The notes under the pieces are model-generated. The model made no database searches, was not told the DNA's origin, and saw nothing but the letters and a program-made list of their open reading frames with translations. This document shows, piece after piece, positions 1 through 64,000 of a stretch of DNA of 64,000 nucleotides (the stretch's first letter is position 1; the number at the start of each line of letters is the position of its first letter). The DNA comes from a virus (lineage: Duplodnaviria > Caudoviricetes). Made by a program: the position numbers and the translations under genes. The DNA is taken from positions 1 through 64,000 of IMG/VR virus record IMGVR_UViG_2619619259_000001; one strand, 5' to 3'.

Positions 1-1
1 C

Positions 2-91
2 GAAGCTGAAGATGGAACCCGAATTCCTGAGTATAACGGGCTGATCGCCTATTCAGACTCGGAAGATTGTGGTGTATTGCAGTTAGACTAG
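2..91 (+). CDS. 3' end of a hypothetical protein running in from the left edge
   Basis: Open frame ...EAEDGTRIPEYNGLIAYSDSEDCGVLQLD* ending TAG at 89-91. Confidence 0.4.
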   Translation, partial: EAEDGTRIPEYNGLIAYSDSEDCGVLQLD

Positions 92-481
92 ACGCTGATG
101 GCTGTGGTTCATGTGAACCACTATGCAAATTGTTAGAATGCCAAAATCGTAGGAGCAAGCAACAAACGGTAGTCCGTATGGAGAACAATCCGTTGAGCAA
201 GGGACCTAGCCGGAACCGTAACCGGCATACAATGATGAGGCCACTCCGAGTTGGTAGAGCGATATACCACATGGAATAAGGCTACGAAAGGCAACCTAAA
301 GTGCTGCAATTGCACCAAAAAAAATTATCCCCCCGTTAATCCCTCGCCATAAAAGCCCAGACATCAAGGGTGTGTTTAAATAGTCACTATAAAATAAATA
401 ATTAGTTAGTTTTATAAAGCTTAATGATCAAAAGCCTAAAATAGGCCCATGAGATCAATTTGTTTTCTATAGGAGAAAAGC

Positions 482-697
482 ATGTTTTCTAGTAAACGCC
501 ACTATTACAACGTATGTATTAGTTGCCCTGATGGGACCGTATCAACAGTGCTTGCAGTGAAGCAAAAAAGAGTCAGCCCTATAACGTTATTAGCGTTAAG
601 AGAGGCCCAAGACATGCCTGAGAATGCTCCAATTCTAAGTATTAGTTATATGGGACAGATGACTGACAAGCAAGCTAGGGAGAACCAATTAGTATGA
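482..697 (+). CDS. pmgR: PmgR-like small morphogenetic protein
   Basis: 71 aa, AGGAG SD, ATGA overlap with the pmgS-like gene; P1 synteny. Confidence 0.6.
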   Translation: MFSSKRHYYNVCISCPDGTVSTVLAVKQKRVSPITLLALREAQDMPENAPILSISYMGQMTDKQARENQLV

Positions 698-1971
698 CAA
701 CCTCAGCGGAAGAACAAATTCAGGATGGCGAAAAGCCACAAGCCATTACGCCATTAAACGCAAGTTTCTCGGTATTGCACTCGCAATTAGCTTTGGCCAC
801 AAAACGAGTTGATGGTGATGATCTGTTTAAGAAGATAATGGAGAACACCAAAAACGCTCTTGAGCAAACACAATTAGAAGTCGCGGCAACCCTTGATCAA
901 GAGGCTGAGGAATATAATGCCCTTTGCTCCGAACTTGAGAATAGAGATGAAACGCTGAGATTAACAAAATCCCAACTAGAATCGCTTCAAAAAGATTATG
1001 ACAGCGTGCTGGTTGATTTTAATGAAAAGATATCAGCGGCAACTTATGAGGCTCACAGTCTCGCGACAGAGGCAATTGTTGCTAGAGATAGAGCTGAGTC
1101 AAAAGTTGATACATTGAATGGAACGATAGAAATAAAGGACCAGATAAATAAAGAACTTGAAAGAGAACTTAAAAGACTTCGGGAATTGGAACCTGACAAA
1201 TTATATAAAAAAAATAAAGAGGCTCGAACTGAAAGGATTGAACTAAGGTCTACGCTGAATGATTTACAGACAAAGTTTGCTTCTGAGGTGTCTAAAGTCA
1301 AAAGCCTTAAAAAAGACAATACGGACATGGCTACAAAATATGCCAAAGCATTGGAGGCTTACGCTGCCCTTAAAGAGAACAGTGACATACATAACGGACT
1401 GATGGATGGCGAATGCGTGAAGGGAAACAGGGTCAACGGGATGCCTCCAGTGGATTTTTATATCTATAGGTATTCATTTGGTTTGTCGGTTGAAGGCGAT
1501 GAAGAGGGGCGCCCGCGCTATATCAATAATATCGATTGGCACTTAGTAATTAGAACAACGATTGGTGCATCTGTTGATGTAAAAGTAAATGAATGGGGTG
1601 TACCTCAATATCTACATCTTGATTGTATCAAATACGCTTTGAATCGAGAGTTAAACCATGAACTGGGCAGCGTAATCTTTGGCTTGCTTGAGAAAACACA
1701 TCCATTACTTATTGACCGGTTAGTCTGGTCAAGCAATGTCAAAATTACAGATATTCCAAATGTAAAAGCGGCAACATTAAAAGCGCTTAGTTCGGCAAAT
1801 GTCAGCACGCTGTTTGAAATAGTCTCACTGCCGGTTGAATCACTAGTCAATAACATAAAAGGACTGGGAGAAAAGGGAGCGAAAGAACTGCAAACGCAAG
1901 CGTATACGCTAGTAGATGATTGGGAGAAAGAGCATGGGATAGTAGATGTAAAACGTAAAAAAACTAAATAA
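694..1971 (+). CDS. pmgS: PmgS-like coiled-coil protein with C-terminal HhH-like motif
   Basis: 425 aa, long coiled coil, C-terminal IKGLGEKGA motif; size and position as P1 PmgS. Confidence 0.7.
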   Translation: MTTSAEEQIQDGEKPQAITPLNASFSVLHSQLALATKRVDGDDLFKKIMENTKNALEQTQLEVAATLDQEAEEYNALCSELENRDETLRLTKSQLESLQKDYDSVLVDFNEKISAATYEAHSLATEAIVARDRAESKVDTLNGTIEIKDQINKELERELKRLRELEPDKLYKKNKEARTERIELRSTLNDLQTKFASEVSKVKSLKKDNTDMATKYAKALEAYAALKENSDIHNGLMDGECVKGNRVNGMPPVDFYIYRYSFGLSVEGDEEGRPRYINNIDWHLVIRTTIGASVDVKVNEWGVPQYLHLDCIKYALNRELNHELGSVIFGLLEKTHPLLIDRLVWSSNVKITDIPNVKAATLKALSSANVSTLFEIVSLPVESLVNNIKGLGEKGAKELQTQAYTLVDDWEKEHGIVDVKRKKTK

Positions 1972-1989
1972 AGGTGATTTTTTGTATTT

Positions 1990-2013
1990 AGCCCCTATAT
2001 ATGGGGCTTTTTT
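1990..2013 (+). terminator. Intrinsic terminator
   Basis: AGCCCC-tatatat-GGGGCT followed by a T run. Confidence 0.8.
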
Positions 2014-2081
2014 ATTTGCACTTATGATTAACGATCATTAACATTGAATTAATTTAGTTTAGTTTTGCATGATTCGGTGAG

Positions 2082-2498
2082 TTGATGAGCGTAAAGGGCA
2101 GGATCCAGGTTACATCATTCGAAATAGCAAATTACATGCTAAGAGAAAAAAGAGAACTATCAGCACCGGAAGTAGCAGAAGCGATGCGGACTCTACACCC
2201 TGACAGACGAGCTGATATAAACGAGATCTATACGTGCATAAAACGGTTCACAACCTCACATAATGCAGTGTGCCGGGTTAATACAGAATGCCGTCCACGT
2301 AAGTTTAAGCTTGAATTCATTGATTCTTACTATTTCAGAGGACTAAGCAAACGTACAGAAAGGATATTGGGTCCGGGGCAGTCTAACATTCCACAGATTG
2401 GAAAACTTTCGGAGAAGCAACGAGAAAAAAACCTACTGGAATGGGCATACTTAACTAGAAAGTTGATGGATAGCATCATCAAGACACGAACAACATAA
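2082..2498 (+). CDS. lpa: Late promoter activator Lpa-like
   Basis: 138 aa, winged-HTH-like, directly upstream of pacA as in P1. Confidence 0.75.
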   Translation: MMSVKGRIQVTSFEIANYMLREKRELSAPEVAEAMRTLHPDRRADINEIYTCIKRFTTSHNAVCRVNTECRPRKFKLEFIDSYYFRGLSKRTERILGPGQSNIPQIGKLSEKQREKNLLEWAYLTRKLMDSIIKTRTT

Positions 2499-2594
2499 CC
2501 CCGCAAAACAAATTCCCCCCATAAACCACATTCATTTCTGTATTATAAAATAAATAAGTTTAGTTATGGGTTTCTGGCGAGAAAATCGGCATAT

Positions 2595-3764
2595 ATGAAA
2601 GTTAACGACTGGCAGGAACATGCAGAGAGATATATGCAATTGGCATTAGAGACGGGCATTACTATCAAAGAGTATGCCAATGCCTACGATCTCAATGAAA
2701 ATACTGCCCGCCGATACCTAAGAAAACCAACAAAAGATCAAGTGTCCTCATTTAAAAAGATCAATAAAACGATCATTGATCATGGAGGTGATCAAAAAAA
2801 GAAAGGAAGACCTCACGGGAAATCAATTAAAAACAATGCATTATTGTCAGGTGAGCCTGCGCGTAAAGAGATCACCGCCTTGAGCGATCAAAAAAGTAAT
2901 GACGCGAAATTGATCATTCATGAGAAAAAGCCACGATATGATGGCGTTAGGTTCAAAGAAAAAAATGAACTATCAATCACACACGGTCGTTACTCCCAGC
3001 CTAGGGAAGAGGATTTTGAAGCAGCAGATGAGTTGGTAGAGCGGTTTGGAACAGGGGCATCATTGGTTCCCATACTTGTAGCTAAGGGGTTAGCCCACCT
3101 TAATCTCATGGAAAGAGCAAGGGATCAGAGTCTGGTTGTCTTAGACAAGATGATTAAGGATTACGATACTCGAAAGCCAAAAGAAGATGATAAGGAGCCA
3201 TCTCCTGTATTAAAGAAACTGGGAATGCTTATCGGCGCATGTGAAGGTGTGTCAGGGATGATAAAAACGTTATCAGCTGCAGTACAAGTAGAAGGAAAGG
3301 AGCAGCGTGAAGCATTAAAAGCAGAGGGTAAATTAAGCGAGAGCCAGAGAATAAAAGAGGCGTATAGGCTAAGGCAGAAAAATTCATGGACAGCGTTAGA
3401 AACGGCGGAACACATAGAAAAAGAAGGCTATAAAGTTCCGCAAGTTCTCATGGCTATGGTCGCCTCTGAGTTAAAAGAACCGCCTCCAATCAATGATGAC
3501 TCCACTGTTAATGAAGAGGAATTAGATAGAAAAGCTAGGGAGTATAGAGATAAGAAATTTTCGACACCTGAAATGATTGCAGATAGAGCCAGAGACATTG
3601 CCAACATCGTTGATTCAGGTGGGTATGGAGACTTCGATCTCGATGGTGAGCCCAATGAAGGCGCATGGTTTCCGCCTAATGACGACGATGATGAATGGGA
3701 TGATGAAGCCACCAGCGAATATTATGACGAAGATGACGACGACAGCAATGAGGTTGTTAGTTAA
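2595..3764 (+). CDS. pacA: Terminase small subunit PacA
   Basis: N-terminal HTH ([12 protein letters not shown]), HGRYS motif, acidic C-terminus, upstream of pacB. Confidence 0.9.
2736..2916. promoter_or_regulatory. pac packaging site candidate inside pacA
   Basis: Eight GATCA in two clusters (2736, 2759, 2771, 2778, 2790 / 2870, 2886, 2912) with an IHF-like AAACAATGCATTA in the gap; same layout as the Dam-dependent P1 pac site. Confidence 0.75.
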
Positions 3765-5281
3765 TGGCGGCTGGGCGTAAAAAAATTCGTAGCGTTGTTA
3801 GCGATCCTCGCTGGCATGACCTCGTTATCAAATATCGATACGATTGGGCATTAGCGGCAGTTCAGTTATTCAATAAAGAACCAACATGGCAACAAGATTT
3901 AATTATTGAGTCAGTCCAAGAGACTGCAAGTTGGACAACAGTGTCGTCTGGGCATGGTACAGGGAAATCAGATATCACCAGTATCATGATCCTCTGTTAT
4001 CTCCTTTTTTATCCAAACTCACGCGTAGTTATGATCGCAAACAACATCCGCCAAGTTAAGACGGGTGTGTTTAAGTACATAAGAATGAACTGGAAGGAAT
4101 GTATAAAAGTTCATCCTTGGCTTCAGAATTACTTTGTTCTGACAGACAGTACATTCTATGAAATTACGGGTAAAGGCGTATGGACGGTTATAGCTAAAGC
4201 CTGCAAGCCAGGTAATGAAGAAGGCATAGCTGGTGAACATGCCGAACATCTTCTCTACATCATTGACGAAGCATCTGGAGTTTCAGATAAAGCACTGCAA
4301 GTTATCACCGGCGCTCTCAGCCAAGATGATAACCGGATTTTGCTTCTTTCTCAGCCTACCCGACCATCTGGATTTTTTTATGACTCACATCATCGATTAG
4401 CTAAGCGCCCTGGTAATAAAGATGGGTTGTTTAATGCGATCACTTTGAACTCAGAAGAAGCTCCATCACACGTCGTCACTCTGAAGTTTATCAAGCAAAA
4501 ATTAGCCGAATATGGAGGGAGAGATAGTACAGAGTACATGATAAAGGTTCGGGGGTTATTCCCGTCGACAGTTTCAGGATTTCTTCTTGGTCGTGATGAG
4601 TGTGACCGTGCCGCCAGAAGAAAGGTCAGGCTAAAAAAAGGATGGGGATGGCTAGCTTGCTGTGACGTTGGTAATGGTAGAGATAAATCTATTATTTCTA
4701 TCTTTAAAGTTTCTGGGCATAGAGAAAAGCGCCGAGTAGTGCCACATAAAGTGATGGAAATGCCGTCGACAGTAACTCCATCCAGATTTGCTGATGTTAT
4801 ATTTAGTATGTGTAACCCAGAGATATACAGCAATATATCTATCGTTATCGATGGTGATGGTATCGGTTCAACAACGGCGGACGTATTGAGTGAAAAGCAC
4901 GGCATTCAAGCACAAAGGATTCGCTGGGGTAAGAAGATGCACAGTAATAAGGATAAAAAGAGGTTCTTTAACCAGAGGGCTTTCGCTCATATTATGGCTA
5001 GAGACGCCATTCAATCAGGAAGAATGAGACTTGATAATGATTCTAAGACATTAGAGCAAGCCTCAAAAATCCCCGCATCACTAAATGAGGCGGGGCAGTG
5101 GGTTATGATGCCTAAGCCGGTAATGCGACAGAAATTGAATATCAAATCACCAGATCGATTTGATACCTATTGTTTCTCAATGATCGGTAACTACATACCA
5201 GCTAATGAGGAATTGAATATAGATATGGATGATTCCCGTTCCGAGGCTTTAGATTGGCTCAAAAAGAATGTGGCAGCCTAA
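3764..5281 (+). CDS. pacB: Terminase large subunit PacB
   Basis: Walker A SGHGTGKS, Walker B YIIDEA, RNase H-like nuclease motifs (CDVG, SPDRFD). Confidence 0.95.
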
Positions 5282-5285
5282 TTTA

Positions 5286-6119
5286 CTAACTTTTATTATC
5301 TGTATCGGCCTGCATTTTTAGTTTTTGTCTATATCTTGCCGAGGCTTCGCGCACTTGTTGTTTCTTCCTGCTTTTACGAACTTCCTTAAGTTCTGCCGCT
5401 GTTTTTTCTACATCATCAAGTAGATAAATTTTAGCTGACATAAACAAACTACATGGAATGGGGTCTACATAATCGTAGACTTTTTTCTTGCCCTTAGTCA
5501 TGCCAGGTTCAATGGTATAGCCACCAGAGAGAACTTCGTTAGTAATGAACAGTCCGTGTCGTGATATGCGAACAATTTCCTCCCTAGCCGGCAGTCCATG
5601 AGATGGGGCGTATGTTGCATTCACGATTGCATCCATATAGCCACCTCTGCGCAATCTAAACATCGTTCCATCTGGATATTGTGAAATTCGATGGATGTCC
5701 TCCTGCAGAGATAATGCGTGTTCGCTATCAATGGCATCTCTTCTTGCCAGACCGTTCAGTTTCCCCTTTATGCGTGTTAATAACGCTTCTCTATCTATGT
5801 TACTAACGCTGGTCGCTTCTTGCGCAAATATATGAAACTTACTAACACCGGTAATCACTTGTGGAAGGGGTAATAGGATAGTGTTATTAACGGGGATTGA
5901 CTCTTTTTTGCTTAACTTTTCAGCAAAGGAATTCCAGATATTAATTTTTTGCGTTATTTCTGGCAATTCAGATATATCAATAATAACCACAGGGCGGTAT
6001 TTGTCGCCAGAACTGTCGGTATTGGTATATACGGCCCGCTTTAAGGCCTCATCGACAAATTCATTTTTGAATTGCAGAAATGCGCGATAAGCGATCTCGC
6101 TACTGCTCGGCGTCCTCAT
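5286..6119 (-). CDS. c1: C1 primary repressor homolog
   Basis: 277 aa, convergent with pacB and next to coi/lox/cre as in P1 immC; basic C-terminus. Confidence 0.8.
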   Translation of the reverse strand: MRTPSSSEIAYRAFLQFKNEFVDEALKRAVYTNTDSSGDKYRPVVIIDISELPEITQKINIWNSFAEKLSKKESIPVNNTILLPLPQVITGVSKFHIFAQEATSVSNIDREALLTRIKGKLNGLARRDAIDSEHALSLQEDIHRISQYPDGTMFRLRRGGYMDAIVNATYAPSHGLPAREEIVRISRHGLFITNEVLSGGYTIEPGMTKGKKKVYDYVDPIPCSLFMSAKIYLLDDVEKTAAELKEVRKSRKKQQVREASARYRQKLKMQADTDNKS

Positions 6120-6234
6120 AAATACCTCATATAAAATTATCGTTAGTTTTCATCTACTGTGATTATTGATCAACAGTAGATGAAAATCACAGTTTTTTAG
6201 AAAAAGAGATGACTTTTAATAAAAAGAAGATCAC

Positions 6235-6432
6235 TTACATGACTTCGTCATATATGCGCAGAATTTCTTTTGCCAAAGAATCTCGACAATTACATCCATA
6301 CCCATGCTTACATGGCTTTTTTAAAAGAAAATGATCAGCAAGGGCCTCATGAAAATCACTATGATTGAGTGATACTCGTATAGCGTGCCGTTCCATCTCT
6401 AAAGATTTTAGTTCTAAATTATTATTCAGCAT
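6235..6432 (-). CDS. Small protein at the coi (C1 inactivator) position
   Basis: 65 aa, same strand and upstream of c1; assignment by synteny only. Confidence 0.45.
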   Translation of the reverse strand: MLNNNLELKSLEMERHAIRVSLNHSDFHEALADHFLLKKPCKHGYGCNCRDSLAKEILRIYDEVM

Positions 6433-6592
6433 GATTTTTTTACCATTTAATTAGTAACTGATGACGGAGTAGATGCCCCGACACATAGTGTGAGATGTCA
6501 GTCCCACTTAATTCGGTATAGCGACTAAGCAGATACTAATCTTAAAGTAAAGATATTTGTTGGGTTATCAATAGAGCTTCTTATCTTCATTT

Positions 6593-6626
6593 ATAACTCC
6601 ATATAACACCCATTATATGGAGTTAT
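6593..6626. other. lox-type recombination site (34 bp)
   Basis: ATAACTCCATATA-ACACCCAT-TATATGGAGTTAT: perfect 13-bp inverted arms with an 8-bp asymmetric spacer; 2 changes per arm versus loxP. Confidence 0.93.
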
Positions 6627-6734
6627 GCTATACTCAAAAAATGGCAGACTTAATAGATTGCGCTACGTGAATGCTTTTTTGTTTTGCGGGTGATTCACCT
6701 CAACTATTCACGTAGCGTTACATTCTAAAAAAGG

Positions 6735-7784
6735 ATGAAAGTTGTGCAGAAATTACTTCATAGTGAGAAATCAACTCTGATTCTAACCAACGGGCAGAAT
6801 GGACTAGATGAGGAAATAATTAATAATCTGAAGATGTTTGCTGAAGATAAAGCGGCCTACTCAGAGGAAACGTGGTCCCAGCTCACCCATGTATTTAAAT
6901 TGTGGGCCAAATGGTGCTGGCATCGCGGCTGCGTGTACCTGCCGATTGAGCCAGAAATTCTGAGGGAATACATTTTTCATTTACATGAGCGATTGGCCAT
7001 AAACTCAGTTAGACAACATATTTCATTGCTGGGAATGCTGCAGCGCCAAGGCGGTTTAACGCCAGTGAATCAACATCCGATTATTGTCCGAGCAATGAAA
7101 AAAATCAGCCGAGTCTCAATTGAAGGCGGCGAGCAAACAGGCCAAGCTATTCCATTTCATCTGTCTGATTTGAAAGTGTTGTCATCAAAAATTGGCGATT
7201 CTCGTCTGTTGGTTGATATCCGCAATCTCGCATTTATGGCCACGGCCTACCACACCCTCTTACGAATTAAAGAGATCTCAAGGTTAAGAGTTCGAGATTT
7301 TAAGCTATTACCAGATGGTCGGTCTTCATTAAGCATAGGCTATACAAAAACTATTCTTAACGGTGATGGCGCACTAAAAATCCTTGGGTTATGGACCACC
7401 GAAAAGATTAGACGATGGTTGGAATTATCAGGATTGGAGGGCAATCCTGATGCAATTATGTTTTGTGCAGTGCATAGAACTAACAAGGCTATCATCTCAG
7501 ATAGGCCATTAACAACCAAGCCAATGGAGGCGATCTTTAAAAGCGCTTGGGTTATGGTTCGCGGTGATAATGTAAGAAATAAAACAGATAAAGGCCGTTA
7601 TGCGACATGGACTGGGCATAGTGCGCGAGTTGGCGCGGCTCAAGATATGGCTAGAAAAGATGTGGCTTTACCAAAGATCATGCATGAGGGAACATGGAAA
7701 AAGACAGAAACTGTTATGCGTTATATCCGGCATTTAGACGCATCTAATAGTGCTATGTTAGATATTATTGATGATGAAATGTGA
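6735..7784 (+). CDS. cre: Cre-family tyrosine recombinase
   Basis: Catalytic R (TLLRIKEI), K (YTKT), HSAR, W (GTW), Y (VMRY); TGHSARVGAA as in Cre. Confidence 0.95.
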   Translation: MKVVQKLLHSEKSTLILTNGQNGLDEEIINNLKMFAEDKAAYSEETWSQLTHVFKLWAKWCWHRGCVYLPIEPEILREYIFHLHERLAINSVRQHISLLGMLQRQGGLTPVNQHPIIVRAMKKISRVSIEGGEQTGQAIPFHLSDLKVLSSKIGDSRLLVDIRNLAFMATAYHTLLRIKEISRLRVRDFKLLPDGRSSLSIGYTKTILNGDGALKILGLWTTEKIRRWLELSGLEGNPDAIMFCAVHRTNKAIISDRPLTTKPMEAIFKSAWVMVRGDNVRNKTDKGRYATWTGHSARVGAAQDMARKDVALPKIMHEGTWKKTETVMRYIRHLDASNSAMLDIIDDEM

Positions 7785-7872
7785 CACTGTCACGCAAATG
7801 ATGTAATCGAAGGCTCATATTATTGGGCATTTAATATCACTTACGCAAAACTAACTTAATGTTTATTAATAG

Positions 7873-8220
7873 ATGATACGAACCTATAAAACCTTCATAT
7901 TAAATGGTTACACCGTAACTATTGCTGCCGGGGTAAAAAAAGACCTTCCGCTGGTGGTTCTATCAGTAAAGGTCGCTCAGCAACTAAGTGAGCTGTCGGA
8001 TCTCTCTATTGAATACCCTATGAAGACGCTAACTAGCGCCATACGGTTTGTAGAAAGCGCCACCGAAACAACTGCCGAGCGCGGATATGCAAGAATAAAC
8101 AAAGAATTCATGCCATTTGCAGAGCGCTTGAATGCGGCTCTTAGCATTCCTATTGATGAGTCGAACAACAAGCAAACACAACAACTATATCGCGATATGT
8201 CAGCCAAAAGGATTAAATGA
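7873..8220 (+). CDS. Hypothetical protein between cre and ref
   Basis: 115-aa ORF preceded by the AAAACTAA operator-like motif. Confidence 0.6.
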   Translation: MIRTYKTFILNGYTVTIAAGVKKDLPLVVLSVKVAQQLSELSDLSIEYPMKTLTSAIRFVESATETTAERGYARINKEFMPFAERLNAALSIPIDESNNKQTQQLYRDMSAKRIK

Positions 8221-8268
8221 CAAAATGATTAAAACACAAAATGACAATAAAAATATAGATGTAGGTAC

Positions 8269-8841
8269 ATGATGAGAACAGCATATACACCAGAACAACT
8301 ACAAGCAGCCAAAGAGAAGAAACTTGCCGCCGTTAAACGCGCCCAACAAAAGTTGCGGGATAAGCACGCCGATCCAGAGTACAGAGCGGCTTGCTATGCA
8401 TCAGCATCGGAAAGAAAACGACTAAACTGGGAAAAATCAAAAAGCAAAGTCAGAAAGGTGACATCCAAACGTAAAAAGTCGTCTAAAGGGATGTTAGGTA
8501 GGACCCCTACATCAAAAGAAAGAAAAATCATGAGTGCAATAGGTGCCCTTCCCTGCATTGCCTGCAATTTACATGGAAAAATCACTGATATAGTAACCCT
8601 ACATCATATTTCAGGCCGTGTTGCACCAGATGCACATATGAGGGTTTTGCCACTATGCGACCACCACCACCAGCATGCGGCACCAAAAGAAGTTAGAGAT
8701 CAATACCCCTGGCTGGTACCATTGCATGCATGCGGCAAAATAGGAGGTAAAGCGCAGTTTATCATCATGAATGCCACTGAAGACGAACTACTCGCGCAAA
8801 CTTACAAGTTGGCAAACATTATTACCGAAACCCAAAACTAA
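8269..8841 (+). CDS. ref: Ref recombination-enhancement HNH nuclease
   Basis: Basic N-terminus, CIAC...LHHI...PLCDHHH zinc/HNH motifs. Confidence 0.9.
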   Translation: MMRTAYTPEQLQAAKEKKLAAVKRAQQKLRDKHADPEYRAACYASASERKRLNWEKSKSKVRKVTSKRKKSSKGMLGRTPTSKERKIMSAIGALPCIACNLHGKITDIVTLHHISGRVAPDAHMRVLPLCDHHHQHAAPKEVRDQYPWLVPLHACGKIGGKAQFIIMNATEDELLAQTYKLANIITETQN

Positions 8842-8871
8842 CCAATCATTTAAATAATGATGATTATGGTG

Positions 8872-8899
8872 TTGTCATGTAAAACTAAAATGATATTAT
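8872..8899 (+). promoter_or_regulatory. Sigma70 promoter with embedded operator-like motif
   Basis: TTGTCA-16 nt-(TGn)TATTAT with AAAACTAA between the boxes. Confidence 0.65.
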
Positions 8900-8904
8900 T
8901 ATGA

Positions 8905-9026
8905 CGGCTGACGGTGACTCTTCTGAATCAGTTTCATTTTCACAAATAAACTTTTAACCCGGCTCGCGCAGGCAGTTGATTAACCGAAAGTAGAAAATGC
9001 CACCGTCAATGGTGGCATCTTCTTTT
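8905..9026 (+). ncRNA. Candidate ~120-nt leader/sRNA upstream of mat
   Basis: Bounded by the promoter and the hairpin ATGCCACC-gtcaat-GGTGGCAT-cttctttt; contains a 13-nt antisense match to the pro leader. Confidence 0.5.
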
Positions 9027-9036
9027 GTGAGGTCTT

Positions 9037-9678
9037 ATGAGCGATAAAAAAATCTGCGCTGTCTGTCTAACCATCTCCCCACCTATTATGGCGTTAGCAG
9101 CATGGCGAGACGGAGAATTACATATAGCCGAGTCTCAACGGCTCCCAGCCAAAAGATCACAACTAGAAAACGCCCTCCTAAACAAGCTCGCCGAATATCA
9201 GAGTAACGGATTTGTAATTCTGATTGATGAAGTTAGCGCTCGTATATCTCAACACATAGGCACTATGTGTCGATTAAGCGACCTAGATAATAGCGGTCGG
9301 CCTGTTATCGTTTCAGCAATGGAAATGTATCAGGACCTCGTTCGGCAATCTGCGATAGGGTTCCCCCCCAACAAATCAGGAAACTTCACAATCACAGACT
9401 CAATAATTGATGAAGAGCATGATTTAAAAGGGAACGTAATCTACAAAATAGATTGGGAGTCAATCCAATCATCACAAGTGATTACATTGCTGTGTGTTTA
9501 TGCAACGACATTTAATAATGTGATATCCGGCGAATATATTAACGAAATGATGGGTGCGCTCCACGCTGCGGAAGAAGAATATGATCCTCTTCGAGCATTA
9601 AAATCAATCATTATTGAACATGAAATAGAGGGCAGTAGCGGACTGACATCACTAGCAGGTCAGGATGGCTACCTATGA
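9037..9678 (+). CDS. mat: Maturation control protein Mat
   Basis: Follows ref; motifs DSIIDEE..GNVIYKIDW and LLCVYAT resemble P1 Mat. Confidence 0.75.
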   Translation: MSDKKICAVCLTISPPIMALAAWRDGELHIAESQRLPAKRSQLENALLNKLAEYQSNGFVILIDEVSARISQHIGTMCRLSDLDNSGRPVIVSAMEMYQDLVRQSAIGFPPNKSGNFTITDSIIDEEHDLKGNVIYKIDWESIQSSQVITLLCVYATTFNNVISGEYINEMMGALHAAEEEYDPLRALKSIIIEHEIEGSSGLTSLAGQDGYL

Positions 9679-9998
9679 CCGAATACTCAAGGCTTGATGA
9701 CCGTAGCATTGAAGACGTCATAATCCGGGCATACCTAAATAAAGACGTTGTTACCCAATCTGGGAACTATTCTGGCGGTAATATCATTCACACGATCAAA
9801 ATAGATGAAGAGTATCGCCCTGATCTGATTTCATTTCGCGTTTACAACACCCCAGAACTTCGTTGGGTTGTCTCGCTAATAGCGGGAAATGAAGATGAAA
9901 CGTTTCCCCTCCCTGTCGGTTCAGACATTTCGTTGCCAACGATGGTTTGGATCCGCGAACGCATTCGCCATTACACTGAAACCCCGGAGCTTGAATAG
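9675..9998 (+). CDS. Baseplate protein gp26-like (T4 gp53/LysM-like)
   Basis: YRPDLISFRVY...LRWVV motif. Confidence 0.8.
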   Translation: MTEYSRLDDRSIEDVIIRAYLNKDVVTQSGNYSGGNIIHTIKIDEEYRPDLISFRVYNTPELRWVVSLIAGNEDETFPLPVGSDISLPTMVWIRERIRHYTETPELE

Positions 9999-11188
9999 TG
10001 AGCTTAGGAAAGGACGAAACTGGGCGTTATATAACGACAGGGCTATCTCCTAAAGAGTTTAACCGCGTATTTAATAAGATAGCCAAAGACCAGAATACGA
10101 AGCGCCGCAAAGCTCACCGAACGCTTACGCCTGCACTAATCAAGAATAAAGATTTAGAGAAATTTTTAGCGTTAGGGAAGAAAAAAGACGGTACCCTCTT
10201 TACCCCTGAAGATCTAAAAGCCTTTGACCAATCACGACGAGCGCATAGAAAAGCATTTAGTAGTGATACCCAAGGCATCACTTATTCTCAGCTGGTGGCC
10301 CTCTCAACCAAAATTGATATCGATCGTGCCAATAACAATGTTAACGACGGTTCGGGAATATCTAGTGCCAGCTTTGCCGCAATAAAACACAATCTCGCTA
10401 TCGTACAAGTTAAAGCATCAAGCGAATCGGTCCACCAGCATCATCGTGTACGCATCCGTTTTGAAGAATGGGATCTAGCTGTCGAAACTGCAGCAGGCGA
10501 AGCATCCGCCGCCAAGCGTGTGGCGCGTAATGTCTGCAAAGGGCGCGTGTCTATCGATTGTGATTGTGGACGCCATCAATACTGGTATCGCTACATGGCC
10601 ACAGCAGGGAATTACGCCTTACCTTCACCGAAAGAATACGCTTACCCCAAGGTCCGTAACCCAGACTTAACTGGCGTGGCCTGCAAACACGTTATACATG
10701 CCCTCACCCGCTTTCAATCTGCCGCATGGCAACTACAAATCGCCAAGCGAATAGAAAGTGACGCTCATCGAGTGGGGTTTGGTGACGATAAAAAACGGAC
10801 AACCAAATTTTTTAGCGAAGAAGAACAGAAGTCACTCAATAAGAACCGTAAATCTAATACCGACCAGAAGAAATCTAGAGCGGAGTTCGCGCTATATCAG
10901 AAGCGGCAAGACGCACTAGGTAAGAAGTTGGAGCGTGATTCTTCAAAAATTGATGAACTCAGGACGAAGCTAAAGAAAACGCGCAATAACGCGGTAAAAG
11001 ACAAAGAAAGATTGAAATTGGCTGAAGAGAAAATCAAGAAATTAGAAGCCGAAAAACAGAGCATTAAAGATGAGATGAAAATGCGCAGAGAAGCGTTTGT
11101 TGATGCAGCAAAAATGGGCGGGATGAGCCAAAAGGATGCCGAGAAAGCATTTGAAACGTGGTTCAAAAACAAAATGATGGGTGGTTGA
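9998..11188 (+). CDS. gp25-like tail protein with SWIM-type Zn finger
   Basis: CDCG...ACKHV motif; P1 order 26-25-7-24-6-5. Confidence 0.8.
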   Translation: MSLGKDETGRYITTGLSPKEFNRVFNKIAKDQNTKRRKAHRTLTPALIKNKDLEKFLALGKKKDGTLFTPEDLKAFDQSRRAHRKAFSSDTQGITYSQLVALSTKIDIDRANNNVNDGSGISSASFAAIKHNLAIVQVKASSESVHQHHRVRIRFEEWDLAVETAAGEASAAKRVARNVCKGRVSIDCDCGRHQYWYRYMATAGNYALPSPKEYAYPKVRNPDLTGVACKHVIHALTRFQSAAWQLQIAKRIESDAHRVGFGDDKKRTTKFFSEEEQKSLNKNRKSNTDQKKSRAEFALYQKRQDALGKKLERDSSKIDELRTKLKKTRNNAVKDKERLKLAEEKIKKLEAEKQSIKDEMKMRREAFVDAAKMGGMSQKDAEKAFETWFKNKMMGG

Positions 11189-11939
11189 TATGGGTAAGTT
11201 TAACGATTTCTTTGAAGAGGCATTGCCAAAACAAGAGACTACCACCTCTAACAATGCCTCCCCCCCCGGTGATGACATTATTATTGATGACTCACCGAAT
11301 AGCATCTCTTTTATTGATGACCCCATAGAGAGCGATACAGGGCCAATATACGAAGTCCAAGAGCAACAAGAAAAAGATGAACCTAGGGTGCCTGAGTCAA
11401 TACTCAATAAAGAAAATGAAGCTGGCATTGAGTTAAAACGGGTTCGTTATGATGGACACTCAAAACTAAATAATCTCATAAAAGAAGACTGGATAAAGGC
11501 CATTGAGTTAGATCCCGATAGCTTTGATGCCATTCTCCATCGAGCCACGATAAAACCACAACCCGCAACAGAAACGGATGGGTACGAAAAACCCCTGTTT
11601 TCTACCATTAACGCCCATCAGTCCGAACTGGATTATGAGGATCCTGTGTTGGTATCTGTTCTTGATTGCCCTACCGAGATGGAGGCATTCGCAGTCCTAG
11701 ACTCAGGGGATGACAGCACAGGCGTTCCTGATTCTGTCCTGATCCTCCGTATTGGAGCCAGAAGCGTACCTATTGGATCTATTCTGCAGTGGGATGAAGC
11801 ACTATCAAATGGAGATATTCGCCATTGCTGGTGGTACATCCATCAAATATTTACCTACGGAACTACAAGTGTAGGCAATCTTTTTTATTGCATCCCATGT
11901 CGTAGCTATGAGGGAGTGTTACATAATGACAAAGCATAA
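11181..11939 (+). CDS. gp7-like tail/neck protein
   Basis: Synteny in the 26-25-7-24-6-5 operon; WWYIH motif. Confidence 0.7.
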   Translation: MVDMGKFNDFFEEALPKQETTTSNNASPPGDDIIIDDSPNSISFIDDPIESDTGPIYEVQEQQEKDEPRVPESILNKENEAGIELKRVRYDGHSKLNNLIKEDWIKAIELDPDSFDAILHRATIKPQPATETDGYEKPLFSTINAHQSELDYEDPVLVSVLDCPTEMEAFAVLDSGDDSTGVPDSVLILRIGARSVPIGSILQWDEALSNGDIRHCWWYIHQIFTYGTTSVGNLFYCIPCRSYEGVLHNDKA

Positions 11940-12726
11940 AATATCTTCAGATTGTATGGGGCCAAGTGATGCCTTGATAGCTAGGTTAAATATGGAGGGG
12001 CTAGAACCTACTGGGGGAAGAGAAGTAAGCGATCTCTCAGATGTCGATACGGCATTTGCTAACGGTCTACTAAGGGCATTTGATGGAGTGGTTGTAACCG
12101 ATGAACGGAGATCTAATCTCCCCTTCTCTGCATTCTTAAAGCGCCCAGCTAATGAGCAAATCGTTTTCGGTCAGTTTGATAATGATGTTAGACGATTCCT
12201 TAGCGCACGAAACGCAGCAGAGGTTGGAAGAGCTGTTCCTGCGAAAAGCATGAATCCTGCCGCTCTTCCCGTCATCAACGTTAGTCGTGCACCAGGCTTC
12301 TCATTCTATTCGGGGGAACAATTCCGAGATATTGAAGATTTCGCCAATTTAAAAGACGGCGCTGGGAAAACATACGCAACCATTTCATGTATGCATGCAC
12401 TGCTAAATTATGACATCGCGTTTATCAGTGATGAGAAAAAAACGCTGTCATCAATGTGTACAGCATTTGGTACATGGATGCGATTGCGTGCTAATAGTGG
12501 CATCACTAGTTTTGTGGCCAAAACAAAAATAGCGTACTCAGACGTTGAGTTAAGCGGATTCTTTGAGTTCCCTAAAGACATTGATTTCACCGATGCATCA
12601 CCACCAGCAGATGAAGATCGTATTTTCGCCAACCTAATTCAAGTCAGTGTTATTGCTCAAGTGCTGGTGGCCTACTCGGTGCGTCCAACGAATACAGTAG
12701 TAGAAGTGGTTTCTGGGGTTAGGTGA
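11908..12726 (+). CDS. gp24-like tail completion/baseplate protein
   Basis: LPVINVSR motif (tail terminator-like); synteny; start may be ATG 11926. Confidence 0.7.
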   Translation: MRECYIMTKHKISSDCMGPSDALIARLNMEGLEPTGGREVSDLSDVDTAFANGLLRAFDGVVVTDERRSNLPFSAFLKRPANEQIVFGQFDNDVRRFLSARNAAEVGRAVPAKSMNPAALPVINVSRAPGFSFYSGEQFRDIEDFANLKDGAGKTYATISCMHALLNYDIAFISDEKKTLSSMCTAFGTWMRLRANSGITSFVAKTKIAYSDVELSGFFEFPKDIDFTDASPPADEDRIFANLIQVSVIAQVLVAYSVRPTNTVVEVVSGVR

Positions 12727-12727
12727 T

Positions 12728-13696
12728 ATGTCAGATAAAAAGTATTTATTTCTTCAGTCCCTAAAACTTAACGGCGAAGAGATACCAAGAGGTATGATCA
12801 TATCCACTGCGTACCTAGAAATTGCAGAACTAGGAGGGCCTCAGATAGAGATTAAGATCCGAGATGTCACAGGGACCCTGATTGATAACATTCGCGTAGG
12901 TTACGGATCCATTATGGATGTCACTATGGGGGACGACAAGACCCTATTCAAAGAGACATTTTTTGTTATCAAGGCCCCATTGCAGCAGGACGTTGTCAGC
13001 GTTATGGGGTTTGCTGAGTCAGTGAGGAAAATAAAAAATCCAACAGCTCAACCAAAGTTTTTCGTGAACAAACAGCCAGGGAGCGTGCTTAATTCATTAT
13101 CTAATGGCATGAAGGTCGAGTCTGATTCATTTAAGAAGCTAAATACCTATCATTTGAATATGGGCCAAACGCCCTCTTCGCTATTTAGACAAATTGCTCG
13201 CGATCATGGTGCCCTTTGTTGGTTTGCTAGAGGCAAGCTTCACATGAAGGGCATGGGCGCTTTAGCGAAGGTTAAGCCGACGCTGACCTATGAACTGAAT
13301 AATCCAAAAGCCGAGTACCTAATCAATCGATTTAACAACGTCAATCAAGATTACTCATTTCAACGCTCACGGCAGACAAGAGCCGTAGGTAATTCGATGA
13401 CCGATGGATTGCGTACCGCCGGTGATAAATCCCTACCGGTTCAAATGGTCAGCGATAGCGATCAAGGCATACTGAATAACAGATCAAAGTTCCTCATGCC
13501 AAAATTAGATATTGAGTGCTTGGGTAATGCAGTACTGACAGCGGGAATGCCACTAAAAATAATACTTCATCGCTACAGCAAGGAAAATCGAGTTGATGAG
13601 TCGATCCCCAAAGATATGGTTATTGAACGAGTAACGCATTTTGAAGATCGGAGTGGGTATATGGCTAGAATGATATTGGGGGTGTTTAGTGGCTAA
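12728..13696 (+). CDS. gp6-like baseplate hub protein
   Basis: 322 aa, hub-like C-terminus (GNAVLTAG...VTH); upstream of the spike gene. Confidence 0.75.
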   Translation: MSDKKYLFLQSLKLNGEEIPRGMIISTAYLEIAELGGPQIEIKIRDVTGTLIDNIRVGYGSIMDVTMGDDKTLFKETFFVIKAPLQQDVVSVMGFAESVRKIKNPTAQPKFFVNKQPGSVLNSLSNGMKVESDSFKKLNTYHLNMGQTPSSLFRQIARDHGALCWFARGKLHMKGMGALAKVKPTLTYELNNPKAEYLINRFNNVNQDYSFQRSRQTRAVGNSMTDGLRTAGDKSLPVQMVSDSDQGILNNRSKFLMPKLDIECLGNAVLTAGMPLKIILHRYSKENRVDESIPKDMVIERVTHFEDRSGYMARMILGVFSG

Positions 13697-14363
13697 TAAA
13701 AGTTCTATTCCGGGTGCCATGCAAGGCGAGAAACAAGCCGTCGTTGTAAATACCGTTCATCCCAATGGGTTAATGATGGCATCAGTTAGACTTGTTGGCG
13801 AATGGGATGGAATACCTGCCGCAGATTGCCCTTGGGCTGAGTACAAGTTACCCGTTGGCAACGCATTTATTCCAACAGTTGAGGGCGATCACGTTTGGGT
13901 AGATTTCCCCTACGAAGGTGATTCTCGGCGCCCACGGATTGTTGGTGCCGTTCACAGTGCACCAGGCGGCAAGCCTAACCTCCCTCCTGAATCATGGGGT
14001 GGTGATGGTGAATATGTCCGGCCAGAAATTGAAGGTGCGCCACCGACTGGATCTAGACAACCAACAAAAGATTTTGTCTCTAACCGTAATGGCCTGTTAG
14101 AAGTTCGTAATGCGAATGGCAGTTGGGAAATAACCCATTTAGCAAGTAATTCTACGATAACCATTAATGATAGTGGGCAGGTTTATCTAATCGGGACCAG
14201 TGATGTTTATATTCAGGGCGATTCTTCGATAACGGTCAAATCTGGGGGAAACATTGAGATAAAGGCGGCTGGTTCTATCGAATTCAAAGCCGGTTCTAAT
14301 GTCACCTTTGAAGCTGGTGGAGCATTCAAATCTAAAAGTAGTTCTGTCAATTTCTCAAAATAA
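13689..14363 (+). CDS. gp5-like baseplate spike (gpV-type)
   Basis: OB-fold motif P..GD.VWVDF..GD..RP.IVG followed by beta-helix repeats. Confidence 0.85.
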   Translation: MANKSSIPGAMQGEKQAVVVNTVHPNGLMMASVRLVGEWDGIPAADCPWAEYKLPVGNAFIPTVEGDHVWVDFPYEGDSRRPRIVGAVHSAPGGKPNLPPESWGGDGEYVRPEIEGAPPTGSRQPTKDFVSNRNGLLEVRNANGSWEITHLASNSTITINDSGQVYLIGTSDVYIQGDSSITVKSGGNIEIKAAGSIEFKAGSNVTFEAGGAFKSKSSSVNFSK

Positions 14364-14465
14364 AAGACACTTTTCATTGTTAATAGGGCTCTTTCGAATT
14401 ATCGTTATCATCTAAAACTAAATTTTCATTTATTTTTGCATGATGACAAGGTATAGGGTTCTAAC

Positions 14466-14744
14466 ATGTCTGAAGAGATTAGCCCAGATAGTCGAGTAAC
14501 AAAATCAACGCTTAAAAACCTCATTGAATTGGGGTTTGTCGTGACAGTCATCGTTATTGAGCATAACGATGGCTATAGCGTTCAAGCCGAGACGAACACT
14601 AACGGAAGGATGGCAACCGTTGATCTTGTTTCTGGGGATATGACGCGCAAAGTTTGGCGCAACGTGAAACACCCAATCCGTATTTTAAAGGGGATTGGCG
14701 TTATGAAGTTGAAACTAAAACTAATGAAAGGGAGCAATATTTAA
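14466..14744 (+). CDS. Small hypothetical protein at the uhr position
   Basis: 92 aa, first gene of the hrdC-dmt operon, preceded by the AAAACTAA motif. Confidence 0.6.
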   Translation: MSEEISPDSRVTKSTLKNLIELGFVVTVIVIEHNDGYSVQAETNTNGRMATVDLVSGDMTRKVWRNVKHPIRILKGIGVMKLKLKLMKGSNI

Positions 14745-14745
14745 C

Positions 14746-15654
14746 ATGTTCAAGTCCGCGTGTATTTATGCGTTACCCCCTAACTTCTCCGATTTAAACC
14801 CAGAAAACATGATCGCCAAATTGGAGCCTTCTGAGTTTACTCCTTGCAGTAGCCAAGACATGTCAAAGATGGGCTGGTTACAAAAAGATGGCAGCGCTCT
14901 GATGCTGGTCGTTGGTCATCATTTCTTTCTAACGTTTCAACAGGAAAACAAGATTCTGCCTGCATCAGTGCTTAGAGATGCTCTTAACGAAAAAATTCAC
15001 GAACTGGAAAGCGAGCAGCATCGCAAGCTGAAGAAGACCGAGAAGGATGCACTAAAAGATGAGATTCTTCACACTCTTCTGCCTCGCGCTTTTAGCCGTA
15101 AGAAAAGTATTGATGTATGGATCGATGCAAAATCACTACGGATAACGATAGACACTAGCAGCAGAAAGCAAGCTGAACATGTATTAGCCCTTCTCCGAAA
15201 ATCATTAGGATCCCTGCCTGTAGTACCTCTTACAATGGGAAACCCTATTGAGTTAACACTGACTAAATGGGTTCGGTCCGGCAATCTTCCCGCGGGCTTT
15301 TTCTTACAAGATGAAGCGGAACTAAAAGCCGTTTTAGAAAAAGGCGGAGTTATTCGTTGCAAGAAACAGGATCTTGTTACTAATGAGATCTCCGCTCACA
15401 TTAACGCAGGCAAGTTCGTTACAAAGTTATCCCTCAACTGGAGGGATAGCGTCTACTTCACCCTCTCTAAGGATGCCGTTATTAGTCGCATCCAGTTTGA
15501 TGATTACATCCTCAATAAAAACATCGATATCGACGAAGACCCTAGCGTGCGTGAGCAGGCTGACATGCTTCTTATGGCAGAAGAAATGAGCGGACTGTAT
15601 GAGGCTCTTATTTCTGAGTTGGGAGGTATCCACCAGCATGAGGGGGATCAGTGA
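14746..15654 (+). CDS. rdgC: RdgC-family recombination-associated protein (HrdC)
   Basis: FTPCSSQDMSKMGW, KILPASV, LLPRAFS, LLRKSLGSLPVVPL motifs. Confidence 0.95.
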   Translation: MFKSACIYALPPNFSDLNPENMIAKLEPSEFTPCSSQDMSKMGWLQKDGSALMLVVGHHFFLTFQQENKILPASVLRDALNEKIHELESEQHRKLKKTEKDALKDEILHTLLPRAFSRKKSIDVWIDAKSLRITIDTSSRKQAEHVLALLRKSLGSLPVVPLTMGNPIELTLTKWVRSGNLPAGFFLQDEAELKAVLEKGGVIRCKKQDLVTNEISAHINAGKFVTKLSLNWRDSVYFTLSKDAVISRIQFDDYILNKNIDIDEDPSVREQADMLLMAEEMSGLYEALISELGGIHQHEGDQ

Positions 15655-15851
15655 GTAAGGTTCCTATTTTATTAAAGCAATTTAAACGCTGGTGGACCAT
15701 TCGAGATCTTCGTGCGTGGTGGAATGAATGGCAAATCATTCTGAAGTACAACCGGTCAAAAATGTGGGTATCGCCCGATTTAACGATTGAGCGCAATTAC
15801 CGCATATTGAGAATGCTCGTTAAGGTCAAACTCAAATCGGGGGCCTTGTGA
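15651..15851 (+). CDS. Hypothetical protein
   Basis: 66 aa, GTGA overlaps at both ends within the operon. Confidence 0.6.
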   Translation: MSKVPILLKQFKRWWTIRDLRAWWNEWQIILKYNRSKMWVSPDLTIERNYRILRMLVKVKLKSGAL

Positions 15852-18283
15852 GATACGGATCAGTGTGTAGTGGAATAGAGGCCGCTAGCGTTGCGTGGGA
15901 ACCCCTGGGATGGATGCCAGCATGGTTTGCTGAGATAGAAAAATTTCCTAGTGCTGTTTTAGCACATCATTGGCCTGATGTACCAAATCTAGGCGATATG
16001 ACAAAAATAGCCGAACAGGTAACAGCCGGTCATGTAGAGGCTCCCGACATTTTAGTCGGTGGCACGCCGTGTCAGGCGTTCAGTGTGGCTGGATTACGAA
16101 ACGGGCTTGATGATGCCAGAGGGCAATTAACCCTCTCATATGTGGAACTATTGGATGCAATCGACAACAAGCGCCGTGAGCGCGGAGAAAAAGAAGCGAT
16201 CGCCGTCTGGGAAAACGTCCCGGGTGTCCTCAGCAGCAAAGACAACGCGTTCGGCTGCTTTCTGGCAGGACTTGCCGGAGAAAGCAGCGAGTTGCAGCCA
16301 GCAGGGGGAAAATGGACGCACGCAGGTTGTGTGTCTGGACCACAAAGGGCTATCGCCTGGCGTGTCCTTGATGCTCAATTTTTCGGAGTGGCCCAACGTC
16401 GTCGCCGTGTGTTTGTTATCGCAAGCGCTAGAGCAGACGTCGATCCCGCAAAAATACTTTTTGAGTTCGGTAGCGTGCGCAGGAATACTCCGCCGAGCCG
16501 AGAAGCGCGGCAAGGCTCTGCCGCCCCTTCTGGGACAAGTATTGCGGCAGGTAGCTATTGGGACTCAGAGATAAACCCACACCCGACGCTAAACCAATCC
16601 CACAACGTTGGCGGCAGTGGGTTTGTCGGTCAAAAGTGGCCAGCAGATATTGCATGTACTCTAAATGCTGCATTTGGCTCAAAACTTGGTCTAGAAGACC
16701 AGCATATCAACGGCGGTGCTCCGTTATTTGTTCCAGTTACACCTACCAGCCAGAATCCAGCGATTGCTCTCTCAGTTGCACTGCGCGGGCGCGATGGTGG
16801 CGCCACTGCGGAACTCGGAGATAATTTGGCTGGTGCATTACGAGCTAGTACTGGCGGCGGAGATAAACCTCATGTTTTGACCTATTCGAATGTTAGTCGC
16901 ACATTGCTGGGTAAACCTAATGATAGCATGGCTGAGGATTTGGATACCTATGTGATTAATAGCGCCGTGGCCTTCGCCGAGAATAGCCGCGCAGAAGTTC
17001 GACTAGAAAATGGTGATGGAAAAATTACAGGAACACTATCAACCGGCGGAGGAAAACCAGGTCAAGGCATACCTGCGATAGCAATCGCAGGTAGCACAAT
17101 TGGACGCACACCCGCTAATGGTGGCAACGGCACTGGATTTAGCGAGGATATTAGTTACACGCTAACAAAAACAGATCGCCGCGCCGTAACAGACAGAATG
17201 GCAGTTCGTCGCCTAACCCCTGTTGAGTGCGAGCGGTTACAGGGATTTCCAGACAACCATACTCTGATTCCTGTTAGCGCCAGTAAAAAAATTACTGAGG
17301 ATGAATACTTATATATCCGTTCTCATAGACCAGAAATAACAGCGGAAGACGCCCACCGTTTAGCCAAAGATGGCCCACGATATCAAGCGATTGGCAATTC
17401 AATGGCTGTCCCCGTAATGAAATGGATCGGTTCATCAATGAAAAAACACATTCCTTCTAATATTGAAAATTCAGATAAAAAGAAACCATTTTTAAAATGG
17501 GCTGGTGGCAAGTTATCAGTGATTGACCAGATAAAGCCTCATCTCCCAGATGGAAAGCGGTTTATTGAGCCCTTTGTTGGTGCTGGCTCAGTCTTCATGA
17601 ATGTCGATCATCCGATTAAGTTACTTGGTGATGTGAACGGTGACCTGATAAATCTTTATCATCAAGCCTCAATTAACACAGCGGAGTTGATAGATTTATC
17701 AAGAAAATTGTTTGATGAAGGTAATAGCCAGGAGGCTTATATGCGTCATCGAACTAAATTCAATGCTGCCAAAGACAGCAAGTTGCTAAGGGCCGCACTA
17801 TTTCTATATCTCAACAAACACGGCTTTAATGGGCTCTGCCGCTATAACCTTAGCGGTGAATTTAATGTCAGCTTTGGTAGTTACAAAACCGTTTATTTCC
17901 CTGATGCCGAGTTGCTGGAATTTGCTAAAAATGCGCATAACTGCATGTTTTTTCATGCGGGCTATGAGAAATTAATTCAAATGGCTGGTGACGGTGATGT
18001 TGTGTTTTGCGATCCTCCGTATATTCCTCTGGAAAATACGGAGGGATTTACACACTACCATATTAAAAAATTTGGCATGGATGACCATATAGACTTAGTT
18101 AAGATGTTATGTGCAGCACACCGCCGGGGGGCGAGTATTGTAATAACAAACAGTGGATCTACTGAGTCTAAAGAACTCTATCAACGACATGGATTTACTA
18201 TCCATAATCTCCACGCTAAACGCTCAATAAGCGCAGCCGGATCTACTCGTAAAGGCGTAACAGATATCATAGCAGTGCTATAG
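15848..18283 (+). CDS. dmt: Dmt: fused C5-cytosine and Dam-type N6-adenine DNA methyltransferase
   Basis: SVCSGIE, GGTPCQ, WENV, QRRRR, IGNS (C5 MTase), then KWAGGK, EPFVG, DPPY (Dam). Confidence 0.93.
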   Translation: MRYGSVCSGIEAASVAWEPLGWMPAWFAEIEKFPSAVLAHHWPDVPNLGDMTKIAEQVTAGHVEAPDILVGGTPCQAFSVAGLRNGLDDARGQLTLSYVELLDAIDNKRRERGEKEAIAVWENVPGVLSSKDNAFGCFLAGLAGESSELQPAGGKWTHAGCVSGPQRAIAWRVLDAQFFGVAQRRRRVFVIASARADVDPAKILFEFGSVRRNTPPSREARQGSAAPSGTSIAAGSYWDSEINPHPTLNQSHNVGGSGFVGQKWPADIACTLNAAFGSKLGLEDQHINGGAPLFVPVTPTSQNPAIALSVALRGRDGGATAELGDNLAGALRASTGGGDKPHVLTYSNVSRTLLGKPNDSMAEDLDTYVINSAVAFAENSRAEVRLENGDGKITGTLSTGGGKPGQGIPAIAIAGSTIGRTPANGGNGTGFSEDISYTLTKTDRRAVTDRMAVRRLTPVECERLQGFPDNHTLIPVSASKKITEDEYLYIRSHRPEITAEDAHRLAKDGPRYQAIGNSMAVPVMKWIGSSMKKHIPSNIENSDKKKPFLKWAGGKLSVIDQIKPHLPDGKRFIEPFVGAGSVFMNVDHPIKLLGDVNGDLINLYHQASINTAELIDLSRKLFDEGNSQEAYMRHRTKFNAAKDSKLLRAALFLYLNKHGFNGLCRYNLSGEFNVSFGSYKTVYFPDAELLEFAKNAHNCMFFHAGYEKLIQMAGDGDVVFCDPPYIPLENTEGFTHYHIKKFGMDDHIDLVKMLCAAHRRGASIVITNSGSTESKELYQRHGFTIHNLHAKRSISAAGSTRKGVTDIIAVL

Positions 18284-18298
18284 CCGTAATTTAAATAG

Positions 18299-18322
18299 AA
18301 AAGCCCACGATTGTGGGCTTTG
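18299..18322. terminator. Terminator hairpin after dmt
   Basis: AAAGCCCAC-gatt-GTGGGCTTT. Confidence 0.75.
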
Positions 18323-18379
18323 TTTTCTGCTATTCCGCTTTTAATTTATAGCTAACAAAACAATTAATTAAGTTCATCA

Positions 18380-18703
18380 GTGAATATTTTCACAAGTAAC
18401 CGTTTTGCGATATCATCTGATAATGGTGCATACATCGAAGGAAAATATATGTCAAGAGAACTCATCATTGCGCGGATCGAAAAGCTCAATTTAAAAGAGT
18501 GCGGAGCAGAAATCTTTATTGAACTGAATAACTTCCGTGTTGAGGAACCACTAACTATTTCTCAATTAAAAACGCATGCTAGACATTTAAAGAATTCTCT
18601 TTCCGACAAGGGAATTTCAATAAAAACGACTCAGTCACAAGAACTTGTTGCCGCATTTCATGGGTTCAAAAACTGGCGTGAAGTTACATCCATACTGAAA
18701 TAA
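18380..18703 (+). CDS. Small protein with glyoxalase-superfamily-associated N-terminal-like domain
   Basis: LK..AR.L...L...G..I...QSQELVA..HGF.NW pattern; true start likely ATG 18449. Confidence 0.55.
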   Translation: MNIFTSNRFAISSDNGAYIEGKYMSRELIIARIEKLNLKECGAEIFIELNNFRVEEPLTISQLKTHARHLKNSLSDKGISIKTTQSQELVAAFHGFKNWREVTSILK

Positions 18704-18749
18704 TAAACTAGCATATTCGGGGGGCAAGAAGTCCCCCATAAACTGCAAA

Positions 18750-19397
18750 TCAGTATTCCTTTTTGATCTCTTTCAAAAAGGAACCGTCTTTATTGAGTAA
18801 GTTCCAGACATCGTATGAACCACCGCCTTTCTTCAACTTATGCTGATATGCCGTGATATAACCTGCATACTTTCCAGTATTCACTACGTTAAAGTTATTC
18901 CCTGGCGCAAAAAATTCACTCTTAACCCCTTCTTCCGTCATTGATGGCAGGTGAAAGCGTCTAATCGCATCGCTGGTGGGCCATGTGGACGAACGGTAAT
19001 ACACATACTTATCGTATGGGTTGTATTTTATACCTCTAAAGCCGATATCAACTTTTTTTGGATCCACATCGCCTATGTCTTCTAGCAGAATCGTACTGCT
19101 TCCATCGGACAAACTACCAATAATAAGCGCTGGTGGCGGCTCGCCTTCGTATTCTGATTGCCCATGATTTACGGTCGATAACATGAGTTCATCACTAATG
19201 ATCGTGAAACTTGTTACCTCATACATGGCGCTACTAAGTAGAGTGCTGGCGAAGTTGGTATTATTCAAACAGGGAGTGCCTGCAATCTCATGGAACCCTT
19301 GCTTTGTTGATTCCTCGCATGAACTAGCAATAACCTGACCTGAAGCAGCAAGCAGTGCTGTACTGAGTAAAATTGATTTGAATTTAGCCACAAACAT
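18750..19397 (-). CDS. Hypothetical secreted protein
   Basis: N-terminal signal peptide; no recognised family. Confidence 0.7.
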   Translation of the reverse strand: MFVAKFKSILLSTALLAASGQVIASSCEESTKQGFHEIAGTPCLNNTNFASTLLSSAMYEVTSFTIISDELMLSTVNHGQSEYEGEPPPALIIGSLSDGSSTILLEDIGDVDPKKVDIGFRGIKYNPYDKYVYYRSSTWPTSDAIRRFHLPSMTEEGVKSEFFAPGNNFNVVNTGKYAGYITAYQHKLKKGGGSYDVWNLLNKDGSFLKEIKKEY

Positions 19398-19552
19398 TTA
19401 CCTATATTTATAAAAACAAAGGACTATATAGAAAATGAGTTGAATTGGCTTTTATTTAGATCCCATTTTGTTAAAGTCACGACTTATTGCTACTCATTGA
19501 AGTCAAGAACCGCATCAGGCATGGCTGAATGTCACGATGCCTTATAACCCAT

Positions 19553-19849
19553 TCAAATCGCACGCAGCGTTTCTACAACGCTTGGATCCTTCTCTATCAG
19601 CGATAGCATCTTCATAGCCATGCCACTAGGAACCCGTCGTTCTAATTCCCAGCTCTGGACCACAGACGGGCTAGCACCTAGCATTTGTGCAAATTCAGCC
19701 TGACTCATACTAAACCGCTTGCGAATTGACTTTACGTCAGGGATAGAATGGCGATGTACATTCTCTGGGTTTGGCTGTATTTCATCATTCTCAATAGCAA
19801 CCATTTCATTTACGCTGTCAATCAGCGTATCAAACAAGTTCTTATCCAT
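19553..19849 (-). CDS. higA: HigA-type HTH antitoxin
   Basis: MSQAEFAQMLG.S...VQSWE..RR.PSG HTH; downstream of the toxin. Confidence 0.85.
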   Translation of the reverse strand: MDKNLFDTLIDSVNEMVAIENDEIQPNPENVHRHSIPDVKSIRKRFSMSQAEFAQMLGASPSVVQSWELERRVPSGMAMKMLSLIEKDPSVVETLRAI

Positions 19850-19894
19850 AAATTTACCCTCGTTATGGAGAGGTTAACCGCCCGAAGGCGGTGG

Positions 19895-20218
19895 TTATTT
19901 CATGAGTTGAATAGCGCTCTTAATTTGGGATTTTTGCTCTTGCGTTAAGTCACTTTGCGCATTTTTCGGATACATCAACAATAAATACAATCGTCCGCTT
20001 GCGGTCCTTACATAATAAATAATCCTAACACCGCCACGCTTACCCATTCCCTTGCGGTTCCAACGAATCTTTTTACATCCGCCAGTATGACTAATTGTGT
20101 CACCCGCATCATGATGTTTCAGTAGATAACTTTGAAATTCCTGAAACTCATCATCTTCTATAAGTTCCTTTCGTTGCCTACTGAATGCGGTGGTTTCGAT
20201 AAACTCCAAATAATCCAT
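19895..20218 (-). CDS. higB: HigB-2/RelE-family toxin
   Basis: FIET..F, GD.I..TGG.KKIRW, GKRGGVRIIYY, YPKN motifs; start at MDYLEF after GGAG. Confidence 0.88.
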   Translation of the reverse strand: MDYLEFIETTAFSRQRKELIEDDEFQEFQSYLLKHHDAGDTISHTGGCKKIRWNRKGMGKRGGVRIIYYVRTASGRLYLLLMYPKNAQSDLTQEQKSQIKSAIQLMK

Positions 20219-20256
20219 CGTTACCGCTCCATTTCTGCCTACATGTAAATAGTACA

Positions 20257-20306
20257 CGTACCAAGTACGCATATCAAGTAATAATACGTACAGGGTACGT
20301 ATTATT
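20257..20306. promoter_or_regulatory. higBA operators
   Basis: AATAATACGTAC-agg-GTACGTATTATT (20280-20306) and CGTAC-caa-GTACG (20257-20269). Confidence 0.7.
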
Positions 20307-20384
20307 TAATGCAAACAAAAAGACCACCTCATCACAGGTGGCCTAATAAATTACTTAATCAATGACTCGAATGTATTGCAGGCG

Positions 20385-20909
20385 TTACTCGTTGTCTTCA
20401 AATAAAGATTTGATTGATTTTGTGGGGTAAAACAAAGAATTGCTGTTATTTCCTGTTAGCGCAATAAATCCAAGATGCTGATAAAATGACTTGGCTCTAT
20501 CATTCAGCGCATCCACAAAAAGCCCATGTATACCCACCGCCATTGATGCCTGATAAACAACTCTCATGGCATGAGTAACAAGCAAGTCCCCATATCCTTT
20601 ACCTTGCATGGAATTATCAATAGCGAGCCTCCCTAGCGTGATACTTGGTGTGTTCTTATATGGAATTTTCTTCTGTTGGCTCTTGGATGGAAACGATTCT
20701 CGCTCAAAGCAACTACCTGATAACGTGTAATACCCTAATATTTTTGGTCCGTCTTTCGCTTTCATTACGTAAGCTTTTAAGATCTCCATCTCATGCTGTC
20801 TTCCTAATTGCTCTACAAGAAAGGCATTCAAAGAATCATCACCGCAATCAAACCTTTTTAGGTCGTACTCTGCACTATCAGTGAAAATAATTACCTCTAA
20901 GCCATCCAT
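20385..20909 (-). CDS. GNAT acetyltransferase toxin (AtaT/TacT-like)
   Basis: FDCG...LN.FL, GYYTLS, LGRLAID..QGKGYG, FY..LGF motifs. Confidence 0.9.
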   Translation of the reverse strand: MDGLEVIIFTDSAEYDLKRFDCGDDSLNAFLVEQLGRQHEMEILKAYVMKAKDGPKILGYYTLSGSCFERESFPSKSQQKKIPYKNTPSITLGRLAIDNSMQGKGYGDLLVTHAMRVVYQASMAVGIHGLFVDALNDRAKSFYQHLGFIALTGNNSNSLFYPTKSIKSLFEDNE

Positions 20910-20911
20910 CT

Positions 20912-21181
20912 CTACTCCATTGACTGTAAGCGTTTAGCCGCTCGTTTTAGCCGCTCGTTAGGCATTGGTGGGTTATTGATTGCTTGCATTACTAAATTCC
21001 AAGAGTCTTCATTGAGGACCAATCGCTTGTGTCGTTCAATAACAACTTCAGCTCGTTTTGCCGCACTGGCAACCATGAACTGTGTAATTGTCAGGTTTTC
21101 CATTGCCGCAGCTTCTTCTATCAGGCTTTTATCATCAGGAGAAAGCCTGAGATCGATGCGTTCTTTCTTAAGTGCCGACAT
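20912..21181 (-). CDS. DUF1778 RHH antitoxin (AtaR/TacA-like)
   Basis: KERIDLRL...K.LIEEAA, PP.PNERLKRAA. Confidence 0.9.
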   Translation of the reverse strand: MSALKKERIDLRLSPDDKSLIEEAAAMENLTITQFMVASAAKRAEVVIERHKRLVLNEDSWNLVMQAINNPPMPNERLKRAAKRLQSME

Positions 21182-21227
21182 AATTTATTCCTAGTTGCTG
21201 CGTTATTCTTAATTTTCTTGCTCAAAA

Positions 21228-21246
21228 GTACGGATGCCATCCGTAC
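21228..21246. promoter_or_regulatory. Operator of the DUF1778-GNAT TA operon
   Basis: GTACGGATG-c-CATCCGTAC palindrome upstream of the antitoxin. Confidence 0.65.
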
Positions 21247-21389
21247 AAAATTAATTTAACAGATTTGTAGGGCGCTTTCCACTAAATCAGGCTGGTAAAT
21301 AAAATCTTTACGTTAAATGAGTAAAGCATCAATTGAGTAAATGATACTTTGATGGTTATAGCCCCATCTCCACAGGGCTATCCCTTGCC

Positions 21390-22142
21390 TTATTTCATCT
21401 TCATTAACGCCAAAAGTGAAGGAAATCTAGATTCAAAAAAATGTGGCTGCGTCTCTCTTGGATTGCCTGGTGAAGTGATGTTTTTCCCATATCTCAGCCC
21501 ATAGGCCGTCAAACACCAGAACGTCTTTTCTGATCCTTTACTCCTACTTGGTCTTGTCTTTTTCTCGACTACATCAATCTCTTGCAATAATTTATAGGCA
21601 TATTGAGATGATATATTTACGTCATGTTGCTTTAGTAAAGTCCTTAAAGCAGCCGTAGGCCTGCTTGAGCCGTCATTTGCATCAACTGGCGCATCAATGG
21701 CGTAACTTGGGACCAAATTTGGCAATCCCGCGAACTTCTGCAGTTGTTGAAGCCCTCCTAATCGAGAAGAGTTTGAGAGGTTTAAAAGTTTTGTCGCTGA
21801 CTCAAGTAAAAGTATGCCTGCCTGTACGGTTTCTATTTTATTGCTGGTGGTCGGGATCTGTACCTGGATTTGTTGTTCAAGTTCCTGCCATCGATCGACT
21901 AGTCGAGCTGTGAACTCGGGTGATAATTGAGCAACGACAATGTAACTATCTCTCTTCTCTAAACGGTACTCTGAAACCATTTGGCCTCTATGATTTTTAA
22001 CTTCCCCCATTGGGGGAAGTTGAATTACTCCCTTCTCAGCAAGCCTTTCAATAGATTGTTTTACTTTGTCGTGTCGAGACTCTACAAGTTCAGCAATTTC
22101 ACGGCTCGACATAGTAACAGCAGGTGCGGTTAATAGGCTCAT
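21390..22142 (-). CDS. Rha-domain antirepressor-like protein (Ant-like)
   Basis: MSSREIAELVESRH, QLSPEFTARLVDRWQELE; C-terminal KNITSP.NPRETQPHF; ATGA overlap with the upstream gene. Confidence 0.85.
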   Translation of the reverse strand: MSLLTAPAVTMSSREIAELVESRHDKVKQSIERLAEKGVIQLPPMGEVKNHRGQMVSEYRLEKRDSYIVVAQLSPEFTARLVDRWQELEQQIQVQIPTTSNKIETVQAGILLLESATKLLNLSNSSRLGGLQQLQKFAGLPNLVPSYAIDAPVDANDGSSRPTAALRTLLKQHDVNISSQYAYKLLQEIDVVEKKTRPSRSKGSEKTFWCLTAYGLRYGKNITSPGNPRETQPHFFESRFPSLLALMKMK

Positions 22143-22558
22143 AACGACACCTCCACCAGCTGATCCAAATAAGCCCTGCAATAGGTGAGTTCCCTTAAGG
22201 CATCTTTAAGGCGATCGGAGATATTCCAGTCAATGTTGACGCTCTGAAGTTCAATGAGTGCATCTTCAATGCGCTCATAACTGGCTGCGACCAACTCTTT
22301 TAGTGAAGTTTCTTCTAACTCTTTTTCTACCTCTGAAACACCGTGAAAATGTTCGAAATCTTCTTCATCCCAAAGGTCGGCTATTGTGGAAGAAAGGCGT
22401 TTTGAATCGGCACCAGACAGAAAACCAATGTGTTGGCCAAGAACTGGGATACAGTCGGGCTCATCTCGGCTAATTCGAATATCGTAGCGGACTTTTTCTA
22501 TGGCTGAGAGCAGATATTGACGATCAACATTTAGATCTTGGGTAGGGGTAGTAGCCAT
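22139..22558 (-). CDS. Hypothetical protein, first gene under C4 module 1
   Basis: GGAGG SD overlapped by the antisense target site. Confidence 0.7.
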   Translation of the reverse strand: MATTPTQDLNVDRQYLLSAIEKVRYDIRISRDEPDCIPVLGQHIGFLSGADSKRLSSTIADLWDEEDFEHFHGVSEVEKELEETSLKELVAASYERIEDALIELQSVNIDWNISDRLKDALRELTYCRAYLDQLVEVSL

Positions 22559-22619
22559 GTTTTGGCCTCCTGTAACGGTAAATTATTTCACCGCCAGGAG
22601 GTTCGAATCTCAAATGGGC

Positions 22620-22695
22620 GGTGAACTGGACGGGGTTCGAACTACCGGCGTTACAGGAACCGGCCCAACCAAGTTGGCCCCGCCCAGCCCACCAT
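22620..22695 (-). ncRNA. C4-type antisense RNA, copy 1
   Basis: Closing stem GGTGGGCTGGGCGGGG/CCCCGTCCAGTTCACC; UCCUGUAACG complementary to the site over the SD at 22568-22577; TTCGAA elements at ~22602 and ~22774; upstream a1b1-type hairpin TCACAG..CTGTGA. Confidence 0.85.
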
Positions 22696-23058
22696 TGATC
22701 ATAGCGTGCGCAGGCGCTGGACACAAAAAAAGACGCTGGCGCGTCATGTGTCGCCCGTAACATTTATCCAGGGTTCGAATCCCGATCACAGATTTTGCTG
22801 TGACCTAAAAACCATATCCCTGAATCAACTCAGTGGTCAACACATTTTCACGGCCTAACTTTGAATAGCTCAAAGTCATTTAAAACTAAATCATTATAAC
22901 AAAATAATCAAATGATGTTTTTATCATTAAATCATTCAGTCTGAAAACATGCATATATGATAACTAATGGATAAAATAATAATGCTGAAATAAGATTCAC
23001 ATTGCTACAATGAAAAAAATCATAAATAACTAAACTTTTATCATCGGAAGAAAAAAAC

Positions 23059-23343
23059 ATGTCAGCAATCGGTACTTTAGATTCCATTTGTTCTGGTCAT
23101 GGGGGATTTCCACCACGACCACCAGCTGACGCCGAGCCTTTTTTTCAAGTTAATGGCATCCCTGTTCTAGTTGATGGCAAACAATATTTAGCCCATAGCG
23201 ATGGTGATAGCTCCCATGATGGGATCGCATTAACAACTCGCGGATGGTTCACGATTAATGGGCAAGGCGTAGTGTGCGTAGGGGATCCTGTTTCGTGTGG
23301 CTCTATCGTTGCAGTCGGTGACGACCTGATAGATATCAGTTGA
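23059..23343 (+). CDS. PAAR-domain spike tip protein (UpfC position)
   Basis: CSGHGGFPPR, VNG.PV, ING..V..VGD.VSCG. Confidence 0.9.
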   Translation: MSAIGTLDSICSGHGGFPPRPPADAEPFFQVNGIPVLVDGKQYLAHSDGDSSHDGIALTTRGWFTINGQGVVCVGDPVSCGSIVAVGDDLIDIS

Positions 23344-23349
23344 GGTCCT

Positions 23350-24147
23350 ATGTTAGAGAAAGAGTATCAAATAGAGGCATATCACGCGATGAAAGCAGCT
23401 GGTGGAATTTTATCGCCTGCTGCTATAGGTCTATGTGGTGCAGCAAATAGCGCGGCGGTGAAACTATCAAGCGACTTATCGAAGATGATCGATAGTGAAT
23501 TAGAATACCCCGCAAAGCTGAAGCCTTTTCTTAACGAAATTAAGGGAATTGCAAGCAACTTCGAGGATGCCAGTGCGACTCTTAATGCCCACATTTCTAT
23601 TCTCTCTAAGCATAGCGAACTATCAGAACTATTTCGTCTAAATATCGGCTGGGATCTGTTCTTGAAAACGTCAGGTGATGGTTTAGATAGTGAGTTATGG
23701 ATTTCAACGGCCATAGCTGACACAGAAGTGTCTCAGGCATTATTGTCAGGTCTGACGGTCTACAATCTCGAAGACCTAGATAATGCAATGAGTAGCATAA
23801 ATAAAACGCTATCCAGTAGTTCAAGTTCTTCGTCTGGTACAACAAGAGAAGGCTCTGGTTCAGTAGGTGGATCATCAACACCTGAGATTAGCGCAAAACA
23901 ATACAAAGCGTTAGAAGATGCACTTCTAGCACTAGAGCCACTATCAGCCCCCCTATATGCAGCAAAACAAACGCTACTCACCCTGCATTCAAAAGCCAGA
24001 AAAAGCATTGAGGATGCATACAGTACTTTTGATGCCGCACTTCTTGTAACGATGCTGGATTCTATGGGCAGTGCTAAATACGTAAGCCTAGCTCGTAACA
24101 CACTTATGCCGCCTGACGTTGCCGCAGCATTGGACAATAAGCCATGA
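23350..24147 (+). CDS. UpfB-like protein
   Basis: Follows PAAR as in P1; Ser/Gly linker. Confidence 0.65.
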   Translation: MLEKEYQIEAYHAMKAAGGILSPAAIGLCGAANSAAVKLSSDLSKMIDSELEYPAKLKPFLNEIKGIASNFEDASATLNAHISILSKHSELSELFRLNIGWDLFLKTSGDGLDSELWISTAIADTEVSQALLSGLTVYNLEDLDNAMSSINKTLSSSSSSSSGTTREGSGSVGGSSTPEISAKQYKALEDALLALEPLSAPLYAAKQTLLTLHSKARKSIEDAYSTFDAALLVTMLDSMGSAKYVSLARNTLMPPDVAAALDNKP

Positions 24148-24377
24148 AGACTTTTCTATCTGTTTTTCTATCTGCGGTATCTGGCGCTTTCTGCGCACTA
24201 ATTATTTCATTTACCTTCATCGGGGTCAGTCAGGAAGACAACATGAAATTGATTATGTCATCCCTAAATGAGATCAACGGACACCTTGAATACACGTATC
24301 AGCGTATAGATGATCTCAGTGAACAGTTCGATGCCAGATTTTTGGCACCACCGGAAAGAAATGTATGCCCAAAATAA
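24144..24377 (+). CDS. Small membrane-anchored protein
   Basis: N-terminal hydrophobic helix, coupled overlaps. Confidence 0.6.
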   Translation: MKTFLSVFLSAVSGAFCALIISFTFIGVSQEDNMKLIMSSLNEINGHLEYTYQRIDDLSEQFDARFLAPPERNVCPK

Positions 24378-24751
24378 ACGCAATCCTCATCGTCACGCTT
24401 TCCTGTGTGTCATTTATTGCTTACACGCAATATAACCGGATAAATCAACTAAAGGGATTTAACGAATCCTTAGCCAAAAGCGAAAAAGAGATTAGAGAAG
24501 AGAAAGACCGGTTAAAGGACCAATACAACATCATCAATGAGGCTTTAACTCATGTCGCAGAACAAAAAGAAAAGGCAGAAGCGGAAAGCAACACATTACG
24601 AAACAATCTCAAGTCTGCGCAGCGTGGCAATAGTGCTTCTCGTGTTCCTGTTCCTGCTGATGTTATCAGGATGCAGAAGTCAGCCATTGACGAAACCAAT
24701 AGAAAATTTACCGCTGCCGGAAGTACTAATAGAACCGTGTCTACTCCCTGA
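24365..24751 (+). CDS. i-spanin (Rz-like)
   Basis: N-terminal TM helix, coiled coil, VPVPADV motif. Confidence 0.75.
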   Translation: MPKINAILIVTLSCVSFIAYTQYNRINQLKGFNESLAKSEKEIREEKDRLKDQYNIINEALTHVAEQKEKAEAESNTLRNNLKSAQRGNSASRVPVPADVIRMQKSAIDETNRKFTAAGSTNRTVSTP

Positions 24752-24875
24752 CTTTGATGTTAAAACTTACGGTGACTATCCTGATTATGTTGAGCGGGTT
24801 CGTCTGGCAGTAGAGAAATGCAACTACAACAATGCCGCAATACGGGATATAAACAAAAAGACATTAAGTTGGTAA
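24552..24875 (+). CDS. o-spanin lipoprotein (Rz1-like), overlapping; start uncertain
   Basis: Lipobox LSGC, Pro-rich stretch, PC and KCN motifs. Confidence 0.75.
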   Translation: MSQNKKKRQKRKATHYETISSLRSVAIVLLVFLFLLMLSGCRSQPLTKPIENLPLPEVLIEPCLLPDFDVKTYGDYPDYVERVRLAVEKCNYNNAAIRDINKKTLSW

Positions 24876-24879
24876 CAAA

Positions 24880-25161
24880 ATGATTATTTATATTGCCGGA
24901 CCGATGAGCGGTCTAGATGATTGTAATCGTGCAGCATTCAATGCTGTAGCAAAAAGACTAAGTTTCAACGGCGATACACCGCTAAATCCCGCATTGTTAC
25001 CGCATGGACTTAGTCAGCATCAATATATGGATATCTGTTTTGCTATGCTCCGGTCTGCAGAAGCTATTTACTTACTAAAAGGCTGGGAGGCAAGTGCTGG
25101 TGCCTCTGCGGAGTACCATTATGCATACAAGATGGGTTTGAAAGTATTTAACCAATGCTAA
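24880..25161 (+). CDS. DUF4406 family protein
   Basis: IYIAGPMSG, LNPA, IYLL.GWE.S.GA..E motifs. Confidence 0.85.
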   Translation: MIIYIAGPMSGLDDCNRAAFNAVAKRLSFNGDTPLNPALLPHGLSQHQYMDICFAMLRSAEAIYLLKGWEASAGASAEYHYAYKMGLKVFNQC

Positions 25162-25413
25162 TTGTTTTTTGACAAAAAGACGTAATGATAAAAACATCAT
25201 CTCTTATGATTTTAATTTTAAAATCAAATAATAGTTAAAAAACATTTTGAACAATTTTACACGCTGGCTTATTTGTGCTTTTCACACAGTTACGTGTGTC
25301 AAATTCCCTGCAAATAATTGACTATACATTTTGTGTAAAGTAATCTTGAATCCAATAACTAAACGCGTTTTTTTCAGTTTAAGTTACATTTTCAAAATCG
25401 CAGGAGGTAATTC

Positions 25414-25449
25414 ATGAAAAAAATATGTGATGAATTCGATGGTTTCTAG
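25414..25449 (+). CDS. 11-aa small peptide MKKICDEFDGF
   Basis: Strong SD AGGAGGT upstream of ATG; followed by a terminator hairpin. Confidence 0.6.
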   Translation: MKKICDEFDGF

Positions 25450-25475
25450 ACCATAGTTAACCTCTATGAGTATGA

Positions 25476-25502
25476 GGCGGGGATAATTACCCCGCTTTTT
25501 TT
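25476..25502 (+). terminator. Intrinsic terminator/attenuator between the peptide and the DUF4760 gene
   Basis: GCGGGG-ataatta-CCCCGC followed by T7. Confidence 0.8.
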
Positions 25503-25516
25503 ATGGATGAAAAATT

Positions 25517-26023
25517 ATGACATTAGACGCTGCAACCCTACAGATGATTAGTAACGTTATTGTTTTTTTTGGTGTAGTTGTCGCCATTTTCACAATTATC
25601 TACAACGTTCGTACCGCAAAAAAAATTCAGACAGCCAACTTCTTGTTTGAAAGTCGCCAAGATCTTCAATACATAGAAGCACTGCACATCCTTAAAAAAG
25701 TACATCGCTCAGGAAAATCCTTCCGGTCTTACGTTTTCCCATCAGAAGGAGGGAAAATATCCGAAGACGAAATGGTTGAACGCCGCAAAATCCAGTACAT
25801 CCTGAATTTTTATGAAAGAGTAGCAATCGGCATCGACAATAATATTTATGATGAAACAATGATAAAGAGGACATCATTCACTACTGTTATAGAAACGTAT
25901 GACATTGCCGAACCGCTGATCAAGGCGATTAGAGAGAACATTAAATCAGACAGTACCTATCAAGAATTTGAATGGCTGGTTAATCGTTGGAAGAGCGATC
26001 CGCTAAAGAAAAGTAGCTATTAA
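25517..26023 (+). CDS. DUF4760-like membrane-anchored protein
   Basis: N-terminal TM helix, ILNFYE.VA.GI....YDE, Y.EFEWL..RW. Confidence 0.75.
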   Translation: MTLDAATLQMISNVIVFFGVVVAIFTIIYNVRTAKKIQTANFLFESRQDLQYIEALHILKKVHRSGKSFRSYVFPSEGGKISEDEMVERRKIQYILNFYERVAIGIDNNIYDETMIKRTSFTTVIETYDIAEPLIKAIRENIKSDSTYQEFEWLVNRWKSDPLKKSSY

Positions 26024-26053
26024 AATACTTTTGATGAGTGGCCCAAAAAGGGC

Positions 26054-26668
26054 CTATTCCCCATCAGGTTCCCACGCTTCGCTAAATTCGTCATTTTCAA
26101 ATAGTTCAGCCAATCCTGATATTTGTTTCAGCCTCAAAACCTCATCGGCATCCATCCCTAGTTCTTTTGCTATTTTTTCATCACCCCAATTTCTGCGTGA
26201 CAGTTCAATGACAATGTCACTCATTGAGCTGATCTTATGTTTACCTCTTGCTCTGTTGTGCCTGATCGTTGATGCCATACGATCGCTTCTTTCGGTACTG
26301 GACTTGTTTACGACAACCACCGGCAAATGAGACATTTTCTTTTTCTTGCCAACCAAGTTACGGTGATAGCCGTCAATAACTTCATAATGCCCATCAACTT
26401 CCCATACAACTATCGGCTGAGTATATCCATCAGCATCAATACTCGTTTCAAGCAATGCCATCTCTGGTGGCGCCACACTATTGGGGTTGTAATCATTGGC
26501 AACCACCAGCTCAGAACGAACCCATATAACATGACTAACAGGATGATCTAGAATCCAGTCAGGGAGTTTTTCTTCTTGCATTCGTCTCGCTCCTTTTTCT
26601 TTCTTTTCATATATTGTTCGTAATGAAACCCATGTTTTGTTTGAGTAAATGACAATCCCTTGGCCCAA
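26054..26668 (-). CDS. ibrB: IbrB/YbdM-like ParB/Srx-domain protein (true start probably ATG 26581)
   Basis: ANDYNPN.VAPPE, GYTQPIV, IDGYHR, ASTIRHNRARGKH. Confidence 0.88.
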   Translation of the reverse strand: MGQGIVIYSNKTWVSLRTIYEKKEKGARRMQEEKLPDWILDHPVSHVIWVRSELVVANDYNPNSVAPPEMALLETSIDADGYTQPIVVWEVDGHYEVIDGYHRNLVGKKKKMSHLPVVVVNKSSTERSDRMASTIRHNRARGKHKISSMSDIVIELSRRNWGDEKIAKELGMDADEVLRLKQISGLAELFENDEFSEAWEPDGE

Positions 26669-27780
26669 TAGTCATTTTTTAACAGCATTTTTGCGATCCT
26701 TCGCCAGGACGGTGCCTTCTTTGCCGCCTCTTCCTTCGGGTCAGCTTCATCGGGTATTCCGTTAGGGAACCCCTTTCTTGCATACCATCCTAAAAACGTG
26801 TGTATTTTGTTTTTATAATGCTCTGACATGTGATCGGGTAGGCTAGCTAAAATGACCTCGCAAAATGATTGCCAGGTATGGCCATCCGGTTTTGATATTT
26901 TCACCTGCCCGCTACCATTTCCGCTCAGTTTTACAAACTCTGAACCGCTATTTACCCCAGCCACACGAGCAACAACACGTGACCATGTTTCTGGCTCAAT
27001 AACATGGTACAACCATAACCCCTTACGCTGATCGTCTCCATACGGCTGGCAGATGCGCTGTTGATGTATGGATAGCCCAGCTCGGTTCATTAGGTCGTAT
27101 AACCTGTTATACGATTTCTTAAACTTGCCAACATACGTCCATATATCCGTTGTTTTCCAGTCGTATAATGGATAAGCGTTATAGACAAAGCTTTTATAAA
27201 GTTTCGTTGTCCAACAATGATTTTTAAACGTTTCTTTTTTCTTGTTGCTGATGGTTCTGTACCTATTAAGACTTTCATCCGTTCGGATACCAACAAAACA
27301 CGCACAGGGCATATTATTTGAGTACCATTTACCGAATTCTGGCACGAACTCTTCAAACTCCATCCCTCGCTTGAAAAAAGGGAAGTAATCTTCATCAATG
27401 ATTGAGCGCGAGTCGGGTTCTCTAACCCATGACGATTTACTATCTGGATCCCAACAAAGCCATTTGGGTTCATAAACACTAACGGCATTTCTTAATGCGA
27501 TAGGTAGCGCCACCCAATACAGTTCTATAACGTCACTGTACTCGTTGAGCATTTCATCTATATGCTCGATCGTGAGTTTATATTGGGCCTCAAGGTCAAC
27601 AATCAGAACGGCAAATTTAACCCCCCTTTTTCTTGCCTCTGTTGCGACAAGATGCAACATGACGGAACTGTCTTTCCCTCCCGAAAATGAAAGGTAGATT
27701 TTAGGAAATGCATCAAAAACTTCAGAAATTCGCCCCTGCGCCGCTGTAAGCACATCTATACAAAGTCCTCTTTTAGCCAC
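26548..27780 (-). CDS. ibrA: IbrA/YbdN-like PAPS-reductase family protein (DUF3440)
   Basis: SFSGGKDS PP-loop, GIR.DESLNR, YPLYDW, QRICQPYG, PSWRR..K..LKND. Confidence 0.9.
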   Translation of the reverse strand: MAKRGLCIDVLTAAQGRISEVFDAFPKIYLSFSGGKDSSVMLHLVATEARKRGVKFAVLIVDLEAQYKLTIEHIDEMLNEYSDVIELYWVALPIALRNAVSVYEPKWLCWDPDSKSSWVREPDSRSIIDEDYFPFFKRGMEFEEFVPEFGKWYSNNMPCACFVGIRTDESLNRYRTISNKKKETFKNHCWTTKLYKSFVYNAYPLYDWKTTDIWTYVGKFKKSYNRLYDLMNRAGLSIHQQRICQPYGDDQRKGLWLYHVIEPETWSRVVARVAGVNSGSEFVKLSGNGSGQVKISKPDGHTWQSFCEVILASLPDHMSEHYKNKIHTFLGWYARKGFPNGIPDEADPKEEAAKKAPSWRRIAKMLLKNDYWAKGLSFTQTKHGFHYEQYMKRKKKERDECKKKNSLTGF

Positions 27781-28184
27781 TTTGCCACCTCCCTTAATTC
27801 ATTGATAGCGGCACGCGTTTTACTGCCAGAGAAAGAATTCATATCCATATCTAAAAGACTTTTCTTTGTGTACTTCTGAAATATGGATAGCTGAATAAAG
27901 ACTTCGTTCTCTTTTGCATCAAAAAAGGAGTTATCATAAAACCTAACTGGTAACAGGCTATTTTGACTCCAAATTTTAAAATAGACTCTAATTACTCCAT
28001 TTTTGATGTAGATTGAGGGGGCTATCACCGCCCTCAGTTTTTCCGTGCCTTTAATGAAGGCCGCAACCTTGAGTGCTTCAGATTGCGATATACCTTTATC
28101 AAAAACGATGAAATCCGCGAAATCAAAAAGATCTTGTTCGTTTACCAAAGAATTCACCCGTTGCGTAGTAATTGGCCATAACAC
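27756..28184 (-). CDS. Hypothetical protein between the cas8-like gene and ibrA
   Basis: ORF overlapping both neighbours; start uncertain. Confidence 0.65.
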   Translation of the reverse strand: MLWPITTQRVNSLVNEQDLFDFADFIVFDKGISQSEALKVAAFIKGTEKLRAVIAPSIYIKNGVIRVYFKIWSQNSLLPVRFYDNSFFDAKENEVFIQLSIFQKYTKKSLLDMDMNSFSGSKTRAAINELREVAKWLKEDFV

Positions 28185-29283
28185 TAGAAATTGCGTCTCT
28201 TCTTTGTTTAGAGAGGCTTAAAGTGTTTTCTGGAATCATCTCTTGGTAAACATCAAACGCCGCTTCGCCCTCATCCATTCCAGATAGAAGCCGCGCAGCC
28301 ATATTCTTTCTCGCATCTACAACGCAACCCGCATCGTATTCAGTAGGTTTATTGCTTCTGCCTTTCAATTGCCATGTAGCCTTGCTTAACTGCATCAGCA
28401 TTTTACGGGGGAAAGCCTCCCGTAACTTAAACCGTTCGTGCACAACCAATTTCAAGCTGGCTTTATCATAAAACGTACTGAAACATAGAATGTCATCGCC
28501 TATTTTGGCATTCTCAGTAATGGAAACTGGCGGTATAGCAACGGCGCTATCAAATGCGGCTCCATCCATGATGTCGATTAGAGTTTGAGTCGGGGTAATT
28601 GCATATTTTCTGCCTGATATTGTTTGTGCTAAATGAGGGTTTTCCACTGGATCAGGCCGCTCAGCCAGACCTTTTTTATAAAAATGGGTGATGGTCGGTT
28701 TTTCACTACCACAGATCCCACATGGAATATCGCTGTTTGCATCATCAAGCCAGTATTGGCAGGCTTCTGAGAAATAGGCATTGATAGCTTGCTTTTCTTT
28801 AGTCAGATTGGCATTAACCGTTTTTTCTACCGTATCTTTTATTATCAGATAAATAGCGTTATGGAATAAACGTGCGGGATAATATCCCTGCCCAGCAGCA
28901 CCAGCAAATTGGGATTGCGTATACAGTGCGATATGGGCGCATTCAGTACACATAGCAGCACAGCCACCGCGCTTAACAAAGAAGTCAGTATTGTGCTTTA
29001 TAGCGTTCGCGCCAGGTGATTCCAGCAATAGGGTTCCAATAGGGAATAATTTTCCTTCTTTTGCTGAGACTCTTTGCAGGAATCGAGTTGGGTTATCGCC
29101 TAATGATTCAACGTAGTCAGTGTTTTTTAGCCCTATCAGTAACAACTTAATAGCAAAATCAAAATCGCTTCTCCCTGTACTAATCGATAACTCGGAGAGA
29201 GATTGAACCTCAGAGACAGAACAATGCGACCGCTTTCCGCCAACGACTACGGGTATCCATGCATCAGTCAATATATTCATCAC
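28123..29283 (-). CDS. Orphan, shortened type I-E Cas8e/Cse1(CasA)-like protein
   Basis: MNILTDAWIPV, R.DF...LLIGL, RFLQ, LL.ESPG.N.IK.N.DFFVKRG, C..CA.IALY..Q..A..GQGY, CGICG: the Cse1 N-terminal motif series. Confidence 0.75.
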   Translation of the reverse strand: MMNILTDAWIPVVVGGKRSHCSVSEVQSLSELSISTGRSDFDFAIKLLLIGLKNTDYVESLGDNPTRFLQRVSAKEGKLFPIGTLLLESPGANAIKHNTDFFVKRGGCAAMCTECAHIALYTQSQFAGAAGQGYYPARLFHNAIYLIIKDTVEKTVNANLTKEKQAINAYFSEACQYWLDDANSDIPCGICGSEKPTITHFYKKGLAERPDPVENPHLAQTISGRKYAITPTQTLIDIMDGAAFDSAVAIPPVSITENAKIGDDILCFSTFYDKASLKLVVHERFKLREAFPRKMLMQLSKATWQLKGRSNKPTEYDAGCVVDARKNMAARLLSGMDEGEAAFDVYQEMIPENTLSLSKQRRDAISSVMANYYATGEFFGKRTRSF

Positions 29284-29692
29284 GATAATCCCCCTCTCCT
29301 TCTCCTAACTTAGAGTATTTTTCTGCAATAGCATGCAGGTCTAATAGGTTAGTTGTTTCATAAACATGATTGTTAACATCATCAATGGCAGCCATTCGAT
29401 ACTGGATGTCGCTATAGGTATAGTGATCAACAATGGCATGGATCATTTCCAGCGTAATACCATCTCCGCTAACAATGTTGTTTTTAGCGTATTCCACCCA
29501 CTCATCGAGCAGACCCTGCGAATGAATAAAGACAAGGATTCGAATAGCTGTATCTGCAATAGCAGAAGGCATCGCAGTGCCATCTCTCCAATTGTTATAC
29601 GTAGACCGAGTTACATGTAACGCACTAGAAAAATCAGTGTGGGTTTTAAACCCCATTCGTGTTCTATATTCTTCCATTTCTTGCGGCGTCAT
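29264..29692 (-). CDS. XRE/HTH regulator (Aca-like), first gene of the operon
   Basis: MT..EM..YR..MG.....FS.AL.V...TY.NW..G...P HTH; GGGGA SD. Confidence 0.75.
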   Translation of the reverse strand: MTPQEMEEYRTRMGFKTHTDFSSALHVTRSTYNNWRDGTAMPSAIADTAIRILVFIHSQGLLDEWVEYAKNNIVSGDGITLEMIHAIVDHYTYSDIQYRMAAIDDVNNHVYETTNLLDLHAIAEKYSKLGEGEGDYRDEYID

Positions 29693-29990
29693 ATAGTTCC
29701 CCTTTGCAATGTCATACTAAGATGAAATCAATATGTACCATATCGGAACACATTGCAACCCCCTACCCCACCACTTTTCTTAGGCTTAATATGATTTTAG
29801 ACCCGACAAATGAACTTATATTATTGATATATATTGTTTTGTCATTTGATTAAATAATCAAAAGATAAAAAAATAAAATGATGTATTTGTTTTATGATTT
29901 ATTGATGTTAGCATCGTTTTGTCAAATGATTAATTTGTATTAACATCAATACATGTTAATCTTCTTTTATCATTATCACGTGCTTAAGGG

Positions 29991-30620
29991 ATGGAATGTA
30001 TGAAGGTGATCTCGTTTATTAACCCGAAGGGTGGGACAGGCAAAACAACATCGGTGATCAATGTTGCAACCTGCCTAGTGAATAGCGGTTATAAAGTTGC
30101 TGTTGTTGATACCGATCCACAGATGAGCCTGACGAACTGGAATAAAAACGATAAGGCTAACTTCGATGTTTACACAGCATCATCAGAGAAAGACGTTTAT
30201 CAGGTAAGAAAAGATTTGTCTGGGTATGACCTCACGGTTATTGATGGCGCAGGTTCATTATCAGTTATCACATCGGCCGCAATTATGGTGAGCGACCTCG
30301 TCATTATTCCTGTTAGCCCATCACCATTAGATTTCTCGGCATCCAGTAGTGTTGCAGCGGTACTTGAGGCCCAAGCCTACAGCCGTAAAGTTGAAGCTAA
30401 ATATCTCATCACAAGAAAAATTGATAATGCAGCGATGTTAACCTTGTTGAAGGACAGCATTGATGAAACAGGTTTAGGTCGATTTAAAACGGCCCTGACC
30501 AATAGGCAGACCTATGTTAAAACCTGCGTTGACGGCAACACCGTATTTGATACAAAGGACGGCGCTGCAAAAGGTGAGGTTGAGGTTTTGACAAAAGAAA
30601 TTATTGATTCTTTGATGTAA
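29991..30620 (+). CDS. parA: ParA (ParF-type, type Ib) partition ATPase
   Basis: NPKGGTGKTT, VDTDPQ, no N-terminal HTH. Confidence 0.93.
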   Translation: MECMKVISFINPKGGTGKTTSVINVATCLVNSGYKVAVVDTDPQMSLTNWNKNDKANFDVYTASSEKDVYQVRKDLSGYDLTVIDGAGSLSVITSAAIMVSDLVIIPVSPSPLDFSASSSVAAVLEAQAYSRKVEAKYLITRKIDNAAMLTLLKDSIDETGLGRFKTALTNRQTYVKTCVDGNTVFDTKDGAAKGEVEVLTKEIIDSLM

Positions 30621-30675
30621 TGATGATTTTATCATAAAATTAAATCATCATTTGAGATTATGAGGAAAGAAGATT

Positions 30676-30909
30676 ATGGCGCTAGTCCCACAGTCTAAAA
30701 ATAAATCAGTAATGCCATTTGGTGATCATGAACATCGAGATCTAAATCGTATTATTGCTGTCGACCCAAATAAAAAACCTCGTAGAATTCAAGTTGAAGT
30801 TGAGGACTCTATCCACGCAGACTTTAAGGTCGCTTGTGCCAAGAAGGGCGTGAATATGAAAGAGGTCATTACTGATCTGATTAAAAATTGGGTTAATCAA
30901 AATAAATAA
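30676..30909 (+). CDS. parG: ParG-like ribbon-helix-helix partition protein
   Basis: RIQVEV....H.DFK.AC...G.NMKEVI.DLI..W. Confidence 0.85.
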   Translation: MALVPQSKNKSVMPFGDHEHRDLNRIIAVDPNKKPRRIQVEVEDSIHADFKVACAKKGVNMKEVITDLIKNWVNQNK

Positions 30910-30943
30910 TCATCATTTGATGAAATAATCATTTCATCAATCA

Positions 30944-30976
30944 ATAAAACCCTCATATGACTGTATGAGGGTTTTA
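30944..30976. terminator. Hairpin after parG
   Basis: ATAAAACCCTCATA-tgactg-TATGAGGGTTTTAT. Confidence 0.7.
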
Positions 30977-30993
30977 TCTTTATAACCCTTCCC

Positions 30994-31051
30994 GCTTTTG
31001 AGCTTTTGAGCTTTTGAGCTTTTGAGCTTTTGAGCTTTTGAGCTTTTGAGT
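30994..31051. repeat. 8-bp tandem array (GCTTTTGA)x7, candidate centromere
   Basis: Seven GAG[C/T] boxes at 8-bp period just downstream of parG. Confidence 0.85.
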
Positions 31052-31208
31052 GAATGATAAATACATCATTTGTTATGATCATATAACCCTTTAGTAAACT
31101 TAAAAGATTTCAAATCAAAACTGTTGCGTTAGACAACACCACTTTCGCTATTCTACTGGCGTGAAAATGTAAATCTGATGGCGCGATCCTTGATTTTAAG
31201 GACGCAAA

Positions 31209-33125
31209 GTGAACGAAACCGATATCAAGCCATTTAATGAGCGCATGGCTGACATAGCTATCCGTGCCGGTAGTGTGCTGGGATTTGCTAGAACCCCACA
31301 GTTTGATGATAACAAACTATTCATCCAAGACCCTGCTACACGTCATTCTAAGATTGTATCAGCAGCATGTATGGACCCCATTTTTGAAGGAGTTAACCCT
31401 GATGCCGTTGGCATGATCGCTTCAGGGTGGGCTTCTGCACTCGCCGAGTACGCCAACAAATACAATTCCATGCCACGCCCAGAGATATTAGCGGCATCTC
31501 ATAAGTCTTTGGAAAACGTGATCCGGTCAATGACCGAATCGGTGCCTGGTTCCAAAACTACCACGCAGAAAATGCTAGAAAGCGTCTCTAAAGACATGGG
31601 GACCAGTGAAGGCATTCTTCGCCAGGCTCAATTTATGGCGATGATTCTACCAGCAGCTCTCGGCGCAGCCACCAGCGACGCATGTACATTTATTCCATGC
31701 GACCGTGACGAAGCATTGGTTTATGAAATCTATAACGTCGCTGCAAGCGATTTTGGTGATTACCAGATTGGTGACCGCCTGAATATGCAATCAGCTGGCG
31801 CGTATTCGCAGTTACGCCGTCCATACATCCTAAAAGAAGACCAACAGCCTGACGGTTCAAAAACCACTTTCAACTTCAAGATTAACGAGCACGAACGCAA
31901 AGATATGCCTATACGCACTAATCGCGTGAATATATTTGTCGATCGTGTCAAATCGAAGAACGATGATGGCGACGGCAATATCATGACGTCGTTTACTGGC
32001 ACCGACGGTAAAGAAATCACAATTACTGGGAAAATTGATTATAAAAAAGGGACCATTTCATTAACGTCCGCAGTTGCGCTTCCAGTTGGTGTTGAGTTAG
32101 CCGTAGAAGTTGAAATCAACATCGAAAGTTCCGCTGAATTAATCCCAACGATCAACCACGCAATGCGCAAATACGTACTGTCGCCATCAGCCTACGTTCT
32201 GGCAGCTGAGCACACCGTTCAGGCGTTACATGACGGATTACGTGAGTTTGGTGTCGATCTTGGTAGCATGCAGTATCGAGCACTACGTGACTTCCTCGCT
32301 CATGAGATAGATATGACCCGTTTACGCACTATGTTGTGGCGTAATAAATGGACTGATACGTTCGATATTTCGTTGCCAGAAACGCAATCATTTGAACAAT
32401 GGGCATATCTATTTAAAGGTAAATTACACCGCGTTTCTAACAACATAGTTAACCGCAATCTTGCCTCTGGAATGGTTGGTGCCTTTGCGGGTGCAGATGC
32501 TGCAAACTTCATCAAGCAACTACCTGCATCTATGTTTACCCCAGCCGACAATTATCGCCAAACCCCGCATGTACAGTTTGCAGGTACGTTATTTGGTGTT
32601 TACAAAATTTTCGAAATACCACAGGCCGTCTGTGATTCATTCAACCAAATGGGTGTCAAATTCGATTCAGAGTCAATGCTGTGCTATGCACGCGGTGACG
32701 GTATAGCACAAGCGGGATTTGTTACAGGTGACGCTGTTCCAGCCATTCCGTTTGTCCATCCTACTAACCCTGCCTTGGTTAACAGAACTACGCTATGGGG
32801 TTCCGCAATCAACGATCTGCATCCACGAAATGGTGCGGATTACTTCTGCTTGTTAACGCTGACATCTGCGAAGGTCGGTTCTATCGATTACCGCACTGGT
32901 AAAAAAATTACTGGTGATGCTTCACCAGCTTCTTTTGCAATATCGGCGAACTTGACCAGTGATGCTACTGATGAACAGAAAGTCGATCTGGTGAAAGATT
33001 CAGAAACAGACACTTCCAGCACTAAATCGTCCAACGATAACTCATCAGAAAACAACAATTCTGGCGGACAAGGCGACGCTAACACTGCAGTTCCTACTGC
33101 CAAAGCCACCAAGCCACAGAAGTAA
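31209..33125 (+). CDS. Major capsid protein gp23
   Basis: P1 gp23-like (AMILPAALGAATSDACTFIPC, GDAVPAIPF, NRTTLWGS); low-complexity C-terminal tail. Confidence 0.88.
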   Translation: MNETDIKPFNERMADIAIRAGSVLGFARTPQFDDNKLFIQDPATRHSKIVSAACMDPIFEGVNPDAVGMIASGWASALAEYANKYNSMPRPEILAASHKSLENVIRSMTESVPGSKTTTQKMLESVSKDMGTSEGILRQAQFMAMILPAALGAATSDACTFIPCDRDEALVYEIYNVAASDFGDYQIGDRLNMQSAGAYSQLRRPYILKEDQQPDGSKTTFNFKINEHERKDMPIRTNRVNIFVDRVKSKNDDGDGNIMTSFTGTDGKEITITGKIDYKKGTISLTSAVALPVGVELAVEVEINIESSAELIPTINHAMRKYVLSPSAYVLAAEHTVQALHDGLREFGVDLGSMQYRALRDFLAHEIDMTRLRTMLWRNKWTDTFDISLPETQSFEQWAYLFKGKLHRVSNNIVNRNLASGMVGAFAGADAANFIKQLPASMFTPADNYRQTPHVQFAGTLFGVYKIFEIPQAVCDSFNQMGVKFDSESMLCYARGDGIAQAGFVTGDAVPAIPFVHPTNPALVNRTTLWGSAINDLHPRNGADYFCLLTLTSAKVGSIDYRTGKKITGDASPASFAISANLTSDATDEQKVDLVKDSETDTSSTKSSNDNSSENNNSGGQGDANTAVPTAKATKPQK

Positions 33126-33176
33126 TTTCATTAACCAAAAGCGCCCTAATTAGGGCGCTTAGATAGGGCTTAAATA

Positions 33177-34823
33177 ATGTCTACAAGTAGCATTCCATTT
33201 ACTATCTCGCAGGTAGCTGGGGTTGCGATTGGAGCGATTGACGCAGAAAAAACACTGACTATCGGGGATGGTGGAAGTGCCTCAGTATTTAGTGGTGTTG
33301 TCGTCTCTGAAAGAGGCCGTCCATTCACTGCATTGAAAGTAACAAAATCAAACTTTATTAAATTACTAGGCGCACCGATCCACCCATCAAAAGGGAAATC
33401 GTTTGAACCCATTCGCCATGTTGCTGACGCGGTGAAGGGCGGTTTTGGCTACGTTGTCCGGGTGGTACCAGAAGATGCAAGGTTCCCATTAATCACCTTG
33501 TCTAAGCCTACTGCACTTAAATCTAAGTCGGTAAAAAGCGGGGCAGGGGATGTAGAACCTCTAGCAGCTGAAGCACCTGTAAGTAATGTCGTGGTATCAA
33601 ATTCAAGTCAGCCATTTGAAGGCGATGTCACTTTGTCTGATGGGCAATTTTGTTCAATTTATGTTGTTGACGGGGATCCGTCTGCTAACCGTGTGCTAAG
33701 CATTGAAAAAGATGAAGCAGAAGAAGGGCGCTTCATTCTAAAGCTTGCTGAGATCAGCAAAATGGGGGTTTCAACCCTGTTAGACAACATTACCATTTCA
33801 TTTGATCTTGAGTCTGTAGATGACATGGGGCGCCCAGCATACATTGTGACGGCATTAGAAAACCGCTCCCAATATTTACGTGCTGTTTGTAATTCAGATC
33901 TGGCGTTAACCTCTGGGTTCACCTCCCTCTCTAAGCAAGCTTTTGTCGGCGGTACCAATGGTGATTTAAATAACATATCCATTGAACAGTATCGAAAAGC
34001 GACCACGGTCCTTCGTAACGCCTTCGTTGATATAACAGCTGTTCTTGGGCTGGGTTGCTATGAACCATCAATCATTGCTGAGTTAGCTGACATTGCGTTG
34101 GATCGCCGTATTGATGCATTTTTTGATATAGCCCCGACGCTAAATTATGCCGAAGCGCTGACTGTCGCAGATGAGTTGCCATTACACGAAAATCCTAATT
34201 CTTGCGTCTACCACTTCCCATTTAGTTCACGTGATAGTTACAGCCAATCAACGGTAGTGTACGGGCTATCTGGGGCTGCTTTCGTTGCTAAAGCAAAGGG
34301 CGTGGCTAAAGTCCCTGATGTAGGAGGGTGGCACTACTCACCAGCAGGACAAGAAAGAGGGGTGATTAGCCGCATTGGGTTGGCTCCATTGCCAGGTGTT
34401 GGCGAACCGGATTACGAAATGATGTACGCCAAGCGCATTAACAAAATTGAAAACGCCGGCGATGGCGTATTGATGATTGATGATGCGTTGACAACCTATC
34501 GACGAGATAACTATCTCCGATTCCAGCACATCCCCTCCACGATGAACGCTATTTCACGCGATTTTTACATCCTAGGCAGGGCGCTTAAACATCAACCTGA
34601 CGGAATCACCATAGGGGCATTAGAGCGTGAATTGCCGCGCCTTCTTGACCGATATATCGGCTCCGGCGCTTTAGTTAAACCACGCGATCCTGATGTAGAT
34701 GGCGAATCACCGTACATCATCACGGTAGAGCAGTCGGATAAAGATTTATGGACCGTTTCTTGGTCTTGCTGCGTTACAGGTTCTGCTCGTCGCATCGTTG
34801 GGATGCCAGCACTAATTCGTTAA
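33177..34823 (+). CDS. Tail sheath protein gp22
   Basis: GGWHYSPAG..RG, IDDALT, ARRIVG.P.L; follows gp23. Confidence 0.85.
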   Translation: MSTSSIPFTISQVAGVAIGAIDAEKTLTIGDGGSASVFSGVVVSERGRPFTALKVTKSNFIKLLGAPIHPSKGKSFEPIRHVADAVKGGFGYVVRVVPEDARFPLITLSKPTALKSKSVKSGAGDVEPLAAEAPVSNVVVSNSSQPFEGDVTLSDGQFCSIYVVDGDPSANRVLSIEKDEAEEGRFILKLAEISKMGVSTLLDNITISFDLESVDDMGRPAYIVTALENRSQYLRAVCNSDLALTSGFTSLSKQAFVGGTNGDLNNISIEQYRKATTVLRNAFVDITAVLGLGCYEPSIIAELADIALDRRIDAFFDIAPTLNYAEALTVADELPLHENPNSCVYHFPFSSRDSYSQSTVVYGLSGAAFVAKAKGVAKVPDVGGWHYSPAGQERGVISRIGLAPLPGVGEPDYEMMYAKRINKIENAGDGVLMIDDALTTYRRDNYLRFQHIPSTMNAISRDFYILGRALKHQPDGITIGALERELPRLLDRYIGSGALVKPRDPDVDGESPYIITVEQSDKDLWTVSWSCCVTGSARRIVGMPALIR

Positions 34824-34835
34824 TTCGGAGATGAA

Positions 34836-35709
34836 ATGACTAAATTCTTTGAAAGCGGACATCACCTTACCAATCCATTGGAAGGCATGTCCATGATTTT
34901 AGAAAGTAAAAAAACACCCCAGATGACAAGGAAAAGGAAAAGGAAAAGGAAAAGGAAAAGGAAAGGAAAAGGAAAAGGAAAAGGACGATAAATCCAAAAA
35001 TCCAGAAAAGGATGATGAGAAAGGTAAAAAGCAGCCGAAATCTGAACCCGATCCTGATCCTGAAGACAAAGAGAAAAAGAAAGGTGATGACGAGATGACC
35101 GAATCAATGGTGCTTGAACGCGCTCATTCACTCATCCTAGAAAAAGCGACAGCTAAGGCTCAGGAAGATATCAGAGGCCAAGCGGCTAGTGCTGTCCTTG
35201 GATGGATTGATGATGGTGACGCTACATTTGATGCATTCGATTCATATGCATTAGATCTCGCCGATATCGATGTGGATTCCGAAGATGAACCGACTGATGA
35301 GCAAAACGATGCTTATAACACAGCCCTAGCTATCATGGCGGATGCTGCCGTTTCGTTCGGTGCTGATGAGTCCAATGTCGCAGCAATGATTAATGATGAA
35401 GATGACGATGCGGCCAGCGATGTGATGGATCAACTGTCAGAGATTGATCCTGATGAAGAAGACGAACTCATTACCGCATTTAGTTTTGGTGATAGTAGCG
35501 ACAGTTTAATGATGGAAGCGGTTAAGCGTGTCGTAAGAGCAGGGAAGGTTAAGTTGATTAAAAAACGACCTCGCCCACGTCGATTAAATGCCGCACAAAA
35601 GGCCAGTTTAAGAAAGGCCCGGAAAAAAGCGAATACCGCATCAGCAAAAATAGCCCGACGAAAGTCCATGAAAATCCGTAAAAAGCGGATCCCGACTAAA
35701 CGCACATAA
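34836..35709 (+). CDS. gp21-like protein, frameshifted in the A-rich 5' region
   Basis: MTKFFESG start in one frame, EK repeat in a second, 35095 ORF in a third; basic C-terminus VVRAGKVK..RPR. Confidence 0.7.
34931..34983 (+). repeat. (GAAAAG)n hexamer array in gene 21
   Basis: About 9 units, one lacking an A. Confidence 0.85.
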
Positions 35710-35775
35710 TTCGGTAGGTCCAATAACTCGGTAGGACCACCAGCGATGCTGGTGGTCTTTAATAACAGGTGATTT

Positions 35776-36351
35776 ATGCATTTTGGTGCAATTTTCCCAG
35801 ATGGCGTTAGCCAATACCTCAAGGTTTACATCACATCAGGGGAGGATATGGTCGTCGGTTATATCGGGGACGGGGCCGGTGCTGAGATAAGTTCTACATG
35901 GACGAGCCCATTTGAGAATGACTCTCTAGGCTCTGTTGCTGGGGTGGAGACGGTGAGTAATATCGCTCAATCGGCAACGAATATGACCTCAATAAGTCGA
36001 TTTAACTCACTACTAGTTTGGCAGGGCGCGACACCTCCAACGTTCAATCTACCAATCTATTTCATGGCAACACAGAATGCAGAAATAGAGGTCAACGGTG
36101 CAATCATGACATTGCTAGCAATGGTTTCACCTGAATTGGACGATTTCACGCCCGGCGGTCGTAGACCACAAGCTTTGGTGCTTGATATCGGGAGGCGTCA
36201 CAAAATAACTGACGTAGTTATTCAAAACGTTAGTTATGAAACTGATGCACCACGTACATCTAATGGAATGTATACACATAACAATGTAACCCTACAAGTA
36301 TCGGGGATGGCTGTACAAAACCGGTCTGAAATCCCAACTTTATTTAGCTAA
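35776..36351 (+). CDS. pmgG: PmgG-like tube initiator
   Basis: W.SPFE, VWQG..P.TF, L.IGR motifs; P1 synteny 21-pmgG-bplB. Confidence 0.75.
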   Translation: MHFGAIFPDGVSQYLKVYITSGEDMVVGYIGDGAGAEISSTWTSPFENDSLGSVAGVETVSNIAQSATNMTSISRFNSLLVWQGATPPTFNLPIYFMATQNAEIEVNGAIMTLLAMVSPELDDFTPGGRRPQALVLDIGRRHKITDVVIQNVSYETDAPRTSNGMYTHNNVTLQVSGMAVQNRSEIPTLFS

Positions 36352-36366
36352 TTAGGAGTTTTAATC

Positions 36367-36870
36367 ATGGGCAATAATGGCCATTTTAACGCAAAAGGGA
36401 ACCTCGGTTTCTTAAAGCAACGTTTTGAACAAAACCGCTCACAAGGCGAAAAGTTAAGCGGGGCAGAGTTCTGGTTAACCATTCAGGAATATCCCAATAT
36501 TTCTGCATTAGTTCGTACTACTCAGCATCCCGAGATGGCACGTGAAGCGCTTGAAGACTTCGGCCCAGGGGGGTTGAAATTTGTACAGCACGGTACATTA
36601 AAGAATTCCGGTGAAATCACTATTCAATGCGTCGAAACCATCACTGGCGAAGTCGCAAAAATGATCAAGAAGGCGGTCGTCAATAAAGAATATGTGACGA
36701 TTACCTTACAATCAACGCCTGAGTCATCAAACGGAAATTCTCCAGCATCCCTAAAAACGAACTTTCTGCATTGCCTTATTGCCTGCGAGCAAATCGATTT
36801 CGCATCAGAAGACGTCACTTCATTTGTTCGTCCTTCCCTGAGAATTACCTACAACTGGATTGATTACTAA
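36367..36870 (+). CDS. bplB: BplB-like tail tube-fold protein
   Basis: 167 aa; LVRT.Q.PEM.RE..EDFGP.G; synteny. Confidence 0.75.
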   Translation: MGNNGHFNAKGNLGFLKQRFEQNRSQGEKLSGAEFWLTIQEYPNISALVRTTQHPEMAREALEDFGPGGLKFVQHGTLKNSGEITIQCVETITGEVAKMIKKAVVNKEYVTITLQSTPESSNGNSPASLKTNFLHCLIACEQIDFASEDVTSFVRPSLRITYNWIDY

Positions 36871-37465
36871 TATGACGCCACGACAGCTTCTAAATGACGT
36901 TTTAAAGCGATTTGCGGTGCTATTGCATGATGACCCATTAGCACTTGATGAATTACTGGTGACGGCGCTTACAGCATATCAGGACAGAGCTGGATTAGTG
37001 GCTAATATTCGCATCAATAAAGAGGATTGCGGAGACAAATGTAGCCGCATTCTCTTTCCTAGTAACTATTTAAGCTTAATTAGTGTTACGGATAAAACAG
37101 GCGATCTTGTCTATACCTACACAGATGAAACCGCAGTAGATCTAGACCTTATGGGTAATGAAGTTTGGCCTCTAACAATGTCATATCTCATTAATCTCAG
37201 GAACATAGACCTAGAAAACGGCTCCATCCCTGAGCCTATTATTGGGATGCTAAAAGATTATTTGGAAATACTCATCTCAATACCAAATACGGCCCGTATT
37301 CGCCGCGTCACAATTGCAGGGAAAATGGATACATCAAGTCTTCCTGAAGAACTCTCGTTAAACGAACGAAAATCCGATTTAGAAATACAAATGGCTGAGC
37401 GGAGATCCATTCTCCCCATGCTCACCATTTACTCATCTCAACTAAAGCCGCAGAGAAAGGAATAA
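36860..37465 (+). CDS. pmgC: PmgC-like head-tail adaptor
   Basis: MTPRQLL..V..RF, AL..YQDRAG; synteny. Confidence 0.7.
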   Translation: MITNMTPRQLLNDVLKRFAVLLHDDPLALDELLVTALTAYQDRAGLVANIRINKEDCGDKCSRILFPSNYLSLISVTDKTGDLVYTYTDETAVDLDLMGNEVWPLTMSYLINLRNIDLENGSIPEPIIGMLKDYLEILISIPNTARIRRVTIAGKMDTSSLPEELSLNERKSDLEIQMAERRSILPMLTIYSSQLKPQRKE

Positions 37466-38190
37466 TGGGTTTTTTTGATGGTTTTAAAAGTGGGATCACT
37501 AGCGGACTCAACCTCTCTAGCGTAAATCTCCCTTCTTTTATTAGCGGCGTTCTTGATCGCAATCAGGGAATAACAACAGATCCTTATGCTGGTGGGGTAG
37601 GGCAAACAGCTGAGTTATCGCGTTCTAAAAATATCCTTGAACGGCTCATGCGCATTAGATTTGCACAGGGCTGGCAATGGACAGTTGAAGTGGATGGAAT
37701 GCAAGACTTCGAGTTTTACATCAAAGATATCACTTACGGCGGGAACAGTATTGAAAGTGAAGTTCGCATCATTGGCGGTGGAGAAATAAATAAACCCACA
37801 CATAGAACAACAGAAAGCGTAACTATGGTTGTTCGTGATAATGAAACAGGCACAGTGGCCAAGTGGTTCGATGCACGAAAAAATAAAGTTATCAATGCTG
37901 ATGGCACAATCAATCTACCACCAAGTTATCTCCTGAATATCAGGATTTACCGGCTTAATTCTGATGGACAGAAAGAACTCGATAGAGAGTGCAAAGTCAT
38001 CCCGTTAGAACGCGGAGAAACGACGCGGTCCAGAGATAATGTCGGTGAATTTTTCACCTACCCGCTATCTTTTCGTAGCTATTCCTCGTTTGGTAGTTCA
38101 GTTATTCCGTCAATATCCAGCATCCCTGATGCTGGGACAAAAAATAATAGCGGTGTAACTGGTACCAGCGGCATTAATGGAGATTACTAA
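37465..38190 (+). CDS. tub: Tub-like tail tube-fold protein
   Basis: FAQGWQW.VEVDG, KDITY, VIN.DGT.NLP. Confidence 0.7.
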   Translation: MGFFDGFKSGITSGLNLSSVNLPSFISGVLDRNQGITTDPYAGGVGQTAELSRSKNILERLMRIRFAQGWQWTVEVDGMQDFEFYIKDITYGGNSIESEVRIIGGGEINKPTHRTTESVTMVVRDNETGTVAKWFDARKNKVINADGTINLPPSYLLNIRIYRLNSDGQKELDRECKVIPLERGETTRSRDNVGEFFTYPLSFRSYSSFGSSVIPSISSIPDAGTKNNSGVTGTSGINGDY

Positions 38191-38192
38191 AC

Positions 38193-39002
38193 ATGCATAT
38201 TCCTAAATTTCCATTGCCATCGCGACCTGAGATAGAAATACAGTTCAGAATGCCTACCGTGGCAGATGCAATGGCGTTTTGTGACATCAGCGATACATAT
38301 GAAGAAAGAACAACAACAAGTTATCTAAACCAAATGCAGGAAGGTGAGATCAACGATAGTCAACTATGGACAGCCCAAGACCGCAGAACTGCACTCTGGT
38401 GGATATTTTCATCGTCTCGAATTGATTGTGTTGTGACATACAGTTACAAGTGTGCATTTTGCGGAGAAGAGCATTACTACGATCTAGATTTAAGGGAACT
38501 TGACCAATACGCAACGCTATTGGATAGAGAGCCCTATATTGAAGGCGTTGAAATACCCGTTAATGGCGAAATATATGAATGGCGATTTGTCCCATTAAAT
38601 GGCATTGCTATGGAAAACTTAGAGATAATGCGGGCTCTTCTTCCAGAAGATCGCAACTCAAAGGAATATAAAGACGCTGCTGCAAATGTACGTCTATGGG
38701 AGTACATCTACCAAACAGAACTCTTTCACGATATTGACCCCGATTTTCAAGCGAAAGCAAACCGTCGCTATGACCTCATTAAAAGCATGTCTATAGACAC
38801 CGAATTTAAGCAACTAATTGCTCGAATCAAGACGGCTAGGGATTTATTAGTTCACGGACTAGAAATAGAGTTCGATCAAGGCGTACCAAGATTGGTTTCC
38901 CCGCCACACTACTGCACCAAGGCAGATAAGGAGGAAGCAGACCGACCATCAACTCGACTGTTGATCCCCTTTCGGAATCACGAATTCTTTCCCGATTTAT
39001 GA
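38193..39002 (+). CDS. pmgB: PmgB-like baseplate/tail assembly chaperone (T4 gp26-like)
   Basis: FPLPS.P, C..CG.EH; upstream of the tape measure gene. Confidence 0.7.
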   Translation: MHIPKFPLPSRPEIEIQFRMPTVADAMAFCDISDTYEERTTTSYLNQMQEGEINDSQLWTAQDRRTALWWIFSSSRIDCVVTYSYKCAFCGEEHYYDLDLRELDQYATLLDREPYIEGVEIPVNGEIYEWRFVPLNGIAMENLEIMRALLPEDRNSKEYKDAAANVRLWEYIYQTELFHDIDPDFQAKANRRYDLIKSMSIDTEFKQLIARIKTARDLLVHGLEIEFDQGVPRLVSPPHYCTKADKEEADRPSTRLLIPFRNHEFFPDL

Positions 39003-39138
39003 TCTAGCCAGTTGGCAAATTATCGTGAACAACCTAACTCTATACGGCGGACAGCCGATTGATGCGATCGATAAACTGGAAGAGTGGCGAGCAATGAAAC
39101 TAAATGAAGCCGTCCAATTAAAATATAAACCTCAATGA
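38965..39138 (+). CDS. Short +1-frame ORF after pmgB (chaperone extension or 37-aa protein from GTG 39025)
   Basis: ...YDLASWQIIVNNLTLYGGQPIDAIDKLEEWRAMKLNEAVQLKYKPQ*, fills the gap to sit. Confidence 0.55.
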   Translation, partial: SPFGITNSFPIYDLASWQIIVNNLTLYGGQPIDAIDKLEEWRAMKLNEAVQLKYKPQ

Positions 39139-39141
39139 TAG

Positions 39142-42100
39142 GTGATTGTGGTGTCTGAAAAAAACACACAAGAAATAACGAGCAAGGCTGTAGAAACGCC
39201 TCTAACTGACAGGCTGAAAAGCAGCGCGATCACTTCTCTCGATGCCATCAAGATTATTGATACAATCGAAGCAGCGAGTCAGGAAGAACTCGCAGCACTA
39301 GCCAAGATCACTGCTGGCATTAGCGCTCTTTCAGACAAAAATATTAATGGGGGCAGCGCACAATCACAACCCAACGCTCCCACAAACAAGAATGCCGATG
39401 GGGACAGTGACGCAGACCTTGTTATTGATAGAAAACCACGATCTCGCATTGTTTCCTCGAAAGATAATAAACAGCATAACGAACGCCCCCCTTCAACTAA
39501 CGCTAAAAACAAAAGTGTAGAACCAAAACCTCAACAAAAAACATCTGACAGAACGAACGAAAAAGATAGCCAAAATGAAGACAATGAGCACAAAAAGCGC
39601 AAGCGCTATCGCATAGATCGTGATGCAAACGGAAATTCTCTTGATAGAAAAGATGAAAATTCTAATCCCGTTCGTGCTCGCAATGAAAAAGGGCAATTTT
39701 CATCAGCGGATAAATCGGCAGAAAACAGAGCCAAAGCCGACAGAAAACAGGAAGACCAAAAACGATTTGGGTTATTTGACAAAATTGGCGATCTCATTAG
39801 TAACGCTAGCGGCAAAGGTGGGGAAACTAATGCCACAGATGTCGCTGGTGTTGCGGCTGGTGGCTCATTCTGGAAAGCAGCTAAAGAAATTACAGACTTA
39901 ACAAAAACAGTCGCAGACTCGGCACAGCAAACATATGCCGGAATTAGGGGTGAACAAGGGGACAAGAAAAAGAATAAATCTAACAACCTCCTATCAAAAG
40001 CAAGGGGGTTATTTGGACTCGATCCAAAAACAAAAAAACAGCATCAAACACTGGCATTACATCCGTAAAAAAAATAACACCAAAGCCCCCTGTTATAGGG
40101 AGAGTTAACAACCAAGCGGTAAGCACAACAGACACGATAGAAGCCGCCAATAAAAATCAGGACAACAAGAAAGGCGGGTTGTTTAGAGGAAACCGCAAGC
40201 AAAAATCAGGTGGTTCATTAGATGTTGTTAACCGAAATATTCAAAAAACGGGCATTAAAAAAACACTAGAACAAACAAAAACCATCAAGGAAGGCCACCA
40301 GCAAATCATTGATCGGCTAGATAAATTGATTGATGAAAAAGGTAAGAATGGAGGCGGTGGTAGCGGCTTATTAGGCTTACTTGGTGCAGGATTGCTAGCT
40401 AAGTTGGGCAAAAAAATTGGAGCAAGACTTTTAGCCGCTATTTTATCAGGTCTTGGGCTTAAAAAGCTGGCTGCGCGTATAAGAGATCTATTCCGTTCAG
40501 CTGGTGGCGGCTTGGGCGGTGGAAGAGGACGGCGCAATAGGCGGGGACCATCAACAGGTGGAGCAGATGATCCAGGAAGCAGACGCAGAGGCAAAAGGAA
40601 AAAGAAGAGAAACAGGAGATCCAACAATTCAAGAAGGCGACCAAGAGCTAGACGTGGAAAGTGGGGGGCTATTCTTGGCACTGCTGGGATTTTAGGCGTA
40701 GGTACAGCTTATGCGTCCTCAAATAATGATGAAGACGACTATGATGACGACGACGATTACGATGAAGACGACGACCACGAAGATGGCCCAATCGAAAATG
40801 AGGATGATAAGAATAGTAGTAGCAATAACAGTATTAGTAATGGGCTAGTTGCTGGCAGTGTTGGTGTATCCGCAGCTAACGCGGTTCATCAAATGACATC
40901 TAGTGGTGCAGCCGCAGGAGTTAGTGCAGGATCCGCGACAGGGGCCTCTCTTGCTCAAAATGCTGGTGGCGCTGTAAACAAAAAAGTCACAGCGAAAATA
41001 GCCACAAAAGCTGTCGCAAAAGTGGGGTTAAGAGCTATCCCTATCATCGGTCAAGTCATAGGAGTCGGTATAGATACCTATGATGGACTCACAGATAAGG
41101 AGGCTCAACGCGATGCATTTAATTTATCTGATGATGAAGAGATAAAAGGCCGGCATAAAGCCGAGTATACCGCCGCAAATATTCTCGATATGGGGGGATT
41201 AGTCTCTGGTATTTCAGGTTTGCTCGCCTCTGGTGCGGCGGCGTTAGGTCTTGAGAAAACAGCGGCAGTTCTTACATTTGAAACGAGCGATATAGCACGG
41301 AGCATTGATAGTCAAGTTACTGTTTTAGGTAACATTGCAACTGCATTTGATCGCGTTTTTGGCATATCTCAAAAAACAAATAGCGCTATTAACTCAATAG
41401 ATAGCGCTCTTGGTATATCGAAGAAGATAGACAGTACCGTTGCCGGAGTTGGTAGTGCAATTAGTGGAATAGCGAAATTTCTTTCACTCAATGAAAAAGA
41501 GGCAGGCAAACAATTTAAAGCCTCCGAACGCAGAGATGAAAAAAATGCAATTGATACCATAGCGGCGATAAATCTTGGTGCTAAAACCACCGTGGATGCT
41601 ATTAACAGTATCGATATAAGTAGCGCCATTTCCGCAGTGAATGGGGCTGTTGCTCAAGTCGCACTTTCTGCATCAAATGCCCCTACAACAGACGACATTG
41701 ACCCCAATTTAAACATTGGCGGGAAAAATGCGAAAACTAGAAGCTTTAGGAATAACAATTTTGGCAACCTAAACTATATAGGCCAAGCAGGTGCGTCATT
41801 AGAAAATGCCAACTCAGAGGGTAAGCGTCGGTTCGCTAAATTTGAAACACCTGAAGAAGGCTTTCGCGCTCTAGGCAATCAGCTGATGCTGTATGCAACA
41901 GGGAAATCAAAGGCAGCTGGCTACAAAAAACTTGAGTCAATTGATAGCATTATTGATATTTACGCCCCACCATCGGAAAACAATACTGCAGCATATAAAG
42001 CTAATCTAGCCAAGCAACTTGGCGTATCTACGACAGACAGAATAGATATGTCAGACCCTAGGGTAATGACACGGATGATGCGTGCCATTGCAACAATCGA

Positions 42101-43499
42101 AGGGGGCAACCCACAGGTTACCGATCAGTTTATTGAGGGATCCATTGGTCAATACGATTTTTCCAGCAAAAAATGGCGCGGACAGTTTAGTGAAAAAACA
42201 CTATCGATCATAAATCAGAAGCGCGCAGCAAAAGGATTATCCGCCATATCCGCAGGCGATCAATACAGCATGCCAGAGATGGTGCAAGGCGGGCAAAAGT
42301 CGATTCAATCCACAAATAAGGTTCCCGCACAAACAACACCTGTAGCCCCGATAGCCACAGCATCAACAGCATCAACAGCATCAACAGCATCAACAGCATC
42401 AACAGCATCAACAGCATCAACAGCATCAACAGCAAATTCTACTAACGATAAAAAAGCAAAAGAAACGCCAAAAGAAAAATCAAAAGGGAAAAACGAGAAG
42501 AAAAAAGAAGAACAAAAACCAGACGACATCAAGGCAGCAACCGCAGCAACCGCAGCAACCGCAGCAACCGCAGCAACCGCAGCAACCGCAGCCAATTTAC
42601 CAAAGCAAACCGAAACTAAAAGCAAAAAACAAGACATCGCCCAAAAAGCAACACAAGGAATTTCTGGAGTACTCGGTACCGCCGTCAATATTACACAAGA
42701 ACATTTATCCAACATCGAAGGGATGCGTCGCCCTAACTCTGAGAAGAAAAGTCCCGACAAACCCTCTCAAACTCAAGTAAAAACCGAAGCTGCACAATCA
42801 ACAGAAAAACCGAATGAACAGCCTCAATCTGCAGAAAAAGACAAAGAGAACAAAGAAAAACAGGAAGAGAAAACCCAAGAAGCACAACAAGTAACAGCGC
42901 ATGAAAATAGCAATGGGGGGACGTCTTACAGAGCAGCTAAGCTTCCAGGGGAGGGGAATGAGACAATTAAAACGCTCATGTCTGCTGTTGGAGCGGATCG
43001 ACTAGCTAGCGCAGAAGGTATGCGTCGAGCCACATCTCAAGGACCAAACCTACTAGAACGGATTAAATCTGGAAATACGGGGATAAAAACACAACAAAAG
43101 ACCAAGGCGGAAGAAAGCAAAGGGGAAAATAAAAGCAGTACAAGTACAACAGAGAATAACACTACAGAGAAGTCGCCTAAACCCACAGCGGCAACTCAGG
43201 AAAAATCTGTTGCCACCGGAGGGATTAGCCAGTTACGCAGTACTGCTCCATCGGTTAGTGACCTAGCAGGCAGTCAGATCAGACCTATTGTAGAGTTACT
43301 TTCCAAATCAACGGACACAAAAGCCATCGTTGATGGGCTGGATGCTATATTCAAAATCCTTGATAAAACATACAAAGACAAAGATCGTTCGGCTGATGCT
43401 CCAAATCAAACAACTCAATCGCCACAGCCAGAACCTAGGTCAACAATACCACTATCGTTCAATGATGAAACAATGAATAGCCTAGCAAACGATAATTGA
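39142..43499 (+). CDS. sit: Sit tape measure protein with lytic-transglycosylase-like domain, split by a -1 shift near 40032-40038
   Basis: Two ORFs (39142-40068, 40179-43499) joinable at an A7 run; RNNNFGNL..FETPEEG..YAP.SENNT domain. Confidence 0.8.
42357..42434 (+). repeat. (ACAGCATCA)x8 in-frame repeat in sit
   Basis: Perfect 9-bp tandem encoding TAS. Confidence 0.9.
42534..42592 (+). repeat. (GCAGCAACC)x6 in-frame repeat in sit
   Basis: Perfect 9-bp tandem encoding AAT. Confidence 0.9.
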
Positions 43500-43861
43500 G
43501 AATAATGATGAATGAAATTGACAGCTTAATGCGTGTTGGATCGGACGGTGTTAATACTCATAGTGGTAACGCACTATCTCTATCATCGCGCTTAGATGAG
43601 TGGCTAGAAACGCCGGAAGGCTCAATCTATGGCTTACCTGGCTGGGGAAATAACTTGGCTCGATTTAAACACGAACCAACTAACGTCTTTACTGAAGTGG
43701 CTATAGAGAACTCAGTAATCACCAAACTTCGAATTGATATCCCTGAACTAAAACTAATTGGCATTAGATGCCAAGAGCTAAGCGTAGACATCTATAAAGT
43801 GGACTTTTTGGTTCCAGAAGGGATTATATCGAAGAGTTTAATAAAAGAATCAATTAAATGA
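43496..43861 (+). CDS. pmgA: PmgA-like baseplate wedge protein (T4 gp25-like)
   Basis: EWL.TP.G..YG.P.WG motif after sit. Confidence 0.8.
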   Translation: MRIMMNEIDSLMRVGSDGVNTHSGNALSLSSRLDEWLETPEGSIYGLPGWGNNLARFKHEPTNVFTEVAIENSVITKLRIDIPELKLIGIRCQELSVDIYKVDFLVPEGIISKSLIKESIK

Positions 43862-43915
43862 GTAAATGAGTAAATGAGTAAATGAGTAAATGAGTAAATG
43901 AGTGAATGAGTGAAT
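43856..43915. repeat. 8-bp tandem array (AAATGAGT)x7
   Basis: Seven GAGT (=ACTC) boxes with 4-bp AT-rich spacers. Confidence 0.85.
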
Positions 43916-44401
43916 TATAATATAAGGATCTGTATGAAAAAAATAATTTTTGTTTTTATAACGCTGTTCTTTTCCTGTTTGTCATCGGCAGCTAATGTAA
44001 TGCCCGCCGATAGAACTATAGCGAATCAAGTTGGACAGTTGGTTGACCAATCCGTCTCAGAAAAAATGCAACAATGCCTAGGTGCAGGAGAACTATCGAG
44101 TAATGGTTGTATGGCGTATGGTTCAAACGCCTACGCAAACGCATTTTCAAGGGCGGGATACAGTTATCGAGACACCATAGTGAAGGCGGCAACAGATGCT
44201 AACTTCATGGTTAACTATAATGCATTACGTATTGACGCATTTTTTATGCCGACAATCGCCGCGCTTAAAAGTGAAGACGGAACTAATCTTCTAGTGAAGT
44301 TAAAGGTCATAAAAAATAGCGATATTGAAACAATAAGGAAGGGTTTTTCGGTTAGAAATAGCAACCATTCAGGGCAAGGCATTGAGGGGATGCGTCGTTA
44401 A
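43910..44401 (+). CDS. Hypothetical secreted protein (start likely ATG 43934)
   Basis: MKKIIFVF...SSA signal peptide. Confidence 0.7.
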   Translation: MNYNIRICMKKIIFVFITLFFSCLSSAANVMPADRTIANQVGQLVDQSVSEKMQQCLGAGELSSNGCMAYGSNAYANAFSRAGYSYRDTIVKAATDANFMVNYNALRIDAFFMPTIAALKSEDGTNLLVKLKVIKNSDIETIRKGFSVRNSNHSGQGIEGMRR

Positions 44402-44450
44402 ATCCAAAAATGGCCACTCAATTAGTGGCCATTGTACTTATACCCAACAA

Positions 44451-44864
44451 TTACTCTGAGTCGTCATTATTATAGTCATATAATTCTCTAATAATGACTT
44501 TAGCATCAATCGCTACCTGTCTGATATCATCAATATTTTGCATATCGGCTATTTCATCTAAAACAGAATCTAGTCGAGAAATAGCTTCATTAATAAGTTC
44601 CGCATCGGCCTCTTTATCAATATCAGACTCATAACACATATCAATGCTAGGTAATGCATAGTCAACCCCTACTTCATCCAGTAAAGAGCGAATATCTTCT
44701 TCTAGCTCATTTTGGCTAACACCGGATAAAATTGATATATGTTGGCTCATGGTTGGTATACAACTAGGGTCATCGTAACTAACGCCGACTTTCTTCATTG
44801 CAATATCTAACGCATAGGCAAGTCTTGACCGATGAATAGAGGAAGTAGAGGTGTTGGTAGGCAT
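44451..44864 (-). CDS. Hypothetical protein under C4 module 2
   Basis: GGAG SD overlapped by the antisense target; start MPTNT. Confidence 0.7.
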   Translation of the reverse strand: MPTNTSTSSIHRSRLAYALDIAMKKVGVSYDDPSCIPTMSQHISILSGVSQNELEEDIRSLLDEVGVDYALPSIDMCYESDIDKEADAELINEAISRLDSVLDEIADMQNIDDIRQVAIDAKVIIRELYDYNNDDSE

Positions 44865-44922
44865 GTGATATTTATCTCCGATAAGTTGCATTCAGCCACC
44901 ACAGAGTTGTCACACTGCTGGT

Positions 44923-44999
44923 GGTAGCCCAGACGGGGGTGACAAACCGGCCTTATCGGACACCGGCCAACCTTACGGTTGCCCCACCTGAGCCACCAT
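44923..44999 (-). ncRNA. C4-type antisense RNA, copy 2
   Basis: Closing stem GGTGGCTCAGGTGGGG/CCCCGTCTGGGCTACC; UCCGAUAAG pairs with the SD site 44877-44885; UUGUCAC pairs with sites 44907-44913 and 45065-45071. Confidence 0.85.
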
Positions 45000-45240
45000 T
45001 GAGATGAGCGCAGTATTTGGCATGCGATTAAGTTAATCCTCGTATGCCTCGATAGGTTTCCCGGTTGTCACGCCAGGCTACAAATTTAGTTGTAGCGCCC
45101 AGACGATAGACATGAATGCATTTTTGGTCAATGTTTATTTTCCTATTCATATTAATACGACATATATGCTAACGTCATTAAAAACTAACCAAATGTTTAA
45201 TTTTAATCATTAACCAACAAAAAATGAGAGAACATCGAAA

Positions 45241-46650
45241 ATGAACCAGAGTCAGATTCAATCAGAATTTGAAGATCTCATAAAAAATAATCCGTGGTGG
45301 TCACGGTTCGTTGGTTCGCAGTTTATACGAATGTTTATCGTGTTTATTGCACAAATGGTATATAGATGCATGCAATATGCATCGCGGTCGTTGCAAGAGG
45401 GTTTCATCAGCACTGCCAGCAAAAGATCATCAATTCTGGCTGCAGCGGAAGATCGCGGATATGTAGGTCGGCGCATATCGCCATCGACAGGTATCGCTAT
45501 ACTAAAAAATCTTTCTGAGCGCGAGTTACAGCTCCCAATCTATACAAAGTTGCTATCTGATGATCAGCATCCATATATGATCATGGATGCTATAGAGGTG
45601 CCTATTAATGAATCAAAAATCGTCGTAATCTCACAATTAGAAAAAATAACCATTACAAAAACAGTCACAAAAGAAGAAGAGTTTTTATCCGTAATTATTC
45701 CTATCGACATATCAGCCCTATGTCATCAACTCGATGTTTACGTCACGATTGATGGGATAAAAACTCAATGGAAAGAAACCCCTCAATTTCGATTAGCCAA
45801 AAACACCACTAAAGCCTACGTCCAATTTTATAAACCTACAGAACAGATAGGTATTAGATTTGGAGATGGTTCCATAGGAATGATTCCCCCCGTTGATAGC
45901 ATAATAACAATAGATGTTTGGTGTACCAGTGGAGATATTACCCTCGTTGATGGACAAAATCTCATCCCTATAGATGAATTTGATTATCTAGCAAATAGTT
46001 TATCCATCATTACTAATGGACCAATAACTGGTGGCGCATCCGCCGAAACCACTGAGGAAACACGAAATCGAGCGCAATATTCTGTTGCGTATGACCATCA
46101 AGTTGTATGGGGTGGGGACTATACATATTTCCTGAGATCAAACATCGGTGGCATTACATGGTTGAAAGTTTGGGGGGAAAAGCAACAGGAAGAGGCTACG
46201 GGGAAAAAAGACCTAGCTAATATTAATAATATATTTATCAGTGGTCACAAACCAACAAAAACTCAAGAGGAATTTGAGTCAGAGATAAGGGGCGTTTTGC
46301 ACTCAATACCCAATGATCTTAATAAAACATATACATATGTAAAAACAAATGAAAAACCATTCACGATAGAGATAACAGGAGTCGTGTCAGCCAGTCTTGT
46401 AATATCCGACGTTATAGTAAATATAAAAAAAGCATTAGAAATTCAGTTTGCTCGCGACTCAGAACGATTTGATAAAGATAAAGTGGGGAACTATCAAACA
46501 ATCAAACTAAACGAACTATGGGCATTTGTTGATGAAATGAAACTGATCCCTGACTTCGATTTGGTCGCACATAATATGAGCAAATCAAACGGACTTAATG
46601 ATTTTGTCTATTTAGATGTCGAGAACTCTGTTTTTAACCTGCACTATTGA
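45241..46650 (+). CDS. bplA: BplA baseplate wedge protein
   Basis: A..RSSILA.A...GY, FGDG..G..P, ITGG...E. Confidence 0.85.
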   Translation: MNQSQIQSEFEDLIKNNPWWSRFVGSQFIRMFIVFIAQMVYRCMQYASRSLQEGFISTASKRSSILAAAEDRGYVGRRISPSTGIAILKNLSERELQLPIYTKLLSDDQHPYMIMDAIEVPINESKIVVISQLEKITITKTVTKEEEFLSVIIPIDISALCHQLDVYVTIDGIKTQWKETPQFRLAKNTTKAYVQFYKPTEQIGIRFGDGSIGMIPPVDSIITIDVWCTSGDITLVDGQNLIPIDEFDYLANSLSIITNGPITGGASAETTEETRNRAQYSVAYDHQVVWGGDYTYFLRSNIGGITWLKVWGEKQQEEATGKKDLANINNIFISGHKPTKTQEEFESEIRGVLHSIPNDLNKTYTYVKTNEKPFTIEITGVVSASLVISDVIVNIKKALEIQFARDSERFDKDKVGNYQTIKLNELWAFVDEMKLIPDFDLVAHNMSKSNGLNDFVYLDVENSVFNLHY

Positions 46651-46660
46651 TGAGTAAATA

Positions 46661-48115
46661 ATGGAAAAAAACTGGTTCAAAGAACGGCTAATTTCAGCAA
46701 AAAAAACATCGCCTTTATGGACAGAACTAGCAGATTCTATTGAGTCCATGATACGCAATAGGGTTGAGCCTCTACTAGAGCGAATATCAAATAGAAAATC
46801 TATATTTACATTATCGGATGAAGATATCGATGTTCGAATAGAAGAACTGGGGCGCTTTTTTACTATTAGAACAAGCGACAGTAAGAGTAAAAAAATCCTT
46901 CTATCCCAACGATTAGATGAAATTCATTTCAAGGGAACAGATAGACCTATTGTTTCTACATTTTGGAGAGAATTTAAAAACTTACCTGTTAGTTGGGAGC
47001 CTCTTTATGCCCCTATAGATCAAAATAAATACCCATATGGCTCAATCTTTATGAATGAGTCAGGGATGCAGGAGGCTAAAATTCAGTATGGGGAATTCTT
47101 CCTTACATCTAGAGGGGTCATCAACGTATCCCTGAATGACCTAATTGATGCATTCGGTACAACAGATCAAGCAACGTTAACTGATAGCCTAATAGAGAAA
47201 TTTGATCAAATCATCAAGCCTCTACTCCCATTGCATATTGTTTTTAATGGGGTAACACTATACCTAACTTTCTCAGCGAGAGAGAAGGATGAGGTTTTTA
47301 CTTTAGATAAAATAATTACTTTTTTACCCATCAATGACCCAGTTCTCGAACGTCACGACAGGCTCACTCAAGGCCGACATGAGATAACTAGTTATCATCA
47401 GGTATCTCCAGCACCCGATACTCATCTAATGTCAGGAATACGATTAGATGATCAACCAGCCGACAGTTGGATTTTAGATTACTCAACATCACCATGTTTT
47501 GCAGCCACAAACCAAACATTCGCAACGGACGTCTATAGGCCTGATACGGTCCATTCCAAGGCAATAGAAATGAATGACCGCCATATGGTAATGGACCTCA
47601 GTGATAATGCCATAGTGTCAAAACTAAATGTTGTTTATACATTAGATGTTAGCCCTGGGATAACTACCGATTATGGACCTCTTATGCGGTTTGATGATAT
47701 GCCTGCAGATTCATGGACTCAGGATTACGACGACAGGGCAAAATTTAGGGGGCTGGAACAATACCAAATCATTGATACATACGAAAAAAACCATCCAACC
47801 ATTTCATTAATAGAATCATCTATTCAAAGAGACATTACTGACCAGCCAAGAGAAGCGATAATTATTGAAAAAATAGACTTCACTAAAGAGAAAATTATCC
47901 ATTTAAAAGAGTCATTGTCTGAACCTCAGTTTTCATATACTAACGAAAAATTTATTTTTAAATCACCAATAATTGCTGAGAAAAATGAATCTATAGCGAT
48001 GGGGTTATTCAGTGAAATAGGAGTGTCACTAGTACATCGACTCCCGGAAGGGGATTTTGTACCTCGCTTTGACTGCTATTCATTGGATTTCATTATCGAT
48101 ATAGATAAGTCTTAA
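46661..48115 (+). CDS. gp16-like baseplate protein with extended repeated C-terminus
   Basis: QRLDEIHFKGT, W.PLYAP, FLTSRG, PLHIVF.G. Confidence 0.8.
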   Translation: MEKNWFKERLISAKKTSPLWTELADSIESMIRNRVEPLLERISNRKSIFTLSDEDIDVRIEELGRFFTIRTSDSKSKKILLSQRLDEIHFKGTDRPIVSTFWREFKNLPVSWEPLYAPIDQNKYPYGSIFMNESGMQEAKIQYGEFFLTSRGVINVSLNDLIDAFGTTDQATLTDSLIEKFDQIIKPLLPLHIVFNGVTLYLTFSAREKDEVFTLDKIITFLPINDPVLERHDRLTQGRHEITSYHQVSPAPDTHLMSGIRLDDQPADSWILDYSTSPCFAATNQTFATDVYRPDTVHSKAIEMNDRHMVMDLSDNAIVSKLNVVYTLDVSPGITTDYGPLMRFDDMPADSWTQDYDDRAKFRGLEQYQIIDTYEKNHPTISLIESSIQRDITDQPREAIIIEKIDFTKEKIIHLKESLSEPQFSYTNEKFIFKSPIIAEKNESIAMGLFSEIGVSLVHRLPEGDFVPRFDCYSLDFIIDIDKS

Positions 48116-48118
48116 TTT

Positions 48119-48583
48119 ATGAGGTTAGAAATGACAACACTTAGAGCCAACACGACAGAAAACAGTAAGTTATACAAAGCTCAGATCCTTGACTCTTATT
48201 ACGAGCGCCGAGCAACATCATCTATCGGGGTTGGAGTCAGGTTTGAATTGAAAAAAGGATTTTTTGGAACGTCTTCATTAGTGACTTCCAACCCTACAGG
48301 TGGTTGGGATATAGCAGATATACCAACCAATTTCAAAAATGGAGATCTAATCGGAAAATTTGCTGAATGCGACCTAATTCTTCATTACAACGATGGGGTT
48401 ATTACTGTCAGAGCTGAGTTGCAAGATAGTTCACTACCTGAAGGCGTCCCTTACAACTTTAATACGCTAACTATCATGGATGCCGAAAATAATGTTGTGA
48501 CCGTTTTATGCTGCCAACAAGACACTCTATACAAAGGCAAAAACTTTGCAGCAATCCTCTCTATAGAAACGAAGGTCGCGTAA
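48119..48583 (+). CDS. gpR-like tail fibre-associated protein
   Basis: LYK.Q.LD.YY.RRA; synteny 16-R-S. Confidence 0.75.
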   Translation: MRLEMTTLRANTTENSKLYKAQILDSYYERRATSSIGVGVRFELKKGFFGTSSLVTSNPTGGWDIADIPTNFKNGDLIGKFAECDLILHYNDGVITVRAELQDSSLPEGVPYNFNTLTIMDAENNVVTVLCCQQDTLYKGKNFAAILSIETKVA

Positions 48584-48587
48584 TAAT

Positions 48588-49697
48588 ATGGGAAATAAAA
48601 ACCAAATAGTTGCAGCCTCAGTGAATACATTTCCAAGCACTGACACGCTGCCATTAGTTGCTGACGTGCAATACAGAGAACCATTCACTTCTGGAGCGCT
48701 GAATCGAAAATTAAAAGGCATATTGCAGCCTGGCATATATAGCGGTTTTACCCCCACCCTCCCCGGGGGGATGGTTCTAAGAATTGAGTCAGAACAAACT
48801 GAAGGTTCAGCGTCCGTCGACATTGGTCCATACCAGATAAGCATTCGCCAACAAAGTGCTATAGATTTAACACTAGCTGCTGGAACTACTAACTTGGTGG
48901 TTCTTGAAGCTAATTACGCTCTTGGACAGGAAACCTATCAAGTTAACTCAAGTTCAAGCGTTCAAGCTGCCCAAATTAAAATAGCTGATAACAATGGATT
49001 AATGCATAACCAAATAGAACTATGCAAAGTCACAGTTCCAGCCGGTGTGACCGAACTAAATGGTTCTATGGTGGATATAACAGGGCGAATAAATAAAGCT
49101 ATTGGTATAAGCCTTAGTTCATCATTTGATAGTTCAAATGAAAATATTGCTGCTAACTCTAATGCTGTAAAATTAGGGTTAGAAAGCATCATAGGTTCTG
49201 CACCTATTGACATGAATACATTAGAAAAGATAACTAAGGCTCTAGGTAATGACCCAGAGTTTATAACAAACATAACCAAAGAATTAGCCGATAAATTATC
49301 CAAGTCAGAAAATGGTAACGATATTCCAAACAAAGACCTCTTTAGGAAAAACATTGGGTTAGGTGAAGCGGCAAAACTAGATGCTCCAACATTATTCACA
49401 AACGATAATGGATATGTCTCTTTTCCTCTATCTGGTCAATCGCTCATCATCCAATGGCGAGCAGTTCCCATTCTTCAAAACACAGGAGGAAATATGGCCT
49501 CCGTGATTGCAGTATGGCCTATCGCATTCCCGACAGCATGCCTAACTATTCTTCAGGCGTTAACTTATTCGATGGATTATTCGGGAAGTAGTTTTCCCCA
49601 TTCCAGTGCCAGAATCTTAAATAACAGTCAATTTCAGGTGGCATCAGGTTACAGAGCATCTAAATCAACGGTCATTGTGTGGGGGATTGGATATTAA
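48588..49697 (+). CDS. Short tail fibre protein S
   Basis: P1 Sc-like N-terminus (ADVQY.EP..S.ALNRK), AP..LNTL..I..ALGNDP.F, C-terminal GY...P..LIIQW...WPIAFP..C..IGY. Confidence 0.88.
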   Translation: MGNKNQIVAASVNTFPSTDTLPLVADVQYREPFTSGALNRKLKGILQPGIYSGFTPTLPGGMVLRIESEQTEGSASVDIGPYQISIRQQSAIDLTLAAGTTNLVVLEANYALGQETYQVNSSSSVQAAQIKIADNNGLMHNQIELCKVTVPAGVTELNGSMVDITGRINKAIGISLSSSFDSSNENIAANSNAVKLGLESIIGSAPIDMNTLEKITKALGNDPEFITNITKELADKLSKSENGNDIPNKDLFRKNIGLGEAAKLDAPTLFTNDNGYVSFPLSGQSLIIQWRAVPILQNTGGNMASVIAVWPIAFPTACLTILQALTYSMDYSGSSFPHSSARILNNSQFQVASGYRASKSTVIVWGIGY

Positions 49698-49736
49698 AAA
49701 ATCCCCTCTCCTAGAGTAGAAAAAGGGGAGGGGAGA

Positions 49737-50222
49737 TTAATTATTTGGCCATGTAGGATACACATATCCGTTATTGGCAGCTTCAATGAGAATCCAGAGA
49801 GGGATGTCAGGTAATGGAATTAAAGGCCAACCTTCTTTTTCTGTCCATAATCTAAACTCTTGTCTAATATTTTTAAGTTCTATCGTCTCTTCGTCTGTTA
49901 GCAACTCATTATTTATAGAGTAATCAGAAACCATTAATTTATCTGTTGATATCAAAAAATTATCTCGATGGCTACGGGCTGCACGGGAAATTTCATTCTT
50001 ACTAGGGGCCGTTTCAACCACATCAATCCAACATGGATAACCAGATGAATCACTTCCGAGAACCTTCCCATTAGGTGGTACATTGCATGCAAATGTTTTG
50101 AATATATCTTCCGACACTTCGATTCCATCAGATGGCCACGTGCCACTGTCAATGTATAACTGTCTTATTGATAGCGGATAGAACGTATTCCCTGATGGGC
50201 TAAATGCATATTCTAATTTCAT
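49737..50222 (-). CDS. Tail fibre assembly chaperone (gpU/Tfa-like), inverted orientation
   Basis: FSPS.N.FY, G.WP.D..EV, PP.GK..G.D..G.P.W. Confidence 0.8.
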   Translation of the reverse strand: MKLEYAFSPSGNTFYPLSIRQLYIDSGTWPSDGIEVSEDIFKTFACNVPPNGKVLGSDSSGYPCWIDVVETAPSKNEISRAARSHRDNFLISTDKLMVSDYSINNELLTDEETIELKNIRQEFRLWTEKEGWPLIPLPDIPLWILIEAANNGYVYPTWPNN

Positions 50223-50484
50223 TTACTAATCCCTGACATTAAATTGTATTTCTAAGTTAGCAAAAGTGAACAGCAAATTAAAAACCTGATCTTGATTTAG
50301 GGTGCGTAACAGCAAGATTAAGGTAGTGTTGGAAGGATCTCTCCAGCACTCACCAAATCAGAAAAAAAACAAGCAAGACGATTGCTTTCTAACTGTTATC
50401 TACAAACATTCTCCAGTTTGCCTCATAAACCAAACAACACTTTTGCTACTATCCCGCTAATCAATAATAAAACAGGGGGTATAC

Positions 50485-50793
50485 GTGCTGTCAGAAATCC
50501 CTCAGATAGTAACAGCTATTGCGCTATCTCTATTTAGCGGAATCGGTGTTTATCTGCATGAACGGCGAAATGGGCGAATCACAGGGGGGGCCACCGACTT
50601 CCTAACTGAGGTTTCTATAGCAATTACAGCAGGATTAATCGCACTGTATATAGGTCGATACGAGCGATGGGATGATGCGATCATATACCTCTCAATACTG
50701 GTTGCTAGCAATAACGGAGCGGAGATTATGGGCGCATTGAAGCAAAGAATATTAATGCTAGTCAGTACGATAGGGAATACTAAGGGGAAATAA
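50485..50793 (+). CDS. lydA: LydA holin
   Basis: Multi-TM 102 aa, VASNNG motif, head of the dar operon. Confidence 0.8.
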   Translation: MLSEIPQIVTAIALSLFSGIGVYLHERRNGRITGGATDFLTEVSIAITAGLIALYIGRYERWDDAIIYLSILVASNNGAEIMGALKQRILMLVSTIGNTKGK

Positions 50794-50795
50794 AG

Positions 50796-51236
50796 ATGAT
50801 TTCTGAAATATTATTAACAATCGGAGCCATCGCTGCAGTTGATAGATTCGCGTTAAGAAGAAAAAAAATCAAACTTGAGGGCATTGGTTCGCATCAGGCA
50901 AGAAAAAAAGATTATCTCTTCCCAATCATTTTTAGTACTTACTCTACTCGGATTAGAGGGGCTCAGGTCGAATATCAATTAAAAGATGCCAATAATCCAA
51001 CAACGGTCATAACTGGGAAAACTAGGACATTAGAATTCTCACACAAGGGGCTAAATAGCGAATTTTTATCTATTCCTAAATGCCTGATATCCAGCGAAGG
51101 CGACTGGGTTTTGCATGTGAAAATTACACATGGTGATTCACTATGGAATCCGTTCTATCGCGTATTCCCTATCGTATCTAAATCTCAGAAGCGTTATCAC
51201 TTGGAAACGCCAAAAGAAGAGGCGTGTAAATGTTAA
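50796..51236 (+). CDS. lydB: LydB antiholin
   Basis: 146 aa after lydA; NPFYR.FP motif. Confidence 0.75.
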   Translation: MISEILLTIGAIAAVDRFALRRKKIKLEGIGSHQARKKDYLFPIIFSTYSTRIRGAQVEYQLKDANNPTTVITGKTRTLEFSHKGLNSEFLSIPKCLISSEGDWVLHVKITHGDSLWNPFYRVFPIVSKSQKRYHLETPKEEACKC

Positions 51237-51862
51237 ATCCTCTACAGTCGAAAAATGGGCAAAACTATGTTGTTCTCGACTTTGACCAGGTGAACGAAAA
51301 AGGCGTTAAAAAACTCACTGATGCTCTAATAAAAGAGAAGCGCCCTGTAGCCTCTATAGAGTCAACAAATAGATCATATCGAAAAGACGGCGTTGCCACA
51401 AAAAAAATAACGTTTCGTTTTGAGGATATGCAGGAGATGGAACTCCAAATCAATGATACTGGTGATATATCCAGCGTTAAACTTAATAAGAAGCAAATAC
51501 CAGGACCGACAGCAAAAAACATTAATGAACTGGCATCCTATATCGCTAAAGCTGTAAAAAAAGCCGCCCCAGCATTTACAAAAAGTTTAGCTCAAAAACT
51601 TCGACGAGCGGTTGCCTCCAATACAGCCCAAAAGCGTCCAGCGACACGATCTAACGTACAACGATTGCAAGAATCAAAATCCTATGTCGCATCATTAAAA
51701 ACGGATTTAGACGAATTGCGGTCGCATGTAACTAAACAAGAAACGGTTCGCGCATCATTAGTTTCTGATATAGAAAAATGCCGTAGCCGACTAGCAGTAG
51801 AGCAAGCATTAACAAAAAGCCTACAAACAAAAATAACTAACTTAGAGGCTGAAAATGTTTAA
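51230..51862 (+). CDS. hdf: Hdf (DarA N-terminal homolog)
   Basis: DFDQVNEKG.K.L, KDGV, NDTGDISSVKLN. Confidence 0.8.
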   Translation: MLNPLQSKNGQNYVVLDFDQVNEKGVKKLTDALIKEKRPVASIESTNRSYRKDGVATKKITFRFEDMQEMELQINDTGDISSVKLNKKQIPGPTAKNINELASYIAKAVKKAAPAFTKSLAQKLRRAVASNTAQKRPATRSNVQRLQESKSYVASLKTDLDELRSHVTKQETVRASLVSDIEKCRSRLAVEQALTKSLQTKITNLEAENV

Positions 51863-53360
51863 CAGCATTTCCTTAAGGGATTCCGTTTCAATTAACCAGA
51901 ACATAGACCTACTGGCAAAGCCTCTCAGTGATCAGGAATGGGGCAACTTACAGGCTGATGAAAATAACGATTTCATCTTAGAGCCAGTTTCACTAGAAGA
52001 GTTAGAGTCTACCTATTTTTATGACACTCTTCTTCATCCGCTCAATAACGTGATGATGGAAGCGATAACCACCAGCAGAATGCGGATTAGTAAAACAATG
52101 CGAGCATTCATCCGAGCGCTAAATAATGGGCTCGGTGGCACAGGCATTGAGGCTGGCGTTATTGAGTCAACAGATCAAAACGCTCAGGTTATTGGTGGTG
52201 CCGAAATAGGCAGGGTACGAAAATCGAATGGACTCGCATTGTTGCCAGCAAGAATCCCTCTAACCGATGGTCAAAGCGTTTCTATCATCTTTCATAGCCC
52301 TAGCGGTGACACCTCAAAAATAACCGCATCAGACACGCTAGTGGCGTTCCGCTTTCTTCTAAACAAGAGGGATGTCACTCACATTGTAGCCCCTATGAAG
52401 GGCAGAGACATGTCTCTGCGTCAGGTTTGCCTGTCACTATCAAATGTCATTGAACGTAATAGTAAAAAGTTTCAACGCTCTCAAGATAAACAAAAAAAGT
52501 TACTATCTGACATTGATAAAAATCAGTCCGATGCTGAGTTATTAGAAAAACAACAATTAGAGTGGGTAGAAAAAGGCGATGAATTAGCCTCATTTATAGA
52601 ATCAGATGAGAGCAACTTGAAGGCTATTCAAAAACAGCTATCTCGCCAAGAAGCCGTAAATGAAAAGCTTCAAAGTCGGCTGGATGAGTTACAGAAGGTA
52701 AGAAAAGACTCTGTTACTACTATGCCAAGCAAGATCCCCAGTAAAAACGCTCATCCATCATTGCCGGATATTACTGATACCATCAGAACCATCAGGAGTA
52801 ATACTCAAATTGCAGGTAGTAGTAAGCTCTCAAATGGAGCGACAATTTCTATGCATACAGGAAGTAAAGCCGGTTCTTTAGTTGGGTTCGTTGAAGTTAA
52901 GGATGTTGATGGAAAAGTGTACCAACTCGAAAGTGAATCCATTCTGGGAAGTGATATGGAGGTCGCTCTCCGAAAACTGTTTAAGGCTTATAAAAATGGC
53001 AAGGCTAATAAATATATCCCTACACAAGAAATGTTAATTCCTAATAACAGATTGGACGAAGAAAAAGAGCCGCCAGTATCACCTACTCAAAATTCCAATA
53101 ATAGCGAAGATAAAAAAAACATGGCTGATGCGAACAATGAAGTTGATAGCCTCGCAACAAAAGCTCTTGAGTTTATTAAATCAGTATTAGATCTCAACAC
53201 TGATGACATCAATGTTATTCGAGAAAAAAACAGTGGAATCCGTAATGCAATAGGCGCCTTAACTAACGCAGGGCAATACGAAGAAAATGAGGGACTGGTT
53301 AACCAAGCGGCAAAACATTTAGGTGATCTACTCGACCACCTTTTTAAGAAGGGGGCGTAA
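51855..53360 (+). CDS. darA: DarA antirestriction protein
   Basis: L.DGQSVSI.FHSP, F.FLLNKRDVTH.VAP, C-terminal G.YEENE.LVN.A. Confidence 0.88.
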   Translation: MFNSISLRDSVSINQNIDLLAKPLSDQEWGNLQADENNDFILEPVSLEELESTYFYDTLLHPLNNVMMEAITTSRMRISKTMRAFIRALNNGLGGTGIEAGVIESTDQNAQVIGGAEIGRVRKSNGLALLPARIPLTDGQSVSIIFHSPSGDTSKITASDTLVAFRFLLNKRDVTHIVAPMKGRDMSLRQVCLSLSNVIERNSKKFQRSQDKQKKLLSDIDKNQSDAELLEKQQLEWVEKGDELASFIESDESNLKAIQKQLSRQEAVNEKLQSRLDELQKVRKDSVTTMPSKIPSKNAHPSLPDITDTIRTIRSNTQIAGSSKLSNGATISMHTGSKAGSLVGFVEVKDVDGKVYQLESESILGSDMEVALRKLFKAYKNGKANKYIPTQEMLIPNNRLDEEKEPPVSPTQNSNNSEDKKNMADANNEVDSLATKALEFIKSVLDLNTDDINVIREKNSGIRNAIGALTNAGQYEENEGLVNQAAKHLGDLLDHLFKKGA

Positions 53361-53746
53361 TGGAACTCTCTGTATTAGAACGCTTGGATCTACAAGAAAA
53401 AGCAGCTGACTTATTAGGGCAAAGAAAGACGGCCTCTGGTTTAGATTTATTGGACGTGATCGACCAGCTGGCCAATGTAATGGAGAAGTTAGGTTACGGA
53501 ATACAGAAGTCAGAAGCGCCAAAAGTTATAGAGCCAGAAATCCAAATAAACACAGAAAATGACATTCCAGAAATTGTCGTTAGGTTTAAGTCAGGGGAGT
53601 TTGTTGGCAGTAGAACAGATGACTTTATTTCTATATTAAAAACGTTAGATCCATTTACTCCTGCGTTCATCTCAATGGATGAGGTCATTTTGGGCGCCAC
53701 TAGTTGGATGACGGCAAACGAGAAACTTATTCGGGTTGCAGCATAA
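53360..53746 (+). CDS. ddrA: DdrA
   Basis: M.LS.LE.LDL..., ASGLDLLD; follows darA. Confidence 0.75.
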   Translation: MELSVLERLDLQEKAADLLGQRKTASGLDLLDVIDQLANVMEKLGYGIQKSEAPKVIEPEIQINTENDIPEIVVRFKSGEFVGSRTDDFISILKTLDPFTPAFISMDEVILGATSWMTANEKLIRVAA

Positions 53747-53789
53747 AGGCAGTCTTTAGCTAAAGGCGTAGCTGTTAGGACCAGTAAAA

Positions 53790-55987
53790 TTGGAAAACAT
53801 AGATAATTTAATCAGTAACAAAATGGTTTTAACACCAAACGGTGACGAAATCGAAGTGGTTTTTAAAATATTAGAATCCAGCGAATTGATTATCTCCAAT
53901 CATCTGGATGGGCGAATAAATGAAGATTACCCACAAGAGTTACAGCCGAGAGATAGAACGAAACTTAAAAGCAAATTGCAGGTTAGTAATATTGCAAAAT
54001 CCTTACGACCAGAAGAACTTTCTGGCAGCATACTGTCTAGTAATGGTTCGCCTATTATAGGTGAGGACAATGTTGTTGAGTCTGGCAATGGGCGGGTTAT
54101 GGGGATCTGCACTGCATACTCGTCAGGTACAGCCGATGTATACAAAGACTACCTAGAACAAAACGCCATTTTGTTTAACACAAAACCAGCTTTCGTTAGT
54201 GCTATGAACCATCCGATCTTGGTAAGGCTTAGAATCACTAATGTAGATCGAGTTAAGTTTACTGTCGACTCTAACTCATCAAAAATCAGCAGGAAATCGC
54301 GCTTAGCACTCCACCACGCTTCTAAACAGTCTCAGAAAGGTAATCTTTCAGGTGTACCTATAAATGAGCTTGTGAGGCAGCACAGCCCGCTTATTGAAAC
54401 ACCCAATGACTATATGTTTGAGTACGTCAGTACAGGAAGACAATTGGAACTGATTGGTCGAATGGTTAGCAAATGCTCTTCACCAGGCGAAATTGCTGAT
54501 GTGATTGCCTATTACTCTGGAACATTAAAAATTAAAGCTCCAGTCGAAGGGGCGATGGTTGGTAGAGAGATTAAGGAACTAATAGGTTCATCTCCTGATG
54601 ATGAAAAAGCTCTACGTCAATATCGGATAAATGTTAAAGGTATTCTTGGAAAGTCCTATTCAGAGTTTTTAGACAGAACTCGATATAGTTATAACGAGAT
54701 TATCCAAGGAATAAATCAGGTTGTTGGTTTATCAGACTCTACATTATCTAGCGAAGTGGCTGTTAAGCAGATTCTATTAGATGGTCAGGCGTTCTACCTA
54801 CCAAAATTATTAAATGAATTTGATAACTCATCAGATCAAACGAGTAGACGTAAGTTGGCAGCTAAGATTTGCCATGTCCTAGACAAACTACTAACTAAAC
54901 GAAATGGGCGAATATCTCTTACACATACTGTAAAGATGGCCCTTACTGACATTACCAATGGGCGCCTTAATGGATCTGAATCAATAGCTTCTTTGTATAA
55001 AGCTAAATTAGTCTCATTGGAGCAATCCAAGTTAAGTGATAACGAATCTAAGCAACGCTATGAGTCATATGTAGAACAAGGAAAAAAACACTTAGTATAG
55101 ATCTCAGTAGCGTTAAAAATGATCTCAACGCTTTTTTTGATAATGAACAGAATCAGGATTGGCTGAATAGGGTCAATGAGAGCAAATCTTTAAACGCTGG
55201 TGGTGTAGAAAGATTGGTAGATGCGATTAAAAATGGTCGTCTTGGATATGGCGCAGCATTGCAACGAAATGGCGTTAATTGGGAGTTATTGAGGCTTCCT
55301 CGTTCCTTATTTGAGGAAGGAAAGAATAGACTTAATGAGGTTTTTTCTTCCATAAAAAACAGTTTGTCCCAAACATATGAAACATTATTGTCTACAACAC
55401 CAATTGACGACGATAGTGCAACGATATGGGCTTCCAGTTTGCAAATAGACAGGGCATTGCTAGTCCAATACGACGCCCTTCATGGTGATGGCGGATTGAT
55501 TTCTGATTTAAAGGCGGCTTATAAGCTATCTGGTGGAAGATTGTCGTCGCTTTCTACGTTAAGTTTAACAAAAACTCGCTCTTCAGCCTCATTGGAGGGA
55601 ATGATTAAATTAAACCCTGCAAATGGTCGAAAGGTTTTATTTCATGAAGTAGGTCATCATTTTGAGTTTTCTAATCCTGATTTTTTGAAAATGGCAGTGT
55701 CTTATTTGAAAGACCGATCTGGTGGAGAGAGAAGGGTCGCGAAACTCAGAGATATAACCCTCACTGGCTATTCAAGTAATGAGACTGCGATTATAGATAA
55801 TCTTTCTCATCCATACATTGGGAAACTGTATGGCTCATTAGACTCGTTAACTTCAACTGAAGTCTTTTCTACAGCATTTGAATATCTATTCGATCATCAA
55901 AATGGGGCGGTGTCTATCATTCATGGAGATGGGCTAATAGAGTTCGCTATAGGTGCTATTCAAGGGATTTACCATGCCCCAAATTAA
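53790..55987 (+). CDS. ddrB: DdrB, split by a -1 shift at the A7 run near 55082-55088
   Basis: YPQELQPRDR, ESGNGR ParB-like domain; second part with HEVGH zincin-like motif; the -1 frame is open from the A run. Confidence 0.78.
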
Positions 55988-56267
55988 GTTTTCAAGAGGC
56001 AATGATCAAGGCTTCGTCTATTTTGATGTTGAGGATGAACTTTCCTACTCTTCATTCTTGGTTGAAGGGACCATCACTAAAAGTGAATTAATCTCGTATT
56101 TTAATAGCGTATCAACATATGCAATTTCTGGCGATGGACTTGCTAACGATTACCATCATTGTGCACCAATTCATTTGATGAAAGCTTTTGAGATGTGCGG
56201 GTTTGATATTGAATGCCCTGAATTGTGGAAAGAAGAGGGTGAATCTATTGAAGATGGCGTTTACTGA
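55953..56267 (+). CDS. Hxr-like protein (start likely ATG 55974)
   Basis: Last gene of the dar operon; synteny. Confidence 0.55.
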   Translation: MLFKGFTMPQIKFSRGNDQGFVYFDVEDELSYSSFLVEGTITKSELISYFNSVSTYAISGDGLANDYHHCAPIHLMKAFEMCGFDIECPELWKEEGESIEDGVY

Positions 56268-56293
56268 GGCATTAAATAGGGCTAGATATATTT

Positions 56294-56530
56294 TTATTCA
56301 CATACTCACAGGATAGATCCAATAAACGATCCTAATTAGATCACATAGAACCAAACAGATCCCTGATCGTCGCAAGCCTTGCTGTGATTGACTTTACGAT
56401 GGGTTGCGGTGTGCGCTGTAGGGAAAGGGGTGGGCGCTGGCGGGAAAAAGGTGGGCGCTGGTAGGATTTAAGTGTGCGCTGTAGGGCAAAAAGGTGGGCG
56501 CTGGTGGGATTTGTGCTATTATTTTCCACA
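56294..56530. other. Plasmid origin oriR
   Basis: DnaA-like boxes (TTATTCACA 56294, TTTTCCACA 56522), five GATC (56316-56368), five 19-bp iterons GGTG[TG]GCGCTG..GG at 56408, 56429, 56450, 56471, 56493. Confidence 0.9.
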
Positions 56531-56553
56531 GATGAAACGATCCTTTAATATGA

Positions 56554-57444
56554 GTGTGTAACTTAATGAATGAAAAGACATATTTACCCGATGTCATGTA
56601 TGCAAACAATACAACTAAAGAGAAGTTACTCACAGCCAATCAAAACAATACCGTTCAGCCAGTCGCATTAATGCGCCTTGGCGTTTTTGTTCCCAAACCG
56701 ACAAAGAGCCAGATAAAAAATCCTACGGTTGATGCATCAGAACTGTTTTCTAACCTAGCTATAGCAAGAGCTGAGGGTTACGACAACATAGAGATCACTG
56801 GCCCTCGATTAGATATGGATACAGATTTTAAAGTTTGGGTTGGGGTCATTCAATCATTTAGCAAATATGGACTAAAAACAAACACTATTGATTTAAAATT
56901 TAGTGAGTTTGCAAAGTATTGTGGATTTCCATCAAAGCGCTTAGATAAAGGGCTACGCAAAACGATTAGTGCGTCACTTGTCAGACTCAGGGCCAAGACG
57001 GTTTCCTTTATGAAAGGGAAAGATGATGCAATGAAAGGGTACGCGACCGGATTACTTAAAACAGCACGGTTTGATGCTGAAATAGACAGGGTTGTACTCG
57101 AAGCAGATGAAAATCTTTGGGAACTATTTCAGTTTGATCACCGTGTTTTGTTACAACAACATGCAATCAAAGCGCTACCGAAAAAAGAAGCCGCGCAAGC
57201 CATATACACATTTATTGAAAGTCTTCCTGCTAAACCCGCCCCTGTATCATTTGCCAGATTACGCGAACGGTTATCTTTAATGTCTGAAGTAAAAGAACAA
57301 AACAGGACAATTAAGAAAGCATTGGAGCAACTCCAGAACATTGGCTATTTGGACTGCAAGGTAGAAAAGAAAGGGCGGGAGAACTACATCATCATTTACA
57401 AGAGAAACCCAAATCTTAAGCCATCAGATCTTGGAATAGATTAA
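56554..57444 (+). CDS. repA: RepA plasmid replication initiator (P1/RepFIB family)
   Basis: TVQPVALMRLGVFVP, G.RLDMDTDFK.W.G, AQA.YTFIESLP. Confidence 0.95.
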   Translation: MCNLMNEKTYLPDVMYANNTTKEKLLTANQNNTVQPVALMRLGVFVPKPTKSQIKNPTVDASELFSNLAIARAEGYDNIEITGPRLDMDTDFKVWVGVIQSFSKYGLKTNTIDLKFSEFAKYCGFPSKRLDKGLRKTISASLVRLRAKTVSFMKGKDDAMKGYATGLLKTARFDAEIDRVVLEADENLWELFQFDHRVLLQQHAIKALPKKEAAQAIYTFIESLPAKPAPVSFARLRERLSLMSEVKEQNRTIKKALEQLQNIGYLDCKVEKKGRENYIIIYKRNPNLKPSDLGID

Positions 57445-57448
57445 AAAA

Positions 57449-57720
57449 GGTGTGTGCTGTAGGGAATGGTGTGCGCCGCAGGGGAGTTCTGCTTTTCCGG
57501 TGTGCATTGAAGGGGATCAGGTGTGTGCTGTAGGGATTAAATTCCCATCAGCACACACCTGATTCATTTTCTTTGGATTCAATTCCCCTCCACCACCCAC
57601 CATTTTTATAGTTGTAGTTTTATTATCTCGGCAGAATTCGACTTTCCCTACAGCACACACCTTCATTTCCCTCTTTTCCCGTTAGCGCACACCTAATTAT
57701 ATTTCCCTGCAACACACACC
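57449..57720. repeat. incA-type copy-control iterons (9 copies)
   Basis: Four forward (57449, 57468, 57499, 57520) and five reverse copies of a GGTGTGTGCTG.AGGGA-like 19-mer. Confidence 0.9.
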
Positions 57721-57875
57721 ATTTAAAAAATTAGCACTCATAAATACACGTTTAGTATTGTATGAGCAGAGATAAAAAAAGCGGCTCAATTCGAGCCGCT
57801 TTAGATTGCGTGGTAGCAAAGAGATGTTATCCCCTCACATTTAGTATTGTCTCATAACTGAATGATAGGATACGT

Positions 57876-58385
57876 ATGAATATTAATAACCGTAAAGCGT
57901 TTAAAGATATGCTCTCAGTATCAGAGGGAACATCTACTCATCCATTAACTAAGAATGATGGTTATGATGTAATCGTAACCGGCATCGATGGGAAGCCAGA
58001 GATTTTTACAAACTATAAAGACCATCCGTTTGCTGGTGGGCGAGCGGCGAAGGTCTTCAATAAAAAGGGGGAGCGGTCTAGTGCATCTGGTCGATATCAG
58101 CAAATATATCGTTATTGGCCACACTATAAGGCGCTATTAAAATTACCCGACTTTGGTCCTGAGTCTCAGGAAAAGTTAGCCTTGCAACTCATCAAAGAGC
58201 GCAGGGCTTTGGAAAACATTGATGCCGGAGAAATCAGCATCGCAATAAATAAATGCTGTAACATCTGGGCATCTCTTCCAGGCGCTGGCTATAATCAGCA
58301 CGAATTTAGCTTGAAGAAGCTTTTAAGAGTTTATGTGTCAAAAGGCGGTCAACTCTGCCCTTCTGATGCAGCACTCATCAAATAA
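57876..58385 (+). CDS. Endolysin, lambda R-type transglycosylase
   Basis: SEGT, Y.DHP, SASGRYQ, LPDF.P.SQ, IWASLPGAGY.Q.E. Confidence 0.92.
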   Translation: MNINNRKAFKDMLSVSEGTSTHPLTKNDGYDVIVTGIDGKPEIFTNYKDHPFAGGRAAKVFNKKGERSSASGRYQQIYRYWPHYKALLKLPDFGPESQEKLALQLIKERRALENIDAGEISIAINKCCNIWASLPGAGYNQHEFSLKKLLRVYVSKGGQLCPSDAALIK

Positions 58386-58422
58386 CCGCCTAGTAAACAC
58401 CAACTTCAAGTAGAGTTGGTGT

Positions 58423-59301
58423 TTAGAATAGATTGCGTAGCATTGCTATTTTTTCTAATGGGTTCATTCCGGCAGCAAGGGCTTGCTTAAAGCTATTGTT
58501 GGCGGATGTCCATGCGTCATCAGCTTTTTTATTCTCACTAAGATAGCGCGGGGAATTAAAGCCTGATTGAGGGCTCACAGCATGTCTACCAGAGATAAAT
58601 GATCTGCGCTTGATGAGATTATCAACGCGAACTTGCTCAGCTTTGCGCTCATCTCTCAATCGTTCTTGTCGCTCAGCGTAGTCCCTAGCTTTTGTACTAG
58701 CCCTCTCTGCTGTTGCTGTTTTTGCTGATTTAATAAATACGTTTCCCACAGCTTCAGCTGGGGGAATGTCTTTTTTCTTCTGAGAATAAAAAGATAATAC
58801 TTCTACAGATTGTAGATCATTTTGACCGGGGGCTGGCTGATCATTTTGATCGGGGGGGAACTTGGGTGAAAAGCTTGAAAATAGGCTCTTGAGCACATTT
58901 TCAAGGGAACCTTTATGACATTTTACTAGTTCTAAGCAGACCTGTTTTGCGAGTTTAATGAAATTGGATGTGAACTGATATTCGGTAGGCCGCTGGCCCT
59001 TAGCAGGATCGAATATGTATGTTTTAGTGATGATTCCAGCATCAATTGCTAGGTCGAGATTTCTGCGAATAGTTGCAGGGGTAACGCCAGCTTCTTGGCT
59101 CATTCTGGACTTTGACTTGAAGATTTTATATTCGGATGAACTGGCGGCAATTTCACAAATCTGGCTAAGAATAACTCTTGCTCTGCGGGGTAATAGGGTG
59201 TTTGGAAGATGTTCTATAACTTTTTTCAAGCCATAGCCTGATATTTCAGCATTTCGCTTGAGAAATGGGTTTTTTTTAGATAAAATCATCCCTGTGTTCA
59301 T
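58423..59301 (-). CDS. repL: RepL-like lytic replication initiator
   Basis: N-terminal HTH (KS...MS.E.G....T.RR), QR..EY.F, internal GATCATTTTGA[CT]CGGGGG repeats at 58815 and 58839 (oriL candidate). Confidence 0.75.
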   Translation of the reverse strand: MNTGMILSKKNPFLKRNAEISGYGLKKVIEHLPNTLLPRRARVILSQICEIAASSSEYKIFKSKSRMSQEAGVTPATIRRNLDLAIDAGIITKTYIFDPAKGQRPTEYQFTSNFIKLAKQVCLELVKCHKGSLENVLKSLFSSFSPKFPPDQNDQPAPGQNDLQSVEVLSFYSQKKKDIPPAEAVGNVFIKSAKTATAERASTKARDYAERQERLRDERKAEQVRVDNLIKRRSFISGRHAVSPQSGFNSPRYLSENKKADDAWTSANNSFKQALAAGMNPLEKIAMLRNLF

Positions 59302-59580
59302 AAAAGAACACCTCCATAAATTTGATAAAGTAAGGTCCAGTGTTAGTGGGCTTTTTGGAAAAACGTTAGTTCTCAGCTAACGTTTTTTTTATTCTTTATT
59401 TATCACATGTATAAATCCCCAGTACTTTCTTATAGTTAGACCTTTCTGATGGGGGCGATCCTATATCGATCTCCATGCATGGATCAATAGATCTATAAAA
59501 AGTTTTTTTAGTTTAAGTATGATTTAATTCGTATGTTCTTATATAACAGGGTGATACTAATCACCCTGGTATGATTTAGT

Positions 59581-60618
59581 TTATTTGAATTTAGGTGTTT
59601 CACTATCACTAAATGAAACGATAAAGTTATTATTTGAGGGGCTATTGTTGCTAGGGATGGTTTTTTTATAACCACTGTTATGAACTGGTAACGACTTCAG
59701 GTCATTACTACGAATTGATTCGAATAGTGAGCTGACTATCTCAATGTCTTCTTTGGTTCTTATTTCAAGCAAAGCTTTAACTTGCTCTTCATTAACAAAA
59801 ATGGGTAACTTTTTAAGCGCCTCAAGCATCATTTTATGTCGTTGAGTCATGTTTTCGTTTATCGAACTATTTCGTTGTTGCAGGGACTCAAGAAGTTTCG
59901 TTTTTTCTTCGATAATCTCTTTTGCTTCAAGTAGTTCTCCACGCATGATAAATACGTTTGTTTCGGCTTGACCAGCTCTATGGATAGCATCGATGGTAAG
60001 TTCTTTATTCATCATTATTTGATGGTGACTTATGATTTCTTTCGCTGCTTGATCTGAAAATCCTTGCTTACTCAACGATTCCATCATTGATTGCATCTGA
60101 TCTTCATTAACTGACTCAGTCATTAATGCTGCTGGGTGTTCTCTTGAAATAAAATTAGGGACTTTTACAAAATCAAACCCCTTGAAAATTTGTGGAATAG
60201 ATACTTCTTTTGAGTCGATCCCACCTGTAGCCCAACTCCAGCCACCAGCATGGGAGTCAATCATACTAGCGACAATTCTGCCGGTGTCAGTGTTTAATAT
60301 TTCTTGTGTGTGGGTGACTACACCATTGTCATCAACAGAGATGGAAACCGTTCTATTAGATGGAACGTTATCTATAATGACAGGCTTACCATCGACCAAA
60401 ATTGCACTTGTTTCTGGGACGGATAGCCCAGTCATTTCTCTGCGTCCATGTCCATAATATCCGTACAGTTCGCCAAGTTCTAAACCTTCCTGAGTCTCAG
60501 GACTGTTGATCATTTCCTTTACTGCACTTAGGAGGTAATTTCTTTTATTTTGGGTACCTTTTCTGACGGTTTTATATAGTGAAAAACTATCAGTTACTCT
60601 TTTTAATGCTTTAGGCAT
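59581..60618 (-). CDS. pro: Pro prohead protease
   Basis: GYYGHGRR, H.QEIL.T..G, GGWSWATGG, GFDFV..PNF; ATG 60618 after GGAG. Confidence 0.88.
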   Translation of the reverse strand: MPKALKRVTDSFSLYKTVRKGTQNKRNYLLSAVKEMINSPETQEGLELGELYGYYGHGRREMTGLSVPETSAILVDGKPVIIDNVPSNRTVSISVDDNGVVTHTQEILNTDTGRIVASMIDSHAGGWSWATGGIDSKEVSIPQIFKGFDFVKVPNFISREHPAALMTESVNEDQMQSMMESLSKQGFSDQAAKEIISHHQIMMNKELTIDAIHRAGQAETNVFIMRGELLEAKEIIEEKTKLLESLQQRNSSINENMTQRHKMMLEALKKLPIFVNEEQVKALLEIRTKEDIEIVSSLFESIRSNDLKSLPVHNSGYKKTIPSNNSPSNNNFIVSFSDSETPKFK

Positions 60619-60654
60619 AATAATCTCCAAACCGGCTCGCGCAGCTGGTGGAGG

Positions 60655-62346
60655 TTATTTTTTAAATAGGTCTTTAATAAACTCAGCTTGTTCTTCTTGA
60701 CTCATCATTTTCAATGATTCAAACATATGATCATCATTTTCGTCTTCTTCATTTTCTTCTTTTGCTGAGGCTAACTCCTTTATTAATTTGTTGACTGTAT
60801 TTTCATCAAACTTCAAGGTGTCGCCTAAAATTAGGCGCTTAAATGTCTCTGATTTTGAAATGACATTGTTATTCTCAATAGCATCAAGAATGGTCACAAT
60901 AACGCTGGCATAGCCAGCTTTGCTTTCTGCGGCGGCATTCTCTTCTTCTTGAATGGCTGTGTTTGCAGAGTTGAACTCAACTTTATAGGGGCGTTTACTC
61001 GCTGGGTAGACCTTCCCATATTTGTAGGCCAGATGGATATCTATCGCTCTGTAGATAAATGCTTCAACGGCAACACGGATCCATTGAGATCTGATGGCTG
61101 CTTGAATGGCTGTTCTAAAGAATCCACCTTCACCCAACCCCCCAGATAGCATGTCTGAGAATCCTAACATTGACGCATCTAAGCCAATAGATGCTGCGAG
61201 TTGTTTTACATGGATCATCACGTCTTCTATCCCTGCAATATCAGCTGGGATAGTTTGAGTGTCTATGACCATAGATCCTTTCCCATCACCCATAATAGGA
61301 ATCAGGCTGTTAATGACTGTTGGGGTTAGATGACCATTTCGTGCACCTGTTTCCATTAGGTCAGATGAGCGCTTCAATGCTTGGGCTATCTGGTTCAAAT
61401 AACTTGCGGCGTTTGTAGGATCTGTTTTGCTGGTGTTGATGCCAAAAATCCTGTCGATCTTGCTAGCATTATTCCTTGTCGCTTTGAGGGACCGAATTGC
61501 TGCGCATAAATTGGTGTAAGGCCCGTAACTATGCTCAAGAAGGCTTGTTCCGTAATTTTGTGTTTCAACGGGGTCTTGTTCTAATGGGTCGTTTAATAGG
61601 TTATAGGGTTTTGAGCCAATATAGGTTGGTGGGTTTTTACTATGCGGAACCCAATAAGGGATTTTCATAGGAATTAAATCCCAAGGGTCGGCAAATGTAA
61701 AAGTCCCCCCACTATTAGAACGCATATGATCACCAGTAAAACCAGCGATATGCCCGCCCCTTGAATATTCCTTCACAAAGTGCGGGAGTGTGTAATAACT
61801 GGATTCAAATGATGTAATCCCCACGCCAGGCTTTGCATGAGGGCGAATATATGAGACGCCAAAGACACACATAATTAATGCCCAACTAGGAACATTGGCA
61901 TTGATGAGATTCCCTATATCATCCATGAGTTCAGTCGCTATTTTTTGGCTCTCATCTGATGTTTCACCCTCATTGTCATTGATGGGTTTTATCGTGAATG
62001 AACGACCTGTTTTTTTATCAGTAGATAATGCATAGGTAACATGAATATTGAGTGCTGCGGAGAGTGTTGGATATGCAGCCATCTCTTCGAAAAGGGGATA
62101 CCTCAATAATCTATCTGTAGGCAATATAGGTTCGTCATTAATACTACGACTAGCGCTAATCAGTGAAAAGCCGAGATTAGGACTATTGGCCACCATTGCC
62201 GATTGAGAAAAAATAGCGTTCGAAGAGGGCGAAATGTACCCACTATTCATGATAGTGCTTTTCCCGCTTCCGGGGAGCGCTTTGCTGAGAGCTGCTTTTG
62301 CTTTATCGCTAGAAAAGCTTGTTTTCCCCGCCATTAGAAACACCAC
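60655..62346 (-). CDS. prt: Prt portal protein
   Basis: LP.DR..RY..FEEMA, ETQNYGTSLL, GGLGEGGF.RTAIQ. Confidence 0.88.
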   Translation of the reverse strand: MVFLMAGKTSFSSDKAKAALSKALPGSGKSTIMNSGYISPSSNAIFSQSAMVANSPNLGFSLISASRSINDEPILPTDRLLRYPLFEEMAAYPTLSAALNIHVTYALSTDKKTGRSFTIKPINDNEGETSDESQKIATELMDDIGNLINANVPSWALIMCVFGVSYIRPHAKPGVGITSFESSYYTLPHFVKEYSRGGHIAGFTGDHMRSNSGGTFTFADPWDLIPMKIPYWVPHSKNPPTYIGSKPYNLLNDPLEQDPVETQNYGTSLLEHSYGPYTNLCAAIRSLKATRNNASKIDRIFGINTSKTDPTNAASYLNQIAQALKRSSDLMETGARNGHLTPTVINSLIPIMGDGKGSMVIDTQTIPADIAGIEDVMIHVKQLAASIGLDASMLGFSDMLSGGLGEGGFFRTAIQAAIRSQWIRVAVEAFIYRAIDIHLAYKYGKVYPASKRPYKVEFNSANTAIQEEENAAAESKAGYASVIVTILDAIENNNVISKSETFKRLILGDTLKFDENTVNKLIKELASAKEENEEDENDDHMFESLKMMSQEEQAEFIKDLFKK

Positions 62347-62408
62347 CTTTGATAAAATAAAACGTTAGTTTCAGCATTATAGCGAATATGTTTTCAAGGG
62401 GTGAACGG

Positions 62409-64000
62409 TTGAATACTGAGTTAAGCAATTTAAATAACGCCATAAAATCAATAAATAACTGTGAGAACATAGAAGCGTTATGCAGAGTTATCTATGCAAT
62501 AACACTGCAATATAACCCCATTGAGTTTGGAGTTAGAAAAGAATCACGGATCTCAATGGAAAGGTTGAGGAAAGAGGCGAACGCAAAAGCTATTTCTTTA
62601 TTAAGCGAATTACCCAAAGGGTCAAAATTAACCGACGAACAGCGAAAAATACTCGCTGCCTATACCGGAGATGGAGGTATAGGTGCTAATGAGCATGAAT
62701 ATTATACGCCGATGCCCGTTGCAGAAGGAATGTGGGATCTATTACGGGAATACGGCGCAGATACTGGTAATTGTTTAGAGCCTGCTGCGGGTACAGGGGT
62801 TTTTCATGAAACTAAGCCGGCGGGTGTCATCATGACAGCAACGGAAATTAGCCCTATTTCAGGACGAATAAACCAATTACTTCACCCAGAAGATAAGGTT
62901 TCCATAACGCCATTTGAGCGCCTGGCTGCATCATCCCCTGATGGTTCTTTTGATAGTTGTGTGGGTAATGTTCCATTTGGAGATAGCAGAGGGGAGTTTG
63001 CCAATTTGGATCCCGCCTACGCAAAAGAATCTAATATAGGCCGCTATTTCATTTTGAGATTGATAGATAAAGTTAAGGCTGGTGGTTACATCTGCATTGT
63101 TGTTCCCTACGGAATGACTACTGGTAAAAATCACAAAAAACTACGTAAACAAGTTTCAAGAAAAGCCGAGTTTCTTGGCGCCCACAGATTACCTAGCGGC
63201 ACTTTTGAGGAAAGTGGGACATCCACAGCTGTCGATGTATGGGTTTTAAGAAAACATCCGGCAGAACTAGCGGATCGGATCCTAGAAGAAAAGGAAACTT
63301 TGTTAGAAGAAGCCAATGTTTTATGGAACACCTTCATTGAAGGGCGTTGGTATCTTGAAGATGGTAAACGATTCGTGCATGGAGAGGTACTGCAGGGCTT
63401 TAGAGGGATCACGATTAAAAATGATCAATTATCAAATGGCGCATTAAAGACAAAATTAAAACATAAATTTGACAGTCGGATCATTTGGTCCGTTTTAGAA
63501 CTAAGCGAACCAACGTCTACGCCAGCGATGAATGGCGAACAGCGCTTAATCAACGATCAGTGGTATATATTTGAGTCAGGCGTATGGGTTATTGATAACA
63601 CTGTTACTCAAGAGAACGTGTCATTTGCCAAGTTTGGAGTGCAGACATACGAAGAGTTGAAAAATCAGATAGTGGGTGTTGATGGGATTTTATCGAAAAA
63701 TTGGGACCAAATAAATGCCATAGCGACCACTTTCCCGTCGCTAATGTCGGAACAAGCCCAAAAAGCACTTATCTTTGCAAAAACGCAACCAGAGGCATTA
63801 AGAGAGCGTGTCTTTCGTGGATCGGTACTTGGCTACCATATTGCGACTTATCAGGATTATATCGCGGACAGCGGTTCTCCTGAGCCATATGAGGGGATGA
63901 GATCGGATATAGCTAGACTGGTTGATGCTGAAAATAAAAAATATGGTTCTCCGAGTTCAGGAAAGATATCAAAAGTAAGGGGGGCTAACTCTGGTGCCTG
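62409..64000 (+). CDS. darB: DarB antirestriction methyltransferase/helicase, 5' part (runs off the window)
   Basis: Translated by hand from TTG 62409: YTGDGG..EYYTP, LEPAAGTGVF, VGNVPFG, GAHRLPSGTF; divergent from prt. Confidence 0.88.
   Translation, partial: MNTELSNLNNAIKSINNCENIEALCRVIYAITLQYNPIEFGVRKESRISMERLRKEANAKAISLLSELPKGSKLTDEQRKILAAYTGDGGIGANEHEYYTPMPVAEGMWDLLREYGADTGNCLEPAAGTGVFHETKPAGVIMTATEISPISGRINQLLHPEDKVSITPFERLAASSPDGSFDSCVGNVPFGDSRGEFANLDPAYAKESNIGRYFILRLIDKVKAGGYICIVVPYGMTTGKNHKKLRKQVSRKAEFLGAHRLPSGTFEESGTSTAVDVWVLRKHPAELADRILEEKETLLEEANVLWNTFIEGRWYLEDGKRFVHGEVLQGFRGITIKNDQLSNGALKTKLKHKFDSRIIWSVLELSEPTSTPAMNGEQRLINDQWYIFESGVWVIDNTVTQENVSFAKFGVQTYEELKNQIVGVDGILSKNWDQINAIATTFPSLMSEQAQKALIFAKTQPEALRERVFRGSVLGYHIATYQDYIADSGSPEPYEGMRSDIARLVDAENKKYGSPSSGKISKVRGANSGA

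What the first reader, a model, noticed from the sequence alone, without database searches (positions are those of the whole stretch)
26054..29760. Orphan Cas8e/Cse1 homolog in an HTH - cas8-like - ORF - ibrA - ibrB operon with no CRISPR array
Seen: five overlapping minus-strand genes behind one promoter. The 386-aa second gene carries the Cse1 N-terminal motif series: WIPV, FLQ, an L1-like loop (DFFVKRG), a Gly loop (GAAGQG) and two CxxC zinc motifs. No cas3/5/6/7/11 or array occurs in the window. Established: canonical Cas8e is about 500 aa, reads the PAM, docks on Cas5 and recruits Cas3, and viral cas homologs can act as anti-CRISPRs. Inference: either a dominant-negative Cascade decoy with an eroded C-terminal Cas3-recruiting region, or an exapted DNA-recognition subunit directing the IbrA/IbrB enzymes. 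I cannot tell from here whether this operon is already described.
Basis: partly seen in the sequence, partly recalled or inferred. Interest (0 to 1): 0.85.

Follow-up and report, generated by a model that had tools for sequence, protein, structure and literature searches.

The report
Phage-borne miniature Cas8e, likely anti-CRISPR
A plasmid-like prophage carries a shrunken copy of the large subunit of its host's own CRISPR machine, and because the host's CRISPR memory holds perfect matches to this prophage yet tolerates it, the copy is probably a decoy that switches that immunity off.

Summary
Window 28123-29283(-) encodes a true Cas8e/Cse1 homolog (Pfam PF09481 42.6 bits, cut-off 24.7). An alignment-based AlphaFold model (pLDDT 88.7) superposes on E. 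coli Cse1 at Z 27.4 over 366 of 385 residues. It is a compacted whole Cas8e, C-terminal four-helix bundle included, not an N-terminal remnant.

It belongs to a rare family that forms one clade apart from canonical Cas8e. The window is a P1-like phage-plasmid (contig C8).

The host chromosome has an intact type I-E operon and two arrays. Five of 15 spacers in one array match C8, three of them 32/32, with PAMs AAG x4 and GAG x1.

The only two other genomes found with a family member (G037, G655) also have type I-E. Their spacers also hit the prophage that carries the gene. The mini-Cas8e is the only protein shared by the three unrelated elements.

The ibrA/ibrB linkage is not conserved: 0 of 3 other loci, and none of the 138 ibrA-bearing phage records.

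Best reading (about 0.55): a Cas8e-derived anti-CRISPR acting as a defective Cascade subunit, like AcrIB3/AcrIB4 in type I-B. The function is untested.

The parts
28123..29283 (-). mini-Cas8e (386 aa by longest ORF; the family alignment begins at the second Met): a compact two-domain Cas8e/Cse1 homolog and the candidate anti-CRISPR
   Evidence: PF09481 42.6 bits above the 24.7 cut-off. AF2 pLDDT 88.7, pTM 0.88. Foldseek top 22 hits are all Cas8e. VIA Z 27.4, rmsd 3.5 A, 366 residues aligned to 4u7u_M. Its family is one side of a branch with SH-aLRT 99.
29264..29692 (-). 142-aa acidic (pI 4.7) protein with an N-terminal helix-turn-helix; a conserved partner of the mini-Cas8e in G037; possible Aca-like regulator
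   Evidence: Weak HTH_19/HTH_3 matches below the cut-offs. 24% identical to the 143-aa gene just upstream of both G037 copies (BLASTP E 2e-10). No other relatives found.
27756..28184 (-). ORF142, an orphan ORF between the mini-Cas8e and ibrA; whether it is a real gene is not settled
   Evidence: No family in Pfam, PHROGs, NCBIfam or PADLOC. Only itself in the 5.8-billion-protein search, as a 130-aa form with 2 members. No usable Atlas hit. Absent from the other loci.
26548..27780 (-). IbrA-like PAPS-reductase/DUF3440 protein; a widespread phage accessory gene, here a neighbour and not a conserved partner
   Evidence: PF11922 6.4e-28, PF01507 3.2e-18. phrog_2302 2.2e-82. 138 phage records match. 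Weak DndC/BrxP matches.
26054..26668 (-). IbrB-like ParB_N protein, the usual partner of IbrA
   Evidence: PF02195 1e-06. phrog_2159 4.6e-65. ibrA-ibrB stand adjacent without any Cas8e-like gene in Escherichia phage PhiR5_2.
29818..29875 (-). Promoter-like site (29845-29818) overlapped by a 21-nt imperfect palindrome (29832-29852 / 29855-29875); possible operator. Weak evidence.
33990..34024 (-). Protospacer (33990-34021) with its 5' AAG PAM, inside the tail-sheath gene. It matches a spacer of the host's chromosomal type I-E array at 32 of 32.
   Evidence: sheath gene 33177-34823. Four more protospacers lie on the same contig beyond the window: C8:64761-64792, 65416-65447, 68961-68992 and 79477-79508.

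Best explanation
The 386-aa gene is a phage-borne, miniaturised Cas8e that acts as an anti-CRISPR against the host's type I-E system.

Proposed mechanism (inferred). It is expressed from the resident P1-like plasmid prophage. It docks on Cascade at the Cas5e / crRNA 5'-handle position through its retained L1-loop region and zinc-bound N-terminal domain. There it competes with the loosely held host Cas8e. The resulting Cascade is defective, either in DNA engagement or in R-loop locking and Cas3 recruitment. Targets on the element that match host spacers perfectly and carry correct PAMs are therefore not destroyed.

The upstream HTH protein is probably its regulator. ORF142, ibrA and ibrB are neighbours in an accessory or anti-defence gene cluster, not parts of the same machine.

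Shown: the homology, the fold, the separate clade, the location on mobile elements, the intact cognate host systems, the self-targeting, and that this is the only shared gene.

Inferred: binding to Cascade, and inhibition.
For: (1) It is a true Cas8e. PF09481 scores above its cut-off. The host's own Cas8e aligns at 30% identity over residues 1-134 (E 1e-19). The model scores Z 27.4 against E. coli Cse1 over 366 of 385 residues.

(2) Docking features are kept. The L1 residues F129-V130-N131-Q132 of E. coli (passages of PMC5965380) align with F100-F101-V102-K103. N97, D99 and F101 are kept in 86-90% of 21 family members. The four Zn cysteines are kept in 21 of 21.

(3) Canonical motifs are lost. 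R of 'LRGG' is present in 96% of 72 canonical sequences and 0% of family members. LW falls from 99% to 0%. FPW (97-100%) is deleted. H of 'HPL' falls from 99% to 0%.

(4) All 24 family rows form one side of a branch (SH-aLRT 99). The three hosts' Cas8e group together deep inside the canonical side. The family is therefore old, not a set of recent captures.

(5) The host G000 has all 8 type I-E cas genes full-length and in single copy, plus two arrays.

(6) Five of 15 spacers of the C1 array match contig C8, at 32/32 x3, 31/32 and 30/32, with PAMs AAG x4 and GAG x1. Four of them stand consecutively in the array. None of the 9 spacers of the C3 array matches, and no other place in the genome matches over more than 18 nt.

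(7) G037: 6 of 33 spacers hit the prophage that carries the gene, four of them 32/32 with ATG or AAG PAMs. G655: 1 of 3 spacers hits at 30/32 with an AAG PAM. Both genomes have full cas sets.

(8) Among ORFs of 50 aa or more of the three elements (a P1-like plasmid prophage, a lambdoid prophage and a contractile-tailed prophage), the mini-Cas8e is the only protein shared by all three.

(9) There is precedent. AcrIB3 (a Cas5 homolog) and AcrIB4 (a Cas8b C-terminal-domain homolog) inhibit type I-B as faulty Cascade subunits (bioRxiv 10.1101/2023.06.24.545427, passages read).
Against: Self-targeting spacers against prophages are common in CRISPR-bearing genomes, and 37% of type I-E self-targeting spacers have a consensus PAM (PMC7708048, passages). 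Tolerated self-targeting is therefore not rare.

It can also come from transcriptional silencing. The abstract of PMC12248084 calls the E. coli K-12 type I-E system silent. It can come from another, unrecognised Acr as well.

G037 and G655 share a second candidate: a small acidic protein next to the gene.

The sample is only three genomes. The G655 spacer has 2 mismatches, one at position 2. The G655 cas3 match carries one TAA.

In G037 and G655 only the array beside the cas genes, and only the fetched stretches (about 189 kb and 72.5 kb), were examined.

At 386 aa the protein is far larger than typical Acrs. Other Acr genes on C8 were not excluded.
Confidence: 0.55

Rival explanations
1. Bystander. 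The self-targeting is tolerated for another reason: silent cas genes, or a different Acr on each element. The mini-Cas8e would then be a captured cas gene with some other, unknown role in prophages, for example in superinfection exclusion, or with no current role.
For: Self-targeting against prophages is frequent and often lacks a known Acr (PMC7708048 passages). Type I-E is described as silent in E. coli K-12 (abstract of PMC12248084). A small acidic Acr-like protein sits beside the gene in G037 and G655, and stands alone with a small HTH ORF in Cronobacter phage ENT47670.
Against: The small acidic protein is absent from G000. The mini-Cas8e is the only gene common to all three self-targeted elements. 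The family keeps invariant cysteines and the L1 region across members only 21-39% identical, and it yields a confident fold, so it is under selection. All 3 carrier genomes have type I-E, against 46 of 400 in the family sample.
Confidence: 0.2
2. Hijack rather than block. The mini-Cas8e forms a working hybrid Cascade that still reads PAMs and binds DNA but cannot recruit Cas3. Host spacers against the prophage would then become repressors (CRISPRi-like) or serve the phage in another way.
For: [quoted passage not shown] The loops 288-294 and 318-323, named as possible Cas3 contacts in PMC5965380, are shortened in the family.
Against: Those loops are also gapped in most of the canonical sequences aligned, so their loss is not specific to the family. 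Nothing shows DNA binding. AcrIB3 and AcrIB4, the precedents, block DNA engagement.
Confidence: 0.12
3. The mini-Cas8e is an exapted DNA-recognition subunit that guides the IbrA/IbrB (DndC/DndB-like) enzymes, with ORF142, as a five-gene DNA-modification or defence system.
For: The five ORFs overlap on one strand with no terminator-like site between them. IbrA gives weak DndC and BrxP matches.
Against: ibrA, ibrB and ORF142 have no homolog in the 3 other mini-Cas8e loci. 138 phage records carry ibrA and none of them matches the mini-Cas8e. ibrAB stand alone in Escherichia phage PhiR5_2. No PADLOC system fits.
Confidence: 0.04

Closest known systems
Cas8e / Cse1 / CasA, large subunit of type I-E Cascade (E. 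coli structures 4U7U, 5CD4, 4TVX, 5H9E)
   Same: Same two-domain fold: Z 27.4, rmsd 3.5 A, 366 residues aligned. Same four-cysteine zinc site. Same L1-region motif N-x-D-x-F-x-K. Same G-x-G loop. [quoted passage not shown]
   Different: About 111 residues shorter through internal deletions: E. coli 64-88, 194-226, 397-417, 441-451 and smaller ones. It lacks near-invariant canonical motifs: RGG(G)P-TT, LW, FPW, W-MPRR and HPL. It scores below the NCBIfam equivalog cut-off (43.1 against 70.05 bits). It is encoded on prophages with no other cas gene or array. It forms a separate clade.
AcrIB3 and AcrIB4 (Listeria; Cas5 and Cas8b C-terminal-domain homologs acting as faulty Cascade subunits; bioRxiv 10.1101/2023.06.24.545427, passages read; review PMC13131331, passages read)
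   Same: A Cas-subunit homolog on a mobile element outside any cas locus. It forms its own clade apart from the true Cas proteins. The host carries the cognate system. The proposed action is as a defective subunit.
   Different: A different subtype (I-E, not I-B) and a different subunit extent: a whole compact large subunit of 386 aa, not a Cas5 copy or a 90-residue tail. Identity to the host protein is lower (30% over 134 residues, against 38%). Activity is untested here. The words 'I-E', 'Cse1' and 'Cas8e' do not occur in the main text of that preprint. Its Table S3 of 358 orphan viral cas genes could not be seen and may list relatives.
Known type I-E anti-CRISPRs (AcrIE families, e.g. AcrIE7, AcrIE8.1, AcrIE9, AcrIE10; titles, abstracts and passages seen)
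   Same: Same presumed target system and the same genomic setting (prophages or plasmids in type I-E hosts).
   Different: Those are small proteins (about 12-13 kDa in Table 1 of PMC13131331) with no Cas homology. They bind Cas7, Cas11 or R-loop DNA. This one is a 44-kDa Cas8e homolog.
IbrA/IbrB (PAPS-reductase-like plus ParB-like pair of prophages; DndC/DndB-like)
   Same: Genes 4 and 5 of the operon are ordinary members: phrog_2302 at 2.2e-82 and phrog_2159 at 4.6e-65.
   Different: The pair occurs in 138 phage records without a Cas8e-like gene. The adjacency here is unique among the loci seen.

Membership tests
Cas8e/Cse1 (type I-E large subunit) | Sequence match to the family profile above the curated threshold | tested here: inconclusive
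   Pfam PF09481 scores 42.6 bits against a cut-off of 24.7, but over only 89 of 450 profile positions. NCBIfam equivalog TIGR02547 scores 43.1 bits, below its cut-off of 70.05. Four PADLOC Cas8e models match at 7e-17 to 4e-11.
Cas8e/Cse1 (type I-E large subunit) | [quoted passage not shown] | tested here: met
   Z 27.4, 366 of 385 residues aligned, model 1-375 against chain 1-495. C111, C114, C187 and C190 align with E. coli C140, C143, C250 and C253. Helices at 293-307, 317-332, 337-348 and 354-374.
Cas8e/Cse1 (type I-E large subunit) | L1-loop region that inserts into the Cas5e pore and contacts the crRNA 5' handle | tested here: met
   The motif is kept at sequence level: N97, D99, F101 and K103, aligned with E. 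coli 126-132. Contact itself was not tested.
Cas8e/Cse1 (type I-E large subunit) | Near-invariant canonical motifs (RGG(G)P-TT, LW, FPW, W-MPRR, HPL) and a length of about 500-560 aa | tested here: not met
   Each motif is kept in 0-10% of 21 family members, against 81-100% of 72 canonical sequences. Family lengths are 351-513 aa, mostly 351-441.
Cas8e/Cse1 (type I-E large subunit) | Encoded in a cas operon with cas3, cse2, cas7, cas5 and cas6e next to an array | tested here: not met
   It is the only Cas homolog on C8, and C8 has no repeat-like sequence. The same holds for the G037 and G655 loci.
Cas8e/Cse1 (type I-E large subunit) | Assembles into Cascade and licenses Cas3 | not testable with these tools
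No experiment was possible.
Cas-derived anti-CRISPR (AcrIB3/AcrIB4 kind) | A Cas-subunit homolog on a mobile element, outside a cas locus, forming its own clade | tested here: met
   P1-like phage-plasmid, lambdoid prophage, contractile-tailed prophage. Clade support SH-aLRT 99, from a quick search with long branches.
Cas-derived anti-CRISPR (AcrIB3/AcrIB4 kind) | The host carries the cognate CRISPR-Cas subtype | tested here: met
   3 of 3 carrier genomes have canonical Cse1 and Cas7e. Background is 46 of 400 genomes of the same family at E<=1e-5.
Cas-derived anti-CRISPR (AcrIB3/AcrIB4 kind) | Inhibits interference by the cognate system | not testable with these tools
   Indirect evidence only: tolerated self-targeting with consensus PAMs in 3 of 3 genomes.
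Cas-derived anti-CRISPR (AcrIB3/AcrIB4 kind) | Sits in an acr/aca-type or anti-defence locus | tested here: inconclusive
   An HTH gene stands upstream in G000 and G037. A small acidic protein stands beside it in G037 and G655. No known Acr or Aca family was identified, and no Acr library was available.
IbrAB-centred five-gene system | Conserved linkage of the mini-Cas8e with ibrA/ibrB | tested here: not met
   0 of 3 other loci. None of the 138 ibrA-bearing phage records matches the mini-Cas8e.

The most novel reading that the evidence does not exclude
The mini-Cas8e is not a mere plug but a replacement large subunit that reprogrammes host Cascade. The hybrid complex would still read PAMs and bind the prophage's protospacers but could not call Cas3. 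The host's own anti-phage spacers would then become harmless, or even serve the phage, for example as CRISPRi-like repression of late genes such as the sheath gene that stabilises lysogeny. It might also still feed spacer uptake, which would explain the runs of prophage-derived spacers.
Probability: 0.12. Interest if true: 0.85.

Novelty: new member of a known kind. Interest (0 to 1): 0.72.

Why it matters
Cas-derived anti-CRISPRs have so far been shown for type I-B and, through a Cas3 homolog, for type VI-A. My searches and the papers I read found no type I-E inhibitor derived from a Cas protein, and no whole large-subunit mimic.

Type I-E is the best-studied Cascade and is used for genome editing and silencing. 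A natural, compact Cas8e that docks but disables the complex would have three uses:
- as an off-switch;
- as a map of which Cas8e parts are dispensable for folding and docking and which are needed for function, since about 111 residues are deleted;
- as a clear case of how phages turn host immune parts against the host.

The three self-targeted lysogens make the idea directly testable.

Tried and rejected
- Nucleotide searches of the operon against phages and plasmids found no match.
- The word-index protein search found only the protein itself for the mini-Cas8e, ORF142 and the HTH.
- The single-sequence AF2 model was useless, with pLDDT 32.
Single-protein scans of viral contigs (P0001) and metagenome contigs (P0155) confirmed no relative. 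Contexts therefore came only from the genome search.
- The plasmid hit labelled 'DUF6012' (H12) proved to be an unlisted casA beside a normal type I-E operon.
- The class-level sample gave 0 further carriers among 400 scored genomes, with one genome unscored. The genus holds only G000.
- BFVD gave 0 viral structures at E<=0.001.
- No solitary repeat or mini-array lies on C8, so an RNA anti-CRISPR or phage mini-array reading was dropped.
- PADLOC found no defence system around the gene.
- The Atlas gave no usable hit for ORF142.
- The look-up of sequencing runs listed no run, and no RNA holder was listed (after two unanswered tries).
- The residue numbers E192 and E280, given in PMC5965380 as possible Cas3 contacts, do not match the K-12 CasA sequence I aligned (L192, P280), so I did not use them.
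- Inverted repeats upstream of the G037 and G655 modules gave nothing comparable to the window's palindrome.

Full report
**What is there**

The five minus-strand ORFs exist as described.

Its likeness to Cse1 is statistically firm:
- Pfam PF09481 gives E 6e-11 and 42.6 bits against a gathering score of 24.7, although over only residues 65-161.
- Four PADLOC Cas8e models match, down to 7e-17.
- tblastn against plasmids returns annotated casA genes.
- It fails the stricter NCBIfam equivalog threshold, 43.1 against 70.05 bits.

Gene 4 is IbrA-like (PAPS_reduct + DUF3440). Gene 5 is IbrB-like (ParB_N). Gene 1 has a weak HTH. Gene 3 (ORF142) has no family.

**Fold**

A single-sequence model failed, with pLDDT 32. 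With a 93-row alignment (21 family members and 72 canonical Cse1) AlphaFold2 gave pLDDT 88.7 and pTM 0.88.

Foldseek's 22 best PDB hits are all Cas8e. VIA-align gives Z 27.4 and rmsd 3.5 A over 366 of 385 residues against E. coli Cse1 in Cascade (4u7u_M). The model range 1-375 aligns with chain range 1-495.

So the protein is not an N-terminal remnant. It keeps the C-terminal four-helix bundle (helices 293-374).

Aligned with E. coli K-12 CasA, it lacks eight internal segments: 64-88, 194-226, 292-295, 319-322, 340-343, 397-417, 441-451 and 494-502. That is 111 residues in all.

**What is kept and what is lost**

These counts compare 72 canonical sequences with 21 family members.

Kept:
- W8, R37, F67, Q69, P89
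- The L1 region N97, D99, F101, K103. It aligns with E. coli F129-Q132, the residues that a review says enter the Cas5 pore and touch the crRNA 5' handle (PMC5965380, passages).
- The four zinc cysteines, in 21 of 21 members. They align with E. coli C140, C143, C250 and C253.
- G130-x-G132, N158, P215

Lost:
- R-G-G-(G)-P-x-T-T after the glycine loop (R in 96% of canonical sequences, 0% of members)
- L-W (99% to 0%)
- F-P-W (deleted)
- W-MPRR
- H-P-L (99% to 0%)

That the glycine loop, the wedge hairpin and the lysine finger read the PAM is recalled from the literature, not from a call. Residues G157-G161, Q354 and K268 do stand at the expected places in the K-12 sequence.

**The family**

Scoring against 1.84 billion representatives gave 410 hits at E<=0.001. 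A distinct group of short proteins (351-513 aa, E 1e-75 to 1e-10) aligns over nearly the whole query. The canonical 500-650-aa Cse1 proteins match only residues of about 55-180.

The family is rare. The ten clusters examined hold 1-5 members each, 18 in all. Two are named by NCBI as Cse1/CasA of Pluralibacter gergoviae and Xenorhabdus bovienii.

In a tree of 100 rows, the 24 family rows are one side of a branch with SH-aLRT 99. The Cas8e proteins of the three carrier hosts cluster together inside the canonical side. This was a quick search and several branches are long, so the support should be read with care.

Whole-genome searches found family members in:
- 1 of 400 other genomes of the same family (G037, two copies)
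- 1 of 400 of the order (G655)
- 0 of 399 other scored genomes of the class (400 scored in all, G000 among them; one more left unscored)

**Setting**

The window is contig C8 of its assembly (80,984 bp, 41.8% GC against 44-46% for the large contigs). It is a P1-like phage-plasmid: PmgS-like protein, PacA/PacB-type terminase, Dmt-like methylase, sheath, Sit-like transglycosylase, baseplate and portal. A ParA-type gene at 29991-30620, which I read as ParA from its translation and did not scan, diverges from the operon.

In G037 the gene sits in two copies of a lambdoid prophage, between antiterminator Q and the holin, on the opposite strand. Each copy is preceded by a 143-aa HTH protein homologous to the window's gene 1 (E 2e-10).

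In G655 it sits at the end of a contractile-tailed prophage, after the tail-fibre assembly gene.

ibrA, ibrB and ORF142 have no homolog at any of these three loci. IbrA itself matches 138 phage records from many phyla. None of them is among the 2 records that match the mini-Cas8e. ibrAB stand alone in Escherichia phage PhiR5_2. The five-gene 'system' is therefore an adjacency peculiar to this element.

**The host's CRISPR system**

The same genome has a canonical Cse1 on contig C3. It also has a full, single-copy type I-E set: Cas3 911 aa, Cas8e 520, Cse2 198, Cas7 354, Cas5 256, Cas6e 219, Cas1 307 and Cas2 97. There are two arrays, with 15 and 9 spacers.

Five of the 15 spacers of the C1 array match contig C8:

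| Protospacer on C8 | Match | PAM |
|---|---|---|
| 65416-65447 | 32/32 | AAG |
| 33990-34021 (in the window, sheath gene) | 32/32 | AAG |
| 79477-79508 | 32/32 | AAG |
| 68961-68992 | 31/32 | AAG |
| 64761-64792 | 30/32 | GAG |

Counted from the leader, these are spacers 4, 5, 6, 7 and 12. No other place in the genome matches any spacer over more than 18 nt. None of the 9 spacers of the C3 array hits C8.

That AAG, ATG, AGG and GAG license interference in E. coli type I-E is recalled, not from a call.

An intact type I-E system that carries perfect, PAM-proficient spacers against a replicon living in the same cell means interference is off.

**The same pattern elsewhere**

G037:
- 6 of the 33 spacers in the array beside its cas genes hit the prophage region C2:308647-343772, which contains the gene at 336786-338099.
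- Spacers 2, 3 and 6 from the leader match 32/32 with ATG. Spacer 20 matches 32/32 with AAG. Spacer 17 matches 31/32 with AAG. Spacer 16 matches 31/32 with ACG.
- Its cas genes are full-length, with cas3 50 kb away.

G655:
- 1 of 3 spacers matches the same prophage at 30/32 with an AAG PAM.
- Its cas set is full-length, although the cas3 match is reported with one TAA.

Only the fetched stretches were searched: ten loci, about 189 kb, of G037 and four loci, 72.5 kb, of G655.

An all-against-all comparison of ORFs of 50 aa or more from the three elements shows the mini-Cas8e as the only protein common to all three.

**Mechanism**

The most economical reading is an anti-CRISPR that works as a faulty Cascade subunit. 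It keeps what Cas8e needs to fold and to dock at the Cas5e / 5'-handle end. It has lost motifs that every working Cas8e keeps. This is inference; no binding or inhibition was tested.

The precedent is direct. AcrIB3 (a Cas5 homolog) and AcrIB4 (a homolog of the last 90 residues of Cas8b) inhibit type I-B while Cascade still assembles. They form their own clades, and 358 orphan viral cas genes were catalogued (bioRxiv 10.1101/2023.06.24.545427, passages read; review PMC13131331, passages).

The words 'I-E', 'Cse1' and 'Cas8e' do not occur in the main text of that preprint. Its supplementary table could not be seen.

**Cautions**

- Self-targeting spacers against prophages are common, and 37% of type I-E ones have consensus PAMs (PMC7708048, passages).
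- The type I-E system of E. coli K-12 is transcriptionally silent according to the abstract of PMC12248084. Silencing in these hosts cannot be excluded.
- G037 and G655 share a second candidate beside the gene: a 63-65-aa protein of pI 4.05. It also occurs alone, followed by a small HTH ORF, in Cronobacter phage ENT47670. It is absent from G000.
- Three genomes is a small sample.
- Other Acr genes on C8 were not excluded. No Acr library was at hand.
- Complex prediction, the search of earlier findings and sequencing-run evidence were unavailable.

**Verdict**

The gene is a real, structurally complete but miniaturised Cas8e on a self-targeted phage-plasmid. It is most likely a Cas8e-derived type I-E anti-CRISPR (about 0.55). 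The IbrAB-guiding idea is not supported.

It is a new member of the known kind 'Cas-derived anti-CRISPR'. It would be the first for type I-E and for a whole large subunit, as far as my searches and the passages I read show.

Noticed in passing
G037:C2:336129-336320 (L019:8130-8321); G655:C33:43510-43707 (L022:10511-10708); L043:4501-4857: A small acidic protein (63-65 aa, pI 4.05, 65% identical between the two genomes) lies directly upstream of the mini-Cas8e module. A 59%-identical unannotated copy sits in Cronobacter phage ENT47670 between Q and the holin, followed by a 51-aa HTH-like ORF. This looks like an acr-aca pair. It is absent from the window's genome.
   Followed up: partly
window 29704-29758 and 29832-29875: A perfect 9-nt inverted repeat (29704-29712 / 29750-29758) lies in the leader of the HTH gene. 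A 21-nt palindrome (86% complementary) overlaps the only promoter-like site on the minus strand. These are possible operators for the HTH protein.
   Followed up: no
window 15848-18283; L019:12100-15063 and L019:4236-5801: The window's 811-aa Dmt-like methyltransferase is 52% identical to a 987-aa G037 prophage fusion of a C5-methylase, a PAPS-reductase domain and Dam. G037 also has a ParB_N-N6/N4 methylase fusion. PAPS-reductase and ParB domains thus recur with DNA methylases near these loci.
   Followed up: no
G000 contig C1:1608621-1609565: Four consecutive spacers (nos 4-7 from the leader) and no. 12 of this array target the resident phage-plasmid, which suggests a burst of acquisition from it. 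The second array (C3:36338-36915) has none. All four arrays seen share a TTTAGA/TTTGGA leader-repeat junction.
   Followed up: partly
G000 contig C13 (5733 bp): This contig has 22.8% GC, far below the 44-46% of the chromosome contigs.
   Followed up: no
window 25517-26023 (+): A 168-aa ORF with a hydrophobic N-terminus converges on the 3' end of ibrB. PADLOC gave no match and it was not examined further.
   Followed up: no
L001 (NZ_LC542972.1, E. coli IncHI2 plasmid) about 5800-7340: A type I-E operon (casB to cas2) on a conjugative plasmid. Its casA region is missing from the PLSDB gene table, and the neighbouring gene is labelled DUF6012.
   Followed up: no
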